A stretch of 64,000 nt of DNA, taken from NCBI GenBank assembly GCA_017546315.1, contig JAFYXH010000007.1, positions 14,508 to 78,507 on the forward strand. Direction: 5' to 3'. This DNA comes from Alphaproteobacteria bacterium (GTDB lineage Bacteria > Pseudomonadota > Alphaproteobacteria > RF32 > CAG-239). Below the pieces are notes generated by a model, which did not search any database, had not been told where the DNA came from, and was given only the letters and a program-made list of their open reading frames with translations. The position numbers and the translations under genes are program-made. Position 1 is the stretch's first letter, and the number at the start of each line of letters is the position of its first letter. Positions 1-64,000 of the stretch are shown one piece after another.

Positions 1-7
1 AAATATA

Positions 8-33
8 CCCCGCCTAAACAAGCGGGGTTTTTT
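8..33. terminator. GC-rich hairpin (ccccgc/gcgggg) with flanking T/A runs; putative bidirectional intrinsic terminator
   Basis: 6-bp GC stem, 8-nt loop, TTTTTT on + strand; lies 3' of the minus-strand gene ending at 55. Confidence 0.55.
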
Positions 34-54
34 GTGGTATGTGATTTTTTGATA

Positions 55-486
55 TTATTTGGAAAATGGTTTGTGTGGTTTTCCTTTCATTTTGTGTCTT
101 TTTTTGCCTTCTTCTTTGATTTGGTTGAATTTTTCTAATTGTTCTTGGGTTAATATTTTTTCAAACTCTGCCATGTTTTCTTTGCGTAGTTCGTCCATTT
201 GTTTTCTTATCTCTTTCATTTGTTTGAGAAGTGGCTCTATTTTTCTGTGCCCGTCTTCACGCAAGAGTTTTGCTTTTTCTTCTTGCTCTTTGGTTAGATT
301 TAAGTCTTTGGATAGTTTTTGAGACATTTTTTCAAAATGAACTTTAGGGTCAAATTTTTCGTGTTTTAGTTCCAATGTGGTTGGGGTTTGGGTTTCTATT
401 TCTGGTTTGAGGGTGTTTGCACTAGCTGTTATTGATGTAGTTAAGAGTAGTGCTAATGCTAAGGTAAAAATTGTATTGTTTTTCAT
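55..486 (-). CDS. periplasmic LTXXQ-motif protein (Spy/CpxP-like), signal peptide
   Basis: N-terminal signal peptide (LALALLLTTSITASA); two LTxxQ motifs (LTKEQ, LTQEQ); lysine/glutamate-rich helical protein; start overlaps stop of the upstream sigma gene. Confidence 0.6.
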   Translation of the reverse strand: MKNNTIFTLALALLLTTSITASANTLKPEIETQTPTTLELKHEKFDPKVHFEKMSQKLSKDLNLTKEQEEKAKLLREDGHRKIEPLLKQMKEIRKQMDELRKENMAEFEKILTQEQLEKFNQIKEEGKKRHKMKGKPHKPFSK

Positions 487-488
487 AT

Positions 489-995
489 CTATTCTCCTTT
501 AAGTAATGGCGTTAAGATTTTTTTTAAGACTAATCTTGCATTTGAGAGCCTTGATTTTACGGTCCCTATTGGCAAGTTTAATTTTTTTGCTATCTCTTCG
601 TAGGAATATTCTTCGTATTCGTATAAAATTACTATTTGGCGTAATTTTTGAGGAAGAGAGTTGATTGCTTGTAAGATTATTTTTTGACGTTTTTTTGTGT
701 CTAAAATATCTTCTTGCGAAATTTGTAGATCTTCGATTGTTTCTAGTAATTGGTTGCTATCATCTATATTTAGGGTTTGGTTTTTAGAGGTTTTGCTCCT
801 AAAATAATCTATGCAGAGGTTATTTGTTATAGTTGATAGCCAAGATTTTAATTCTCCTTTCTCGGGGTTGAACTTGTTTAAGTTTTGCCATATTTTGATA
901 TAGACTTCTTGTTCTAAATCATTGTTTTCAAAACCGAGTTTGTTTTTTATGATGGTTTTGATGTAGGTTTTATAATTTTTGATAATGTTTTTCAT
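489..995 (-). CDS. ECF-type RNA polymerase sigma-70 factor
   Basis: Region 2 (IWQNLNKF...WLSTITNNLCIDYFR) and region 4 (SYEEIAKKLNLPIGTVKSRLSNAR) sigma-70/ECF signatures. Confidence 0.8.
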   Translation of the reverse strand: MKNIIKNYKTYIKTIIKNKLGFENNDLEQEVYIKIWQNLNKFNPEKGELKSWLSTITNNLCIDYFRSKTSKNQTLNIDDSNQLLETIEDLQISQEDILDTKKRQKIILQAINSLPQKLRQIVILYEYEEYSYEEIAKKLNLPIGTVKSRLSNARLVLKKILTPLLKGE

Positions 996-996
996 C

Positions 997-1257
997 TTAT
1001 ACTATCTCTAAAAAGCCATATTCATCAATTGGGAGGTCAAATGTTTCTATATATGAACCTGTTTGGGTTAGATAAATTTCTTCTTCTAGGCCGTCTAGGT
1101 TGTATATATAGTCTGATGATGATGTGTTATACTGAATTGCGAAGGCTAGTATGAGCATCATAAATGATGATTTTATAGCTTTTTTTCTTCTCTTTTGGGC
1201 AAAATATAGTGGTTTTGCTTCTTGTAGTAGAGAGGAAATTTCATTATCTTTTGTCAT
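997..1257 (-). CDS. small single-TM protein, possible anti-sigma or regulatory partner of the ECF sigma factor
   Basis: 86 aa, one hydrophobic segment (SSFMMLILAFAI); stop at 997 is 2 bp from the sigma start at 995 (translational coupling). Confidence 0.4.
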   Translation of the reverse strand: MTKDNEISSLLQEAKPLYFAQKRRKKAIKSSFMMLILAFAIQYNTSSSDYIYNLDGLEEEIYLTQTGSYIETFDLPIDEYGFLEIV

Positions 1258-1399
1258 TGTTTTCTCCTTTCACCTAATAATACGAAAGTCTATTTTAAAA
1301 AGTTCAAAAAAAAATTAATTTTTTTTATTTATTGATGGAACGTATTGACAAAATAAACAAAATAAAATATTTTCTTTTTAAATTTAAGAGGATAGTTAA

Positions 1400-2596
1400 A
1401 TGAACGTTGAAAAATATATTGAAATTTTAAGAAAAAAACATGATGGCAAAAGTTTTAGTTTGCTTGTTGAGAGGTGTGAAACTTCTGATGATGCACCTTA
1501 TAGGATTAAGAGGGCTGAGATTTTAAGAAAAGATGAAGTGGTTGTTTTATGCTTAGCCGGAAATGGTGGAGATAGTATTAATTTACGTGGATATAATTCT
1601 TTTTTGAAAAAGGTTGATGAATTTGTAAAAAGTAAATGTGGTGAGGATGTCAGAATTGTGGGAGGATGTAGTGAATTTGGTGATTTTCATAATCACAGAT
1701 TAGCTAGAAAGGGTTTGCATTATAAGGTTTCTTGGCCAAATTATTATGAAGAATTTAAAAGAAGTATTAGCCCCAAAATATATAAAGAAACATTTGAGCC
1801 TAATTATATTAAAGATATTTTTGATGCAGTTTTAGAGAGAAGGCTTGTTGATGATAATGGGAAGAGACTTAAGATAGATGATGCTTTGAGGAATGTAAGA
1901 CGAGTTAATATTGTTTGTCATTGTCATGGTGGCTATGTGGCTATGTGTTTGGAAGATATGATGGATAAGCGTATGGATGAGCTTGGGTATGATAAAAATG
2001 AACAGAAAAAACTTAAGGAACAGTTGTTGGTGGTGGCTTATAATCCTGATTGTCCGTATGTGGTAAGTCAAATGAAATTTATAGGGGTAGTGTCTAGTCA
2101 AGATAATCATAACTTGTATAATAATTATATGAGAGAATGGTTGTTGATGGAACCTAGGGATTTTGGTGTGATTTATATGCCACATAGGTGGGGAAGAACT
2201 ATAATGTGTGATAAAGTTAATAAAAATATAGGTAAAGAGATTGAGAAAAATGAGAAGGTTGATTTGTTTGATTTTAAGAAAAAACAAATTGGCGAGCATG
2301 ATTTTTTGGGGTTTAAGGCTGATGAAAATATGAGTGAAAGTGGAAAATTATTACAACGTTATGGGGGGAATATACTTGTAAACGGAGTTAGAAATTCGTT
2401 AAAACAGGATGAAAAATTTGTTGAAATTCCAGATATTGAAAAGTTGGTTGTTAGAAATTTTAGGGATAGAGTTTTGTTTGCAAAAGCTTGTATTGTTGGT
2501 TTAAGGCTAGAGCAAAAATTATATAAAGTTGACAGAAAGAAAATTGATGCTTATGCTAATTGGAGAAGAAGTTTGCCTGTTGTTACATTGGATTGA
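1400..2596 (+). CDS. hypothetical protein (398 aa), no recognisable family
   Basis: Long ORF after an AT-rich promoter region; Cys/His cluster (CHCHGGY); directly followed by the HAD hydrolase gene. Confidence 0.55.
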   Translation: MNVEKYIEILRKKHDGKSFSLLVERCETSDDAPYRIKRAEILRKDEVVVLCLAGNGGDSINLRGYNSFLKKVDEFVKSKCGEDVRIVGGCSEFGDFHNHRLARKGLHYKVSWPNYYEEFKRSISPKIYKETFEPNYIKDIFDAVLERRLVDDNGKRLKIDDALRNVRRVNIVCHCHGGYVAMCLEDMMDKRMDELGYDKNEQKKLKEQLLVVAYNPDCPYVVSQMKFIGVVSSQDNHNLYNNYMREWLLMEPRDFGVIYMPHRWGRTIMCDKVNKNIGKEIEKNEKVDLFDFKKKQIGEHDFLGFKADENMSESGKLLQRYGGNILVNGVRNSLKQDEKFVEIPDIEKLVVRNFRDRVLFAKACIVGLRLEQKLYKVDRKKIDAYANWRRSLPVVTLD

Positions 2597-2607
2597 AGGT
2601 GGTGGAA

Positions 2608-3246
2608 ATGAAAATAAAATATGCGATTTTTGATGTTGGGGGTGTGTGTTATCCGTATTCATTAAAGCCTCTTAATGATTGGGCTAAAGATAATTGCAAG
2701 GATGAGAAAGAATTTCTTAAAAATGGTGGGGTGAGGTGTGTTGATTATAATTCTTATATGCGAGGAGATGTTGACTTTTTTCAATTTTCAAAAGGATTGT
2801 GCGAGCGTGTTGGAATAGATTATTATAAGGGAATTGAAATCACTATTAACGAAAAGTTGCATGAAGGAGTTGGTGAGTTTTATAATGAAACGCTAGAGGT
2901 GATGGAAGAGTTAAAAGAAAAGGGGATTAGAGTTGGGTTGTTGTCTAATGCTCTTTCTAATCTTTCGGACACGGCTGATTTTTTGGTGGTTGATGAACTT
3001 TGTTTTGTATCGTATGAGTTGAGGTGTTTGAAGCCTGAAAAAGAGATTTATGAAAAAATGATAGATAAATTAGGGTGTAAAGCATCTCAGATTATATTTA
3101 TTGATGATAAAGAAAAGAATGTAAAAAGTGCTCAACAGTTAGGAATAAGAGGTGTTGTGTTTAATCGTGAAACATTAAGAAGAGATGTGTTTAATATTAT
3201 CAGAAGTTCTAATTTTCTTGATAGAGGGGATGTTTTTGAAAAATAA
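2608..3246 (+). CDS. HAD-superfamily hydrolase
   Basis: Motif I FDVGGV near the N-terminus, motif II LLSN, motif IV FIDDKEKN; RBS aaggtggtgga before the ATG at 2608 (the ORF-track start at 2560 is probably too early). Confidence 0.65.
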   Translation: MKIKYAIFDVGGVCYPYSLKPLNDWAKDNCKDEKEFLKNGGVRCVDYNSYMRGDVDFFQFSKGLCERVGIDYYKGIEITINEKLHEGVGEFYNETLEVMEELKEKGIRVGLLSNALSNLSDTADFLVVDELCFVSYELRCLKPEKEIYEKMIDKLGCKASQIIFIDDKEKNVKSAQQLGIRGVVFNRETLRRDVFNIIRSSNFLDRGDVFEK

Positions 3247-3263
3247 ATTATATATTAAAAAAA

Positions 3264-3295
3264 AGCCCTCTATATTTTCGCAAACGATGAGGGCT
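3264..3295. other. hairpin element copy A: stem agccctc/gagggct around loop TATATTTTCGCAAACGAT
   Basis: Seen directly; 16 nt after the HAD gene stop; shares the loop core TATTTTCGCAAACG with the element at 8339-8371. Confidence 0.6.
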
Positions 3296-3301
3296 TGAGG
3301 T

Positions 3302-3600
3302 ATATGAGACATCAGTTTTGATGTTGTAGGTACTTTTTTGATACGTCTTAATAATTTTTTTTAAGAGGTATCTATATATATGATTATGTGTCATAAATTT
3401 CTTTTGAAAAAACTACATATACTCACGTACCTGTAGTTTTTTGATGCGCCTTAATAAAAAATTATTTTATTTAAGAGGCATCTATAAAATTATGAGCCAT
3501 AAACTTCTTTTTGGAAAAAACTACATATACTCACGTACCTGTAGTTTTTTGATGCGTCTTAACAAAGGTTAGTTTAAGAGGCATCTTCGATTTAAGGTTA
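3302..3600. repeat. about 2.7 tandem copies of a ~109-bp repeat, each with an inverted repeat and a T-run hairpin
   Basis: The unit 'ctacatatactcacgtacctgtagttttttgatgcg(c/t)cttaa...ttaagaggcatct' recurs starting at 3411 and 3520, with a diverged partial copy from about 3302; each unit has the hairpin aaaaactaca/tgtagttttt and the near-palindrome gatgcgYcttaa...ttaagaggcatc. Confidence 0.75.
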
Positions 3601-3759
3601 AATAATACATCAATCGTGAGTAGTTTATTAGAAATATTTTTTTTGTCAATAATTAATTTATTGGTTTTAAAGTGCAAATTGGGAGTAAAATGGATATATT
3701 CTTGACAGTATTTTGTTTTTTTTATATCGTTTGGAAAGATTTGATGTTGAGGGCAGTTA

Positions 3760-6294
3760 ATGATTTGGTCAGAAAAAGAATTGGCTAGTTTGGGCGAGAT
3801 GAGCGTCAACATGGTGGCTGAACGTTTTATGAAACGTTTAGGAGAGCCTGAAAATCATGAAATATTTGAAAGAGATAATTTTTCGTATTTATGGGGAATG
3901 CTTGGGGTTGCAGGTATTCGTGGAGTTAGTCATAATCTCTTGGGTAAGATTTGGAATACTTTAAAAGAAAATGGTGTGTTAGAGGCCTTTGATAAAGGGG
4001 TTTTAGGTGATTTTAATCTTAAACTTATGAAAAAGTGTCCTGATAGTAGATTAAGAGCTTGGCAGAATTTTGATAATTTTACGACGGATCAAAAGTTTAA
4101 GAAGATGGTTTTGATGCCTGTTGTTGCTATTGATAGAAGATTTGCACAAGAAGTTGACATGCAGGCGTTCAATCCGATGAGAGTGGTTGGTGTTTTAGAG
4201 CGTTATCCGATGAGTGATGCGGTGAAAATGATGCTTAAAGATATGCAAGGACATGGTGTTGCTTGTGGTATTTCTGGTAAAGAAGTGGTTGAGCATTATG
4301 AAAAAGAAAAAGTGTTAAAAAGACTTTGTGATATTATTGCTTTAGGGAAAAGAAAACTCCAAGAAGATGAAAAGGATTTCTTGTTTAGGTTTATTAGTGA
4401 AGCTGTTGAAGATGGTTTTGGGGTTGAGAATATCGGGATTAGGGATGAAGTTTTTGTTGGATTATTAGCAGATGATGAAGATATGGAGGGGAAATCTCCG
4501 ATTGAGGTTTCTCGTTTAAAAGAGCGTAATGCTGAAATTATTGATTTTGCTAAGAGATTTGATGATAAGTTGGGATTTTTTGAGCAGAGTGCTGCAAAGT
4601 TAATCCGTTATAATACTGCGCATACATCTGAGATGATTGAAAGATGTCTTAAGCTTATGAATGGAGATAATCCTAAAGGGGTAGTTTTTGTTTTGGAATT
4701 AGTAAATCTTAAGCAATATAAGTCTGCGGTAAAGATTTTGATTGAGCTTGCAAAGAAAGGGCGAGCAACAGAGGGAGGGTTGTTTATCCATAGGTTAATC
4801 GGCAATGTTAAAGGTGCTGAAAATATGTTAATGAGCATTTTTAAGCTAAATCTAAAAGTGCTTAAAGATAAAGGATATAATGATATAAATAGCGTATTTA
4901 GGGAGAATGTGGCAAGAATTTATGTTGCTGTGGTTAAGGAGTTTATTAGAGTTGGCGCTTTTCGTGATGCGGTAATATTGTTAAATGATTTGGTAGTTTT
5001 TTCTTGGTTAAAGGGAATTGAAGATATTGAAGAAGAAGTGGTTTTGTTAGCTAACTGGCTTTGTGGTAAGAATAGAGGTTTTGAGCAAGTTTTAGATGCT
5101 TGGGCAAGAGAACTTGGGGTTGAGGTTTTTGTTTATGATGGAAAAAGGCGTATTGGTAATGCAAATGCTGTTAGTAAACGAGCGGAAGAACGCTTTATCT
5201 TTTCTGGTAATGATGGTTATAATGTTAATATTGAGAGAATATTAAGCAAGAAGTATGAAGAAGATAAGAAGCGAAAGGTAGAGGTTAGTGCTATAAGCAC
5301 TAAAGATTTGGAAGTTAAGAATGAAGTTTCTACTAGTGCAATGGGTGAAGATGTTTACAAAGAAGAGATTAAGGTAAACGAAAATGATAGGGTAGCACAT
5401 AGTGAGCAGTTGATTGTTTTTGTTGAAGATGGGGTAAATACTGATAATAACTCGTCTGGTTTAGTTGTTGAGGAAGTTGTTAATACTTTAAGTAGTGATA
5501 GTGTTGAAGAAAATGCAAAAACTTTAGATGTTATGAATATTGAGGGGCAAGATTTTGATGCTGAGAAGAACCTTGAAGGTGGAGATAAAGTTATTGAAAC
5601 AATAACGAGCATTACCGAAGAGGCGATAATTAGCACTAAAGAAGTGGGTGATTTAGTAGAAAAAAGTGTTGTTAAGCAAAATAATGTTGAAGCTGAGTTA
5701 GAAAATCAGGTTTCTATAAGTGAGATGAGTGGTATCAATAATGTTGAAAATACAAGCAGTTTTGAGGTGAAAAGTCTTGAAAATAATGATGATGGATTGA
5801 TGGATGTTATTGGTAGTGTTGAGTTGATGGCTGATGATCCTTTAGAAGCAGCTATTAGGCAAGATGAACAAAATATCATAAATAATGAAATTGCACCAAA
5901 TAATGTTGTAGATAGTGAAGTTAGAGTGCAAAGTGCTGAAAGTAAAGAAGTTGTTTTAGAACCAAAAGAAGAGGGTGGTATTGTTGATGAGGGTAAAAAA
6001 ATAGAGTTTGAAAATGTTAAAACAGATATTGAAGAATGGGGTGAAGACGAAGAAAAAACTGAAAGTGTTTCTAGGATTAAGATCCCTAAGTTTTTGAAAA
6101 TAAACTCTAAAGAAATGGAAACGCAATTTAATAAGATAAAAGAAGTTACGGTTTTGGCGGTTAAAAAAGCTGAAGAAAAGGTTGAAGTAATTAAACAAAA
6201 AGTTGAAGATGGTGATATCGAAGAGCTTAGTAGAGAGGCTAGCAATAGGGTTCGGAGTATTCGAGATAAATTTAAGGGAATTATAAAGAAATGA
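3760..6294 (+). CDS. large hypothetical protein (844 aa) with an acidic low-complexity C-terminal half
   Basis: Long ORF; C-terminal ~350 aa rich in E/V/N/D/S with no recognisable catalytic motif; stop at 6294 abuts the ankyrin gene start. Confidence 0.6.
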   Translation: MIWSEKELASLGEMSVNMVAERFMKRLGEPENHEIFERDNFSYLWGMLGVAGIRGVSHNLLGKIWNTLKENGVLEAFDKGVLGDFNLKLMKKCPDSRLRAWQNFDNFTTDQKFKKMVLMPVVAIDRRFAQEVDMQAFNPMRVVGVLERYPMSDAVKMMLKDMQGHGVACGISGKEVVEHYEKEKVLKRLCDIIALGKRKLQEDEKDFLFRFISEAVEDGFGVENIGIRDEVFVGLLADDEDMEGKSPIEVSRLKERNAEIIDFAKRFDDKLGFFEQSAAKLIRYNTAHTSEMIERCLKLMNGDNPKGVVFVLELVNLKQYKSAVKILIELAKKGRATEGGLFIHRLIGNVKGAENMLMSIFKLNLKVLKDKGYNDINSVFRENVARIYVAVVKEFIRVGAFRDAVILLNDLVVFSWLKGIEDIEEEVVLLANWLCGKNRGFEQVLDAWARELGVEVFVYDGKRRIGNANAVSKRAEERFIFSGNDGYNVNIERILSKKYEEDKKRKVEVSAISTKDLEVKNEVSTSAMGEDVYKEEIKVNENDRVAHSEQLIVFVEDGVNTDNNSSGLVVEEVVNTLSSDSVEENAKTLDVMNIEGQDFDAEKNLEGGDKVIETITSITEEAIISTKEVGDLVEKSVVKQNNVEAELENQVSISEMSGINNVENTSSFEVKSLENNDDGLMDVIGSVELMADDPLEAAIRQDEQNIINNEIAPNNVVDSEVRVQSAESKEVVLEPKEEGGIVDEGKKIEFENVKTDIEEWGEDEEKTESVSRIKIPKFLKINSKEMETQFNKIKEVTVLAVKKAEEKVEVIKQKVEDGDIEELSREASNRVRSIRDKFKGIIKK

Positions 6295-6295
6295 T

Positions 6296-8305
6296 ATGGC
6301 GGGTGTAGAGTTTAATGGTGGTAAAAAAAATATGATTAGGGTTAATATTATGAGAAAAGTTAAGTTAGTTTATTTTTGTTTGTTGTTGTGCGCAATGTTG
6401 GGTGCAAATACTTCTAATGTTGAAGCTGGTGATTTCGATTTTGCAGTGGAAGAATGGGTGGATGAAGAAGTAGAATTAGAAGATGATGTTCTTGCTGATG
6501 AAGAATATGAAGAAGTTGTTGAAGAAGTAGAAGAGTTTGAAGATGAGGGAAATAAGCCAGAGTTTATTCCTGAAGGTGAGATTGATGAGGGGGCTCCTGT
6601 TGCTATTTCTCGTAAAACATCAAAAGTGGTTGGTTCTAAAGAGCTTTTTGATAAGTTAAAATATGGGCAGAAAATTCGTATGGATGATGTTGAGGGGTGG
6701 TTGTTTAATACGTCTGATGTTAATGAATGTCTTGAAAATGGTAAGACTATGTTATTACAGATGGTGGCTTATTCCTCGAATATTGAGGCTATTGCATTGT
6801 TGATTGATCATGGAGCAATATTGGCAACTACTTGTCAGCCTAATTATAATGCTTTATTTGTGGCGGCTCAGAACAATAAATCTCCGGCTGTGGTTGATTT
6901 GTTGATTACTAAAGGTGCTGATATTGTGGTGGAGGATTATGAAGGAAATACTGCTCTTAGTGTGGCGGCTGCTTCTAATCCTAGTGGTGGTGTTGTTGAG
7001 ACATTATTGGAATATGGGTTAAAGATTAACAAACCAAACAAAAGAGGACATACTCCTTTGATGTTGGCGGCTTTTAAGAATGATATTAAAGTTGTTAGAG
7101 AATTATTGAAAAATGGGGCGAATGTTAATCTGGAAGATAAGAATGGTAGGACTGCTTTGATGGCGGCTGCTTTGAGAGGTGATGATGATATTATGCAACT
7201 TCTTATTAAGCATGGGGCTAATTTTAAGGTAGTTGATAAAAACAAAATGAGTGTTCTTGATTATTATAATAAAAATAAATACTTAAAAGATGAAGCATAT
7301 ACAGAAAATAAATACGCTTCTATATCTGAAGTTCTTGAATATCGATATGGGTATGTGAGTGATAATCACTATAAATATAATAAAGATTTAAGAGATGCAG
7401 TGTTTGATGATGAAGCTGAAGCAAAAGTTGATGAAGCGATTAAGAGATTGGCAGATATAAATTCTTTGGATGAATATGGGTGTACCCCTTTGATAAACGC
7501 TGCTCGTAATGATAAATCTTTGAAAGTATTTGAATTGTTGGTTGAAGGTGGGGCGGATGTTAATGCTAGTTGTTTAGAGAAAATTACTCCGTTGATGTTT
7601 GTTTCTACACTTGCGCAAGATAAAGAGCGTGCTAAAGTGGCTATTGAAAAGTTGAAATTGTTAAATGATTATAAGTTAGATATTGACTTAGCAGATGAGG
7701 GTGGAAATACTGCTTTGATGTATGCTTTACAATCAGGGGCTAATATCAATTTTGTGGCTAGTTTGCTTGCGTTGAATGCGGATGTTAATGTAGTTAATAA
7801 GCGAGGTGAAACTCCACTTTGGATTGCGGTTAAACGTAATTTGGGTATAAAGATTATTGAGATGTTAATAGAGTTTGGGGCAGATGTTAATGCTAAAGCT
7901 TTAGATGGTGAAACAATTTTGTGGCATATGTTAAAAAATGGTGAGAGTTCTGAGAAAATTGTCTTGTTGCTTGAGAGCGGAATAGATACATCTGTTGTTA
8001 ATCCAACTGGTAAAACTCCTCTTTGGTATCTTCTTCTTAATGGTGGTAGGGCTGATATTTTGAACGCTTTGATTAAGTTTGAGAAAAATCTGAATGAGCC
8101 TAATGCTGTTGGTGATACGCCGTTGTTGTTTGCAGTTAAGAATGATTATCCGGCTGAGATTATTAAATCTATGCTATATTATGGGGCAGACCCTGAAATG
8201 CGTGATGCTAATGGTATGAATACTATGGATATTATGTCTCAAAATCGCTTCTTTGATATGACAATTAAAGAGCAAACAAGGGCAAAAGTTCTTAATCAGT
8301 GGTGA
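6296..8305 (+). CDS. ankyrin-repeat protein with signal peptide and acidic linker
   Basis: Signal peptide MRKVKLVYFCLLLCAMLGANTSNVEA (true start may be the ATG at 6332 or 6350); acidic stretch EEWVDEEVELEDD...EEVEEFEDE; many canonical ANK repeats (G-TPLM-AA-G---V-LLL--GA-VN). Confidence 0.8.
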   Translation: MAGVEFNGGKKNMIRVNIMRKVKLVYFCLLLCAMLGANTSNVEAGDFDFAVEEWVDEEVELEDDVLADEEYEEVVEEVEEFEDEGNKPEFIPEGEIDEGAPVAISRKTSKVVGSKELFDKLKYGQKIRMDDVEGWLFNTSDVNECLENGKTMLLQMVAYSSNIEAIALLIDHGAILATTCQPNYNALFVAAQNNKSPAVVDLLITKGADIVVEDYEGNTALSVAAASNPSGGVVETLLEYGLKINKPNKRGHTPLMLAAFKNDIKVVRELLKNGANVNLEDKNGRTALMAAALRGDDDIMQLLIKHGANFKVVDKNKMSVLDYYNKNKYLKDEAYTENKYASISEVLEYRYGYVSDNHYKYNKDLRDAVFDDEAEAKVDEAIKRLADINSLDEYGCTPLINAARNDKSLKVFELLVEGGADVNASCLEKITPLMFVSTLAQDKERAKVAIEKLKLLNDYKLDIDLADEGGNTALMYALQSGANINFVASLLALNADVNVVNKRGETPLWIAVKRNLGIKIIEMLIEFGADVNAKALDGETILWHMLKNGESSEKIVLLLESGIDTSVVNPTGKTPLWYLLLNGGRADILNALIKFEKNLNEPNAVGDTPLLFAVKNDYPAEIIKSMLYYGADPEMRDANGMNTMDIMSQNRFFDMTIKEQTRAKVLNQW

Positions 8306-8338
8306 TTTGTATATAAATATTTAGATCAAGATATAAGA

Positions 8339-8371
8339 AAAACCTCCATATTTTCGCAAACGTGGAGGTTT
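8339..8371. other. hairpin element copy B: stem aacctcca/tggaggtt around loop TATTTTCGCAAACG
   Basis: Seen directly; 34 nt after the ankyrin gene stop; same loop as copy A at 3264-3295 but a different, compensatory stem. Confidence 0.6.
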
Positions 8372-8575
8372 AGATTTAAAGTTAACAAAGAGAGATTTAT
8401 ATCTTGGGTAAATCGTTTCCTTTTTTTATTTTCACAAATTTCAAAGGGATATTACCGAAGATTCTAGTTTCTTATTACGAACAAAAGTTAACAAAGTACA
8501 GAATAATTTAGTAAGCATAATTGTAGTTTTAGTGGCTACAATTTATAAGAAAAAAATATTTTGTCAAATGTTATT

Positions 8576-10252
8576 TTAGAATAAGCCTGTGATATTGCCG
8601 TTATCGTCAATATCAATATTCTCTGCGGCAGGTACTTTGGGTAGTCCTGGCATTGTATTGATGTTGCCAGATAGGGCTACAATGAAGCCTGCTCCTGCGG
8701 ATAATCTTATCTCGGTTATTGGAAATGTGTAATCAGTTGGTGCGTTAAGCAATTTCGGATCATGCGAGATAGAATTTTGAGTTTTAGCAATGCAAACTGG
8801 AAGTTTTCCATATCCCCAAGAGGTAAATTTTTCTAAATCATCTAGAGCATTTGCTGTAAATGATACATCTTTGGCGCGGTAAATTTCTTTTGCTATGGTT
8901 TCTATCTTTTCTTTTAGTGGAGCAGGGCTTGGATAGAGCATGTGTTGATGTGATGTGTAATTTGAGTTGTTTTGTACTTGCTCTATAATTGTGTTGGCTA
9001 ATTCGATACAGCCTTTTCCACCTTGTTCCCAGCCTTTGGTTATTATGGCTGTTGTTTCTTCGTTTTTACAAAGTGTTTTAAGTAATTCTAGCTCATCTTG
9101 GGTATCTGTTATGAAATTATTGATTGCAATAATTGGGGTGAGGCCGAATTTTTTGATGTTTTCTATATGTGTTTTGAGATTTGAAAAACCTTTTTTGATG
9201 GCATCAAGATTTTCTTGGTGAAGGTCTTGTTTTTCTATTCCGCCGTGCATTTTTAATGCTCTTATGGTTGCAACTAAAACTACGGCTTTGGGGAATATGT
9301 TAGTTTTGCGTCCAAATATATTGAAGAACTTTTCTGCGCCTAAATCAGCACCAAAACCAGCTTCGGTTATAACATAGTTTGCAAGTTTGAGTGCTGTTTT
9401 GGTGGCAATAGCTGAGCTTGTGCCGTGTGCTATGTTGGCAAAAGGGCCACCGTGTATTAAGGCCGGGGTGTGTTCTAACGTTTGAACTAGGTTTGGGAGA
9501 AGAGCGTTTTTTAAGATGGCGGCCATTGCTCCTGTTGCATTAAGATCTTTGGTAAATATTGGTTCATTTTTTGAGTTTTCGCCAATAACTATTTGATTTA
9601 AATTTTCTTTTAATGATTTTAAGTCTTCGCTTAAACATAGGATAGCCATGATTTCTGATGCTACTGATATGTTGAAGCCATCTTTTCTTGGTGTACCATT
9701 TATTGGAGAACCTAAACAAATTTCTATTTCTCTTAATGCTCTATCATTTAGATCTATACAGCGTTTGAAAAATACTTTTTGAATATCTAGAAGATTTCCT
9801 TGTTTGATGTGATTATCTATGAGGGCTGATAGTAAATTATTGGCAGATGTTATGGCGTGAATATCACCGGTAAAGTTTAAGTTTATGTCTTCCATCGGAA
9901 TAACTTGTGAATATCCACCACCGGTTGCGCCTCCTTTTACTCCAAAGCAAGGGCCTAAAGATGGTTCTCTTAGAGATAAGCATACGCTTTTTCCTAATTG
10001 ATTAAAAGCATCTGCAAGTCCTATTGATACAGTTGACTTTCCTTCTCCGGCTGAGGTAGGGGTTAGGGCTGTAATTAGAATTAGATTTCCTTTAGGAGAA
10101 GAATCTTTTAATTCTTGTAGAGTTTTTCTTGAAATTTTAGCCTTATAATGTCCGTAGGGTTCTATATCTTCAGATGTTAGATTAAGTTTTTGGGCTATTT
10201 GATTGATTTTAAACGGAGTTGCCTTGTTTGAAATTTCTATATCTGTTAGCAT
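8576..10252 (-). CDS. fhs: formate--tetrahydrofolate ligase
   Basis: 558 aa; ATP-binding stretch TPTSAGEGKST and overall length typical of FTHFS; RBS aagga before the ATG. Confidence 0.85.
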   Translation of the reverse strand: MLTDIEISNKATPFKINQIAQKLNLTSEDIEPYGHYKAKISRKTLQELKDSSPKGNLILITALTPTSAGEGKSTVSIGLADAFNQLGKSVCLSLREPSLGPCFGVKGGATGGGYSQVIPMEDINLNFTGDIHAITSANNLLSALIDNHIKQGNLLDIQKVFFKRCIDLNDRALREIEICLGSPINGTPRKDGFNISVASEIMAILCLSEDLKSLKENLNQIVIGENSKNEPIFTKDLNATGAMAAILKNALLPNLVQTLEHTPALIHGGPFANIAHGTSSAIATKTALKLANYVITEAGFGADLGAEKFFNIFGRKTNIFPKAVVLVATIRALKMHGGIEKQDLHQENLDAIKKGFSNLKTHIENIKKFGLTPIIAINNFITDTQDELELLKTLCKNEETTAIITKGWEQGGKGCIELANTIIEQVQNNSNYTSHQHMLYPSPAPLKEKIETIAKEIYRAKDVSFTANALDDLEKFTSWGYGKLPVCIAKTQNSISHDPKLLNAPTDYTFPITEIRLSAGAGFIVALSGNINTMPGLPKVPAAENIDIDDNGNITGLF

Positions 10253-10264
10253 TAAATTATCCTT

Positions 10265-10648
10265 TTAGTTGTTTTGGTAGTTCTTTAAGGCTTGTTCGAA
10301 TTGTTGTTCTGAGGCTTTTGTCCATCCCATTACATAGTTATCTTTCATGCAAAAGAGAGGGAGGCGAAGCTCTTTATTGGTGATGTTAAACTTTTTTACG
10401 CATTGTTTATATAAGTCAAGATTGTGTGTTTCTTTCATATCTGTTATTGGGAGGTTTAAGTCTTGATGATATGTTTGTATGTATATAAAAGCATCTTTGC
10501 AAGATGTGCACATTGAGTGAGCAAAAAAGTATATTTTATCGTGAATTAAATTTTCTTCTGGTGCGGAGGCAACTATGCTATTTTCTGCAGAAGCTGGTGA
10601 TATAAGAATTAGTAATGATAATGATATTGATGAAATAAGTTTTAGCAT
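10265..10648 (-). CDS. small secreted protein with a CxxC motif (thioredoxin-like?)
   Basis: Signal peptide MLKLISSISLSLLILISPASA; CTSC motif; 12 bp upstream of fhs on the same strand. Confidence 0.5.
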   Translation of the reverse strand: MLKLISSISLSLLILISPASAENSIVASAPEENLIHDKIYFFAHSMCTSCKDAFIYIQTYHQDLNLPITDMKETHNLDLYKQCVKKFNITNKELRLPLFCMKDNYVMGWTKASEQQFEQALKNYQNN

Positions 10649-10890
10649 GTTTAGCTCCTTTGAAATATCTATGACTTGTTGATGATGTTATTAGATATTG
10701 TGTTTTTTGCAAGTGTGAAGCTATTGTTTTCCACCTTGTTGTGTGAAGTGATTTTTATTTTTAAAGTAGTAGATGAAAAATGTGAAATTAAAATAAAATG
10801 ATTCTTTTTCAATATGATATTTTAAAGAATGAAAAAAGTTTTTTTTGTTAAGAGAATAATAACTAAATTGGAAGTATTGTTCTTTCATAG

Positions 10891-12018
<1,128 letters not shown>

Positions 12019-13173
12019 ATGATAAAAATAAACGGAAGACCAGGACTTAAGAAAAATAAAAAAATATCTGGAAAACCCGATAGAGCTAATTTGGGATTGC
12101 CTAGTGTTTTGAATGGGCAACCTAATTATGTGGCAATTGATTTGGGCACCAACTCGTGTCGTTTGGTGGTTGCTACTCCTACTACTACATCTTTTAGAGT
12201 TGTTGAGACATATTCTAAAGTTGTAAGATTGGGTGAGGGAATTATTCAGGATAATGAATTGTCTATGAAGGCAATGAGAAGAACTCTTCAGGCTTTGAAG
12301 GTATGCAGAGGCGTTATTGATGAGTATATGCCTATTGTTAGTTCTCGTTTTGTTGCAACAGCTGCTTGTAGAAGAGCTAAAAATGTTTCTTCTTTTGTTG
12401 AGATGGTTAAAAAAGAAGCTGGTATTGAATTAGAAGTTATTTCATCTAAGGAAGAAGCTAGGCTTTCTGTGGTTGGGTGTTTACCTTTGCTTAATAGAAA
12501 TATCAAAAGAGTTTTGGTTTTTGATATTGGTGGAGGGTCAACTCAAATTTCTTTGGCTAGAGTTACTGATTTTGGTAAGACTTTTATTGAAGGATTTGTG
12601 TCTCTTCCTTATGGTGTGGTTACTATTTCTGAGGCTTTTGCAGGGCATGAAATGAGTAAGTTAGAGTATTCTACTGTATTAGAGCGAACTCAAAGTATTT
12701 TGCAAGAATTTGAAGATAAACATCAAATTATGGATGCTATACTTAATCAGGAAATTCAAGTGATTGGAACATCTGGAACGGTTACTGTTATTGGAGCGGT
12801 TCATCTTAAGCTTCCCCGTTATAATCGCTCGGCTGTTGATGGTATTGCTATTTCTCAGCCTGATATTAGTCATACAATAAATAAAATTAAGACTATGGGA
12901 GCTGAAGGAAGATGTAAACATCCTTGTATTGGACAGAGTAAATCTGATCTGACAATTGCTGGATGTGCTATTATTGAAGCGTTGACTACATTTTGGCCAA
13001 TTTCTGAGATTACTGTGGCTGATCGTGGTATTAGAGAGGGTATTTTGCTTGATTTGATGCACTCTAAGAGATTTAATCAAAGTAATAAGAATCATTACAA
13101 GAAAAAAAGGGGACGTTTTCCTTTTGAAAGAAGAGGAGGGGATAATGGAAGAGCTAGCAAGAAAAATAAGTAG
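12019..13173 (+). CDS. ppx: Ppx/GppA-family phosphatase (exopolyphosphatase/pppGpp phosphohydrolase), paralogue 1
   Basis: N-terminal VAIDLGTNSCRLVVA actin-like ATPase motif; start abuts the ccrM stop. Confidence 0.75.
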   Translation: MIKINGRPGLKKNKKISGKPDRANLGLPSVLNGQPNYVAIDLGTNSCRLVVATPTTTSFRVVETYSKVVRLGEGIIQDNELSMKAMRRTLQALKVCRGVIDEYMPIVSSRFVATAACRRAKNVSSFVEMVKKEAGIELEVISSKEEARLSVVGCLPLLNRNIKRVLVFDIGGGSTQISLARVTDFGKTFIEGFVSLPYGVVTISEAFAGHEMSKLEYSTVLERTQSILQEFEDKHQIMDAILNQEIQVIGTSGTVTVIGAVHLKLPRYNRSAVDGIAISQPDISHTINKIKTMGAEGRCKHPCIGQSKSDLTIAGCAIIEALTTFWPISEITVADRGIREGILLDLMHSKRFNQSNKNHYKKKRGRFPFERRGGDNGRASKKNK

Positions 13174-14095
13174 TGATGAGTGTGTGGCTGCTTTAGATTT
13201 GGGGACGAATTCTAGTAGATTATTGATTGCTGCTTGTGATGGTACTCCTGTTTATCGTGATGTTAGGCATGTTGCATTAGGTGAAGGATTAGCTGAAAAT
13301 AAATGTTTTAGCGACAAGGCAATGGAAAGGGCTATTTGCTCTTATATGGATTTTAGCGAAATGATGGAAGTTTATGGAGTTAAAAAATATAGAGCCATTG
13401 CAACTGCTGCTTGTAGAATGAGTAATAATACAAAAAGTTTTTTAGAGGAAATTAAAAAGGTTTCTAATATTGATGTTGATGTTATTAGTGAATATGAAGA
13501 AGCGCGTTTAACATTGAAAGGTGCTATGCTTAATGCGCCAAAAGATAAGAAATATATTTTTGTATATGATTTAGGTGGAGGTTCAACGGAAGTTTCTTTG
13601 GCTACTAATGAAGAAGAGCCAAAAATTATTGCAACAGTTTCTATTCCGCTTGGTGCAAGAAACGCGACAGAAATGTATGGTTTGAGAAATTATTTTCATA
13701 AAAGAGCATGTAGATTACGTGCTGATGTTGGTAGATATATGGATGATTTTTTAAGTAAAATCAAAGATATTGATTATAAAGATAATGTTGCTTTGGTTGC
13801 TACATCATCAACACCATTAAGATTGGCGGCTGCTTTTAGTAAACTTCCTAAGTATGACAAATTTGCGGCTGATGGTATGGAAGTAAAGATTAAAGATTTG
13901 GATGAATTGATTGCTAGTATGATAAAATTCAACTATAAGCAGAGGGTTAGTTCTGTGTATATTGGTCCTAATAGAGCTCCTATTTTTGTGGCTGCTCTTG
14001 TGATTTTTAAGGCTATATATGATAAATTAGAAGTTGAAAGCATGGTGGCATCTCTTAAGGCTGCTCAAGAGGCAATTATATTTGAGTTATTATAA
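13145..14095 (+). CDS. Ppx/GppA-family phosphatase, paralogue 2
   Basis: VAALDLGTNSSRLLIA motif; strong RBS gaggagggg before the ATG at 13145 (the ORF-track start at 13124 is TTG); overlaps the 3' end of paralogue 1 by about 29 bp. Confidence 0.7.
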   Translation: MEELARKISSDECVAALDLGTNSSRLLIAACDGTPVYRDVRHVALGEGLAENKCFSDKAMERAICSYMDFSEMMEVYGVKKYRAIATAACRMSNNTKSFLEEIKKVSNIDVDVISEYEEARLTLKGAMLNAPKDKKYIFVYDLGGGSTEVSLATNEEEPKIIATVSIPLGARNATEMYGLRNYFHKRACRLRADVGRYMDDFLSKIKDIDYKDNVALVATSSTPLRLAAAFSKLPKYDKFAADGMEVKIKDLDELIASMIKFNYKQRVSSVYIGPNRAPIFVAALVIFKAIYDKLEVESMVASLKAAQEAIIFELL

Positions 14096-14106
14096 AGAGG
14101 ATTAAA

Positions 14107-14805
14107 ATGGCAAAGTTAACTAAATCTGCAAAAGAAGTTCGTGGACGTAAAATGTTGGCTGTTAAGCTTAAGGATGGAAGATATCATTCTTCTTCTTCTA
14201 ATAGATGGCTTGAAAGACAGTTAAATGATCCGTATGTGCAAGAAGCAAAAAGATTAGGTTATCGCTCTAGAGCGGCGTTTAAGCTTATTCAATTGGATGA
14301 AAAATATAATTTTTTGAGCAAAAATAAAGTTATTGTGGATTTGGGGTGTGCTCCAGGTGGTTGGTCTCAGGTTGCAAGTCTTAAACTTAAAGGAACTGGT
14401 AAACTTGTTGGACTTGATATTTTGCCTACTGAACCTTTGGAGGGTGCAACTTTTGTTTGTCAAGATTTTACAGAAGAGGGGGCTACAGAAAAGCTTTTAG
14501 AACTTTTGGGTGGTGATAGAGCTAATGTCGTTATGAGTGATATGGCTGCTAATACAATAGGTCATCAGCAAACAGATCATTTAAGAACAATAGGGCTTGT
14601 TGAAGCGGCGTATGAGTTTGCTAAAACAGTTTTGGCTGAAGGTGGTATATTTATTGCAAAAGTTTTCCAAGGTGGCGCTGAGGGAGGATTGCTTTCTGAT
14701 ATGAAAAAGAATTTTAAGAAAGTTAGTCATTATAAACCAGATGCTAGTCGTGAAAAATCTCCTGAATGTTATGTGGTTGCGGTTGGTTTTAAGGGTGAAA
14801 ACTAA
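14107..14805 (+). CDS. rlmE: 23S rRNA (U2552) 2'-O-methyltransferase RlmE/FtsJ
   Basis: SAM-binding VVDLGCAPGGWSQV; RSRAAFKL motif; ppx-rlmE synteny as in many alphaproteobacteria. Confidence 0.85.
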   Translation: MAKLTKSAKEVRGRKMLAVKLKDGRYHSSSSNRWLERQLNDPYVQEAKRLGYRSRAAFKLIQLDEKYNFLSKNKVIVDLGCAPGGWSQVASLKLKGTGKLVGLDILPTEPLEGATFVCQDFTEEGATEKLLELLGGDRANVVMSDMAANTIGHQQTDHLRTIGLVEAAYEFAKTVLAEGGIFIAKVFQGGAEGGLLSDMKKNFKKVSHYKPDASREKSPECYVVAVGFKGEN

Positions 14806-14828
14806 GAAGTGATATTTGTTTAGTTTGG

Positions 14829-14859
14829 GCTACATCTTAAATGATGTAGTCTTTTTTTT
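14829..14859 (+). terminator. intrinsic terminator of the ppx-rlmE operon
   Basis: Hairpin gctacatc/gatgtagt followed by a T8 run. Confidence 0.65.
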
Positions 14860-14885
14860 ATGTTTATGTGGAGTTTTTTTTTTAT

Positions 14886-14916
14886 ATTAAAAAGGCACTT
14901 TAATTTAAGTGCCTTT
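14886..14916 (-). terminator. intrinsic terminator of glyRS (faces the rlmE terminator)
   Basis: Hairpin aaaggcactt/aagtgccttt with a T-run on the minus strand. Confidence 0.6.
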
Positions 14917-14951
14917 GTTCTTGAATTTAAAAGAAAATATTGCTTGTTTTT

Positions 14952-16316
14952 TTAAGCGAAATAATCTCTTAAGTATGCAGGTAATTCGCTTGTTGGGATG
15001 CGAATTTGTTCCATTGTATCACGATCACGCAAGGTTATGGTTTCTGGTGCTTGTTCGATTGTTTCGAAATCTACGGTTAAGCACAAAGGTGTACCAATTT
15101 CATCATGACGGCGATAAGCTTTACCAATATTTCCTGTGTTTTCTAGAGCAACACGTCCAATACCTAATTTCATAAGGTTTTTCTTCAACTCATGACATTT
15201 TGCCATAATTGCTTCGTTGTTTTTCTTTAGTGGAACGATTGCAATTTTGATTGGAGCAAGATGTTTTTTGAGTTTCATAACGATACGTTCTGTTCCATTT
15301 TCTAATTTTTCTTCAGTATAGCCTTCAGTTAATACTGCAAGAACAGCTCTATCTACACCCATTGAAGGTTCTATCACGTATGGGATTACCCAGGAGTTTG
15401 TTTCATCATCTCTGATACACATTTTGGTGTTTGATTCGTGGTTTTCATGGCAGTGAGCTTCTAGTTTGAACTCTTCTTGAGCTTTTGTGTGGTTTCCTAA
15501 GTCGTAATCACGACGATTTGCGATACCTTCGAGCTCTTCTATTCCATGTGGGAATGCGTATTCTATATCTGAGCAAGCTTTTGCGTAGTGTGCTAGTTCG
15601 TCTTGCTTTTGATCATATACTCTAAATCTGTCACGAGGAAGACCTTGTTCAACCCACCAGTTGATGCGAGCTTGTTTCCAATGTTCGTGCCAAGCTTCAT
15701 CTTCTCCTGGTTTTACGAAGAATTCTAATTCTGCTTGCTCAAACTCTCTTACTCTAAATATGAAGTTTTTAGGAGTAATTTCATTTCTAAATGTTTTACC
15801 AATTTGGGCAATACCGAAAGGTAGTTTTCTTGAAGTTGAATCAACAACATTTTTGAATTGTGTGAAAATAGCTTGTGCTGTTTCTGGTCTTAAGTATGCA
15901 ATATTGTTTTCATCAACAACAGGACCAACAGTTGTTTTGAACATTAGATTGAAAGGGCGAGGTTCTGTTAAATCTTTTGAACCGCAGTTTGGGCATTTTC
16001 CATCTGCTAAATGGTCTGCTCTGAAGCGACCTTTGCATTCTTTACAATCTACCATTGGGTCTGAGAATGTGTCTTCGTGGCCTGAGTAGTGCAATACTTT
16101 TCTATTTGTGAGAATGGCTGCATCTAAGCCTTCAACATCATCACGCTCATATACCATTGAACGCCACCATGCTTGTTTGATGTTGTTTTTTAATTCAACA
16201 CCTAATGGACCATAGTCGTATAACCCTTGTAAACCTCCGTATATGTCAGAGTTTTGAAAAATAAATCCTCTACGTTTACATAAAGAAACAAGTTGTTCCA
16301 TTTGAGTTGCTGGCAT
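14952..16316 (-). CDS. glyQS: glycyl-tRNA synthetase, class II alpha2 (dimeric GlyQS type)
   Basis: 454 aa single chain; N-terminus [22 protein letters not shown] and zinc-knuckle-like [13 protein letters not shown]... are typical of the eukaryote/archaea/Gram-positive-like dimeric GlyRS, not the alpha2beta2 GlyQ/GlyS. Confidence 0.8.
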
Positions 16317-16395
16317 TTTTTTACCCCTTTTAAAATTGAAATTATAAACTATCGGGGATTTTATATAAATTAAATTTAAATTGCAAGAGTAAAAG

Positions 16396-16420
16396 AAAAA
16401 GCCGGATTAAACCGGCTTTG
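16396..16420 (-). terminator. intrinsic terminator of lon
   Basis: Hairpin aaagccgg/ccggcttt followed by TTTTTCTTTT on the minus strand. Confidence 0.65.
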
Positions 16421-16422
16421 TT

Positions 16423-18855
16423 TTAGTTGATTTTATCTAATGGTTTTACTTTGTGCTCTAATGCAATGTCTATTACTTCACTTGCTTTTTCTACCATTAT
16501 GATGTTTAGACCATCTTTAACGTTTTGAGGAAGTTCTTTTAGGTCTTTCTCGTTTTCTTTGGGGATAATAACTGTTTTTATACCACCACGTAATGCGGAT
16601 AATAATTTTTCTTTTAAGCCACCAATGGGGAGTACTCTTCCTTGGAGGGTGATTTCTCCGGTCATTGCAACATCATTTTTTACAGGTATTTTGGTAAATA
16701 CTGAAACTAGTGTTGTAAACATTGTGATACCAGCGGATGGTCCGTCTTTTGGAGTTGCACCTTCTGGTACGTGAACGTGAATGTCTGTTTTTTCAAAAAC
16801 ATCAGGATTTATTCCGAGTGCTTGAGCATGTGAACGAACAACTGAATATGCAGTGTCAATTGATTCTTTCATCACGTCGCCTAATTTTCCGGTTTGTTTG
16901 ATTAAACCTTTCCCAGGCATGTCTACGGCTTCTATGAATAAGATATCTCCACCAACTTCTGTCCATGCAAGACCGGTTGTAAGACCAATGTGATTTTTCT
17001 CTTCTTTTATACCATAGTGGTATTTGTGAATTCCTAGATAATCTTCTAGTTCTTTTGGAGTTATAACAATGTGTGGGTCTTTTTGATTGTTGATTAGGAT
17101 GTTAGTTGTTGATTTGCGGGCGATTGTGCCTAATTCTCTTTCTAAGTTTCTAACGCCTGATTCTGATGTGTAATATCTAATTACATCACGAATTGCTTCA
17201 TCTGTGATGAAGAGTTCTTCTGGGGTTATTCCGTTTTCGTGGAACACCTTGGGAATTAGGTGACGTTTAGATATTTCTAATTTTTCATCTTCTGTATATC
17301 CGTCGATACGAATAATTTCCATTCTATCTAAAAGTGGACGTGGCATATTTAAGGAGTTAGCTGTGGTTACAAACATCACTTTTGATAAGTCGTAATCTAC
17401 TTCTAGGTAGTGGTCATTAAAGGTTGAATTTTGTTCAGGATCGAGAACTTCTAAAAGGGCTGAACTTGGATCTCCTCTCCAGTCTGAACCTAATTTATCT
17501 ATTTCATCAAGCAAAAATAATGGGTTTGAAGTGCCTGACTTCTTGATGTTTTGAAGTATTTTACCGGGCATTGCGCCAATGTAGGTGCGACGATGTCCTC
17601 TTATTTCTGATTCATCACGCATACCGCCAAGTGATGCTCTTACAAATTTACGGCCTGTGGCACGAGCAATTGAACGTCCGAGTGATGTTTTTCCAACACC
17701 AGGAGCTCCTACTAAACAAAGAATAGGGGATTTTTGATTTTTTGAACGAGCAAGAACAGCAAGGTGTTCAATAATGCGTTCTTTTACTTTTTTTAGGCCA
17801 AAATGATCTTCATCTAGTACTTTAATAGCTTTGTTTATGTCGTTGGTTAATGGTGAATATTTTTTCCAAGGGAGGTCTACAAGCCAGTCTAGGTAGTTTC
17901 TGATTATGGTACTTTCTGCATTCATAGAACCAGAAGAGCGAAGTTTGCGAAGTTCTTGCATTGCCTTGGTGCGGGCTTCTTTTGATAATTTTGCTTGTTT
18001 GATTTTTTTGGTGTATATAGTTATTTCATCTTCATCAGCTCCTCCTGAACTTTGAGTTAGTTCTTTTTGGATGGCACGCATTTGCTCATTGAGATAGTAT
18101 TCTCTTTGGTTTTTTTCCATTTGTTCTTTTACACGTTTTTTGATTTTTTTCTCAAGTTCTTCTTTGGTACGTGTTTCACCAATATATGTTAGAAGATTTT
18201 CTAGGAGTTGAATATAAGAATTAGCTTCAAGGAGTTTTTGTTTGTCTTTTGTGGGGATTTCTAGATTGCCAATAACTGCTGCTATGAAATCTTCTACATT
18301 TGAAGGATTGTAAATTGATGATAGAGTTTGTGGATTTAGGTTATTAAAATCTATGGTTTGATTTTTTAGTTCTTCACTAATTAAAGACATTAAAGCATCT
18401 ATGTGATTTTGTTCGTCTTTTGAAATCTCGGAATTAAATTCTTGAGCAGTAATGAAAGCTGTATAGTATTTACCAAAGGTGTTTAGCTTGGTAAGTTTTA
18501 TACGTTGGATACCTTCTACAGCTAAGTTTAAGGTGCCATCGGGCATCATTATATAGCGTTTTATACGAGCTAGAGTTCCTATTTGATATAGGTCTTTTAA
18601 TTCTGGATTTTCAGTTTTTGCATCTATTTGAGTTAATAATACAATAGGTGTGTTATATTGGTAAGAAGCTTGAGCGGCTTCTAGAGATGTTTTACGACCA
18701 ACAAATAGTGATGCGGTGTTTTTAGGAAATATTACTAAATCACGTAGTGATAGTACTGGGTATTCTACATTTTCTAAAATAATAGTGTCATCTATTGAAT
18801 TTAGAGGAGTATTTAACTCTTGGGTGTCATCTTTAGTATTATCAGTGCTACTCAT
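16423..18855 (-). CDS. lon: ATP-dependent Lon protease
   Basis: 810 aa; Walker A GAPGVGKTS; Lon N-domain, AAA+ module and C-terminal Ser-protease region (PKDGPSAG). Confidence 0.9.
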   Translation of the reverse strand: MSSTDNTKDDTQELNTPLNSIDDTIILENVEYPVLSLRDLVIFPKNTASLFVGRKTSLEAAQASYQYNTPIVLLTQIDAKTENPELKDLYQIGTLARIKRYIMMPDGTLNLAVEGIQRIKLTKLNTFGKYYTAFITAQEFNSEISKDEQNHIDALMSLISEELKNQTIDFNNLNPQTLSSIYNPSNVEDFIAAVIGNLEIPTKDKQKLLEANSYIQLLENLLTYIGETRTKEELEKKIKKRVKEQMEKNQREYYLNEQMRAIQKELTQSSGGADEDEITIYTKKIKQAKLSKEARTKAMQELRKLRSSGSMNAESTIIRNYLDWLVDLPWKKYSPLTNDINKAIKVLDEDHFGLKKVKERIIEHLAVLARSKNQKSPILCLVGAPGVGKTSLGRSIARATGRKFVRASLGGMRDESEIRGHRRTYIGAMPGKILQNIKKSGTSNPLFLLDEIDKLGSDWRGDPSSALLEVLDPEQNSTFNDHYLEVDYDLSKVMFVTTANSLNMPRPLLDRMEIIRIDGYTEDEKLEISKRHLIPKVFHENGITPEELFITDEAIRDVIRYYTSESGVRNLERELGTIARKSTTNILINNQKDPHIVITPKELEDYLGIHKYHYGIKEEKNHIGLTTGLAWTEVGGDILFIEAVDMPGKGLIKQTGKLGDVMKESIDTAYSVVRSHAQALGINPDVFEKTDIHVHVPEGATPKDGPSAGITMFTTLVSVFTKIPVKNDVAMTGEITLQGRVLPIGGLKEKLLSALRGGIKTVIIPKENEKDLKELPQNVKDGLNIIMVEKASEVIDIALEHKVKPLDKIN

Positions 18856-19022
18856 TGCAATATCCTTATATAAAAATGCTTAAATTTAATAACCAAAATT
18901 TATCGGTATTGTATTATATAGTGTGTGTTTTGCTATCTATCAATACTTGTAGGTGTGTATTTTGGATAAAACGTTTTAACTTTACAATAAACAAGTTAAT
19001 TCATCCACAAAAAAGCTTATTT

Positions 19023-19331
19023 TTAAGGAAGGTTATTGTCTTTGGGAGTGATAAAAAGATTTATGAGTGGCTTTTTATATAGCCAGAGCATTATTAAGCC
19101 TAAGATGATTGATATTGAGCCAAATACATAGAGTATGTAATACCAGTTTAGTTCTCCAACTTTCATCAATGTGTCTGTAGCGTATAGCTTTATATAAAAT
19201 ATTGAAATAGATGTGATGATGAAAGATAAAATATAGGCTATGGTCCAGATGCGTTTTAGAATATTTTTAGGGAGCATAAAGGCTGTTAAAATATAAACAA
19301 ATATTAAGGTTATAAATAAGTATGTTTCCAT
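19023..19331 (-). CDS. small integral membrane protein (3 predicted TM helices)
   Basis: 102 aa, three hydrophobic segments. Confidence 0.45.
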   Translation of the reverse strand: METYLFITLIFVYILTAFMLPKNILKRIWTIAYILSFIITSISIFYIKLYATDTLMKVGELNWYYILYVFGSISIILGLIMLWLYKKPLINLFITPKDNNLP

Positions 19332-19438
19332 GGATATCTCCTTTGTGGGTTATTGGTTTGATATATGTTTGATTGATAAGATTCCAAGAGTAAATATAAA
19401 AAAAAAGTGCCATAATTGGCACCTTTTTAGCTTTTTAC

Positions 19439-19912
19439 TTAGATATATTCACACTCTGTTTCTCGGTAATAAAGCTTAGATATTTCTGCTGGCTCTACTG
19501 ATGCGGGAGTGAATACAATGGCTGCATCTTCATAATACACTTCTTTGTTTTTTGAAGGGTATCTTAAGTGCTTTACTTCAATCGATGCTGTTAAGTCTTT
19601 TGATATATCTGAAGTTGTTTGAGGGATTATTTCAAACTCTTCTTTGATGTTAAAGTTTGCAGCATGGATTGGTTTTTTGTACTCAGGGTAGAAGATGAAA
19701 CGGTTTTGCCCATTTTCTCCATAAGTGATTGCTTGATAATTTTGAAGTAACCATATCCAATGGATGTTGTAATTAGGTGAGGGCGGAGATTTAGCTTCCC
19801 CTACAACAATGATTGGAAAGTTGGTTGCATTCTTAATTGTTGGAAGCGAATTCACAAACATATCCATCATTTTGCGACGGATATCTTCTTTTGTCTGCAG
19901 AAGTTTCTTCAT
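19439..19912 (-). CDS. hypothetical protein (157 aa)
   Basis: Clean ORF with flanking intergenic regions; no recognisable motif. Confidence 0.45.
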   Translation of the reverse strand: MKKLLQTKEDIRRKMMDMFVNSLPTIKNATNFPIIVVGEAKSPPSPNYNIHWIWLLQNYQAITYGENGQNRFIFYPEYKKPIHAANFNIKEEFEIIPQTTSDISKDLTASIEVKHLRYPSKNKEVYYEDAAIVFTPASVEPAEISKLYYRETECEYI

Positions 19913-20007
19913 AGTTATATTTTTTTAGTTAAATAATGCACTTAATTGTATTTTTGTTATTTTTTTATTTAGCATAAAATAACTTTTTTGTCAATAAAGG
20001 ATTCAAT

Positions 20008-20850
20008 TTAAAATGCCTTTTTTAGCATGTTTAAATTAAAACGATTGGTGTAGTTAAGGTTTTTAAGTAATTTTTCTGCTTCTTCAAAATGTTGACCAAT
20101 GCTTTCGGGGCGGTGCGCATCGTCGCTTATGAGTATTGGTACCAAGTTTGATTTAGATAGTTCTTCTATTATCCAAGGAGCTGGGTGAGGGCGATTTATT
20201 CTATCATAACCGGAGGTGTTTATTTCGATTGGTGTTTTTGTCTTTTCTAGTATTTCAATTATTTCTTGTTTGTAAACATCATAACGGCTATCGTTTCCTA
20301 GATTAAATATTGTGCAATAGTCTAGGTGAGCGATAAATGTAAAGTAGCCACTTTTGATACATTCTATGATGTTTTTGAAATGGTTGATAGTATAGAGATG
20401 TATATCTTCATCATTGGGACGATTGGGAATCTTTTTTAGGTGGTAGATGTTGCATAGAAAACTTTCATCTTGGCTTTTTAAGAAATGGTTTGAGCCGATA
20501 AGATAATCTACGGGTAATTGTTGTATCATTTTTTCAAACGAATTTCGCCAATCTTTGGAGGTGAAAAAGTCGCATTCGAAACCTATTTTTATATCGATTT
20601 TAAATTCTTGTTTTAGGTTTTCTAGGATTTCTATGTGCTTTAAGTAAGCTGAAGTTGCTTTGTTGAAATCATTAAAATACATTGGCTCATCAACAGGTGA
20701 AAAGTTGAAAGACTGATTAACAAGCACGTGGTTTGATACACCAATTGTTTGAAAGTTTAAGTCTTGAGCTTTTTGTATCATAGTTTTGGCGTCTGCATAG
20801 CCATCAAATCTTAGTTCATTATTATGTGTGTGTAGTGTGAAATTTTGCAT
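20008..20850 (-). CDS. PHP-domain phosphoesterase (histidinol-phosphatase HisK-like family)
   Basis: N-terminal HTHxxxxxDG motif (LHTHNNELRFDGY) and further His/Asp-containing blocks typical of the PHP domain. Confidence 0.65.
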   Translation of the reverse strand: MQNFTLHTHNNELRFDGYADAKTMIQKAQDLNFQTIGVSNHVLVNQSFNFSPVDEPMYFNDFNKATSAYLKHIEILENLKQEFKIDIKIGFECDFFTSKDWRNSFEKMIQQLPVDYLIGSNHFLKSQDESFLCNIYHLKKIPNRPNDEDIHLYTINHFKNIIECIKSGYFTFIAHLDYCTIFNLGNDSRYDVYKQEIIEILEKTKTPIEINTSGYDRINRPHPAPWIIEELSKSNLVPILISDDAHRPESIGQHFEEAEKLLKNLNYTNRFNLNMLKKAF

Positions 20851-21125
20851 TTTAGAAATCCTTAATTGTTTTCTTATCTTATGAAGAAAATGTTAATAAA
20901 ACGTTTATAAGGTTGTGTGATGTTTAAGGGTAGCTAATGATGTGTTAAAAAATGTAAGAGAAAGTTTTTATTTTTTATAGTACTAAAATTTAGATGAAGT
21001 ATCCAAAAAAATGATTAAATTTAAAGACATAGAAGATGTGATAATTTCTTATTCACAAGCTTTTAAATAGCTTTGACAAAGTTATTTTAGCTTTTTATAG
21101 TTGGGGCATAAATTAGTTAACTTTT

Positions 21126-23750
21126 ATGTATAGGGAATATTTTAATATGGATAGAACCGAGATTGAAGATTTCGATGCTAACCTTGGTCTATTGGCTGAT
21201 TTGTATGGAATTGAATTTCAGTCAACGCCGGATATGAAAGTCGGAATGCTTAAAGCTATGGGGGTTTTAGATGAAAGCTTTAAGTATGATACAACGAATG
21301 ATCAACTTTTTATGGAAAATTATTTAACAGTTAAAGAGTTGGTTAAAAGTAAAAAAGATGCAAATTTTAGTCAAATAGTGCATCACATTCCTGTCTTGAG
21401 AGAAAATAGAGAATTAACAATTGAAGTTTCTCTTCCGGATGGTGTTAGCGAATTGAAATGGAGCTTTTGGGAAGATGAGAATCCTCGAAAGCATTATAAA
21501 GGTGGTGTTAGCTTTGATGATAGCGAAAAGCTTTATAGTGGTGAAATCGCTGTTAAAGATTTAGAGCCTGGCACTAAGGAATATGATAAGCCATCTGTTC
21601 ATCAAATTGGTGATACAGTATATAGAAAATATCAATTTAAGTTTCCATTTGAAGTTAAGCATGGTTATCATGATGTTGAGTTTTCATATATTGATAAAAA
21701 CGGGGTTGAAGTTGCATGTCGCTCTCATTTGATTTCTGCGCCTGAGAAATGTTATGATGGCTTAGGAATTCGTGAAGGAAAGAAAACTTGGGGTGTTCCT
21801 GTTCAGTTGTATGAACAAGTTAGTGCTAACAATATTGGTATTGGTAATTATAGCGATTTGGCTCATATTGGTCATATAATTGGTAAAAATGGAGCAGGGT
21901 TGTTAGGTGTTAATCCTTTGCATGCTAATAGATGTGATCAACCAGAAAATGCTTCTCCTTACTCTCCTGATAGCAGAATGTTTTTCAACTATGTTTATTT
22001 GGATGTGACTGCTATCGATGAATTTAAGAGGAGCCCGAGTATTCAGGCATATTATAACAGCCCAGAATTTCAACAAAAAATGAAGAGGAATCGTCGCAGA
22101 ACAAGTGTTGATTATACGGTAACTCAGGAATTAGTTGATGATATTTTGAAACGTTGTTATAAAGAATTCAAAGAAAATAGATATTCTAATAGAGAAGAAT
22201 ATAATAAATATTTGGTTTATTGTGATGAGCAAGATGGTATTTTAGATAAATATGCAACATTTAGAGTTTTGAATGAGCATTTTTCTAGAAAGAATATGGC
22301 TCCACATGGTTGGACTGATTGGCCAAAAGAATATAAGGATCCAAACTCGGAGACTGTGTTGAAATTTATGCAAGAGCATAAAGATGAGATTGAGTTTTAT
22401 AAGTATGCTCAATGGCAATGCACAAAACAGTTGGAAGAAGTTAAAGAAACTTGCTTGAATTCTGGTATGAAGATTGGTCTTTATATGGATATGGCGGTTG
22501 GAGCTTCTCCTAAAGGGTTTGAAGCGTGGTTTTATAAGGATTTGTTTATCAAAGGTTCTGCTGGAGCTACACCTGATGAGCTTTCTCCGACAGGTCAGGT
22601 TTGGAATGTGTTAGGTTTTAATCCTTCAAAATTACAAGAAGATGGTTATGAGCCTTATAGACGAATCTTAGAGTCTAATATGAAATATGCAGGTTGTATG
22701 CGTATTGACCATGTGTTGCAATTGAATAGACTTTATTTCCACCTTGATGGAGAGCACAGGGGGACTTATGTTTATTACAATTCAAAAGAATTGATGGCAT
22801 TGATTGCTCTTGAAAGTCATAGACATAAAACAATGATTATTGGTGAAGACTTAGGTGCTACATCTAAGGAATTTCGTCAACAGATGGAGGATTGTGGTAT
22901 CTTGTCTTATAAGGTTTTGCCTTTTGAGAGAGATTGTGGTGAAATGATTAGACCTGAAAATTATCAGCAATTATCTGTTTGCGCTACGTCTACACATGAT
23001 ACTCCAACACTTCTTAATCAATGGAACGTGCAAGATATTTGGCAGAAAAAGAACTTAGGTTTTTATAATGATGATATTATAAATCGCATGTTTGAGCAAT
23101 ATGCGACTCAACGAATTTCGATGAATCAGAGATTATCTGAGTATGGTTGTTGGGACAAGGTTGGTGGAAGTGCTTCTTGGAATCCTAGAAGTGATGCTAA
23201 CTTGGTGCCTGAGGGATATTTACCTGCAGCTATTGACTATTTGGCTCGTTCTCGCTCTGCTTTGATGATGGTTCCTTTGGGAGATATTTTTGGTGTGAGT
23301 GAAATGGGTAATATTCCAGGAACTTTGGATGTTGATATGACTTTATCTGAAAATAAATCCTTGATGGAAATTGCAGGTAATGATAATAGATTTTATCCTA
23401 ACTGGCGTAAAAAATTACATATTCCTATTGAACACTTTGAAGATACAGATGAGTTCAATAAAGCTGTTGAAATACTTAATGAATATCGTTCTGATGGTAA
23501 TGATGGCCGTGGTAAGTATTATCAATTCCAACGTTTAGGTAATAATGATCCGTCTTTAGTTGATTTTGAAAAAGCTAAAGTTATTCATAAGATATTACGC
23601 AATAAACAAGAGTATCAACGTGAAGCTATTATTCGTAATCGCTATAAAGAGGCTGCTCTTGCTCGTAATAATATGAGAATAGACGAGGTTAAGAAGCATA
23701 TGAATGAATCACTTAAAGATTGGGTTAAACGTAATAATCATTTAAGATGA
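21126..23750 (+). CDS. malQ: 4-alpha-glucanotransferase (amylomaltase, GH77) with a long N-terminal extension
   Basis: GH77 blocks GIGNYSDL, LLGVNPLHA, RIDHVLQL, IGEDLG; 874 aa; start could be the ATG at 21147. Confidence 0.75.
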   Translation: MYREYFNMDRTEIEDFDANLGLLADLYGIEFQSTPDMKVGMLKAMGVLDESFKYDTTNDQLFMENYLTVKELVKSKKDANFSQIVHHIPVLRENRELTIEVSLPDGVSELKWSFWEDENPRKHYKGGVSFDDSEKLYSGEIAVKDLEPGTKEYDKPSVHQIGDTVYRKYQFKFPFEVKHGYHDVEFSYIDKNGVEVACRSHLISAPEKCYDGLGIREGKKTWGVPVQLYEQVSANNIGIGNYSDLAHIGHIIGKNGAGLLGVNPLHANRCDQPENASPYSPDSRMFFNYVYLDVTAIDEFKRSPSIQAYYNSPEFQQKMKRNRRRTSVDYTVTQELVDDILKRCYKEFKENRYSNREEYNKYLVYCDEQDGILDKYATFRVLNEHFSRKNMAPHGWTDWPKEYKDPNSETVLKFMQEHKDEIEFYKYAQWQCTKQLEEVKETCLNSGMKIGLYMDMAVGASPKGFEAWFYKDLFIKGSAGATPDELSPTGQVWNVLGFNPSKLQEDGYEPYRRILESNMKYAGCMRIDHVLQLNRLYFHLDGEHRGTYVYYNSKELMALIALESHRHKTMIIGEDLGATSKEFRQQMEDCGILSYKVLPFERDCGEMIRPENYQQLSVCATSTHDTPTLLNQWNVQDIWQKKNLGFYNDDIINRMFEQYATQRISMNQRLSEYGCWDKVGGSASWNPRSDANLVPEGYLPAAIDYLARSRSALMMVPLGDIFGVSEMGNIPGTLDVDMTLSENKSLMEIAGNDNRFYPNWRKKLHIPIEHFEDTDEFNKAVEILNEYRSDGNDGRGKYYQFQRLGNNDPSLVDFEKAKVIHKILRNKQEYQREAIIRNRYKEAALARNNMRIDEVKKHMNESLKDWVKRNNHLR

Positions 23751-23897
23751 TTGTAAAATAAAAGAAGAGGGGAGAGTTTTTTTTTATTTCCCCTCTTTTT
23801 TTTGGTTGATAATTGTGATATATGACTTGAATATCTGGGTTATTTTTGATATGATAGCTTATATTGAAGTTATTATTTTTTTATTTGAGGTTGTAGA

Positions 23898-24515
23898 ATG
23901 TCTGAAAGCAAGCAGAAACAAGATGTGAGAATGATCTTTAAAATAGGTGCTTTTTTGGCGTTTATTATGCTTAGTTATTTAGGTATTCGTTCTTATAAAA
24001 AATCAGTTGAACAATTAAAAATCAATCAATGTAATGAACAGCTGATAGAATTTGTGCAAAATATTCAAGAAACTTTTAGATCTCAGAGAGATTATGGTGA
24101 ATTCGACTATAAAGTTGCAGATAGGTTAAAGCTTTTTCCTAAAAGCATGGTAAAGGAAGGATTTAAAGAGAAGGTGAATGCTTATATGGGTGGGGTTGAT
24201 GTGTATTATTCCTCTTCTGCGCCTGATAGTAATAAATCTGCGTTTGAGGTTTCCTTTCAGGGCTTAAGTCAGATGGGGTGTATGGGATTGATGAGGCTTA
24301 ATCTATCTGATTTGAATGTTATTGCAGTTGGGGCTTATCCTTCTCCTACTCCAAGTGGTGTTTTAGATGAGATATATTTGGATACTAAACAAACAGATAT
24401 AAAAGGTAAAAATAAGTTTATTGGTAAAGGTATTCAATATCTTGCTGATGATAAAGCAAAAGCTGCTTGTGACTGCAGTGATAATGTTTGTTCGGTTATT
24501 TGGAAGTTTAAGTAG
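23898..24515 (+). CDS. membrane-anchored hypothetical protein
   Basis: N-terminal TM segment (IGAFLAFIMLSYLGI), Cys-rich C-terminus (CDCSDNVCS). Confidence 0.45.
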   Translation: MSESKQKQDVRMIFKIGAFLAFIMLSYLGIRSYKKSVEQLKINQCNEQLIEFVQNIQETFRSQRDYGEFDYKVADRLKLFPKSMVKEGFKEKVNAYMGGVDVYYSSSAPDSNKSAFEVSFQGLSQMGCMGLMRLNLSDLNVIAVGAYPSPTPSGVLDEIYLDTKQTDIKGKNKFIGKGIQYLADDKAKAACDCSDNVCSVIWKFK

Positions 24516-24680
24516 TTTTTATTGGTTTATTTAGGCGAAATATAGTTTTAAGCATATATCTTCGAGTATTTGTTTTATTTAATCAAATAGGTTATTGTTT
24601 TTCTTTTTAATTTATTTTTTAAAATAATACTTGCAAAAAGAACAAAAGTAGTATATCTATTTTTGTTGGAGGTATTTGAT

Positions 24681-27500
24681 ATGGCTGAAAGTAAATTTAT
24701 TGAGATAAAAGGTGCTAGAGAGCACAATTTAAAGAATGTAAATATTTCTATTCCCAAAAATAAGTTGACTGTTATTACGGGGTTATCTGGCTCAGGTAAA
24801 TCCTCATTGGCGTTTGATACTATTTATGCAGAAGGGCAAAGAAGATATGTTGAAAGTTTATCTGCGTATGCTAGACAATTTTTGGATTTGATGAAAAAGC
24901 CTGAAGTGGATTCTATTGAAGGGCTTGCGCCAGCTATATCAATTGAGCAAAAAACAACATCTCACAACCCACGTTCTACGGTGGGGACTATAACTGAAAT
25001 TTATGACTACATGAGGCTTTTATGGGCTAGAGCGGGGACGCCATATTCTCCGGCAACAGGGCTTCCTATTGAGGCTCAAACAGTTAGTCAAATTGTAGAT
25101 AAGATTTTAAGTTTGGATGTTGGGACTAAAATTCTATTAGTTGCTCCGATGGTAAGAGGCAGAAAAGGTGAATTTAAGAAAGAACTAGAAGGATTATTGA
25201 AGCAAGGATTTCAGCGAGTAAAGATTGATGGTGAAGTTTATGATCTGGAAGAATTGCCTAGCTTAGAGAAAAATGTTAAGCATGATATTGAGGTGGTTGT
25301 TGATAGACTAATTATCAAAGATGAAGATATGAAGGATAGGCTAGCGCAATCTGTTGAAACAGCGCTTAAGATTAGTGATGGTATTTTATATGTAGATAAT
25401 TTGAGTGATAATAGTCGGTTTACTTGTTCTTCTAAGTATGCGTGTCCGGTTTCTGGGTTTACGATTGAGGAGATTGAGCCTAGATTGTTTTCTTTTAATA
25501 ATCCTCAAGGGGCGTGTCCTCATTGTGATGGAATTGGGGCTAGGCTTTATATGGATGAGAATTTGGTTATTCCAAATGTGTCTAAGAGTATTGCTCAAGG
25601 GGCTATCGCTCCGTGGTATGGATTTAAGTCAGCTTTTTATAAGCAAACATTGATCTCTTTGTGTGATTTTTTAGGGATTTCTCAAGATGTGGCGTGGAAA
25701 GATTTGCCAGAAAAGGCGCGTAAAGTAATTCTATATGGAAGTGGAAATGTTTGTGTGCCGTTATATTATTCTTCTTTTGTTTCTGATAAACCATTTGAAG
25801 GGGTTATTCCTAATATGGAAAGAAGATTTTTGGAGACAGAATCTGCTGCTAGTCGTGAAGAATTATTACATTATCAATCAGCTGCTCCTTGTGGTTTTTG
25901 TAAGGGTAAACGCTTAAAAGATGAAGCACTTGCTGTGAAGGTTTGTGGTAAGGATATTATGGAAGTATCTGATTTATCTATTAAAGAAGCTTTGAAATGG
26001 TTTATGAAAGTAGAAGAGCAGTTAACTCCTCAGAAACAGCAAATTGCACATAAAATATTGAAAGAAATAATTGAGAGGTTGCAGTTTTTGAATAATGTTG
26101 GGTTAGATTATTTGACACTTTCTCGTCAATCAGGTGGATTGTCAGGTGGAGAATCACAACGTATAAGACTAGCTTCGCAGATTGGCTCTGGTTTGACGGG
26201 TGTGTTTTATGTGTTGGATGAACCATCTATTGGGTTACATCAAAGAGATAATGACAGACTGCTTGAGACATTAAATAGGCTTCGAGATATTGGTAATACT
26301 GTGATTGTGGTTGAACATGATGAAGATGCTATCAGAGGAGCGGATTATCTTGTTGATATGGGGCCTGGAGCAGGTGAAAGAGGCGGTTTTGTTGTGGCTG
26401 AAGGAACTGTTGATGAAGTGTTGAAGAACGAAAATTCTTTGACAGCACAATATCTTAATGGTCAAAAAGTAATTGAAGTTCCCTCTAAAAGAAGAAAAGG
26501 AAATGGTAAGTTTTTGGAGTTAAAAGGCGCTAAAACGAATAATCTTAAAGGAGTTGATTTGAAGGTTCCGTTGGGGACATTGACAGTAGTTACTGGTGTT
26601 TCAGGAGGTGGAAAATCTTCTCTTATTTTAGAAACACTTTATAAAGGACTTAACCGAGAGTTAAATAACACTAGAGAGCAAGTTGGTGAATATAAAGAAT
26701 TGCTAGGAGTGGAAAATATTGATAAGGTGATTGATATTGACCAGTCTCCAATTGGAAGGACTCCTAGGTCTAATCCTGCTACTTATACGGGCGTGTTTAC
26801 ATATATTAGAGATTGGTTTGCAGAGCTTCCTTTGGCAAAAGCAAGAGGATATCAAGCGGGTAGATTTTCTTTTAATGTGCAAGGTGGAAGATGTGAAGCT
26901 TGTAAAGGAGATGGAGTTCAAAAAATTGAAATGAACTTTTTGCCTGATGTGTATGTAGAATGTGATGAATGTCATGGCAAAAGGTTTAATCGTGAAACTT
27001 TAGAGGTTGTTTATAAAGGAAAATCGATTGCAGATGTTTTGGATATGACGGTTGATGAAGCAGTTGAATTTTTTGCTAATATTCCAAGTATTAGAACAAG
27101 ATTAGAGTTGTTGCAAAAAGTAGGGCTTGGGTATATTCATTTAGGGCAACCAGCTACAACTTTATCAGGTGGTGAAGCACAGAGAATTAAGCTTTCTAAA
27201 GAATTATCCAAAAGAGCAACAGGAAAGACTGTTTATATTTTGGATGAGCCTACAACGGGACTTCATTTTGAGGATATAAATAAGCTATTGAAAGTTTTAC
27301 AAGCGTTTGTTGATCAGGGAAATACTGTAATTGTGATTGAACATAATTTAGATGTTATAAAAGTTGCTGATCATATTGTTGATATGGGGCCTGAAGGTGG
27401 AGATGGTGGCGGAAAAATTGTGGCGCAAGGCACTCCTGAAGAGATTGTGGCTAAGGCTAAAGGATATACTTATAAATATTTGAAAGATAAGCTTAAGTAA
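24681..27500 (+). CDS. uvrA: excinuclease ABC subunit A
   Basis: Two ABC modules (GLSGSGKSS and GVSGGGKSS Walker A; LSGGESQR and LSGGEAQR signatures), zinc fingers [14 protein letters not shown]; RBS ggagg before the ATG at 24681. Confidence 0.9.
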
Positions 27501-27890
27501 AACATTTAGTGATTTAATGTAATTGGTTTGTGGGGTTAAAAATAAGCCCCTTTACACTAAAAATGCAAAGGGGCGAGATTGGCTTTCTTCTTTGGATGAG
27601 GCTTAAAAGAAACCGGTACTCACGTATGGGTTTCTTAAATAAAATGGCACATTACAAAGAAAAATATAAGCGTCATCTAAATATTAAAGCTAATCTTATA
27701 TGGAATGATTAAAAAGTGTATAAGAATAATTATTTTGTGATTGTAGTATAGAAATAAAAATATTTTTGTCAAGTTTGTTTTCTTTTTTAAGTTTTGAATT
27801 AAAATGATAAAAGAGGTGTTTGATTTTAAATTGTTTTTAACAAATATTTGGTAGTTAAGTTGATAATGATTATTTTTTAGGAGAGCTTAG

Positions 27891-28724
27891 ATGGCTAAGG
27901 AAAATAGAACTAAGAATGAAATTAGCGAAAAGAAAGTTTCTGATTTAAGAAAAGTTAAGGCTTGCAAAAGAGGGGCTTCAAAATCAAATAATAAAATGAA
28001 AAAAGAAGACTGCGTAAAATCGGATGAGAAAGTTTTAGAATGTAGCTTTGCCGAAGGAAAGAAAGTTAGTGAAAGTTTTAGTGCTGATATGTTTTTTAAG
28101 TTTTTCTTTGAGGGGTGGAAAAAGTGTTTTACCTTAAAGGGTAGGGCTTCTAAGATTGAATTATGGTGTTTCTTGTTGGTTAATGGAGTTTTAGCTACTA
28201 TTGTTCAGTTGCATGCAAGCTATTTTTTGTCTTCCAGTTTTTTGCGCAGAGCTAATATGCGTGGAATGGCTTTAGAGCAGATTGATCAATATGTTTCTTG
28301 GGCTGGAATATTGTTTTGGGGAAGTTTGTTGTTGCCAATTTTCCCAATTGTGGCGCTATTAGTTAGGCGTATGCATGATTTGGGTAAGCTTGCTTGGCAT
28401 GGGTATTTAGAGCAGGTGTTTATGGGGGGTGTAGTGTTGAATATGCTTTGGGTTGCGATTGAGGAACTCGATGGGACTAATTTGGAATATACGATATTGG
28501 CAATGGCGGTTTGTTTTGTTACTATTTTTTATTCTGTTCTTTATTATGGAATGAAATTTTTGTTAACTGCATTGTTTAGAGATGGTGATATTTGCGATAA
28601 CGAATATGGCAAAGCAATGTATGTTGGGAAATTTTATGATGAATTATCATTGAAATTTTGTGTATTCCTTTTGTTATTTTTATTTACAGTTGGAATGCTT
28701 TGTTTAGGTAATTGGTATTTTTAA
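27891..28724 (+). CDS. DUF805-family inner-membrane protein
   Basis: Lysine/glutamate-rich N-terminus, then GRASKIELWCFLL and RRMHDLGK motifs characteristic of DUF805 (YhaH-like) and multiple TM helices. Confidence 0.6.
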   Translation: MAKENRTKNEISEKKVSDLRKVKACKRGASKSNNKMKKEDCVKSDEKVLECSFAEGKKVSESFSADMFFKFFFEGWKKCFTLKGRASKIELWCFLLVNGVLATIVQLHASYFLSSSFLRRANMRGMALEQIDQYVSWAGILFWGSLLLPIFPIVALLVRRMHDLGKLAWHGYLEQVFMGGVVLNMLWVAIEELDGTNLEYTILAMAVCFVTIFYSVLYYGMKFLLTALFRDGDICDNEYGKAMYVGKFYDELSLKFCVFLLLFLFTVGMLCLGNWYF

Positions 28725-28748
28725 TTTTATTTTGTAGTTTTTTTTAAG

Positions 28749-28778
28749 AAGCAGGCTTTTAGGCTTGCTTTTTTTTAG
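28749..28778 (+). terminator. intrinsic terminator after the DUF805 gene
   Basis: Hairpin aagcaggc/gcttgctt (one G-U pair) plus T8. Confidence 0.55.
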
Positions 28779-28853
28779 AATGTTGTTTACTTTTGGTAAT
28801 TACTGAGATAAAAATTTGGTAAATATTAAAGTAATTTAAGGAGTGTTTTTAAG

Positions 28854-30275
28854 ATGGTTGCTAGAACTCGTTTTGCACCTAGTCCTACTGGATATATGCA
28901 TATTGGTAATTTGAGAACTGCATTATATGAATATTTGATTGCAAAAGCAAATGGCGGTCAATTTGTTTTGCGTATTGAAGATACCGATCAAAAGCGTTAT
29001 GTTGAGGGGGCAACAGATATTATATATAATACTCTTAAAACAGTTGGTATGAATTGGGATGAGGGGCCAGATATTGGCGGTAATTTTGGACCATACATTC
29101 AATCTGAACGCTTGAAAATTTATCAAGAATATGCTCATAAATTAGTTGAGATTGGTGGTGCACATTATTGTTTTTGCACAAAAGATGAAGCAGATGAGCA
29201 GAAAGATGAAGGTGCAAATATTAAGTTTGTTGATCCTTGTAAGCATATTTCTTTAAGTGAGGCAAAAAAAAGAGTTGCTAATGGTGAGCAATTTGTTATT
29301 CGTCAGACGATTGACAAAAAAGGTAAGGCAATATTTCATGATGTTGTTTATGGTGATATTGAAATTGATTATGATGAATTAGATGAAGGTGTGTTGCTTA
29401 AGAGTGATGGCTTTCCTACTTACAATTTCGCTAATGTTGTGGATGATCATTTGATGGAAATTACTCATGTAGTTAGAGGAAATGAATATATATCATCTAC
29501 ACCTAAATACAATCTTATTTATGAAGCTTTTGGTTGGGAACCACCAATCTATGTGCATGTGGCACAAGTTATGAAAGATGCTCATAATAAACTTTCTAAG
29601 CGAAACGGCGATGCTTCTTTCCAAGATTTGGTTAATAAAGGGTATTTGCCTCAGGCTATTTTGAACTATATTGCTCTTTTGGGTTGGAATCCTGGAAGTG
29701 AGCAAGAAATTTTCTCATTGGAAGAGTTGGAAAAAGTTTTTGATGCGAATCGTTTGAATAAGTCTCCTGCTATTTTTGATATTCAAAAATTAAGATGGAT
29801 GAATGGTTGTTATATAAGAGCTTTGGATGGTGCTGAATTCCATAATTTAGCTGAAGTTCAATATAATAAATTCTTGAAAAGAAATGTTAATAGGGAGGAG
29901 TTATCTAAAGTGCTTCAACCAAGAGTTGAGGTGTTAAATGATATTGTTGATGTTGCTTCTTTTGTTGAAGAATTGCCTCAGTATGAAAAAGAGTTATTCG
30001 TTAATAAGAAGATGAAAACAGATGTTGAAATTGCTAAAAAATCTTTAGAATTGGCTATTCCTTGTTTAGAAAAGTTAGAAAACTGGACTAATGAAGGTAT
30101 CTTTGAATGCTTAAAAGAGATTGCAGTTAGTAATGAGCTTAAAAATGGGCAAGTGTTATATCCGGTTAGAATCGCTTTAACAGGATTAGAGACAACTCCT
30201 GGTGGCGCTTCAGAAATTGCCTCTATTTTGGGTAAAGAAGAAACATTGAGACGTTTAAGATTGGCTTTTGCTTAA
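28854..30275 (+). CDS. gltX: glutamyl-tRNA synthetase
   Basis: HIGH motif (PTGYMHIGNLRTAL) and KMSKS-like KLSKR; 473 aa. Confidence 0.85.
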   Translation: MVARTRFAPSPTGYMHIGNLRTALYEYLIAKANGGQFVLRIEDTDQKRYVEGATDIIYNTLKTVGMNWDEGPDIGGNFGPYIQSERLKIYQEYAHKLVEIGGAHYCFCTKDEADEQKDEGANIKFVDPCKHISLSEAKKRVANGEQFVIRQTIDKKGKAIFHDVVYGDIEIDYDELDEGVLLKSDGFPTYNFANVVDDHLMEITHVVRGNEYISSTPKYNLIYEAFGWEPPIYVHVAQVMKDAHNKLSKRNGDASFQDLVNKGYLPQAILNYIALLGWNPGSEQEIFSLEELEKVFDANRLNKSPAIFDIQKLRWMNGCYIRALDGAEFHNLAEVQYNKFLKRNVNREELSKVLQPRVEVLNDIVDVASFVEELPQYEKELFVNKKMKTDVEIAKKSLELAIPCLEKLENWTNEGIFECLKEIAVSNELKNGQVLYPVRIALTGLETTPGGASEIASILGKEETLRRLRLAFA

Positions 30276-30297
30276 GAGTTTTATTTTAATTGTCGAG

Positions 30298-30328
30298 CTC
30301 TCCTTTTGAAAAAAAGGAGAGTTTTTTT
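30298..30328 (+). terminator. intrinsic terminator of gltX
   Basis: ctctcctttt/aaaaggagag hairpin plus T7. Confidence 0.7.
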
Positions 30329-30437
30329 ATGGTAATTTAGATTATATTAACTAAATGTGGTTTATACGTTATATGTGCAGGCAAGGAAAGATATCTTATG
30401 CTGGCATAATGTGAAAAATATAATAAGGAAATTAAAC

Positions 30438-30656
30438 ATGACTACAAATGCACAAGTTGATTTTTTAAATGATATAAAAGATAAAAAAATCTCTGTTACA
30501 GTATTTTTGATTAACGGAGTTAAATTACAAGGTGTGATTACTTGGTTTGATGCGACTTCTTTGTTGTTAAGACGTGACGGTCATACTCAACTTGTTTATT
30601 CACACGCAGTTTCGACAATTATGCCGGCAACTCCTATTGATGTTGTTGAAGGTTAA
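30438..30656 (+). CDS. hfq: RNA chaperone Hfq
   Basis: Sm motifs ([19 protein letters not shown]...YSHAVSTI); RBS aagga before the ATG at 30438 (the ORF-track start at 30357 is too early). Confidence 0.85.
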
Positions 30657-30658
30657 CC

Positions 30659-31912
30659 TTGCAACTCGTTGAAAAAGACAAAAAAGTTAAGACAGTCGTT
30701 ATTTGCCCTTTGGTAGATACTGAATCTTTGGTTTATACTTCTTTGGATGTGTTAAATAGAGAAGAAGAAGTTAAAGGATTGGTAGAAGCTATGGGGCAGG
30801 CGGCTGTTTTTTCTTTGAGTGTTAATGTTAGAAAAATTATTGCTAAGACTTTTTTCGGAAGTGGTGTTATTGAGAGAATTAAAGAAAAAAGTTTAGAGTG
30901 CGAAGCAGAGTTATTGGTTGTTGATCATAATTTATCGCCAGTGCAACAGAGGAATCTTGAAAAAGCACTAAATTTGAAAGTTATTGATAGGACAGCCGTT
31001 ATTTTAGAGATTTTTGGAAGACGAGCTAAGACAAATGAAGGAAAATTGCAAGTAGAGTTGGCTCATCTTACTTATCAGCGAGGAAGACTTGTTCGTAGTT
31101 GGACACATCTTGAAAGACAACGTGGTGGTGGTGGCTTTATGGGTGGACCTGGTGAAACACAGATAGAGCTTGATAGAAGACATATTGATAATAGAATTTT
31201 AAAGATAAAAAAAGAGTTAGAGAAAGTAAAGAAAACACGTGGGATACAACGTAGCGCGAGGTTTAAGGTGCCATTTCCGACTGTTGCGTTGGTTGGATAT
31301 ACAAATGCTGGTAAATCAACGTTATTTAATCAGTTAACTAAAGCTGATGTGATGGCAAAAGATATGTTGTTTGCAACTCTTGATCCTTGTATGAGGAAGT
31401 TAACACTTGAAAAAGGTTTGGATGTTATTTTATCTGACACGGTTGGGTTTATTTCTAATTTGCCACATGAGTTGGTTATGGCTTTTAGAGGGACGTTAGA
31501 AGAAGTCAGAGTTGCTGATATAATATTGCATGTGATCGATGTTTCTAATGAAGGGTATAAAAAGCAAGTTGAAGATGTTTGGAAGGTGTTATTAGAATTA
31601 GGTTTTACGGATGAAGAATTAAGCAGTAAATACATAGAGATATATAATAAAATTGATAAACTTGAAGATGGTTATGATGGGTTGGAAGCTAAAATAAAGA
31701 ATGGTGTATGTGTTTCTGCGGTATCTGGTGAGGGGTGTCAAAATATTTTGAAATTGTTGGCTGAAAAATTAAGAAAAAAATCTGAAATTAAGGAAATTGT
31801 TTTGGATATGAATGATGGAAAAGAATTAGCTAAGATGTATGAAAAGTATGAAGTCTTAAAAAGGGTTGATGATATTGATAAGGGTGTTATATTGCTTTTA
31901 GTTAGAGGTTAA
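30659..31912 (+). CDS. hflX: GTPase HflX
   Basis: G-domain motifs GYTNAGKST, DTVGF, NKID; conserved hfq-hflX linkage; apparent TTG start 3 nt after the hfq stop. Confidence 0.8.
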   Translation: MQLVEKDKKVKTVVICPLVDTESLVYTSLDVLNREEEVKGLVEAMGQAAVFSLSVNVRKIIAKTFFGSGVIERIKEKSLECEAELLVVDHNLSPVQQRNLEKALNLKVIDRTAVILEIFGRRAKTNEGKLQVELAHLTYQRGRLVRSWTHLERQRGGGGFMGGPGETQIELDRRHIDNRILKIKKELEKVKKTRGIQRSARFKVPFPTVALVGYTNAGKSTLFNQLTKADVMAKDMLFATLDPCMRKLTLEKGLDVILSDTVGFISNLPHELVMAFRGTLEEVRVADIILHVIDVSNEGYKKQVEDVWKVLLELGFTDEELSSKYIEIYNKIDKLEDGYDGLEAKIKNGVCVSAVSGEGCQNILKLLAEKLRKKSEIKEIVLDMNDGKELAKMYEKYEVLKRVDDIDKGVILLLVRG

Positions 31913-31973
31913 GTTGTTATTGATTTAATTGGATTTTTGTGATATACTTTGAAGGTGTTGATAGGAGAATAAG

Positions 31974-33782
31974 ATGGAAGATAAAAGTAATAATGAATTT
32001 AATGATAATGATCTTTATCTTATAAATGAGAATTACCAAAAAGGTAATGATGATTTTTTACAGTTGTTTGTTGGTGATAAAGCGTTTGTTGTTCCTTATG
32101 GATGTACGGTTGGCAATAACACGGACAAGCAAGCTGTTTCGAGATTTGAAAATCAGTTATTTGATTTTGAAGATGTAGAATGTGGTAAATATAATAGAAA
32201 TAAGAAGAAAATTAGAAGTGTTGATTATGAGGGGCGTAAATATATTGTACCTTATGATCATCAAGGCGAGATTGTGCCTGAAGAAATCGCTAAGATGGCT
32301 ATAGAAAAAGCTGAAACTAAGTATAATACTATTATAAATGCGCATAGAGAATTAAAAGAACGTGGCGAAAATGTTGGAGTAATTCGTTTTTATGAACGGG
32401 ATGCTAATGAGTATGTGAGTAGATTATCTGAATTAGAAGCTCCAGTGTTATTGAGTGAAGATACTCCAGATATGCTTAAGATTGCAAAATTTACGGAAAG
32501 AGTAGGGAAGAATACTAAGGTTTTTAAAGGGGAAGTAAAAAAGATTGTTGATGGTGTCGTAAAAGAAGAAACTGAAAATGTTAAGCAAGTTATTGAAAAA
32601 GTTTCTGCTTTGGGTGAAGAAGGTGGCGAGCAAATAGTTAAAGTTGCTAAGAAATTAGCAAAAAATGTTAAGAAGAAAATTGTTGAAACAGAATTTAAAT
32701 CTGCAAAAAAATATGTTCCTGATAGTTATAAGGTGGCGATGTTGGCAGTTGCGCTTGGTGGAGTTGGTGGTGGAGTTTATTTGAATAATAAACTTAATAA
32801 AGACGGTGAAGAAAAAGTTATTAAAGTTGATGAACGTAAAAATAAGATTGTTCAGGATGGTGTTTATACTACTTTTGATGGTAGAAAGTTGCAAGATAAG
32901 CACGGGAATTTGGAGGCAATTAACCGATTAAGAAAAGAAATTACACTTATGATGATTGCGGTTGAAGGATATGCTAACAATATATTCCCTGATACAAGAA
33001 ATAATGCAACGGGTGGAATTGGACTAACTGTATCATTTGATGAAAATGGTAATGAGCGTAAGCTTAATTTGGGTGAAGCTGATTGGAGTGATAAGAAGGT
33101 TATTGAGCAAAAATGGATGTATATGGAAAAACATATGCTTCCAATAATTGCCTCTATTGATAAAAAATGCTTGGATGAAGAGATTTTAGCTACAATTGGT
33201 GCAGGTTTTTGTTGGGGACCTACAAACTTGAGGAATTCCGAATATTTAAAAAGCGTTAAACAGGGGGATAGTGTTGATGTATTAACAAGAAAGTTAACGG
33301 GTTTTAGGAATCCTTCTGGACTTGTTAAACGAGAGTATTTACTTGCGTGTTTGTTAGAGAAAAAGTGGGACGTTAATGATTTGAAAGATATGCCGGTTTA
33401 TTATTTAAAAGATAAGGGTTTTTTACATGCGGCAATTTATACTTTGGATTTTGATGATATTTGTCCAATTAAAAAAGACAAGAAAGGAAATCCTATTTTA
33501 GATAAAGGACATAATCAAATACCACGTCCGGATGCTGATGGTTTTTGTACATTATATATGGATCGCTCAAAAGAAGTTTTAGATAAGATTTTAAATCCTA
33601 ATGCAAAATTTGGTGATTATAAAACTGTTGATGAATTGTTGCCTAAAGAGGCTTTGGAATATTTGAAACCAGATTACTGTTTATCATCTTTGCAAGAGAA
33701 ATTGACTAAATTAAACAAGGAGAAAAAATCAACAATTGAATACGGAGAGGCACTTGCTATGATGACAACTAAGGGGCGTTAG
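31974..33782 (+). CDS. hypothetical protein (602 aa), no recognisable family
   Basis: Good RBS (aggag); one hydrophobic segment (AMLAVALGGVGGGVYL); Cys-containing GAGFCWGPTN block; otherwise lysine/glutamate-rich. Confidence 0.55.
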   Translation: MEDKSNNEFNDNDLYLINENYQKGNDDFLQLFVGDKAFVVPYGCTVGNNTDKQAVSRFENQLFDFEDVECGKYNRNKKKIRSVDYEGRKYIVPYDHQGEIVPEEIAKMAIEKAETKYNTIINAHRELKERGENVGVIRFYERDANEYVSRLSELEAPVLLSEDTPDMLKIAKFTERVGKNTKVFKGEVKKIVDGVVKEETENVKQVIEKVSALGEEGGEQIVKVAKKLAKNVKKKIVETEFKSAKKYVPDSYKVAMLAVALGGVGGGVYLNNKLNKDGEEKVIKVDERKNKIVQDGVYTTFDGRKLQDKHGNLEAINRLRKEITLMMIAVEGYANNIFPDTRNNATGGIGLTVSFDENGNERKLNLGEADWSDKKVIEQKWMYMEKHMLPIIASIDKKCLDEEILATIGAGFCWGPTNLRNSEYLKSVKQGDSVDVLTRKLTGFRNPSGLVKREYLLACLLEKKWDVNDLKDMPVYYLKDKGFLHAAIYTLDFDDICPIKKDKKGNPILDKGHNQIPRPDADGFCTLYMDRSKEVLDKILNPNAKFGDYKTVDELLPKEALEYLKPDYCLSSLQEKLTKLNKEKKSTIEYGEALAMMTTKGR

Positions 33783-33874
33783 TTTTTTCTAAAAAATATG
33801 ATAAATTGCTTGACCTTTGGTAAGAAAGTTTGTAATTTTTCTTTAGATTTATTTTAATTTAGGAGTTTTTTAAG

Positions 33875-34684
33875 ATGGTAAAAACACTTATAGTTATTCC
33901 GGCTCGTTATGGATCTTCTAGATTTCCAGGAAAGCCTTTGGCTAAGATTGCTGGTAAGGAAATGTTGTTAAGAGTTTGTGAAATAGCGAAAAAAGGAACA
34001 GTTGATTGTGATGCTCATATAGTTGTTGCGACTGAAGATGAGAGAATTTTTAATTTCTGTAAAGAGCATAAAATTGAATGTTTGATGACAAGCGATAAGT
34101 GTAAAACAGGAAGTGATAGAATTTGTGAAGCAGTTAATATTCTTAATGAAAACCCTGATTTTATTATAAATTTACAAGGTGATAATCCTGTTTGTCCTCC
34201 AAGTTTTGTTAGAGAATTGATTAGAAGTTTTGAAGAAGATCAGTCTGCTGATTTGGTAACTCCTGTTGTTCAACTTACTTGGAAAGAATTAGATGAATTA
34301 AGAGAAAATAAGAAAACAACACCATTTTCAGGGACAACATGTATTGTTGATAGTTTGGGGTATGCTAGATGGTTTTCTAAAAACATTATTCCTGCAATTA
34401 GAAAAGAGGGTGATTTGCGTGAAAAGGGCGAAGTTAGTCCTGTTTTCCGTCATGTTGGGATGTATGGATATAAGAGTGAATCACTATTTAAGTTTAGTAG
34501 CTTAAGTGAAGGTGTTTATGAGAAACTTGAAGGTCTTGAGCAATTGAGATTTTTAGAAAATGGTATGAAGATCAAGGTTGCTAAAGTTAGTTATGGTGCG
34601 TTTAGTGGTAGCATGGGTGGTGTTGACTCTCCTGATGATGTTAAACGTGCTGAAGAATTGTTTGCAAAATATGGTGAATTTTAG
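33875..34684 (+). CDS. kdsB: 3-deoxy-manno-octulosonate cytidylyltransferase (CMP-KDO synthetase)
   Basis: N-terminal IPARYGSSRFPGKPL motif; 269 aa. Confidence 0.85.
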   Translation: MVKTLIVIPARYGSSRFPGKPLAKIAGKEMLLRVCEIAKKGTVDCDAHIVVATEDERIFNFCKEHKIECLMTSDKCKTGSDRICEAVNILNENPDFIINLQGDNPVCPPSFVRELIRSFEEDQSADLVTPVVQLTWKELDELRENKKTTPFSGTTCIVDSLGYARWFSKNIIPAIRKEGDLREKGEVSPVFRHVGMYGYKSESLFKFSSLSEGVYEKLEGLEQLRFLENGMKIKVAKVSYGAFSGSMGGVDSPDDVKRAEELFAKYGEF

Positions 34685-34696
34685 GAGATTATGCTT

Positions 34697-35371
34697 ATGA
34701 CTACCAGGCTCGTTATTGCACGCCATGGAAATACTTTTACAAAAGATCAAACCCCTCTTAGAGTGGGAGCTAGAACAGATTTACCTTTGGTGGAAACCGA
34801 AAGAGGGACTAATATTGGTAAATATTTAAGAATGAGAACTATTATTCCGGATGTTGTGTTTGCTGCTCCTTTGAAAAGAACTATGGAAACAGCTCGCTTG
34901 GCTATTGCATCTTTAGATAAAGATATCAAATTAAATATTGATGATAGATTTATTGAAATTGATTATGGTCCAGATGAAGGAAAGACTGAAGCTGAAGTTG
35001 TTGCCAGAATTGGACAAAAAGCAATAGAAGAGTGGGATAGGGCTGGAATAGTGCCTGATGGTTGGACTGTTTCAGTCGAAGGTATTAAAGATCAATGGAA
35101 AAAATTTGCGAATGAAATTGAGGCTGAATATAAAAACAAAACTGTGATGGTCGTTAGTTCTAATGGAATTATCCGTTTTGCGCCATATTTGACAGGTGAT
35201 TTTGATAAATTTTCTGAAGATTTTAATATCAAAGTTGGAACAGGTTCTGTTTGCATTTTAGAAAAAGATGAAAATGAGGAATTTTGGCGAGTTATTGAAT
35301 GGGGAACCAAACCCAAAGATAAATTGATTGATAAGACAGCGCCACAGCCAATATCATCTCATATTGCATAA
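34697..35371 (+). CDS. histidine phosphatase (phosphoglycerate mutase-like) family protein
   Basis: RHG catalytic motif (LVIARHGNT); RBS aggag favours the ATG at 34697 over 34691. Confidence 0.65.
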   Translation: MTTRLVIARHGNTFTKDQTPLRVGARTDLPLVETERGTNIGKYLRMRTIIPDVVFAAPLKRTMETARLAIASLDKDIKLNIDDRFIEIDYGPDEGKTEAEVVARIGQKAIEEWDRAGIVPDGWTVSVEGIKDQWKKFANEIEAEYKNKTVMVVSSNGIIRFAPYLTGDFDKFSEDFNIKVGTGSVCILEKDENEEFWRVIEWGTKPKDKLIDKTAPQPISSHIA

Positions 35372-35888
35372 ATATGAAAGTTATGCGTCTTTTGTTAGCT
35401 CCGTGGATTTTACGGGGCTTTTTTTTGATGTGATGATTTGAGTTATTTTTAAGATAATAATTTGGGCAATTTAGAATGAGGTGAAGGTATAAAGTTATGT
35501 AGATTAAGGCTGAGCTCGTTTATAGCGTTCTTTAAATTTGTGTTTTACATGCGTTTAGTTGTTGGTTTTGCTATGTTTTTACATGTTTGTTATAGTTTTT
35601 AAGATTGATTTATATGTTTAAAAATAGTTAAAAAGTATGCTTTTAGTGTTTCTAAAAAGTATTACTATACATAATATATATTATGCGACAAAATGTTATT
35701 ATAGCAGATAGGGACGCCCTCTTTATTTTTATGCAAAAAAAAAGAAACATGTTAAAGCTTGGTTTGTTTATAAAACAAAATGAGTTATCGTTATGAAATT
35801 TGATTAAAAAAATATAATCAATTTTATAAAACTTGTAATCGATACAAAAAAATACCGCACTATAAATAGTGTGGTATTTGGGGTTTGG

Positions 35889-36542
35889 TTAGATAAAATC
35901 CTTGAACGTTGTGTTAAATTGTTCGTTAGAAATTATCTCTTCGCAGTAAGTGTTCAGAATGTGGAAGTAATCATGCAAAAACTCTTTACGAAACTCTGTG
36001 AAGCTTGTAATTTGTTTTTGGGAATTTTCGTAATGAAAATACTCCGCATCAAGCACTAACAACTTTGATGAGTATCCGTCAGATGGAGGTGGAACATCCC
36101 CTCTTCTTCGGATTGCGTTTTGGATATTGACCTTTTTGAAGCCAAATGATGTGTTGCAAATAACTTTAGCACCCTTTTCTTTCAACGCTGTTGCGTAGAT
36201 AGTTGTAAAGATTGCCTTGATGTTTGCAATTTTTGCATCTTTGAGGTGTGAAAGTTCTTTGGTGAACTCTACTGCAATATCCTCTGAACGTAAGCGTTCT
36301 GCCAATTTGGTTATCCAAGATTTTACTTGAGCCTCTGTCAATGATAAATCTTCTTTGATATGAAGAGCATCGCAATCAAGTTCATTGTTTAACATCTTGT
36401 TTACAACTCTTTGTGGCAGGTTGTCATTTTCTTTACATGAAGATGCTTCGATTACATCTTGTAAAGTTTGATAAAATAACGTCTCAAATCTGTGCTTTGT
36501 GATCACAGCTAGGTTTTTAATGTAACATCTCATAATTAACAT
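35889..36542 (-). CDS. hypothetical protein (217 aa), orphan
   Basis: ORF bounded by a ~490-bp AT-rich non-coding region; no recognisable motif. Confidence 0.45.
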   Translation of the reverse strand: MLIMRCYIKNLAVITKHRFETLFYQTLQDVIEASSCKENDNLPQRVVNKMLNNELDCDALHIKEDLSLTEAQVKSWITKLAERLRSEDIAVEFTKELSHLKDAKIANIKAIFTTIYATALKEKGAKVICNTSFGFKKVNIQNAIRRRGDVPPPSDGYSSKLLVLDAEYFHYENSQKQITSFTEFRKEFLHDYFHILNTYCEEIISNEQFNTTFKDFI

Positions 36543-36671
36543 AAAAATTGGTTTTCATAATCTTTTATTATATTTGACAAATAAAGTCAATATATTTTTA
36601 TTTTTGTGATAAATAGCTTGATTTTTATTTATTTAGTTGTAGTTTTTATTGAAAATTATATCGGAGGTCGC

Positions 36672-37460
36672 ATGAGAAATTTTGGATTAAAACTTTGGAC
36701 AAAAGATTTTGTTAAAAATATTGAGTTTGTTAATGATGCTGAAAGAGCAATAAAAGAAGGTAAATTTGATTATTTAGAGTTGTTTGCCCTTCCCTTGAGC
36801 TATGATGAAACTTATGAAAGTGTTTTGAGCAAATTTGGAGGTGTGAAAGTTATTATACATGCACCTCATGGATTGCAAGGTCTTGATATTTCTGATAAAA
36901 ATGAATTTGAAAACAATAAAAAAAGAATTGAAGATGCGCAAAGATTTGCAGATTTGTTGGAGGCTTCTTTTATCGTGCTACACCCAGGGATGAATGCTGG
37001 TGAAGAATTTTTAGAGGAAAGTATTAGGCAATTTGGATTGTTTAATGATAAAAGATTAACTGTTGAAAATTTACCATCATATTGTTCTCAAACAAAACGG
37101 TTATTACATGGAATTAAGCCTTCTGAAATAAAGCGCTTTATTGATGAAGTTGGGTGTCCTTTTTGCCTTGATTTTTCACACGCAATTTGTGGCGCAAATA
37201 GCTGTAATATCGATATTTATGAGTTTTTAGATGAGATGAAAGCTCTTAATCCTTCTATGTATCATTTGTGTGATGGAGATGTGAATTCTTTAAATGATAG
37301 CCATCTTCATTTTGGTGAGGGAGATTATGATTTAAGAAGATTAGTGCTTGAATATACTAAGGAAAATGCCCTCATCACAATGGAAACAGGGCATGGAATT
37401 CCAAATAGTGTTCAACCTTGGATTTCTGATATAAATTACATCAGAAATGTTATTTCTTAA
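36672..37460 (+). CDS. sugar phosphate isomerase/epimerase (xylose-isomerase-like TIM barrel) family protein
   Basis: Pattern of His/Glu/Asp-bearing strands (IHAPHG, VLHPG, LDFSHA) typical of AP endonuclease 2/xylose isomerase-like fold; RBS ggagg before the ATG at 36672. Confidence 0.5.
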   Translation: MRNFGLKLWTKDFVKNIEFVNDAERAIKEGKFDYLELFALPLSYDETYESVLSKFGGVKVIIHAPHGLQGLDISDKNEFENNKKRIEDAQRFADLLEASFIVLHPGMNAGEEFLEESIRQFGLFNDKRLTVENLPSYCSQTKRLLHGIKPSEIKRFIDEVGCPFCLDFSHAICGANSCNIDIYEFLDEMKALNPSMYHLCDGDVNSLNDSHLHFGEGDYDLRRLVLEYTKENALITMETGHGIPNSVQPWISDINYIRNVIS

Positions 37461-38521
37461 GATGTTATCTCTTTAATTAAGTTTGGTATAGAGGTTATTT
37501 TTACCGGATTTGACTTCATATTTGAGGTATATATTGCTCTGTTTTGATAAACTTTGTCTAATGCCGGAAATAATATTTCTGGGTTGTCGATATTTTCGTC
37601 AGCAATCAATTCTGCGTAGCCTTTTTGGACAAAACTCTTGGCATTTAGAGTTTGCTCTCCTCTTGAAGAAGTATTTGGAAGAGGAACGAGTATCATTGGT
37701 TTATTTAGGCTTGCTAATTCAAATATAGAATTTGAACCGGCTCTAGAAATTACGACATCTGCTAATGCTAATAAATCTTTTAAATTGGTATCAACGTATT
37801 CATATTGAGCATAGCCATCTCTTTTTATATCTGGATTATAACCATTTTTCCCTGAGATATGAATTATTTGGTATGTTTTTAGCAGTTGATCTAGGTTATT
37901 ATATACCGCATTGTTTAAGCTTTGTGCTCCTAAGCTTCCTCCGATTACTAAAATAGTTGGTTTATTGGTGTTTAGATTGCTAAATTTAGCCCCCTCTTCT
38001 TTTGAGCCGTTAAACAATCTATCCGATAAGGCAGGACCTATGTATTTTACTTTATGTTTTTGTTTTACTTTGTTAATTGTCTCTTCAAATGTGGTGAAAA
38101 AAGTATTAACAAATGGTAGGCTTAGCTTGTTTGCGAGCCCTGGAGTTAGATCTGATTCGTGCATATAAATTTTTTTGCGATTGATAAAACCGCCTACCAC
38201 TACTGGAAATGATACAAATCCACCTTTTGAAAAGATAATGTCTGGGTTTAATTTATGTACTAAATATATAGCTTGTAAGCATCCAAATGGAATTTTTATC
38301 ATATCAATAAAATTTTGCCATGAAAAATAGCGACGGAGTTTTCCTGTGGTGATTGAGTGATAATAAACGTTGTTTAGATTTTTTATGAGATCTTTTTCCA
38401 TGCCATTGTGCGAACCAATGTAATGAACTTCCCATCCTTGTTCTAAAAAGCTTGGTATTAGGGCTAGATTTAAGGTCACATGCCCTGCTGAGCCACCTCC
38501 GGTGAAAATTATTTTTGGCAT
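37457..38521 (-). CDS. murG: GT28 glycosyltransferase closely resembling Gram-positive (streptococcal-type) MurG
   Basis: N-terminus IIFTGGGSAGHVTLNLALIPSF..GWEVHYIG..., HSITTGKLRRYFSWQN, SKGGFVSFPVV, HESDLTPGLANK align nearly block-for-block with Streptococcus MurG; 3 bp downstream of rmuC. Confidence 0.7.
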   Translation of the reverse strand: MPKIIFTGGGSAGHVTLNLALIPSFLEQGWEVHYIGSHNGMEKDLIKNLNNVYYHSITTGKLRRYFSWQNFIDMIKIPFGCLQAIYLVHKLNPDIIFSKGGFVSFPVVVGGFINRKKIYMHESDLTPGLANKLSLPFVNTFFTTFEETINKVKQKHKVKYIGPALSDRLFNGSKEEGAKFSNLNTNKPTILVIGGSLGAQSLNNAVYNNLDQLLKTYQIIHISGKNGYNPDIKRDGYAQYEYVDTNLKDLLALADVVISRAGSNSIFELASLNKPMILVPLPNTSSRGEQTLNAKSFVQKGYAELIADENIDNPEILFPALDKVYQNRAIYTSNMKSNPVKITSIPNLIKEITS

Positions 38522-38524
38522 ATT

Positions 38525-39898
38525 TTAGTCTCCATCTTGAATTAAAAATGTAGTATTTTCTAATAGTAAATCGTTATCACTTAAGGTTAGGTTAATTGTT
38601 TTATTGGTTTTTGAGCCTAGTAGGCGCATTTTTTCTGCATGAGAAAGTGCTGAGCCTTTGCCTTGGAGTTTAGTCATAGCGTTTCCATAAGCATTAGATG
38701 CTTGAGTTAGAGCTCTATCAATTGCTTTCATATCATCAATAAAACCTGCTAGTTTATCGTATATTTTTCCGCCTAATTCAGCTATTTTTTGCACATTTTG
38801 ATTTTGACTATCGATTCTCCATAAGTTTTCTACGGTTCGTAAAGTTGGTAGAAGTGATAATGGGGTTGCAAGGATAACGTTTTTCTTATAAGCATAATCA
38901 TAGATGTGATTATCAAGTTCTAAGGCTGCGATATATGCACTTTCTACGGGGATGAACATTATTACATAATTTAGAGATGTGTCTTTTAGTAGTTTTTGAT
39001 ATTCTTTTGATGATAATTCATCAATATGTGATTTTATATCTGAAAGGTTCTTTTGAAGATATTTAAGGCTTAATTCGGTGTCATCGGTATTGGTTGCATC
39101 TAAATATGCATTGAGTGATACTTTGGAGTCGATAATTATATCTCGATTATCAGGGAGATGTATGATAACGTCTGGACGATAGATCTTTTTATTATCATTA
39201 GTAAATGTTTTTTGAGTTTCATAATCTTGATCTTTGCGTAGACCTGAAATTTCTAGAATGCGAGATAATTGACATTCGCCCCAATTTCCTTGTGCTTTGC
39301 TTGCACCTTTTAAGGCTGAGGCAAGGTTTTGCGCATCTTGGCTTAGGGTTTTATTTAGGTTTACTAAATTTGAAAGCTGAGTATCTAGGCTTGATTTGTT
39401 TTTTATGCTTTCGGTTCTTGCTAAATTTACCTCATCCTTGAAGGCGGTTAGTTGTTCTTTGAATGGATTTAAGATTTGAGATAAAGAGTTAAATTGAGAT
39501 TTTGAAAAATCTTCATGTTGTGATTTGATTACTTCGGTTGAGATGTCTTTAAATTTTAGAGTTAAATCTTCTTTTATTTTTTCTAGGTATGTGATTTTTT
39601 CTTGAAGTGCTTCTTCTTTAGCGAAAGATGAGGCTTTGATTGCGGAAAGAGAATTCTCAGCACTACGAAGCGAATCGGATAATTGTTGTTTTTCATTCTG
39701 GAGAGAATTGAGCATATTATCTTGAAGGTGTAGCTTTTGATTGATGAGGATGTATTCTTTTTCTAAAAGCGAATAATTGTTGGTTGTTTTTTTGAGTTTG
39801 TTTTTATTTTTTATGTTTAGGATTGATAGAGTTATGGTTGATATGGTTAATAGAGCAATAATTGCTATGATATAGTGAGTTTGATATAGTATTGTCAT
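38525..39898 (-). CDS. rmuC: DNA recombination protein RmuC
   Basis: N-terminal TM helix, long coiled-coil, C-terminal RmuC nuclease-like region. Confidence 0.75.
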   Translation of the reverse strand: MTILYQTHYIIAIIALLTISTITLSILNIKNKNKLKKTTNNYSLLEKEYILINQKLHLQDNMLNSLQNEKQQLSDSLRSAENSLSAIKASSFAKEEALQEKITYLEKIKEDLTLKFKDISTEVIKSQHEDFSKSQFNSLSQILNPFKEQLTAFKDEVNLARTESIKNKSSLDTQLSNLVNLNKTLSQDAQNLASALKGASKAQGNWGECQLSRILEISGLRKDQDYETQKTFTNDNKKIYRPDVIIHLPDNRDIIIDSKVSLNAYLDATNTDDTELSLKYLQKNLSDIKSHIDELSSKEYQKLLKDTSLNYVIMFIPVESAYIAALELDNHIYDYAYKKNVILATPLSLLPTLRTVENLWRIDSQNQNVQKIAELGGKIYDKLAGFIDDMKAIDRALTQASNAYGNAMTKLQGKGSALSHAEKMRLLGSKTNKTINLTLSDNDLLLENTTFLIQDGD

Positions 39899-40168
39899 GA
39901 GCGCCTTCTTTGTTTGATTCTAGATAAAAGAGCATAGATTTGTTTTTGTTTTTTAGCAATAGTTTTAAGTATTTTATTATTTTTTTAGTAAAAATCACTT
40001 TTTTCTGCATTATATATAAAATATTATATATTAGAATGAAAAATCATAGCGTTAATACAAAAATTGATAAAATTTATCTTGATTTTTTTTTAATAGTTGT
40101 GTATTTGTGTGTTAAGCGAGAAGTTATTTACTTCTTTAATTGACGGTTTAATAAATAAAGGAGGAATT

Positions 40169-40960
40169 ATGACTTCTATTATCACAGAAAACGGATATAA
40201 AAATGGTGTTGGATTTTTTGATAGAGTATCCAAACAAATTGTAATCAAGCATCCTTGCGTTAGAAAAAAAGAAGCACAAGAAGTGTTTGCTTGGATTGAA
40301 GAGGCTAAGACGACGGGGTTGAAATCTTTTATCGTTGGCGTTGGAATGATGGATAACTTCCTTGATTGCAATGAAGAAGATAATATTTATAACGTTTCTA
40401 GAGAGTTGGTTAGAGGTGTTGTTGAAAAAACTAAAAGTGTTGAAGCTGCTTTTTTGCTTGAGGTTTTAGTTAGACTTGATAAATGTGCAGAGCTTGAAAA
40501 ATTGAGTTTAAAATGCGTTGGTTTTAATGAACATCCTGCTGTTTTTGAAATGTTGTTAAAAAATATTAGAGTATTGAAAAGTTTAAGATGTTTAGAGTTA
40601 AACGGTTCTTTCTTTGGAGCTGAGCAATTGGTTGATTTGGCTGATTTTGTTAGCAGAACATCTATTGCAAGAATTGTTTGGCCTGAAGTTCAATTAGATG
40701 AAGATGTTGTTAGTATTATTGCACGTAAATTTGATGAGAATATTGCTTTAGTTGATGCAACTTTTGCACCACTTGAGCTTCGTAAAATTGCAAAGAGAAA
40801 TAGACGTAGATTTTTTAAATTTATGTATAATTCAATGAGTTTATCTGAGGAAGATGTTCGTTTGATTAAAGAATATAAAGATTCTGCTTATTATGCGTTG
40901 AATTATGAATATCAAAAGCTTGCTGATATGAATAAAACTTTGGGCGGTATTTTAGTTTAA
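40169..40960 (+). CDS. leucine-rich-repeat (ribonuclease-inhibitor-type) protein, eukaryote-like
   Basis: Repeating L..L.L..C.L......L..LL..N ~28-aa units (LEVLVRLDKCAELEKLSLKCVGFNEHPAVFEMLLKNIRVLKSLRCLELNGSFF); RBS aaggagg before the ATG at 40169. Confidence 0.6.
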   Translation: MTSIITENGYKNGVGFFDRVSKQIVIKHPCVRKKEAQEVFAWIEEAKTTGLKSFIVGVGMMDNFLDCNEEDNIYNVSRELVRGVVEKTKSVEAAFLLEVLVRLDKCAELEKLSLKCVGFNEHPAVFEMLLKNIRVLKSLRCLELNGSFFGAEQLVDLADFVSRTSIARIVWPEVQLDEDVVSIIARKFDENIALVDATFAPLELRKIAKRNRRRFFKFMYNSMSLSEEDVRLIKEYKDSAYYALNYEYQKLADMNKTLGGILV

Positions 40961-40990
40961 TTATTCTTTAGATTAAAAAACGGTAAAAGA

Positions 40991-41025
40991 AAAACACCTT
41001 ATTAAAAAAATAAGGTGTTTTCTTT
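40991..41025. terminator. bidirectional intrinsic terminator between convergent genes
   Basis: aaaacacctta/taaggtgtttt hairpin with A-run 5' and T-run 3'. Confidence 0.65.
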
Positions 41026-41042
41026 ATAATCGAGAAAGAAGG

Positions 41043-42044
41043 TTATTTCTTAAGAGATTCCTCAATGGCAACAGCAACAGCAACAGTTGCACCTACCATT
41101 GGGTTATTTCCCATACCGATCAATCCCATCATTTCTACGTGAGCAGGAACTGATGATGAACCAGCAAATTGCGCATCACCGTGCATACGCCCCATTGTAT
41201 CAGTCATACCGTAAGAAGCAGGACCTGCAGCAACGTTATCTGGGTGAAGAGTTCTACCAGTACCACCACCTGATGCTACTGAGAAGTATTTCTTACCATG
41301 TTCCATAGCCCATTTTTTGTATGTGCCAGCAACTGGGTGTTGGAAGCGAGTTGGGTTTGTTGAGTTACCAGTAATTGATACATCAACACCTTCCTTAATC
41401 ATAATAGCAACACCTTCTGATACATCATCTGCACCATAGCATTTTACTTTTGCTTTGTCGCCATTTGAGAATGCTTTTTCGTGAACGATTTTGAGTTCAC
41501 CTGTGGTATAATCATATTCTGTTTCAACAGCTGTAAAACCATTGATACGAGAAATGATGTATGCAGCATCTTTACCCAAACCGTTTAAGATAACACGAAG
41601 AGGTTCTTTTCTTACTTTGTTTGCAGAGCGTGCAATACCAATTGCGCCTTCTGCTGCAGCAAAAGATTCGTGTCCGGCTAAGAAGCAGAAGCATTTTGTT
41701 TCTTCTCTTAACAGCATTGCAGCAAGATTACCATGACCAAGGCCTACTTCACGTTGGTCAGCAACTGATCCTGGTACGCAAAATGCTTGCAAGCCAATAC
41801 CGATTTTCTCAGCAGCTTCAGAAGCATTCTTTACGCCCTCTTTCAATGCAATCGCACAACCTAATGTGTATGCCCATACAGCATTTTCAAAAGCGATTGG
41901 TTGAATGCCTTTAACTAGCTTTTCTACATCTATACCATGTGATGTGCAAAGAGCTTTTGCTTCGTCTAAATCTTTGAAACCATACTTAGCAAGAACTGGA
42001 GTGATGGTGTTTATTCTTCTATCATATCCTTCAAATTGTTGCAT
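41043..42044 (-). CDS. GGGtGRT-family protein
   Basis: Contains the eponymous SGGGTGRT motif; 333 aa, glycine/alanine-rich. Confidence 0.7.
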   Translation of the reverse strand: MQQFEGYDRRINTITPVLAKYGFKDLDEAKALCTSHGIDVEKLVKGIQPIAFENAVWAYTLGCAIALKEGVKNASEAAEKIGIGLQAFCVPGSVADQREVGLGHGNLAAMLLREETKCFCFLAGHESFAAAEGAIGIARSANKVRKEPLRVILNGLGKDAAYIISRINGFTAVETEYDYTTGELKIVHEKAFSNGDKAKVKCYGADDVSEGVAIMIKEGVDVSITGNSTNPTRFQHPVAGTYKKWAMEHGKKYFSVASGGGTGRTLHPDNVAAGPASYGMTDTMGRMHGDAQFAGSSSVPAHVEMMGLIGMGNNPMVGATVAVAVAIEESLKK

Positions 42045-42047
42045 GGC

Positions 42048-42752
42048 TTATTCCTTTCTTGGATCTATTTTCTTTACGGCATCTTCGAAACGTCCGTAAG
42101 TCTTGATATTGTTTTCAAGAGCTGTTTTAGCGTCTGTACCGTTGCGGATTGCTTCCATCATTTTGCCAAGGTGAACAAACTTGTATCCGATGATTTCGTT
42201 GTTTTCATCAACGCCGATTTCCAAAACATAGCCTTCAGCCATTTCTAAATAGCGTGGACCTTTTACTTTTGTAGAATACATTGTTCCAACTTGTGAGCGT
42301 AAACCTTTACCTAAATCTTCAAGACCTGCTCCAATTGGTAAACCATTTTCAGAGAAAGCTGTTTGTGTTCTACCATATACGATTTGAAGGAACAATTCTC
42401 TCATTGCAACGTTGATTGCATCACAAACTAAGTCTGTGTTTAATGCTTCAAGAATTGTCTTTCCTGGTAAGATTTCTGCGGCCATAGCAGCTGAGTGTGT
42501 CATACCTGAACAACCAATTGTTTCAACCAAAGCTTCTTCAATAACACCTTCTTTTACGTTGAGTGTTAGTTTGCAAGTACCTTGTTGTGGGGCACAGCAA
42601 CCGCAACCGTGTGTTAAACCTGAGATGTCTGAAATTTGTTTAGCTTTTACCCATTTTCCTTCTTCTGGAATTGGAGCTGGTTCGTGTCTTGCACCTTTGT
42701 ATAGTGGACACATTTGCTCAACTTCGTGTGAGCATTGATGATTACATGCCAT
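42048..42752 (-). CDS. NifU/IscU-like iron-sulfur cluster scaffold-domain protein, partner of the GGGtGRT protein
   Basis: IscU-like block ETIGCSGMTHSAAMAAEILPGKTILEA and an upstream Cys cluster (GCGCCAP); 3-bp spacing to the GGGtGRT gene. Confidence 0.6.
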   Translation of the reverse strand: MACNHQCSHEVEQMCPLYKGARHEPAPIPEEGKWVKAKQISDISGLTHGCGCCAPQQGTCKLTLNVKEGVIEEALVETIGCSGMTHSAAMAAEILPGKTILEALNTDLVCDAINVAMRELFLQIVYGRTQTAFSENGLPIGAGLEDLGKGLRSQVGTMYSTKVKGPRYLEMAEGYVLEIGVDENNEIIGYKFVHLGKMMEAIRNGTDAKTALENNIKTYGRFEDAVKKIDPRKE

Positions 42753-43027
42753 ATATCGTCTCCATTTATTAATATATTATTATGCGTGGTATATATTAGC
42801 TTAAAAAATTTAAATGGCAACCAAATATTAAAGGTTGAATAAAAAGTCTAATTATTCACTTTAGGAATAATTTTATTAAAGATGAATAATAGTGAATATT
42901 TTTATTTTGTTATTTTTCAATATGTTATATACGTATTCTAATGTTGATGAATATAACACTTTGAATGATGAATATATGCGGGCATAAAAAATACCGCAAA
43001 TGCGGTATTGTATGGGAATGAGCTTAA

Positions 43028-43594
43028 CTATATAGTGTGTTGATGGATGACTGATATAGCTTTTGCTAAGATGATGTTTGCACCAACCCTAACCTCTTTT
43101 GGGTGGTAAGACTTATTTTCTGTTAATATTGAAATGGTATTTTGCGAATGTACTTGCAATCTTCTTAATTGCACGAATTCGCCCTCTTTTATTAAGAAAA
43201 CACCATTTTCTAGCGTTGTTTTTGTGTAGTCAAGGATAACTAAAGAATGCTTTGGAAAGAGTGGTGTCATTGTATCATCTGGGAGTATGTATCCCTTTAT
43301 ATTAGCAGGATCTGTGTATGTGTTGGGCGGTAAAATTTGCCATTTACTACCTTCTGGTAAATTATATAATTCAGGGTTTAGTAAATCTATCAAGTATGTA
43401 GAAGATTTTGAGATGCCTAAGACGCTATTTAAATCTGTGTTTAAGATATTAGCTATTTTTTGTGCAAGATCTATCTTTAGTTCTACTTGATTATTTTCTA
43501 TCTTTGTAAGATTTGCTTGCGACATACCTATTTCTTCAGCAAGTTTTGAGACACTGATATTATTATTTTTTCGAAGTTGTTTAATATTGTTCAT
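43028..43594 (-). CDS. XRE-family HTH transcriptional regulator with a cI/LexA-like (S24-like) C-terminal domain
   Basis: N-terminal HTH (ISVSKLAEEIGMSQANLTKIENN); C-terminal DTMTP in the position of the S24 'DSM' active-site motif (Thr replacing Ser). Confidence 0.6.
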   Translation of the reverse strand: MNNIKQLRKNNNISVSKLAEEIGMSQANLTKIENNQVELKIDLAQKIANILNTDLNSVLGISKSSTYLIDLLNPELYNLPEGSKWQILPPNTYTDPANIKGYILPDDTMTPLFPKHSLVILDYTKTTLENGVFLIKEGEFVQLRRLQVHSQNTISILTENKSYHPKEVRVGANIILAKAISVIHQHTI

Positions 43595-43599
43595 TTATT

Positions 43600-44403
43600 T
43601 TAATCCGTGTTATCTTTGTTTGTGGTTGGGGGAAGTATTTTTATATATCTTTTTAATTCTTCTTCATTCTTTTTTATCCAAGACAAGTCACACCCTTCTA
43701 TATCGCTTGAGATTGTAATTGAACAGTAATTTGTTTTTAGTTCTTCACCAAGTGTGCCGCAACCTTCGTTAACCGCCTCTAGCACAATTGCAGGAACTTG
43801 TTTTGCACTTATTTTATTATCTTGATTTAAGTAATTACACGTTGCTTCAACATACTTATCATTAGCTGTTATTATATTGTATAAAACCTTGCCATCGTTT
43901 GTGTATGTTCGCATTTTGCCATCTAGTTTATCTTCTACATAAGTATATTGCTTACTCATATATCCATTAGGATAAAATTCTTTTGCTACACCTTCTTTAT
44001 ATCCATTGACATATGGGATTATTTTTTCAACTTTGTTTTCTGGATAATAAGTCTCCTCTATACCATGTAAGCGACCTTTTTTATATTCTCTAATATAACG
44101 CTTATCTCCATTGGTTTCAAATGATTTCATTGTACCATCTATTAGACCTTGGGTTACGGGAATTGAGCGAATAATCTCTCCATCTTCATAAAGTCTAATT
44201 TCACCAGTTATAGGTTTGTTTTTTGCATCTACACAATATGTTACTCTATCTTTTTTGCGGTAACGACATTTTGTGTGTTTCAAGAGATATATTTTTGAGG
44301 TTTCTTTATTGTTCTCAGTGTTTGCTAGAGCAGTTTTTTCAGTAATAGCTTGGTTGATTATGAAAGATGCTGTGAGTAGTAAAAATAATTTTCCGTATGA
44401 CAT
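43600..44403 (-). CDS. secreted MORN-variant-repeat (YwqK-like) protein
   Basis: Signal peptide; repeated G-K-EG / YY.NG units; 5 bp upstream of the XRE regulator gene on the same strand. Confidence 0.5.
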   Translation of the reverse strand: MSYGKLFLLLTASFIINQAITEKTALANTENNKETSKIYLLKHTKCRYRKKDRVTYCVDAKNKPITGEIRLYEDGEIIRSIPVTQGLIDGTMKSFETNGDKRYIREYKKGRLHGIEETYYPENKVEKIIPYVNGYKEGVAKEFYPNGYMSKQYTYVEDKLDGKMRTYTNDGKVLYNIITANDKYVEATCNYLNQDNKISAKQVPAIVLEAVNEGCGTLGEELKTNYCSITISSDIEGCDLSWIKKNEEELKRYIKILPPTTNKDNTD

Positions 44404-44537
44404 GGTATCTCCTTTGATTATTTTGATTCTAATTGCTCTTTTGATTAAAGTTAAGATGTTTTTGATATTTGTGTATAATTTATTTAACTAAAGGCGTATT
44501 TGTTTTAAGAATTTATTTTTATGTTTTAGTGACAAAA

Positions 44538-44559
44538 AAAGCGAGGAAAACCTCGCTTT
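44538..44559 (-). terminator. intrinsic terminator of thrS
   Basis: aaagcgagg/cctcgcttt hairpin plus T7 on the minus strand. Confidence 0.7.
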
Positions 44560-44577
44560 CTAATTTGATTGTTTTGT

Positions 44578-46503
44578 TTATTCGTATAGATGAGGCATTG
44601 TTGCTTCTTCTGTTAGTTCTTTGATTGCAATATCTAATGGTTTTACTGATTGCTGTTCAGAACCAAGGCGACGAATTGTTACTGTATTATTCTCTTGCTC
44701 TTTAGCGCCTACAACCATGATAACAGGAGTTTTGGCTAATGAGTGTTCGCGAACTTTATAGTTTATCTTTTCGTTTCTTAGGTCTGTTTTTGCTGTTAAA
44801 CCATTGCGACGCAATTCTTCTGCAACTTTAATTGCATAATCATCAAAAGCTGATACAACTGGAGCCACAACAATTTGCTCTGGAGATAGCCATAAAGGAA
44901 GTTTGCCCGCATGATGCTCTATCAATATACCTAAAAAGCGTTCAATTGAACCAAATAAAGCGCGATGCAACATCACAGGTTGATGTTTTTGACCATCTTC
45001 ACCAACGTATGATATGTCAAAACGTTGTGGTAAGTTCATATCTACCTGAATTGTTCCGCACTGCCATTCACGGCCAATAGCATCTTTTAGGATAAACTCT
45101 AGTTTAGGACCATAGAATGCACCCTCACCTTCATTTATTTCATACTCATAACCGTGTGTATCCAAAGCTCTTGCTAAAGATTTTTCTGAAATATCCCAAA
45201 TTTCATCTGAACCAATACGTTTTTCAGGACGAGTTGAAAGGTAAATTTTGATATTATCAAACCCAAAGTCTTTATAGATATCAAAAATTAACTTCATTGT
45301 TGAGATGCACTCTTCTTCCATCTGCTCTGGTGTACAGAAAATGTGTGCATCATCTTGTGTAAACTCTCTTACACGCATTAAACCCATTAGAGCGCCTGAT
45401 GCTTCGTAGCGGTTTACTTTACCAAATTCCGCCATTCGTAAAGGTAGATCTCTATAGCTTTTTACACCTTGTTTGTAAACTAGCAAACCTCCTGGGCAGT
45501 TCATAGGTTTGATGCAGAACATTTTTCCATCTTCTGTTTGACCAGAATAGTTGTGTGCACCGTATTTTTCCCAGTGACCTGAAGTTTCCCACAAACATCT
45601 ATCCATAATGCGTGGAGTTGAGATTTCTTCATAACCATTGTGATATTGGCGGTTGCGCATATATTCGATAAGTTTTCTATATATTTTATAACCTTTATCA
45701 TGCCAGAAAACAGCTCCTGGAGCATATTCAGGTTCAAAATGGAATAAATCCATTTCGCGACCTAATTTTCTGTGATCTCTTTTGGCGGCTTCTTCGATCT
45801 TTGTGATGTATGCATCTAAATCTTTTTTATCAGCCCATGCTGTTGCATAAATGCGTTGCAACATTTCATTTTTTGCATCACCACGCCAGTATGCCCCTGC
45901 TACCTTCATCAACTTGAAGGCTGTGCCGATTTTTTGAGTTGATGGAACGTGTGGACCACGGCATAAATCAACATAATCTCCTTGACGATAAAGTGAGATT
46001 TCTGCATCAACTGGTAAATCTTCAATTATCTCTACTTTATAATGCTCATTGCGTGATTTAAATAAATCAATAGCATCTTGTCTTGAAACAACCTCTCTTG
46101 TGATAATCTCGTTTCTTGCAACAATTTGACGCATTCTTTCTTCAATTAAGGTGAATTCTTCAGTTGTGAAAGGTTCTTTTCTTGCGAAATCATAATAAAA
46201 ACCATCTTCAATGAAAGGTCCAATAGTTACCTGAACATCTGGCCAAAGCTCTTTTATTGCCTCAGACATAAGGTGTGAACAAGAGTGGCGCAAGATTTCA
46301 AGCCCTACTTTATCTTTTGCAGTGATGATTTTTACGGTAGAATCGCAAGTTATAGGGGTAGTGAGATCTTTTAATTCTCCGTTGAGTTCAATCGCTAAAG
46401 CTTGTTTTTGTAAGTTATGACTAATTAGTTCTGCAAAGTCTTTGCCTGTAATTCCAGCATTTACCTCTTTTTTGCTACCATCTGGTAGTGTAATATTTAT
46501 CAT
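44578..46503 (-). CDS. thrS: threonyl-tRNA synthetase
   Basis: 641 aa; TGS N-domain, class II motifs and zinc-site His/Cys pattern; C-terminal anticodon-binding domain. Confidence 0.9.
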   Translation of the reverse strand: MINITLPDGSKKEVNAGITGKDFAELISHNLQKQALAIELNGELKDLTTPITCDSTVKIITAKDKVGLEILRHSCSHLMSEAIKELWPDVQVTIGPFIEDGFYYDFARKEPFTTEEFTLIEERMRQIVARNEIITREVVSRQDAIDLFKSRNEHYKVEIIEDLPVDAEISLYRQGDYVDLCRGPHVPSTQKIGTAFKLMKVAGAYWRGDAKNEMLQRIYATAWADKKDLDAYITKIEEAAKRDHRKLGREMDLFHFEPEYAPGAVFWHDKGYKIYRKLIEYMRNRQYHNGYEEISTPRIMDRCLWETSGHWEKYGAHNYSGQTEDGKMFCIKPMNCPGGLLVYKQGVKSYRDLPLRMAEFGKVNRYEASGALMGLMRVREFTQDDAHIFCTPEQMEEECISTMKLIFDIYKDFGFDNIKIYLSTRPEKRIGSDEIWDISEKSLARALDTHGYEYEINEGEGAFYGPKLEFILKDAIGREWQCGTIQVDMNLPQRFDISYVGEDGQKHQPVMLHRALFGSIERFLGILIEHHAGKLPLWLSPEQIVVAPVVSAFDDYAIKVAEELRRNGLTAKTDLRNEKINYKVREHSLAKTPVIMVVGAKEQENNTVTIRRLGSEQQSVKPLDIAIKELTEEATMPHLYE

Positions 46504-46532
46504 AGTTTACCCCTATAAAAGTTTTAAGTTAA

Positions 46533-47690
46533 TTATTCTTGGTTTACCAAATCTTGATAAAGCCTTAAGGTCTTATCACACATAATTTGTTTTGTAAAGT
46601 TTTCTTTTACGTAATTTTGAGCAGAAGTTGCTATTTTTTGTGTCTCTTTTCCGTCTAAATCTAGAGCGTAAGAGATTTTTTGAGACAAATCATCAGCATC
46701 TCCTGAGTTAAAATGAAAACCGGTTATCTTATCTTTTAGATTATCTAGTGAACCACCTATGTTTGATGCTATCACAATTTTACCCATTGCTTCCCCTTCG
46801 GCAGCTATTCTACCAAACGCTTCTGGTTCAATGGAAGCTGAAACAACAATGTCGCATGCTTTCATTAGAGCTGGGACGTCATCTGTGTGTTTTATGAAAG
46901 TGAAGCGTTCATTTAGGTTGTTATCTTTAATTTTTCGGATAAGACCTTCGGTATATTCTGTTCTTCCTTGATCATCTCCTGTTAGGATGCAATGAAAATC
47001 TGTGCGATCTTTTATTTTAGCTAATGCATCAATTAAAAGTTCCTGCCCTTTCCAGCGAGTTAAACGTCCGATTAATAAAATTATCTTTTTATCAGTTGGA
47101 AGGCTGTGTGTTTCTATCATAGTTGTAAGACGCTCATTTGAAACCGCTTGAGGATTAAATTTCTCTACATCAACGCAACGATGAACAAAAACAAGTTTAT
47201 CTTCACTAATACCATAGTGCTCCATAACGTGACGTTTAATATGAGTTGAGATTACAATTATCTTTTCACCTAATGTCATTATCTTGTTATAAATCTTTTT
47301 TACACCCAGCGGACCTAACCCATATGTGCCGTGGAATGTGGTTATGTAGTGAACTTTAGCCTTTTTAGCTGCTATATACGCACTCCATGCTGGAGCTCTT
47401 GAACGTGCGTGAACAATATTTATTCCTTCTTTTTGAATGAAATCTGCTAGAATTTTAGCATTTTTGAGGATGGTTATAGGATTTTTAGATTTAAGATTGA
47501 GTTTTAAATGTTTCACCTTGAGGCGATCTAATTGATATTCCATACGACCACCTTTGGAAGCTACATAGTTTTTTATTGAGTTTTCGGTAAGAGCTTCAGC
47601 TATTTGGATAGTTCCTAACTCCACTCCTCCTTGATTTAATTCTGGTAAAACTTGTAAAACTACAGGCTTTTTTACTATATCTTTACTCAT
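46533..47690 (-). CDS. glycosyltransferase family 4 (GT-B) protein
   Basis: N-terminal LPELNQGGVE and C-terminal E..G....E motifs of GT4; 29 bp upstream of thrS. Confidence 0.65.
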   Translation of the reverse strand: MSKDIVKKPVVLQVLPELNQGGVELGTIQIAEALTENSIKNYVASKGGRMEYQLDRLKVKHLKLNLKSKNPITILKNAKILADFIQKEGINIVHARSRAPAWSAYIAAKKAKVHYITTFHGTYGLGPLGVKKIYNKIMTLGEKIIVISTHIKRHVMEHYGISEDKLVFVHRCVDVEKFNPQAVSNERLTTMIETHSLPTDKKIILLIGRLTRWKGQELLIDALAKIKDRTDFHCILTGDDQGRTEYTEGLIRKIKDNNLNERFTFIKHTDDVPALMKACDIVVSASIEPEAFGRIAAEGEAMGKIVIASNIGGSLDNLKDKITGFHFNSGDADDLSQKISYALDLDGKETQKIATSAQNYVKENFTKQIMCDKTLRLYQDLVNQE

Positions 47691-47738
47691 TCTTGGTATA
47701 CTCTCTAAAAATGTTTAATATTTAAGTAAGAGGTCGAT

Positions 47739-48488
47739 ATGCAAAAATATAAATTTAAGAACGGACACACTACTTTGGTTGAGTATATTAAAAGGGATAC
47801 TCAAAAAACTCAAAATTTTACGGTGGTTTATACACATGGTTTTTGCTCTGACCCGATGGGGAGAAAACCTGAAATGGTAAAAAAATGGTGTGTCGACAAT
47901 GGAGTTGGGTTCTTAAGATTTGAGATTGCAGGGCATGGAAGTGATGTTGAAAATTTCGAAAAAACAACTTTAGAGACCTATAAAAATCAGATTTTTGAAA
48001 TTATTGAAGATATTGTTGATGGTGATGTAGTTGTTATGGGGGCATCGTTAGGAGGATGGTTATCACTTTTAGCTGGAATTAAATTTAAGGACAGAGTTAA
48101 AGGGATGATCGGGATGGCGGCTGCCCCTGACTTTTTAAAAACCTTTATGGATAGATATTTTGATGAAGAGCAAAAAGCTGTTCTTGAAAAAAATGGTAAA
48201 ATCTTATTTAATACTAATGATTTTTGCTACACCATTACTAAAGAAATGATAGAATCTGCAAAAGGTAATCTTTTACTAGATAAAGATGAGATTGATTTTA
48301 GCGGAAAAGTTCGTCTTTTGCAGGGAATGAAAGATGCTGCTCTTGATTGGAGAACAGCTCCTATTATTGCTTCTAAATTAAAGTCTTCTGATGTCAAAGT
48401 TGTGTTATTAAAAGATAGCAACCACAGACTTGGTGGAGATGAAGACATTAAGGAAATATACAAAATGTTAGATGATTTTTTGGTTTAA
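47739..48488 (+). CDS. alpha/beta-hydrolase fold protein
   Basis: GxSxG nucleophile elbow (GASLGGW); His near the C-terminus. Confidence 0.6.
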   Translation: MQKYKFKNGHTTLVEYIKRDTQKTQNFTVVYTHGFCSDPMGRKPEMVKKWCVDNGVGFLRFEIAGHGSDVENFEKTTLETYKNQIFEIIEDIVDGDVVVMGASLGGWLSLLAGIKFKDRVKGMIGMAAAPDFLKTFMDRYFDEEQKAVLEKNGKILFNTNDFCYTITKEMIESAKGNLLLDKDEIDFSGKVRLLQGMKDAALDWRTAPIIASKLKSSDVKVVLLKDSNHRLGGDEDIKEIYKMLDDFLV

Positions 48489-48510
48489 TTTGTTTTAGTA
48501 AGAGTTTGAT

Positions 48511-50256
48511 ATGTCTTATGATTTGATGTTTCAAAAAGCAATTGAGTTGCAAAACAATGGCGCACTAAACGAAGCTAGAGATATTTACCTAAAGCTACTT
48601 GATGTAATGCCTTGTAATGCGGATATTTGGAATCTATTGGGTCTTATATCTCAAGCTAGAGGTGAGGACGATAATGCAGTTGATTGTTTTTTAGAAGCGA
48701 TTAGGTTTTCTCCTAAACCATTTTCTATGTATCATTTTAATCTTGGTTTAAGTTTTATGGCTTTGAACAGAAAAAATGAAGCTAAAAATGCATTATCTAA
48801 AGCAGTGGAAATTATGCCTGACTTAAAAGAAGGATGGAACTTCTTAGGTATAATTGAAGCGGAAAGTAAAAATTTGAGCGAAGCTGTGAGATGTTTTTCA
48901 AAAGCACTAGAAATAGATATAGAATATGCAGACGCAAGAGCTAATTTGTGCTTTTATTTAAACGATAAAGATAGACTTATTGAACTTGCTTCTTCTGAGC
49001 GTGATATTAGAGCTAATTTTTTAGCAGGAAAGATATCTTTTGATGATAGTGAAAAGGAAAAATATTTTTCTAGAGTTTTGAGTATTGATAGTTTTCACAA
49101 AGAAGCTTTATTAGAGCTTGCAGAGTTGAAAAAGAGAAATGGATATTCAAGAGAAGCTTTAACTTTGTTTTATAAAGTATTGAATCTTGAAAATAATAAT
49201 ATAAAAGCCATTTTAGAGATTGCGGATATTTATTTATGTCTTGATGATTTCAAAAAAAGCGAAGAATTTTATCTTAAAAGCTTTGAAATTAGAAAAGACT
49301 TGTATGGAGCGCATTTGAATTATGGAATCGTTTTATATAAGCAAAATAGACTTAATGAAGCTTTAAATGAGTATAGAGAAGCTGTGCGTTTGCTTGATAA
49401 ATGTGAATCAAAAGTATCTTATAATCTAGCACTATTACTCAAAGATGTTGATGAATTTGAAGAAGCATTAGGGTTGATGTTTAGTGCCTATATTGAGGAC
49501 AAAGAAAATAAGATTTATCAAATAGCAATTACAGAAACTCTTTATGAATTGTATCAGAAAAATGCTGAACTAGCATTGAAAATTGCGCAAAACTGGCAAA
49601 CAATTGATGAAGATAATATATTTTCAAGAAGAATCCTTTTAGGAATCACAAAAGAAAATGATGAGTTAAACGATAAAAGGTATGCGAAAGAGTTGTTTGA
49701 TGAGTTTTCTTTTACATTTGATGAAACAATTAAAAAACTAAATCCTAGAATAATAGAAGAATTTTTAAACTTAAATCCTATTTTGAAGGGAAAAATATTA
49801 GATTTAGGATGCGGCACAGGAATTGTGGGTGAGGCTATAAAAAATGATAATTTAGAGCTAGTTGGGGTTGATATATCCCCTAATATGCTTAAAATTGCTG
49901 AAGGTAAAAAATGCTATAACCTATTGATTGAAGATGATATTGAGAATTTCTTAAAAACACATGATGTTTCAGAATATGATAAAGTTTTAGCGTTTGATGT
50001 TTTCTCTTATTTAGGGAATCTTGAAAAGATATTTGAAAAGCTTAAAAATAAAGAAGTTTGGTTTTCTGTTGAGAAAACTTTGGATGGAATTGATAGAGAT
50101 TATTACCTTGAAGCATCCGGAAGATATAAACACAGCCTTTCTTATTTGAAAAAAATTAAAGAAAATTTGGGGTTTAATGAAATTTATTTTAAAGATATAA
50201 TTTTAAGAAACGAGGCAAATCAAGGCGTTGAAGGTTATTTGGTTAAATTAAAATAA
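48511..50256 (+). CDS. TPR-repeat protein fused to a C-terminal class I SAM-dependent methyltransferase domain
   Basis: Multiple TPR units (W-LG.....G....A...F..A) in residues 1-330; C-terminal ILDLGCGTGIVGE motif I and VLAFDVFSY post-I region. Confidence 0.65.
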   Translation: MSYDLMFQKAIELQNNGALNEARDIYLKLLDVMPCNADIWNLLGLISQARGEDDNAVDCFLEAIRFSPKPFSMYHFNLGLSFMALNRKNEAKNALSKAVEIMPDLKEGWNFLGIIEAESKNLSEAVRCFSKALEIDIEYADARANLCFYLNDKDRLIELASSERDIRANFLAGKISFDDSEKEKYFSRVLSIDSFHKEALLELAELKKRNGYSREALTLFYKVLNLENNNIKAILEIADIYLCLDDFKKSEEFYLKSFEIRKDLYGAHLNYGIVLYKQNRLNEALNEYREAVRLLDKCESKVSYNLALLLKDVDEFEEALGLMFSAYIEDKENKIYQIAITETLYELYQKNAELALKIAQNWQTIDEDNIFSRRILLGITKENDELNDKRYAKELFDEFSFTFDETIKKLNPRIIEEFLNLNPILKGKILDLGCGTGIVGEAIKNDNLELVGVDISPNMLKIAEGKKCYNLLIEDDIENFLKTHDVSEYDKVLAFDVFSYLGNLEKIFEKLKNKEVWFSVEKTLDGIDRDYYLEASGRYKHSLSYLKKIKENLGFNEIYFKDIILRNEANQGVEGYLVKLK

Positions 50257-50788
50257 TTCCTGTGAACAAATAAAAAAATATATTGAGAGAATTATGTTGG
50301 CAAGCTAACTTTTAAACGGTTTGTTAAGTTTATTATATATATTATGTCAGTTTCATTATTTATTTTTTTAATTGGATATTTATGCTTTGTGTCTACTGTA
50401 TTTAGCATGAATAAGGTGAAGAAGTTTTATTATAAGTGGTGAGCTTTAAAGGCCAGAAAGCTTTAACCCGTTAAAATAATTATCACAGATTGCCGCAAAT
50501 TGCTTTTAGTTATTATTATGAAACCTTTCAGATCTGAAATTGCGCAATTATAAGGCGAGGCATTATTTACTATCAATTCCCTGTTCGATATAATAATGCC
50601 TTGTTTTAGTGCTTTAGTGTAGTTTATTTATATTTTAGGTGTTATTCTTTGGATAACGCATTTGTTTCATTAGATTTTAATAGATTTTTAACTGTTTTTT
50701 GTCTTTTTGTAAAAAAATATATTGATATACGATAGAAAATTGATTATAATCAACCTATAGCGTGGTGGTTTATATAGGAGAATTTTCT

Positions 50789-51055
50789 ATGGGAACCTTT
50801 TTATTGAATGATATTGGTGAAGTTTTACTTGAGCTTAATTTTAGAATGAGCTTGGATGTGGATTTGTCTTTGGAGATTGATGAACTCAACAAAGAGGCAA
50901 TATTGAAAAATGCTGAAGAAAAAATTAAGATAGGATACGTACACCCCGAACTTATTATCCCTTTAAAGCAAAACAGATACTTATTTGTTGTTGAAAGAAA
51001 TAATCAATTTTATGCTCTAAATAGCAAATTATGTAAGGTTGTTTTTGTGAATTGA
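50789..51055 (+). CDS. small hypothetical protein (88 aa) directly upstream of the HExxH protein
   Basis: RBS aggag before the ATG at 50789; 11 bp upstream of the next gene. Confidence 0.45.
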   Translation: MGTFLLNDIGEVLLELNFRMSLDVDLSLEIDELNKEAILKNAEEKIKIGYVHPELIIPLKQNRYLFVVERNNQFYALNSKLCKVVFVN

Positions 51056-51066
51056 GGTATTGATTT

Positions 51067-52497
51067 ATGAATACGTTTGAGCTGTATAATAGATTTTTAT
51101 CACAAAAAGGAAAAGTTAAGGCTTTTTTATCAGAAAAAGGAGCTATACCTTTTGAAATTGATAAATCCAGTTTAAAAAAAGCATATCCGGTTTTAATTGC
51201 ATCCATTATTGGGCTTAGTTCTTGCTCTTTAAAAAGTAAAGAAGAAAAAGAATATACTACTCCTATTAACAAAGAAATTTTCTACAACAATATTTATAAT
51301 GATGCTGTTGAGATTTATCAACTTGATAAACTCTCTAACGATGAAGCCTTGCCTCAAAAAATGATTGAGGATATTATGCTTGCTAAAAATACTCCAACAC
51401 TTACGGATTATAATTACAATCACATGCCAGAGAATCAGGAAAACTTTTGGAATATTGTTAAAAATGGTGTAAAAATTAGCGTTAATGATGTTGAAAAAAG
51501 CACTAAATTAAGTCGTGAGCAAGTTAAACGATACAAAATTATGGCTTATAAAATGCTATCTCAAATTTCTAGAAAAAAAGGTAGCGTTGATGAAGTTGAT
51601 TTGAGTGGACATAATAACTTAAAAGCATTTAGCTATTTTGAGAAAGTTGTGCAATTTAGAGATAATTATGAAAGAGTTGTCGCTAGAGCTCCAGGGGTTC
51701 ATGATGCGCATTCTGAAATATTTGGGCGTTATTATAAAGATTATTTCAAACTTCATGGTAAATGCGAAGAAAACCCCGAAATTGAAGAGTTTGCTAAAAT
51801 TCTATATAAAAATGATGATAAAGATAAAATATTCTCTTACAAAGATAGTGTTTATTGCAATAAAAAAAGTTATGAAGTTTTAGGCAAATGGTTAAAAGAT
51901 CAAGATATTAAAGATGATAATTTATACTATTTTGAACCTGACTGTAATGATGAATATTGCAATTCAGCCTCTTCCTATTATAAACGAGGTGGTGATTTAG
52001 GTGTTGTTTTAAGCATTCATCCTGAAGGTGATTTGGGTGATGGATTGTACGCCCCTGTTGGTAGTGTTATTATTCATGAATTGATGCACGTTATGCAAAG
52101 AAAGCCTTCTTCTGCGGAACTTCCTATGGATAATGCTATTGAAGGAGCTAACGCTTTTGTAAATAGGCACTTCAAAGAAAGTGCAGGCTATGCTGAAGAA
52201 CTAGCCCCTACTTTGATGTGCCTGATGATTGATGACGAAATCTATAAAGAAAAGAATGGGATTGAGCTTAATAGGGTTGTTGACTATGGTAAGATAAAAG
52301 TTCAGGGGCGAAATATAAATCTCGGTGAATTAGCTATTTGGTTTAGAGAAAAAACGGTTGAGTATAAAAAAACAAATAAAGGCAGATTTAGTGCTGATAA
52401 AATGTTGTGTTCACCTAATGTTTTAAAAGAATTAAAATCTATTTCTAATGGGTATATGCCAGTTAAACAAAAAAACAATTTTACCTTAGATAGATAA
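51067..52497 (+). CDS. putative zinc metalloprotease-like protein (HExxH motif), possible lipoprotein or effector
   Basis: IIHELMHVMQ motif; lipobox-like LSSC about 50 aa in (the true start is uncertain). Confidence 0.55.
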   Translation: MNTFELYNRFLSQKGKVKAFLSEKGAIPFEIDKSSLKKAYPVLIASIIGLSSCSLKSKEEKEYTTPINKEIFYNNIYNDAVEIYQLDKLSNDEALPQKMIEDIMLAKNTPTLTDYNYNHMPENQENFWNIVKNGVKISVNDVEKSTKLSREQVKRYKIMAYKMLSQISRKKGSVDEVDLSGHNNLKAFSYFEKVVQFRDNYERVVARAPGVHDAHSEIFGRYYKDYFKLHGKCEENPEIEEFAKILYKNDDKDKIFSYKDSVYCNKKSYEVLGKWLKDQDIKDDNLYYFEPDCNDEYCNSASSYYKRGGDLGVVLSIHPEGDLGDGLYAPVGSVIIHELMHVMQRKPSSAELPMDNAIEGANAFVNRHFKESAGYAEELAPTLMCLMIDDEIYKEKNGIELNRVVDYGKIKVQGRNINLGELAIWFREKTVEYKKTNKGRFSADKMLCSPNVLKELKSISNGYMPVKQKNNFTLDR

Positions 52498-52520
52498 ATA
52501 TTTAACATTTTTCACATAAA

Positions 52521-52560
52521 TAATATTGACAAAATGCCAAAAATATGATAAATTCCATAT
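52521..52560 (+). promoter_or_regulatory. sigma-70-like promoter (TTGACA -35 at 52526) for small-protein gene 1
   Basis: aatattgacaaaatgccaaaaatatgataaatt is about 80% identical to the promoter-like sequence at 53101-53135. Confidence 0.45.
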
Positions 52561-52584
52561 TGTAAAATTAAAAATTATTAAATT

Positions 52585-52791
52585 ATGAGAGAAGTAAAGA
52601 GAATAGCCATTATGGGCACTTTAGCAATTTTGTGCTGCATAATTGGTTTTTTGGGAAGAGTTAGTACATTTATTGTGCTTTTCTATGTATTTATTGGTGG
52701 TACTTTCTTTTTTGCTTTTAATATGATGATCAAAGATTATAAAGATCAAAAGAAAAGAGAAGCTGAGTTCAAACAAAAATATAAAAAATAA
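52585..52791 (+). CDS. small two-TM membrane protein (array member 1)
   Basis: 68 aa; two hydrophobic helices separated by a GR turn; lysine-rich tail; followed by a hairpin with the ctcccctatt motif. Confidence 0.45.
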   Translation: MREVKRIAIMGTLAILCCIIGFLGRVSTFIVLFYVFIGGTFFFAFNMMIKDYKDQKKREAEFKQKYKK

Positions 52792-52796
52792 TTAGT

Positions 52797-52985
52797 ATGA
52801 AGAAACATTTTTTGTCTGCATTGCAGATATTGCTGTTCTTTATCAGCGGTTGTGGCTTTGCCATAGGTGTAAACACTAATGGTAGAGAACAGTTGATCGC
52901 CTTTATTGTTGGCGGAATTTTTCTTATCATGTTTATGATCGCCTGTTCATGTGAAAAGGCTATAGAACAAAAAGAAGAAAAGTAA
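52797..52985 (+). CDS. small two-TM membrane protein (array member 2)
   Basis: 62 aa; same architecture (TM - NGRE turn - TM - charged tail). Confidence 0.45.
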   Translation: MKKHFLSALQILLFFISGCGFAIGVNTNGREQLIAFIVGGIFLIMFMIACSCEKAIEQKEEK

Positions 52986-53100
52986 AAAAACAATCTCCCC
53001 TATTTTATTGCACGATGCAGTAATGTGGGATTTTTTTTATAAAAACAGAAAATATTAATACTAAATGTTAATTTTTTTGATAAAATAAATTTCAATAAAG

Positions 53101-53135
53101 AATATTGACAAAAAACCAAAACAATATAGAATTGA
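53101..53135 (+). promoter_or_regulatory. sigma-70-like promoter (TTGACA at 53105) for small-protein gene 3
   Basis: aatattgacaaaaaaccaaaacaatatagaatt; duplicate of the sequence at 52521. Confidence 0.45.
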
Positions 53136-53161
53136 TTTAGAAATTTAAAATTTTTTATATT

Positions 53162-53320
53162 ATGAAAAAAAATCTCTTAATAAATGGATTGTTGATAGCG
53201 TATGTCGCATTGATGACAGCAGCTTTGTTTCTTGAAGGCAGAGAAAGTCGTGTTATGTTATGCATTGGTGGTGGTTGTTTTCTTGCTTATTACCTTATCA
53301 CCTCGAACAAATTCAAATGA
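53162..53320 (+). CDS. small two-TM membrane protein (array member 3; below the ORF-track size cutoff)
   Basis: 52 aa, MKKNLLINGLLIAYVALMTAALFLEGRESRVMLCIGGGCFLAYYLITSNKFK, translated by hand; terminator with the ctcccctatt motif follows. Confidence 0.4.
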   Translation: MKKNLLINGLLIAYVALMTAALFLEGRESRVMLCIGGGCFLAYYLITSNKFK

Positions 53321-53456
53321 TTTTGTAGAAGCTTCTAGTATTTTGAGAAAACTAATCCCCTATTTTATTGCAAAATGCAATAATGGGGGATTTTTAGTTT
53401 GACAAATGAGTTTTTTGTAGATATGTCTTCAGTCTAATTTTAATTTTTATTATATT

Positions 53457-53693
53457 ATGAGTAAATATTCTTTTGCTGTGTTTGCGTGTGCAATACTTAG
53501 TGTGCTTTGTGTTGTTTATGCCCTTATGGGGGATAAGGAGTTTTCAACTTATGCTTGGTTTGGATCTATTAGTTGTGCTATTCTTTGCTTGATTGGCTAT
53601 TCGTGTGAAAATGCCGCTACGGTTAATGATGAAGGCGAAGATGACTATTATGCTGATGGTGATTGTTCAAACAAAGATTACACAGAGAAATAA
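53457..53693 (+). CDS. small two-TM membrane protein (array member 4) with an acidic tail
   Basis: 78 aa; two Cys-rich hydrophobic helices; promoter-like TTGACA at 53399; terminator tctcccc/ggggaga + T6 at 53701-53740. Confidence 0.45.
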   Translation: MSKYSFAVFACAILSVLCVVYALMGDKEFSTYAWFGSISCAILCLIGYSCENAATVNDEGEDDYYADGDCSNKDYTEK

Positions 53694-53801
53694 TCAAAAA
53701 GTCTCCCCTATTCTTTAATGAATTTGGGGAGATTTTTTGTGATTAAATCTATAGAAAATTCTTGCTTTTTTGTGGAGTTTGGGTGTAAAAAATGTCTTGC
53801 T

Positions 53802-53892
<91 letters not shown>

Positions 53893-53936
53893 GTTGTTTT
53901 GTTTTAATAAAGTTTTAAGAAATATCTTTAAAGCAA

Positions 53937-53962
53937 AAATCCCCAAAATATGGGGATTTTTT
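53937..53962. terminator. bidirectional hairpin terminator between the tRNA-Ser and the convergent minus-strand gene
   Basis: atcccca/tggggat stem with an A-run 5' and T6 3'. Confidence 0.6.
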
Positions 53963-53963
53963 G

Positions 53964-54599
53964 TTATTCCACTTTGTATTCTTTTTCAAAAAATACATCC
54001 ACTACAATTTTTTCGTTTAAGAAGTAGTATTTCTTGATTTTCAAAGTGATTTTTTTCTTTTCGATAAGCACATCATAATCGAAATGGAGATAATTATCCC
54101 CATTGAGGCTTTCAACACCACCTATTAGCATATCCTTATACTCGGTATATTTTTTGCCATAGGATACTTCGCCGAAAAGAAATGGTTCGTCATAACATTT
54201 CTTATTTTTCCAACCGTTGAGGGCAGAATAAGTTAGAACATTTACGACAGGAACTTCGTAAGCTGTTGTGAAGCTTCCATCTGATTGCAACGAATAGCTG
54301 TGATCATGAATATAGTCAACAACGTTTGCACCGGTTTTTGCCTGAAACTGCACATCAACTACGACTAGCTCTGAACCTGTCCAATGAAATAGCGTTCGGC
54401 AATCATCTGTTTGCAACCAAATGCGAGATGAAGCAAAGTAATCATTTACATCATCACTAACAGCTAAGATTTCACCTTTGTGCCAAATATTTTCTACTTG
54501 GATGTCAGTTTGAACTTCAGCTTTTGGCTCGTTAATCACTTGTGCTTGGAGCACCACAGCACTTACGATCATAATGATCATAAAGAAAAATCTCTTCAT
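53964..54599 (-). CDS. secreted hypothetical protein
   Basis: Signal peptide MKRFFFMIIMIVSAVVLQAQV (start taken at the internal ATG 54599; the ORF track extends to 54674). Confidence 0.5.
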   Translation of the reverse strand: MKRFFFMIIMIVSAVVLQAQVINEPKAEVQTDIQVENIWHKGEILAVSDDVNDYFASSRIWLQTDDCRTLFHWTGSELVVVDVQFQAKTGANVVDYIHDHSYSLQSDGSFTTAYEVPVVNVLTYSALNGWKNKKCYDEPFLFGEVSYGKKYTEYKDMLIGGVESLNGDNYLHFDYDVLIEKKKITLKIKKYYFLNEKIVVDVFFEKEYKVE

Positions 54600-54725
54600 A
54601 ATAATAAGATTTTTTTGTTCAACATAAATATAGTTATCAGTAACAAACGTGTAGTATTTTTGTTTATTTGTCAATATGTTTTTTTAGATATATTTTTCAC
54701 ATAATTTGTTTTTAGATTTTGGATT

Positions 54726-54768
54726 TAAAAAAAAGATCTGAAACTTGAATGTTTCAGACCTTTTTTCT
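54726..54768 (-). terminator. intrinsic terminator
   Basis: agatctgaaac/gtttcagacct hairpin with T-runs on both strands. Confidence 0.6.
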
Positions 54769-55007
54769 TAGTGTTTAGAGTGCTCTACTCTAGTACTTTT
54801 TTGCGAATGCCCACAATTTCTCTTTTGATCAAAACTCTTGGATTTAGAGGATGAACAATCACAATGTTTGGGGCTCTCTTGTTTTTGTGAAGACTTTTTC
54901 TTTTCATCTTCATTGGCATCACTTTCTGGAACAAAGAAGTGATACACTCGTATCGGAAAAGATAAAAAAGTTCCGACTACGTAAGATACATAATTCTTTT
55001 CGTCCAT
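54768..55007 (-). CDS. small hypothetical protein (79 aa), serine/lysine-rich C-terminus
   Basis: ORF between two terminator hairpins; no known motif. Confidence 0.35.
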   Translation of the reverse strand: MDEKNYVSYVVGTFLSFPIRVYHFFVPESDANEDEKKKSSQKQESPKHCDCSSSKSKSFDQKRNCGHSQKSTRVEHSKH

Positions 55008-55080
55008 AATTGTTATTTAAATAATAAGTTTTCTAGGAGTATTTTAGGCTTATGTGAGTAAGTGTCAATAACGATATTAA

Positions 55081-55110
55081 AAAAGACCACCATAAAATGG
55101 CGGTCTTTTT
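55081..55110 (-). terminator. intrinsic terminator of the 55113-55841 gene
   Basis: aagaccacc/ggcggtctt hairpin plus T6 on the minus strand. Confidence 0.6.
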
Positions 55111-55112
55111 TA

Positions 55113-55841
55113 TTAGAGCTCTTCAATTTCTCCGTACTTTATGTTGTTAATATCTGAAAGATTTGTAATTTCTTTAGATAACAACAACTTCCAGCGGGTT
55201 GATGAAATTCTTTTGCGTTCTGTTCCATCAATGTTGTATATGATATAACCATGAGTGTTAATATCTTTTTTTACAACATAAAATGTGGAGTTTGTTCCTT
55301 GTTTGTCTTTTAATAATACAACATCCTTTGCATTTATGCGCCATAGTCGATTTGCTTGACTATCAAAAAACGAAATCTTGTGCATATCAAGCAAACATAA
55401 TACTGTTGGCGTTTGAAATACTCTTACAGGCACGACAAAGCTTTTGGTTTTGGGAAAATAATAATACTTTTGGAAATGAGAAGTCCCAAGATAGTAAGTA
55501 TTTGCATTATCTTCCGTTTTGATGTCTATAAAAGTATCAAAACTCATACCTCCGATAGGTGTTCCTTGATGATTAAAAACTAATATCCTATTGTTTTGGC
55601 AAATTGCCTTGATGATAAAACTATCAACTTCAAAGGATTTATAATCACCTGCGTGCAGAATTATTTCTCCGGTTGCTTTTTGCTTGACACCAATTCGTGT
55701 TCCTTCGTTATACGAGATTAACTGCTCGTTTAATGAGAAATTTTCAAAAGATGCGGTGTTTGACTTTGAATTATTAAAAAGAACAAAATATGCACCAACT
55801 GCTAAAGATAGTGCAATGGCAAAAAATAATATTTTTTTCAT
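55113..55841 (-). CDS. secreted hypothetical protein (242 aa)
   Basis: Signal peptide MKKILFFAIALSLAVGAYFVLF; no recognisable domain. Confidence 0.5.
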   Translation of the reverse strand: MKKILFFAIALSLAVGAYFVLFNNSKSNTASFENFSLNEQLISYNEGTRIGVKQKATGEIILHAGDYKSFEVDSFIIKAICQNNRILVFNHQGTPIGGMSFDTFIDIKTEDNANTYYLGTSHFQKYYYFPKTKSFVVPVRVFQTPTVLCLLDMHKISFFDSQANRLWRINAKDVVLLKDKQGTNSTFYVVKKDINTHGYIIYNIDGTERKRISSTRWKLLLSKEITNLSDINNIKYGEIEEL

Positions 55842-56018
55842 AACTTTATAGGGTTTTACATAATTATTTATTTATCTTGGGCAAGAATAGCAATAATTTT
55901 ATTTAATTGCAAGCGTTTTATCCAAAAAAGACAAAAAACATCAAAAAAAGCTGATTAACCTTATTTTTACTTTTAAAAATATATAGTGATGGTATAATTT
56001 TATGTAGAGAGGTTCTTT

Positions 56019-57083
56019 ATGTCTCGTGCCGAAGATATTTTTGAAAAACTAGTTTATTTTGGCGAAGATGCTATTGATGAGTTTATATTAAATCGCCAAA
56101 CAGAAGAGTTGTTTATGGATTTTAAGCAAGCAGTTTCTGATGGTAAATGTATGAGAGCACTTCATCAAAACGACAGAAGAAATTTGGCAAAAGCAATATC
56201 TGCTTTTGGCAACTCTGAAGGTGGTGTTTTGGTTTGGGGTGTTGAGTGTGCAAGAGATGTTGAGCTTGGAGATGTTGCGCAAGCAAAGGTTAAGGTTAAA
56301 AATGTTCATAGATTTTTGAGCTGGCTTGAGGGGGCAATTTCTGGATGCACAATTCCTTCTCATAATAAGGTTAGAAATCATATAATTTCGGTTGATAAAA
56401 ATGGTGATGGTTTTTTGGCTACTTATATTCCTAAATCGGATATTGCGCCACTGATGACAACAAGTGGAAGTCAAGTTTATATTAGGTCTGGGTCTAACAA
56501 TGTGCCTGCACCCTATTCTGTTATTGCGGGAATGTTTGGCCGACGTCCTCAACCCAATATTGAGATGGTTATTGATAATAAGATGATCGAAGTGGCGAAA
56601 GAAAATGAAGATGATATTTTTAGACCACTTAAGAAAAGTAGTAAAAAAGAGAGTGTGGTTAAGGTTCGATTTTCGCTATTGGCTGAGAATAACTCTAATG
56701 CTATTGCTAAGGAAGTATTTTTATCTTGCAATACCTTGAGTGTGGGGGGAGATAAGAATAAGGTAAACTTTTATTATGATTCTCAATTAGAGAACTTAGC
56801 GTCCATGCATAATTCTATTAACCTTATAACTCCGATTGAAATGCGTATTCCACCTAGGGCATTGTTTAGTTGTGCTAAGGCAGAAATTAGATTTTACAAT
56901 GATATTTCAGAAGATTTTTTGATGGAAGGTGTTATTGGAGCTGAGGGGAGCATTCCTAAGAGTTTTAGAATTTCTATATCTAAGAATGATTTACGCTCTT
57001 TTGTGGCACAAGCTTTGAAGAAAAATGCTAATTTAGAAGTTCTGACAAATGAGTTTTTTTCGGAGTATTTGAATAGCGAGTAA
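56019..57083 (+). CDS. AlbA_2 (Schlafen-like putative DNA-binding) domain protein
   Basis: N-terminal block EELFMDFKQ...AISAFGNSEGGVLVWGVE matches the AlbA_2/divergent-AAA signature (E..L.FK ... AFAN..GG.L..GV). Confidence 0.5.
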   Translation: MSRAEDIFEKLVYFGEDAIDEFILNRQTEELFMDFKQAVSDGKCMRALHQNDRRNLAKAISAFGNSEGGVLVWGVECARDVELGDVAQAKVKVKNVHRFLSWLEGAISGCTIPSHNKVRNHIISVDKNGDGFLATYIPKSDIAPLMTTSGSQVYIRSGSNNVPAPYSVIAGMFGRRPQPNIEMVIDNKMIEVAKENEDDIFRPLKKSSKKESVVKVRFSLLAENNSNAIAKEVFLSCNTLSVGGDKNKVNFYYDSQLENLASMHNSINLITPIEMRIPPRALFSCAKAEIRFYNDISEDFLMEGVIGAEGSIPKSFRISISKNDLRSFVAQALKKNANLEVLTNEFFSEYLNSE

Positions 57084-57137
57084 TTTGTTTAATGGTTTAG
57101 AAATAACAAAATAAATAAAATATATAAAGGAAATAAA

Positions 57138-57578
57138 ATGAAAAGAGTTGAGATTTTTACTGATGGGGCGTGTTCTGGCAATCCTGGTGCTGGCGGATGG
57201 GGTGCGATATTAAGATATAATGATGTTGAAAAAGAATTATCAGGTGGAGAAGCTGAAACAACCAACAACCGCATGGAGTTAACGGCGGTTATTAGTGCTT
57301 TGGAAGCTTTGAAGGAAAGTTGTAATATTACTCTTTATACTGATAGTCGCTATGTGATGGATGGTATTGAAAAGTGGATTTTCCAATGGAAGAAAAATGG
57401 ATGGAAAACATCTAATAAAAAAAGCCCAGTAAAGAATGTTGAGTTATGGCAAAGATTAGATGAGTTAAGAAGTCGTCATGAAATTAGATGGGTATGGGTT
57501 AAAGGGCATGCTGGCCATAAAGAAAATGAAAGATGTGATGAATTGGCTCGAATGGAAGCACAAAAGTTTAAAAATTAA
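57138..57578 (+). CDS. rnhA: ribonuclease HI
   Basis: [47 protein letters not shown]: canonical RNase H active-site blocks. Confidence 0.9.
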
Positions 57579-57659
57579 CTAAAAAGACTGTTTTTTACTT
57601 GAGTTTGTATGTGTTTTATGATATAATTTGTTTAAGTTTAGCTTTTAATGGAGGGGGGA

Positions 57660-60600
57660 ATGAATAATAATAAAAATAATTCCTTTAATAGTGAAAGAAG
57701 TGCACTAATATTTGATTTTTTAAAAGAAGTAAATAGTGCTATACGCAGTGTTAACTCTAATAAAAATAATGATGATATTTACAAATTGTGGGATGTAATC
57801 TACCATGCAGCAGCGTTAAACGATATTAACGGTGATATAAGCAGTTTTGTTTTGGATAAAGTTAAGGAATTGGGTTTATTTAACAAAGAAGAAGAAAAGA
57901 AATTTGAAGAAAAATTAATTCCTTGGGGTGAAAAAAATAATAATAAATATAATGAACTTAGAGAAAGAAGGAATAAAGAAGGCGAAGACAACTTTAATAA
58001 TAATTTGTTCTCCAGAACTCTTTATGATAAATCTTTTTCAAATGTGCAACAAAGTGAAATTTATAGAGCTTCTGTTGATGCTATGTTTGAGCAATATAAA
58101 GGTGAAAAACAGGTAAACCTTACTGATGTTTTTATGGAAAATATTGAAAAAAGCGGTAAATTTAATGATGAAGAAAAGAAAAAGTTGAAAGAATTTTCGT
58201 TACAATCCGAAGAAGCTGTAAAGAATGTGGAAAAACTTTCCGAAGATATGAAAAAACACTTTGATGAAAAAATAAAATTTGAGAACGGGATTAACGGATC
58301 GAAAAATAAAAATAACAATATGAAGCAAAATGATTATTATGATGGGTTTGATAGTGTATTGTTTGACAAGGTGTATTCGGATAAATCTTTTTCCGGCGAG
58401 CAAAGGGGTAAAATTATTCTAGCTTCTATGGATGCTATGTATGCGCAATACAAAGATGGTAAACAAGTAAATCTTACTGAAGTTTTTATGGAAAGTATTG
58501 AAAAAAGCGGTAAATTTAATGATGAAGAAAAGAAAAAACTGAAGGGTTTTTCTTTGGAGGCTGCTGAAAAGGTAAAGGACATAGATAAAGTTCCGGAGCG
58601 ATTGGTAAAGAATTTTGAAAAAGCACTCAAATTTGAAGAAGATTTAAAAAAGATGAATAATATTAACAAAGCTAATGCTTTGAATGGTTCGGAATATAAT
58701 CCCAGTGATGAAATTAAGAAACAAAAAGAAGAGTTGGAGAAATTAAGAGCCGAAGGTGAAGCTAGGGATAAAAAATGGCGTGAAGAGCAAAAAGCAAAAG
58801 ATGAAGCATGGGCGGAAAAAAATAAATCATCAAATCAGGCTATTAACGATATGTCTTTTATAGGACTTGCTATTACGTCTCCTTCATTGGCTAGCATGCC
58901 TCCAATGCAAAGAAATTTTATATATAGTGAAATAAATAGCTTGATGGAACAGTTAAAAGATAATGGGCAGCTTAGCAAAAGAGCTGATGTGTTATTAAAA
59001 GAAAGTATTGTCAATAATAAAGAGTTTAGTCAATATGATAAGGATTTTGCTTTTAAGTGTATTGAGCAATATGACAATTTATTTAAAAATGATGAAAGAC
59101 CGGGGTTTGTTGCTAAAAAAGAAACCCAAGCTAACGCTTCTAAAATTACTGAAACGACAAATCAAAATACTGAGAAAAATGCTTTATCTGAATATATAGA
59201 AAGTGCTCGTAATAAAATGATCAAAGAAAAAGCTCCTACGGGTTTTGCATACATCATTTTGTGTGATATGGATAAAAATCCTAATATCAGTAAAGAAACC
59301 AAAGATATGTTTTTGAATATGGCTATTAAGAGTAGTAAAGAAATTCAAAATCAAGGTTTAAAGATGACAACTGATGAAGGAGTTTATGCATTTGCCGAGG
59401 TCTTAAGTAAAAAGATAAAAGAAAATAAAGAGTTTGGAGAAAAAGGTTTTGAGATAGTTAAAGATATTATGAAAAATGGAGAATCTTTCAACAAAATGTT
59501 ATTTGCTAAAGAAGTGAAAAACATAGTGTTGAACCTTGGTAATGATAATCAGACAAAGACAGATAAAAAAGAAGAAATCAAAAACGATAATAAGCCAATA
59601 GAAGTGAATAAAGAGATAAAAAGACCTGAAACTCCTAAAACAGAAAAAACTGAGATGGAAGCTAAATTAGAGCGTGTAGAAAAATCAGATGAATATAAAA
59701 ATCTTATCAACTCGGGTAATTTTAATGATGCTCAAAAAGATGCTATAAAACTTGATATGGCTAAAAAACTTAAATCTGAATATTTTGAAAATGCTAAAGA
59801 TAAAATAAAAAAAGAAAACGCTTCAATTGGTTTTGCATATATGATACTTGCTAGCATGGATGAGAACCCAAAGATTAGCCAAAAAACTAAAGATGTTTTT
59901 TTGAATATGGCGATTAAATGTAGCAAAGAGATAACAGCCGAGGGATTGAAGATGTCTTCTCCTGAAGGTATGCGAGCAATGGCTGAAAAAATCTCCAAAG
60001 AGATGAAAGAGAATAAGGAGTTTGGTGATGAGGGATTGAAAGCTATTGTAGATACCTTTAACAATGGCAAAGCGATAAATAGTTTATCTTATGCAGATAA
60101 GTTAAAGGATTTTGTTTTTAAGAGATTAAATATTAGTGATGATGCTTCTAAACAAATCAATCAAGAAACAACAGGACTTAAAGAAACAATAGAAAAGAGT
60201 GGAAAACAAACAGAAAGTATCACCCAATTAAAGAATGAAAAAAATGAAATAAAAGAAAAGCCTGTTGAAGAGATTTTGGTTGATAAAATAATCCGAAATG
60301 GGAGTTTTTCTAAAGAAGCACAAAATGAGATATTAAATATTGCGATAGAAATTGAACAAGCAAAACTTAAAAGTGAAACTGATAAAAATAAAACAACATC
60401 AGAAGCTTTTATGGATAAAGTTATCAATAGTGATAAAATTAGTGACAAAGAAAAAGATGAATTGCTTAAAATGTCTATAAAGACAGAAAATAAGGAAATT
60501 GAAAAAACTGAAGGCGGGAAAAGGCTTTATTTTGATGAGAATAAAAAGGAGCGATTTGACCAATTAAAATTAAGTGATAAAGCATTAGAAAGTTTGGAAG

Positions 60601-60809
60601 CTAAAGTTGAAAATGGCAAATTTTCGGTAAAAATACCTGAAAATGATGAGATAAAAAAAGAAGTTATTAGAAGTATTAAAGTGCAAGAAGGCATTGAAAA
60701 TATCAGAAATGCTAAGAGAGATGAAAAAGCAACAGAAAGTAAGCCTACTTTTGACAACAATATGACTACAAATATGGCTAAATTTATGGCATCTCATAAT
60801 CAGCGATAA
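57660..60809 (+). CDS. giant repetitive lysine/glutamate/asparagine-rich hypothetical protein (paralogue A, ~1050 aa) with internal duplications and a shared C-terminal module
   Basis: RBS ggagggggg before the ATG at 57660; two pairs of internal ~60-90-aa direct repeats (KQVNLT(D/E)VFME(N/S)IEKSGKFNDEEKKKLK; GFAY(I/M)IL..MD.NP.IS..TKD.FLNMAIK); the last ~185 aa are similar to the C-terminus of the next gene. Confidence 0.6.
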   Translation: MNNNKNNSFNSERSALIFDFLKEVNSAIRSVNSNKNNDDIYKLWDVIYHAAALNDINGDISSFVLDKVKELGLFNKEEEKKFEEKLIPWGEKNNNKYNELRERRNKEGEDNFNNNLFSRTLYDKSFSNVQQSEIYRASVDAMFEQYKGEKQVNLTDVFMENIEKSGKFNDEEKKKLKEFSLQSEEAVKNVEKLSEDMKKHFDEKIKFENGINGSKNKNNNMKQNDYYDGFDSVLFDKVYSDKSFSGEQRGKIILASMDAMYAQYKDGKQVNLTEVFMESIEKSGKFNDEEKKKLKGFSLEAAEKVKDIDKVPERLVKNFEKALKFEEDLKKMNNINKANALNGSEYNPSDEIKKQKEELEKLRAEGEARDKKWREEQKAKDEAWAEKNKSSNQAINDMSFIGLAITSPSLASMPPMQRNFIYSEINSLMEQLKDNGQLSKRADVLLKESIVNNKEFSQYDKDFAFKCIEQYDNLFKNDERPGFVAKKETQANASKITETTNQNTEKNALSEYIESARNKMIKEKAPTGFAYIILCDMDKNPNISKETKDMFLNMAIKSSKEIQNQGLKMTTDEGVYAFAEVLSKKIKENKEFGEKGFEIVKDIMKNGESFNKMLFAKEVKNIVLNLGNDNQTKTDKKEEIKNDNKPIEVNKEIKRPETPKTEKTEMEAKLERVEKSDEYKNLINSGNFNDAQKDAIKLDMAKKLKSEYFENAKDKIKKENASIGFAYMILASMDENPKISQKTKDVFLNMAIKCSKEITAEGLKMSSPEGMRAMAEKISKEMKENKEFGDEGLKAIVDTFNNGKAINSLSYADKLKDFVFKRLNISDDASKQINQETTGLKETIEKSGKQTESITQLKNEKNEIKEKPVEEILVDKIIRNGSFSKEAQNEILNIAIEIEQAKLKSETDKNKTTSEAFMDKVINSDKISDKEKDELLKMSIKTENKEIEKTEGGKRLYFDENKKERFDQLKLSDKALESLEAKVENGKFSVKIPENDEIKKEVIRSIKVQEGIENIRNAKRDEKATESKPTFDNNMTTNMAKFMASHNQR

Positions 60810-60886
60810 TTTGTTTTTTGCTTGTTTTTGAGTTATAAATATGGTATATTTTTAAGCATATATGATGCTTAAAATCGGAGGGATGA

Positions 60887-64000: not shown

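Follow-up and report, generated by a model that had tools for sequence, protein, structure and literature searches.

An array of predicted promoter-miniprotein-terminator cassettes that is gained and lost unit by unit in uncultured gut Alphaproteobacteria

The window analyzed here, a 64,000-nucleotide stretch of alphaproteobacterial DNA, carries four small open reading frames of 68, 62, 52, and 78 aa (g1 to g4) on the forward strand, in a slot between the gene of a 476-aa HExxH protein and tRNA-Ser(CGA) (Table 1). The lengths given for the four ORFs in a preliminary description of this DNA were borne out. The same description had read the array as repeats of a promoter-ORF-terminator cassette; this layout was retained, with three cassettes rather than four, since gene 2 lacks a separate promoter and starts 5 nt past the stop codon of gene 1. 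As predicted from the sequence, the array therefore comprises [g1-g2], [g3], and [g4], each an insulated sigma-70 transcription unit. The HExxH protein at the left border has 38 orthologues with 34-62% identity, in which H337, E338, and H341 are invariant. In 25 of the 28 loci from related genomes, its gene adjoins tRNA-Ser(cga). Searches of Pfam and of the PDB (profile against PDB sequences) returned no match for this protein.

Table 1. Predicted features of the slot and its borders, with positions in the window
Feature	Position	Strand	Description
Upstream anchor gene, 476-aa membrane-anchored HExxH protein	51067..52497	+	Left border of the slot, outside the array
P1	52526..52554	+	TTGACA, 17-nt spacer, TAAATT; TG before the -10 (extended -10); 10/12 matches
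g1, 68-aa type-1 miniprotein	52585..52791	+	Two predicted helices, basic tail (+9/-4)
g2, 62-aa type-2 miniprotein	52797..52985	+	5-nt gap to g1; predicted co-transcription
T1	52995..53038	+	Hairpin followed by T-run; -13.6 kcal/mol, z -3.2
P2	53105..53132	+	TTGACA, 16-nt spacer, TAGAAT; 11/12 matches
g3, 52-aa type-2-like miniprotein	53162..53320	+	Without the SCEKA tail
T2	53355..53395	+	Hairpin, -20.0 kcal/mol, z -4.9
P3	53399..53427	+	TTGACA, 17-nt spacer, TATGTC (weak -10)
g4, 78-aa type-4 miniprotein	53457..53693	+	IGYSCENA motif after helix 2; acidic tail (+2/-10)
T3	53695..53739	+	Hairpin, -24.1 kcal/mol, z -6.8
tRNA-Ser(CGA)	53802..53892	+	Right border of the slot; own promoter and terminator

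The TTGACA boxes reported at 52526, 53105, and 53399 were found at exactly these positions, 59, 57, and 58 nt ahead of the first ATG of their units. The hexamer is not enriched across the window (20 on the forward strand versus 20.4 expected), and in the relatives a TTGAC lies 51-74 nt upstream of 18 of the 19 cassette-first genes. The resemblance previously noted between the promoters of genes 1 and 3 (P1 and P2) was confirmed, with 24 of 27 nt in common. Over the region from -66 to +3, P1 agrees with P2 at 54/69 nt, and equally with promoters A and B of the sister-species locus L039, whereas unrelated upstream regions in the window gave 41.9 +/- 2.9 with a maximum of 49. P3 is borderline against both P1 and P2 (43-44/69); its counterpart in L039 reads TTGACA-17-TATCAT, with 11/12 matches. 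Within the window, AATATTGACAAAA occurs exactly at P1 and P2 only. Part of the P1/P2 likeness is the genome-wide promoter consensus, and TTGACAAAnnnnCAAAAA was also found at 1345 (+) and 54674 (-). Two further candidate elements were discarded. An operator-like palindrome over the -35 box, TTGACAAATAGTCAA, was set aside because it is perfect only in L039 and in L044, a close relative of L039, while being degenerate in the window and missing from more distant relatives; an antisense promoter built on the TTCACA common to the minus strands of g2 and g4 was dropped because the orthologous L039 positions, compared by eye, do not have it.

The predicted leaders of about 25-30 nt are AU-rich and unstructured (z-scores +0.87, +1.33, and -0.29). 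The earlier remark that the genes have no Shine-Dalgarno sequence was also correct, with none in the four genes versus an AGGAG-like motif in about 30 of 50 long ORFs of the window. The unstructured, AU-rich leader without Shine-Dalgarno sequence is a conserved feature of the cassette.

At the other end of the cassettes, TCCCCTATT is present in four copies in the 64 kb versus 0.52 expected, and three of these four lie inside the array, at 52996, 53356, and 53704. A shared 'ctcccctatt' arm had been described for all three hairpins; the exact 10-mer is located at 52995 and 53703, while the middle copy reads 'atcccctatt', and the positions originally given were 1-2 nt off. T1 and T2 are identical at 36/40 positions, and in the strain contig L007 T1 has five changes, retains the hairpin, and is 39/40 identical to T2. 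The T-run of T2 abuts the -35 box of P3. In the relatives, the orthologue of T3 is the terminator that comes last ahead of tRNA-Ser; T3 is 36/42 identical to the terminator of L039 cassette D, and its form recurs in L040 and L011.

Each of the four peptides showed the common architecture proposed for them, in which two hydrophobic stretches are joined by a short loop of G/R/E/D/K residues and followed by a charged tail; in addition, each begins with a basic N-terminus. According to these predictions, the four are small inner-membrane proteins forming two-helix hairpins, and the basic N-terminus of each leads to a predicted N-in/C-in topology. AlphaFold placed helices at residues 2-23 and 26-66 of g1 (pLDDT 74.8) and at 2-26 and 30-61 of g2 (pLDDT 82.7). 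A Foldseek search of the PDB with the g2 model returned generic helical hairpins alone (E >= 0.96). The net charge of the tail is -1 in g2 and -8 in g4. A possible lipobox in g2 (FISGC) was considered and the lipoprotein reading rejected, since the cysteine is absent in the orthologues.

The preliminary description had left open that these are small-RNA genes, and had named as decisive whether frame-shifts separate orthologues while the nucleotide sequence is kept. The opposite was observed when positional counterparts of the small ORFs from 10 related MAG loci were compared: the frames are retained as the nucleotides diverge, with pS of 0.65-0.93 versus pN of 0.32-0.36, and differences fall on the codon positions in the order 3>1>2. 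For g1 and its orthologue B1 in L039 (27/65 aa identical), pN was 0.36 and pS 0.81, and for g4 and L039 D the values were 0.36 and 0.68. Synonymous sites are saturated across the related loci, so the dN/dS values are rough. At the strain level, contigs L001-L010 encode the same proteins and are 99.2-100% identical to the window, with almost no variation. The locus is also present in the metagenome runs SRR12529254 and SRR12529248. Among strain variants no indel was found inside the ORFs and one just past a stop codon. The substitutions comprise three amino acid changes in g1 of P0002, every one in the tail, three synonymous and two non-synonymous changes in g2 of L007, a conservative A21V in g3 of L006, and a single synonymous substitution in g4. 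Judged by these substitution patterns, the four ORFs are protein-coding and not sRNA genes.

That they could instead be non-coding sRNA genes, or chance ORFs in AT-rich DNA, is highly improbable in our assessment. Such a reading would account for the missing Shine-Dalgarno sequences in a genome that uses them, and for ORFs that are less conserved than their promoters and terminators; hydrophobic ORFs also arise readily from T-rich DNA. It is opposed by the persistence of reading frames, ORF lengths, and the two-helix architecture between species whose synonymous sites are saturated, and by motifs such as IGYSC(E/D)NA that are conserved at the protein level alone. Stop-free runs of 52-78 codons would each have a probability of about 0.02-0.002 at the local base composition, by a rough estimate, and Rfam matched the tRNA alone in the 50-56 kb portion of the window (E <= 1).

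The idea that the four are diverged copies of one peptide was upheld in part: g2, g3, and g4 belong to one family, and g1 is not detectably related to them. Direct paralogy among the four window peptides was not significant against architecture (segment)-preserving shuffles (p 0.17-0.87), and g2, g3, and g4 are linked only through orthologue-enriched profiles. With orthologues added, type 4 matched type 2 in hhalign (96.7%, E 3.8e-10), while type 1 gave 1.6% and 12% against type 2 and type 4. The proteins are thus two clade-restricted orphan types, type 1 (g1) and type 2/4 (g2, g3, and g4). Together with a further type in L015/L016, to which hhalign showed no relation, three mutually unrecognizable types occupy the same slot. 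In type 2/4, the juxtamembrane motif (Y/H)SC(E/D/N)NA is conserved and the tail is neutral to acidic. The orthologues of g2 are L039 B2 and C2, L012, L014, and L043a; those of g4 are L039 D, L040b, L011b, L043b, P0058, and P0044, with G-Y-S-C..A invariant. The most diverged copy is g3, which is identical to B2 and C2 at 14-17 of about 50 aa and can be aligned to type 2 by its GRES loop and the helix 2 GG. Type 2/4 appears to be the older occupant of the slot. The tail of type 1 is strongly basic, and wherever a unit has two genes, the type 1 gene lies directly 5' of a type-2 gene, with g1 and g2 being 5 nt apart, L039 B1 and B2 overlapping by ATGA, and C1 and C2 12 nt apart; in L039 cassette A, a type 1 gene stands alone.

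The miniproteins are confined to a small group of uncultured gut Alphaproteobacteria. A word-seeded search of 5.8 billion proteins produced 17 matches, all from this clade, and an exhaustive HMMER search of 1.84 billion representatives produced 10, nine of which were family members and one a spurious repetitive protein. Scans of viral contigs (type 4, g1, and g2) and of a JGI metagenome set (type 4) found no relatives. Nothing above threshold was obtained from Pfam, PHROGs, NCBIfam, or PADLOC for the four proteins and six neighbors. Pfam searches with all 19 family members gave none above the cut-off and scattered transmembrane noise, including one member with Hol_Tox at E 0.086. The profiles of Pmp3/YqaE (PF01679) and other curated small-membrane-protein families likewise gave no match above threshold, with none in NCBIfam, and a literature search yielded nothing specific to the family.

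Comparison of the relatives agreed with the earlier proposal that the promoter-ORF(s)-terminator cassette is the evolving unit, as they differ by whole cassettes. In the L039 locus, six genes are distributed over four cassettes (A to D); the promoter-leader modules there are identical at 54-62 of 69 nt (62/69 or about 90% for the closest pair), and the terminators are of the same TCCCCT...GGGGATTTT form. L044 contains cassettes A, C, and D, one whole cassette fewer. Across the relatives the slot holds 0, 1, 2, 4, or 6 genes, with two in L043, L040, and L011 and one in L012-L016, and in 19 outgroup loci it is empty, with just 78-274 nt from the anchor gene to the tRNA. Promoter-leaders are 54/69 identical within and between species, versus 57-62% nucleotide identity in the coding sequences. 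The array gains and loses whole cassettes, and the likely route is that its promoter-leader and terminator modules, which are repeated and better conserved than the coding sequences, recombine unequally.

The same distribution bears on a role for the miniproteins as accessory or regulatory subunits (substrates, inhibitors, or anchors) of the adjacent HExxH protein, a putative zinc peptidase. The small genes always lie directly 3' of the 476-aa gene, and no hairpin terminator is visible between its stop codon (52497) and P1, as would suit a functional link. We nevertheless give this role little credence, as 19 loci have retained the 476-aa gene without any small gene, every cassette has its own promoter, and such swings in copy number are unusual for a stoichiometric partner.

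It is conceivable, though doubtful, that the slot is a birthplace of new genes, in which T-rich DNA between a strong promoter and a terminator gave rise de novo to two-helix miniproteins in an ancestor of the low-GC clade, possibly more than once, followed by amplification and diversification into interacting pairs. There is no ancestral non-coding sequence that aligns to an ORF, so this origin is hypothetical. Compatible with it are the empty slot in the 19 outgroup loci, the lack of homologues in the 1.84 billion representatives or in phage collections, the genes without Shine-Dalgarno sequences, and the types that hhalign does not relate.

As for function, we tentatively propose, by analogy only, that the proteins would work in the membrane in the form of homo- or hetero-oligomers. 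Type 1, with its basic tail, would perturb the membrane in a toxin-like or holin-like manner, and the co-translated type 2 would be its partner or antagonist. The interaction between the two types is inferred solely from gene order. A role in conflict or stress would be favored over housekeeping because sequence and copy number turn over fast. The structural and evolutionary part of this account carries high confidence, and the combined account of units, types, turnover, and proposed function is moderately probable. Taken together, the locus encodes what its sequences support well as an orphan family of an uncultured gut alphaproteobacterium, with a putative function.

Known type I toxin mRNAs have long structured 5' UTRs. 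The leaders of the cassettes are, in contrast, about 25-30 nt long and unstructured, with no Shine-Dalgarno sequence to sequester. The array nevertheless fits the search criteria for new type I toxins of Fozo et al. (PMC2887945), namely tandem ORFs within a single intergenic region that encode 16-70 aa with a transmembrane region and charged C-termini, the similarity reaching beyond the coding region. As in the tandem type I loci of that study (E. coli ldr-rdl 'LDR' and ibs-sib; zorO-orzO; PMC2887945), small hydrophobic proteins with charged C-termini are encoded in tandem intergenic repeats, the similarity extends into the regulatory DNA on either side, and relatives differ in copy number. 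The likeness is inexact, as the miniproteins have two transmembrane helices rather than one and span 52-78 aa, with g4 reaching 78 aa; their sequences are not related to those of any known toxin family, and two of their genes can form an operon with translational coupling. Hydrophobic self-toxins whose translation is restrained by antisense sRNAs are therefore an improbable explanation in our view, even if an absent Shine-Dalgarno sequence would hold translation low. An antisense sRNA gene was not found by Rfam or among minus-strand promoter-like sites, which were not above shuffles (10 vs 7.7 +/- 2.8 and 14 vs 10 +/- 3.1); none of those that are shared would overlap an mRNA. In the sister species (L039), a terminator and the promoter after it are just about 12 nt apart, which leaves no room for a separate sRNA gene there.

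Class II holins or pinholins such as S21 of phage 21 are proteins of about 70 aa with two transmembrane helices, an N-in/C-in topology, and a highly basic C-terminal tail. The type 1 proteins share the size, the two predicted helices, the topology, and the basic tail, and among the window genes g1 alone does so, the tails of types 2 and 4 being neutral or acidic. In contrast to holin genes, these are several independently promoted chromosomal cassettes with no endolysin, spanin, or prophage context; the neighbors include no lysin or phage families, and no Pfam or PHROG holin match exceeded sub-threshold transmembrane noise. Judged by the leaders for the type I toxins, and by gene context and sequence family for the holins, the miniproteins probably belong to neither group.

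Class II microcins and pore-forming bacteriocins are countered by small inner-membrane immunity proteins that have their own promoters and diversify rapidly. The miniproteins resemble them in size, two-helix inner-membrane architecture, a strong promoter per unit, fast divergence, and variable gene number, and immunity proteins of class II microcins with two or three transmembrane segments provide a precedent. Polymorphic immunity arrays have been described (PMC3482391). An array of orphan immunity proteins, constitutively expressed and each blocking a different membrane-targeting bacteriocin or microcin of competitors, is still unlikely. No sequence similarity to such proteins was found, and the genes occupy one fixed chromosomal slot with conserved synteny and no mobile or polymorphic-toxin context. 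No bacteriocin precursor gene, export ABC transporter, or toxin domain was found in the ORFs within about 5 kb to either side, a scan of large ORFs in the window gave none either, and the tight type 1-type 2 coupling would be left unexplained.

Transmembrane miniproteins that arose de novo from thymine-rich DNA have been described in yeast (PMC7005711). Like these, the present proteins are taxonomically restricted, small, and transmembrane, have no homologues, and are encoded in T-rich DNA, here in a slot that is empty in outgroups; unlike them, they are found in a bacterial host, and their genes are under purifying selection and amplified. If the de novo reading were true, the locus would be a rare case of a bacterial transmembrane gene born from a T-rich spacer. 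If, as in the proposed account, type 1 and type 2 were a membrane toxin and its partner, the array would match the RNA-controlled type I toxin repeats as their protein-protein counterpart. Too few small membrane proteins are annotated, and the function is known for only a few of them. This locus provides an unusually clear natural series, from an empty slot to one, two, four, and six genes, which displays the birth, copying, pairing, and loss of a promoter-miniprotein-terminator module whose regulatory DNA is better conserved than its protein.

Analysis of the array indicated, with high confidence, that it consists of three insulated, strongly promoted units encoding four predicted inner-membrane hairpin miniproteins, and that whole cassettes are gained and lost as it evolves. 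The four consecutive short ORFs of the preliminary description (g1 to g4) were all present and shared the described two-helix architecture, in which a basic N-terminus precedes two hydrophobic segments (the first of about 20 residues) separated by a short G/R/E/D/K-rich loop, and the protein ends in a charged tail. The host is an uncultured alphaproteobacterium from ruminant gut metagenomes, and the window DNA is chromosomal, encoding UvrA, Lon, ThrRS, formate-tetrahydrofolate ligase, and an ankyrin-repeat protein elsewhere. The NCBI record returned three of the genes (g2, g3, and g4), labelled only as hypothetical proteins (IKW58_02130 to IKW58_02140).

Coordinates of the array, its borders, and other features of the window
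Feature	Position	Strand	Size or content
g1	52585-52791	+	68 aa
g2	52797-52985	+	62 aa
g3	53162-53320	+	52 aa
g4	53457-53693	+	78 aa
Anchor ORF, left border	51067-52497	+	476 aa
tRNA-Ser(CGA), right border	53802-53892	+	
ORF overlapping tRNA-Ser	53718-53918	+	66 aa
Minus-strand ORF	53964-54674	-	236 aa
Schlafen/AlbA_2-domain protein, then RNase H	56019-57578	+	354 aa, 146 aa
Ankyrin-repeat protein	6296-8305	+	669 aa

The TTGACA boxes lay exactly at the described positions 52526, 53105, and 53399, preceding the opening ATG of their respective units by 59, 57, and 58 nt. The hexamer is not enriched on the plus strand of the window (20 observed vs. 20.4 expected); the constant spacing is beyond chance. 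Since g2 has no promoter of its own and starts 5 nt past the g1 stop codon, there are three transcription units, g1-g2, g3, and g4, so that the proposed promoter-ORF-terminator organization was retained while its number was reduced from four. The promoter regions of g1 and g3 (P1 and P2), which had been regarded as duplicated, were identical at 54 of 69 nt (-66 to +3), compared with a mean of 41.9 ± 2.9 and a maximum of 49 for unrelated gene upstreams. This likeness is in part promoter consensus, because -35 boxes of the TTGACAAA type are common in the host genome and the extended motif TTGACAAAnnnnCAAAAA is also present at 1345 (+) and 54674 (-). Each unit was closed by a hairpin with a T-run, as previously noted, with folds of -13.6, -20.0, and -24.1 kcal/mol (z-scores -3.2, -4.9, and -6.8) for terminators T1, T2, and T3. 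The sequence TCCCCTATT occurred four times in 64 kb (0.52 expected), three times inside the array. The lack of a Shine-Dalgarno sequence was confirmed for all four genes, while the host genome uses such sequences, with AGGAG-like motifs at around 30 of 50 long ORFs. The predicted leaders are about 25-30 nt long, AU-rich, and unstructured.

Several observations were made elsewhere in the window. For the 236-aa ORF on the minus strand, which likewise lacks a Shine-Dalgarno sequence, the TTG listed as start codon coincides with the -35 box of a P1/P2-type TTGACAAATAAACAAAAA promoter (54657-54674, -), and the true start is probably the ATG at ~54599 or ~54581 (MKRFFFMIIMIVSAVVLQAQ, signal-peptide-like). 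Between the divergent genes at 35889-36542 (-) and 36606-37460 (+), the palindrome TTGACTTTATTTGTCAA (~36555-36590) places two -35 boxes face to face; the similar palindrome TTGACAAATAGTCAA overlaps cassette promoters of the related loci L039 and L044. The GC skew across positions 1-64000 was extreme (2-kb windows), with (G-C)/(G+C) of +0.3 to +0.54 where genes are on the plus strand and ~0 where they are on the minus strand, which suggests large additive biases of replication strand and coding strand. The ankyrin-repeat protein (Ank_2, E 3e-83), encoded in a gut alphaproteobacterial MAG of 33% GC, hints that the bacterium may live in association with a protist or another eukaryotic host.

The anchor protein had 38 orthologues (34-62% identity), and scanning GTDB species genomes with their alignment yielded 28 loci, 25 of which carried tRNA-Ser(cga) just downstream. 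In 19 of those, the slot between anchor and tRNA measured merely 78-274 nt and contained no small ORF. The slot was filled in the low-GC clade (~30% GC) nearest to the window, with a single two-helix ORF in L012-L016, two such ORFs in L011, L040, and L043, four small genes in three cassettes in L044, and six in four cassettes (A-D) in L039 (62% identity between its anchor protein and that of the window). Contigs with identical miniproteins (99.2-100% identity to the window) added little information. The design is especially plain in L039, where the cassettes run from a promoter-leader through one or two small ORFs to a TCCCCT...GGGGATTTT terminator; A, B, and C share the promoter TTGACAAATAGTCAAAAATATGATAAT and a conserved Shine-Dalgarno-free leader (54-62 of 69 nt identical, the closest pair being A and B with 62/69, ~90%). 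Comparison of the array region of L039 (6400-8250) with that of its close relative L044 (3050-4320) showed cassette B (genes B1 and B2) in the former and its complete absence from the latter. Turnover probably proceeds by recombination involving the repeated modules, promoter-leader and terminator. Conservation of these modules (~78%) exceeds that of the coding DNA (57-62%), and one strain (L007) has T1 and T2 in nearly homogenized form. Repeated duplication of a whole cassette, as originally proposed, was right in outline.

The neighbors of the array were also inspected. The anchor protein contains an invariant H337-E338-x-x-H341, and its hydrophobic N-terminal anchor bears an LSSC motif resembling a lipobox; Pfam and PDB searches gave no match, and the protein could represent a membrane-anchored zincin not yet described. 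Two homologues (L034 and L035; 42% identity), not adjacent to the tRNA, are on contigs binned as Muribaculaceae, which points to horizontal transfer or binning error. Downstream of the tRNA, the Schlafen/AlbA_2 and RNase H pair is syntenic in L039, L043, and L044, and PADLOC returned nothing for it. The 66-aa ORF overlapping the tRNA is listed as a gene for the same contig in ENA's public annotation (L001 7134-7334); this call is almost certainly spurious.

Direct comparison of the four peptides gave no significant similarity (p 0.17-0.87, null preserving hydrophobic architecture). With orthologues added, type 1 comprised g1 and L039 A1, B1, and C1, with a basic tail around M-x-(I/F)-(K/R)-D; type 2 comprised g2, L039 B2 and C2, L012, L014, and L043a, with the hallmarks AIGVN..GNER and SCEKA; and type 4 comprised g4, L039 D, L040b, L011b, L043b, and P0058, with GDKEYSTYA and IGYSC(E/D)NAAxVPDNY. 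Profile alignment showed homology between types 2 and 4 (hhalign 96.7%, E 3.8e-10, 61 columns), and g3 is alignable with type 2, its tail being lost. Type 1 had no detectable relationship to type 2 or type 4 (hhalign 1.6% and 12%). Consequently, the view of four diverged copies of one peptide applies to g2, g3, and g4 and not to g1, and there are two or more types. The single two-helix slot genes of L015 (6540-6758) and L016 (6529-6741) had no detectable relation to types 1, 2, or 4 (hhalign 1.5-35%), reflecting either extreme divergence or independent origin. Some type-4 miniproteins of 79-80 aa (L040 6721-6963; P0045, P0047) carry a ~16-residue tandem duplication in helix 1, with FFVCLTLAVVAFVAA twice; allele P0044 (64 aa) lacks it.

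Checked against the refuting condition set in the preliminary description, the genes proved protein-like and the alternative that these are small-RNA genes failed, as the frames were kept between the window genes and their positional counterparts despite nucleotide divergence. Here pS was 0.65-0.93 (saturated) and non-synonymous divergence 0.32-0.36, the differences by codon position followed 3>1>2 (26, 16, and 39 at positions 1, 2, and 3 for g2 vs. L039 B2), and lengths, frames, and two-helix architecture were preserved. Conserved motifs occurred only at the protein level, such as the invariant G-Y-S-C..A following helix 2 in type 4. The L007 strain variant showed three synonymous and two non-synonymous changes in g2, and in g1 two synonymous and four non-synonymous nucleotide changes producing three residue changes, in the tail only; both ORFs were free of indels, a 1-nt indel lay directly past the g2 stop, and T1 kept its hairpin despite five changes. 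Variant L006 had one synonymous change in g4 and the conservative A21V in g3. Rfam recovered the tRNA alone and no RNA family at the array. Both the sRNA-only and the chance-ORF readings were rejected on the basis of this frame-respecting divergence, the protein-level motifs, the strain variants without ORF indels, and the Rfam result.

AlphaFold modelled g1 and g2 as two long helices with a tight turn (g2: H2-26 and H30-61, pLDDT 82.7; g1: H2-23 and H26-66, pLDDT 74.8, the basic tail extending helix 2), and Foldseek retrieved generic hairpins only. With basic N-termini and loops close to neutral, the proteins are predicted to have an N-in/C-in topology. Wherever a unit holds two genes, a type 1 gene comes first and a type 2 gene follows it directly (gap of 5 nt in g1-g2, ATGA overlap in L039 B, gap of 12 nt in L039 C), and this fixed order with tight or overlapping spacing implies co-translation. 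By analogy, we tentatively consider that the miniproteins could act as membrane oligomers, with basic-tailed type 1 as a candidate membrane-perturbing component, co-translated type 2 as its putative partner or antagonist, and a conflict or stress role as the rapid turnover suggests; as a whole, this functional reading is doubtful. The data are also compatible with transmembrane miniproteins having arisen de novo in this T-rich spacer (compare PMC7005711), a reading that we regard as unlikely.

When 5.8 billion proteins were searched by word seeding with a 19-member profile, the 17 proteins recovered all belonged to this clade, and exhaustive HMMER against 1.84 billion cluster representatives gave 10 matches, nine family members and one repetitive spurious protein. 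No relatives were found in IMG/VR viral contigs (type 4, g1, and g2 probes) or JGI metagenome contigs (type 4 probe), and no family in Pfam, PHROG, NCBIfam, or PADLOC matched the miniproteins. On these searches, they form an orphan system of small proteins confined to this clade, and the evolutionary history of the system is unusually easy to read.

Membership in type I toxin repeats, class II holins, or immunity arrays cannot be claimed. Class II holins have their architecture in common with g1, but the array has no lysis cassette or phage context. The turnover of the array fits immunity arrays, but none of the neighboring genes examined encodes a toxin or exporter. Although the array differs from type I toxin repeats (PMC2887945) in its short, unstructured predicted leaders and its two-helix proteins, and no antisense RNA gene was evident in it or would have room between the L039 cassettes, these repeats are the nearest known design.
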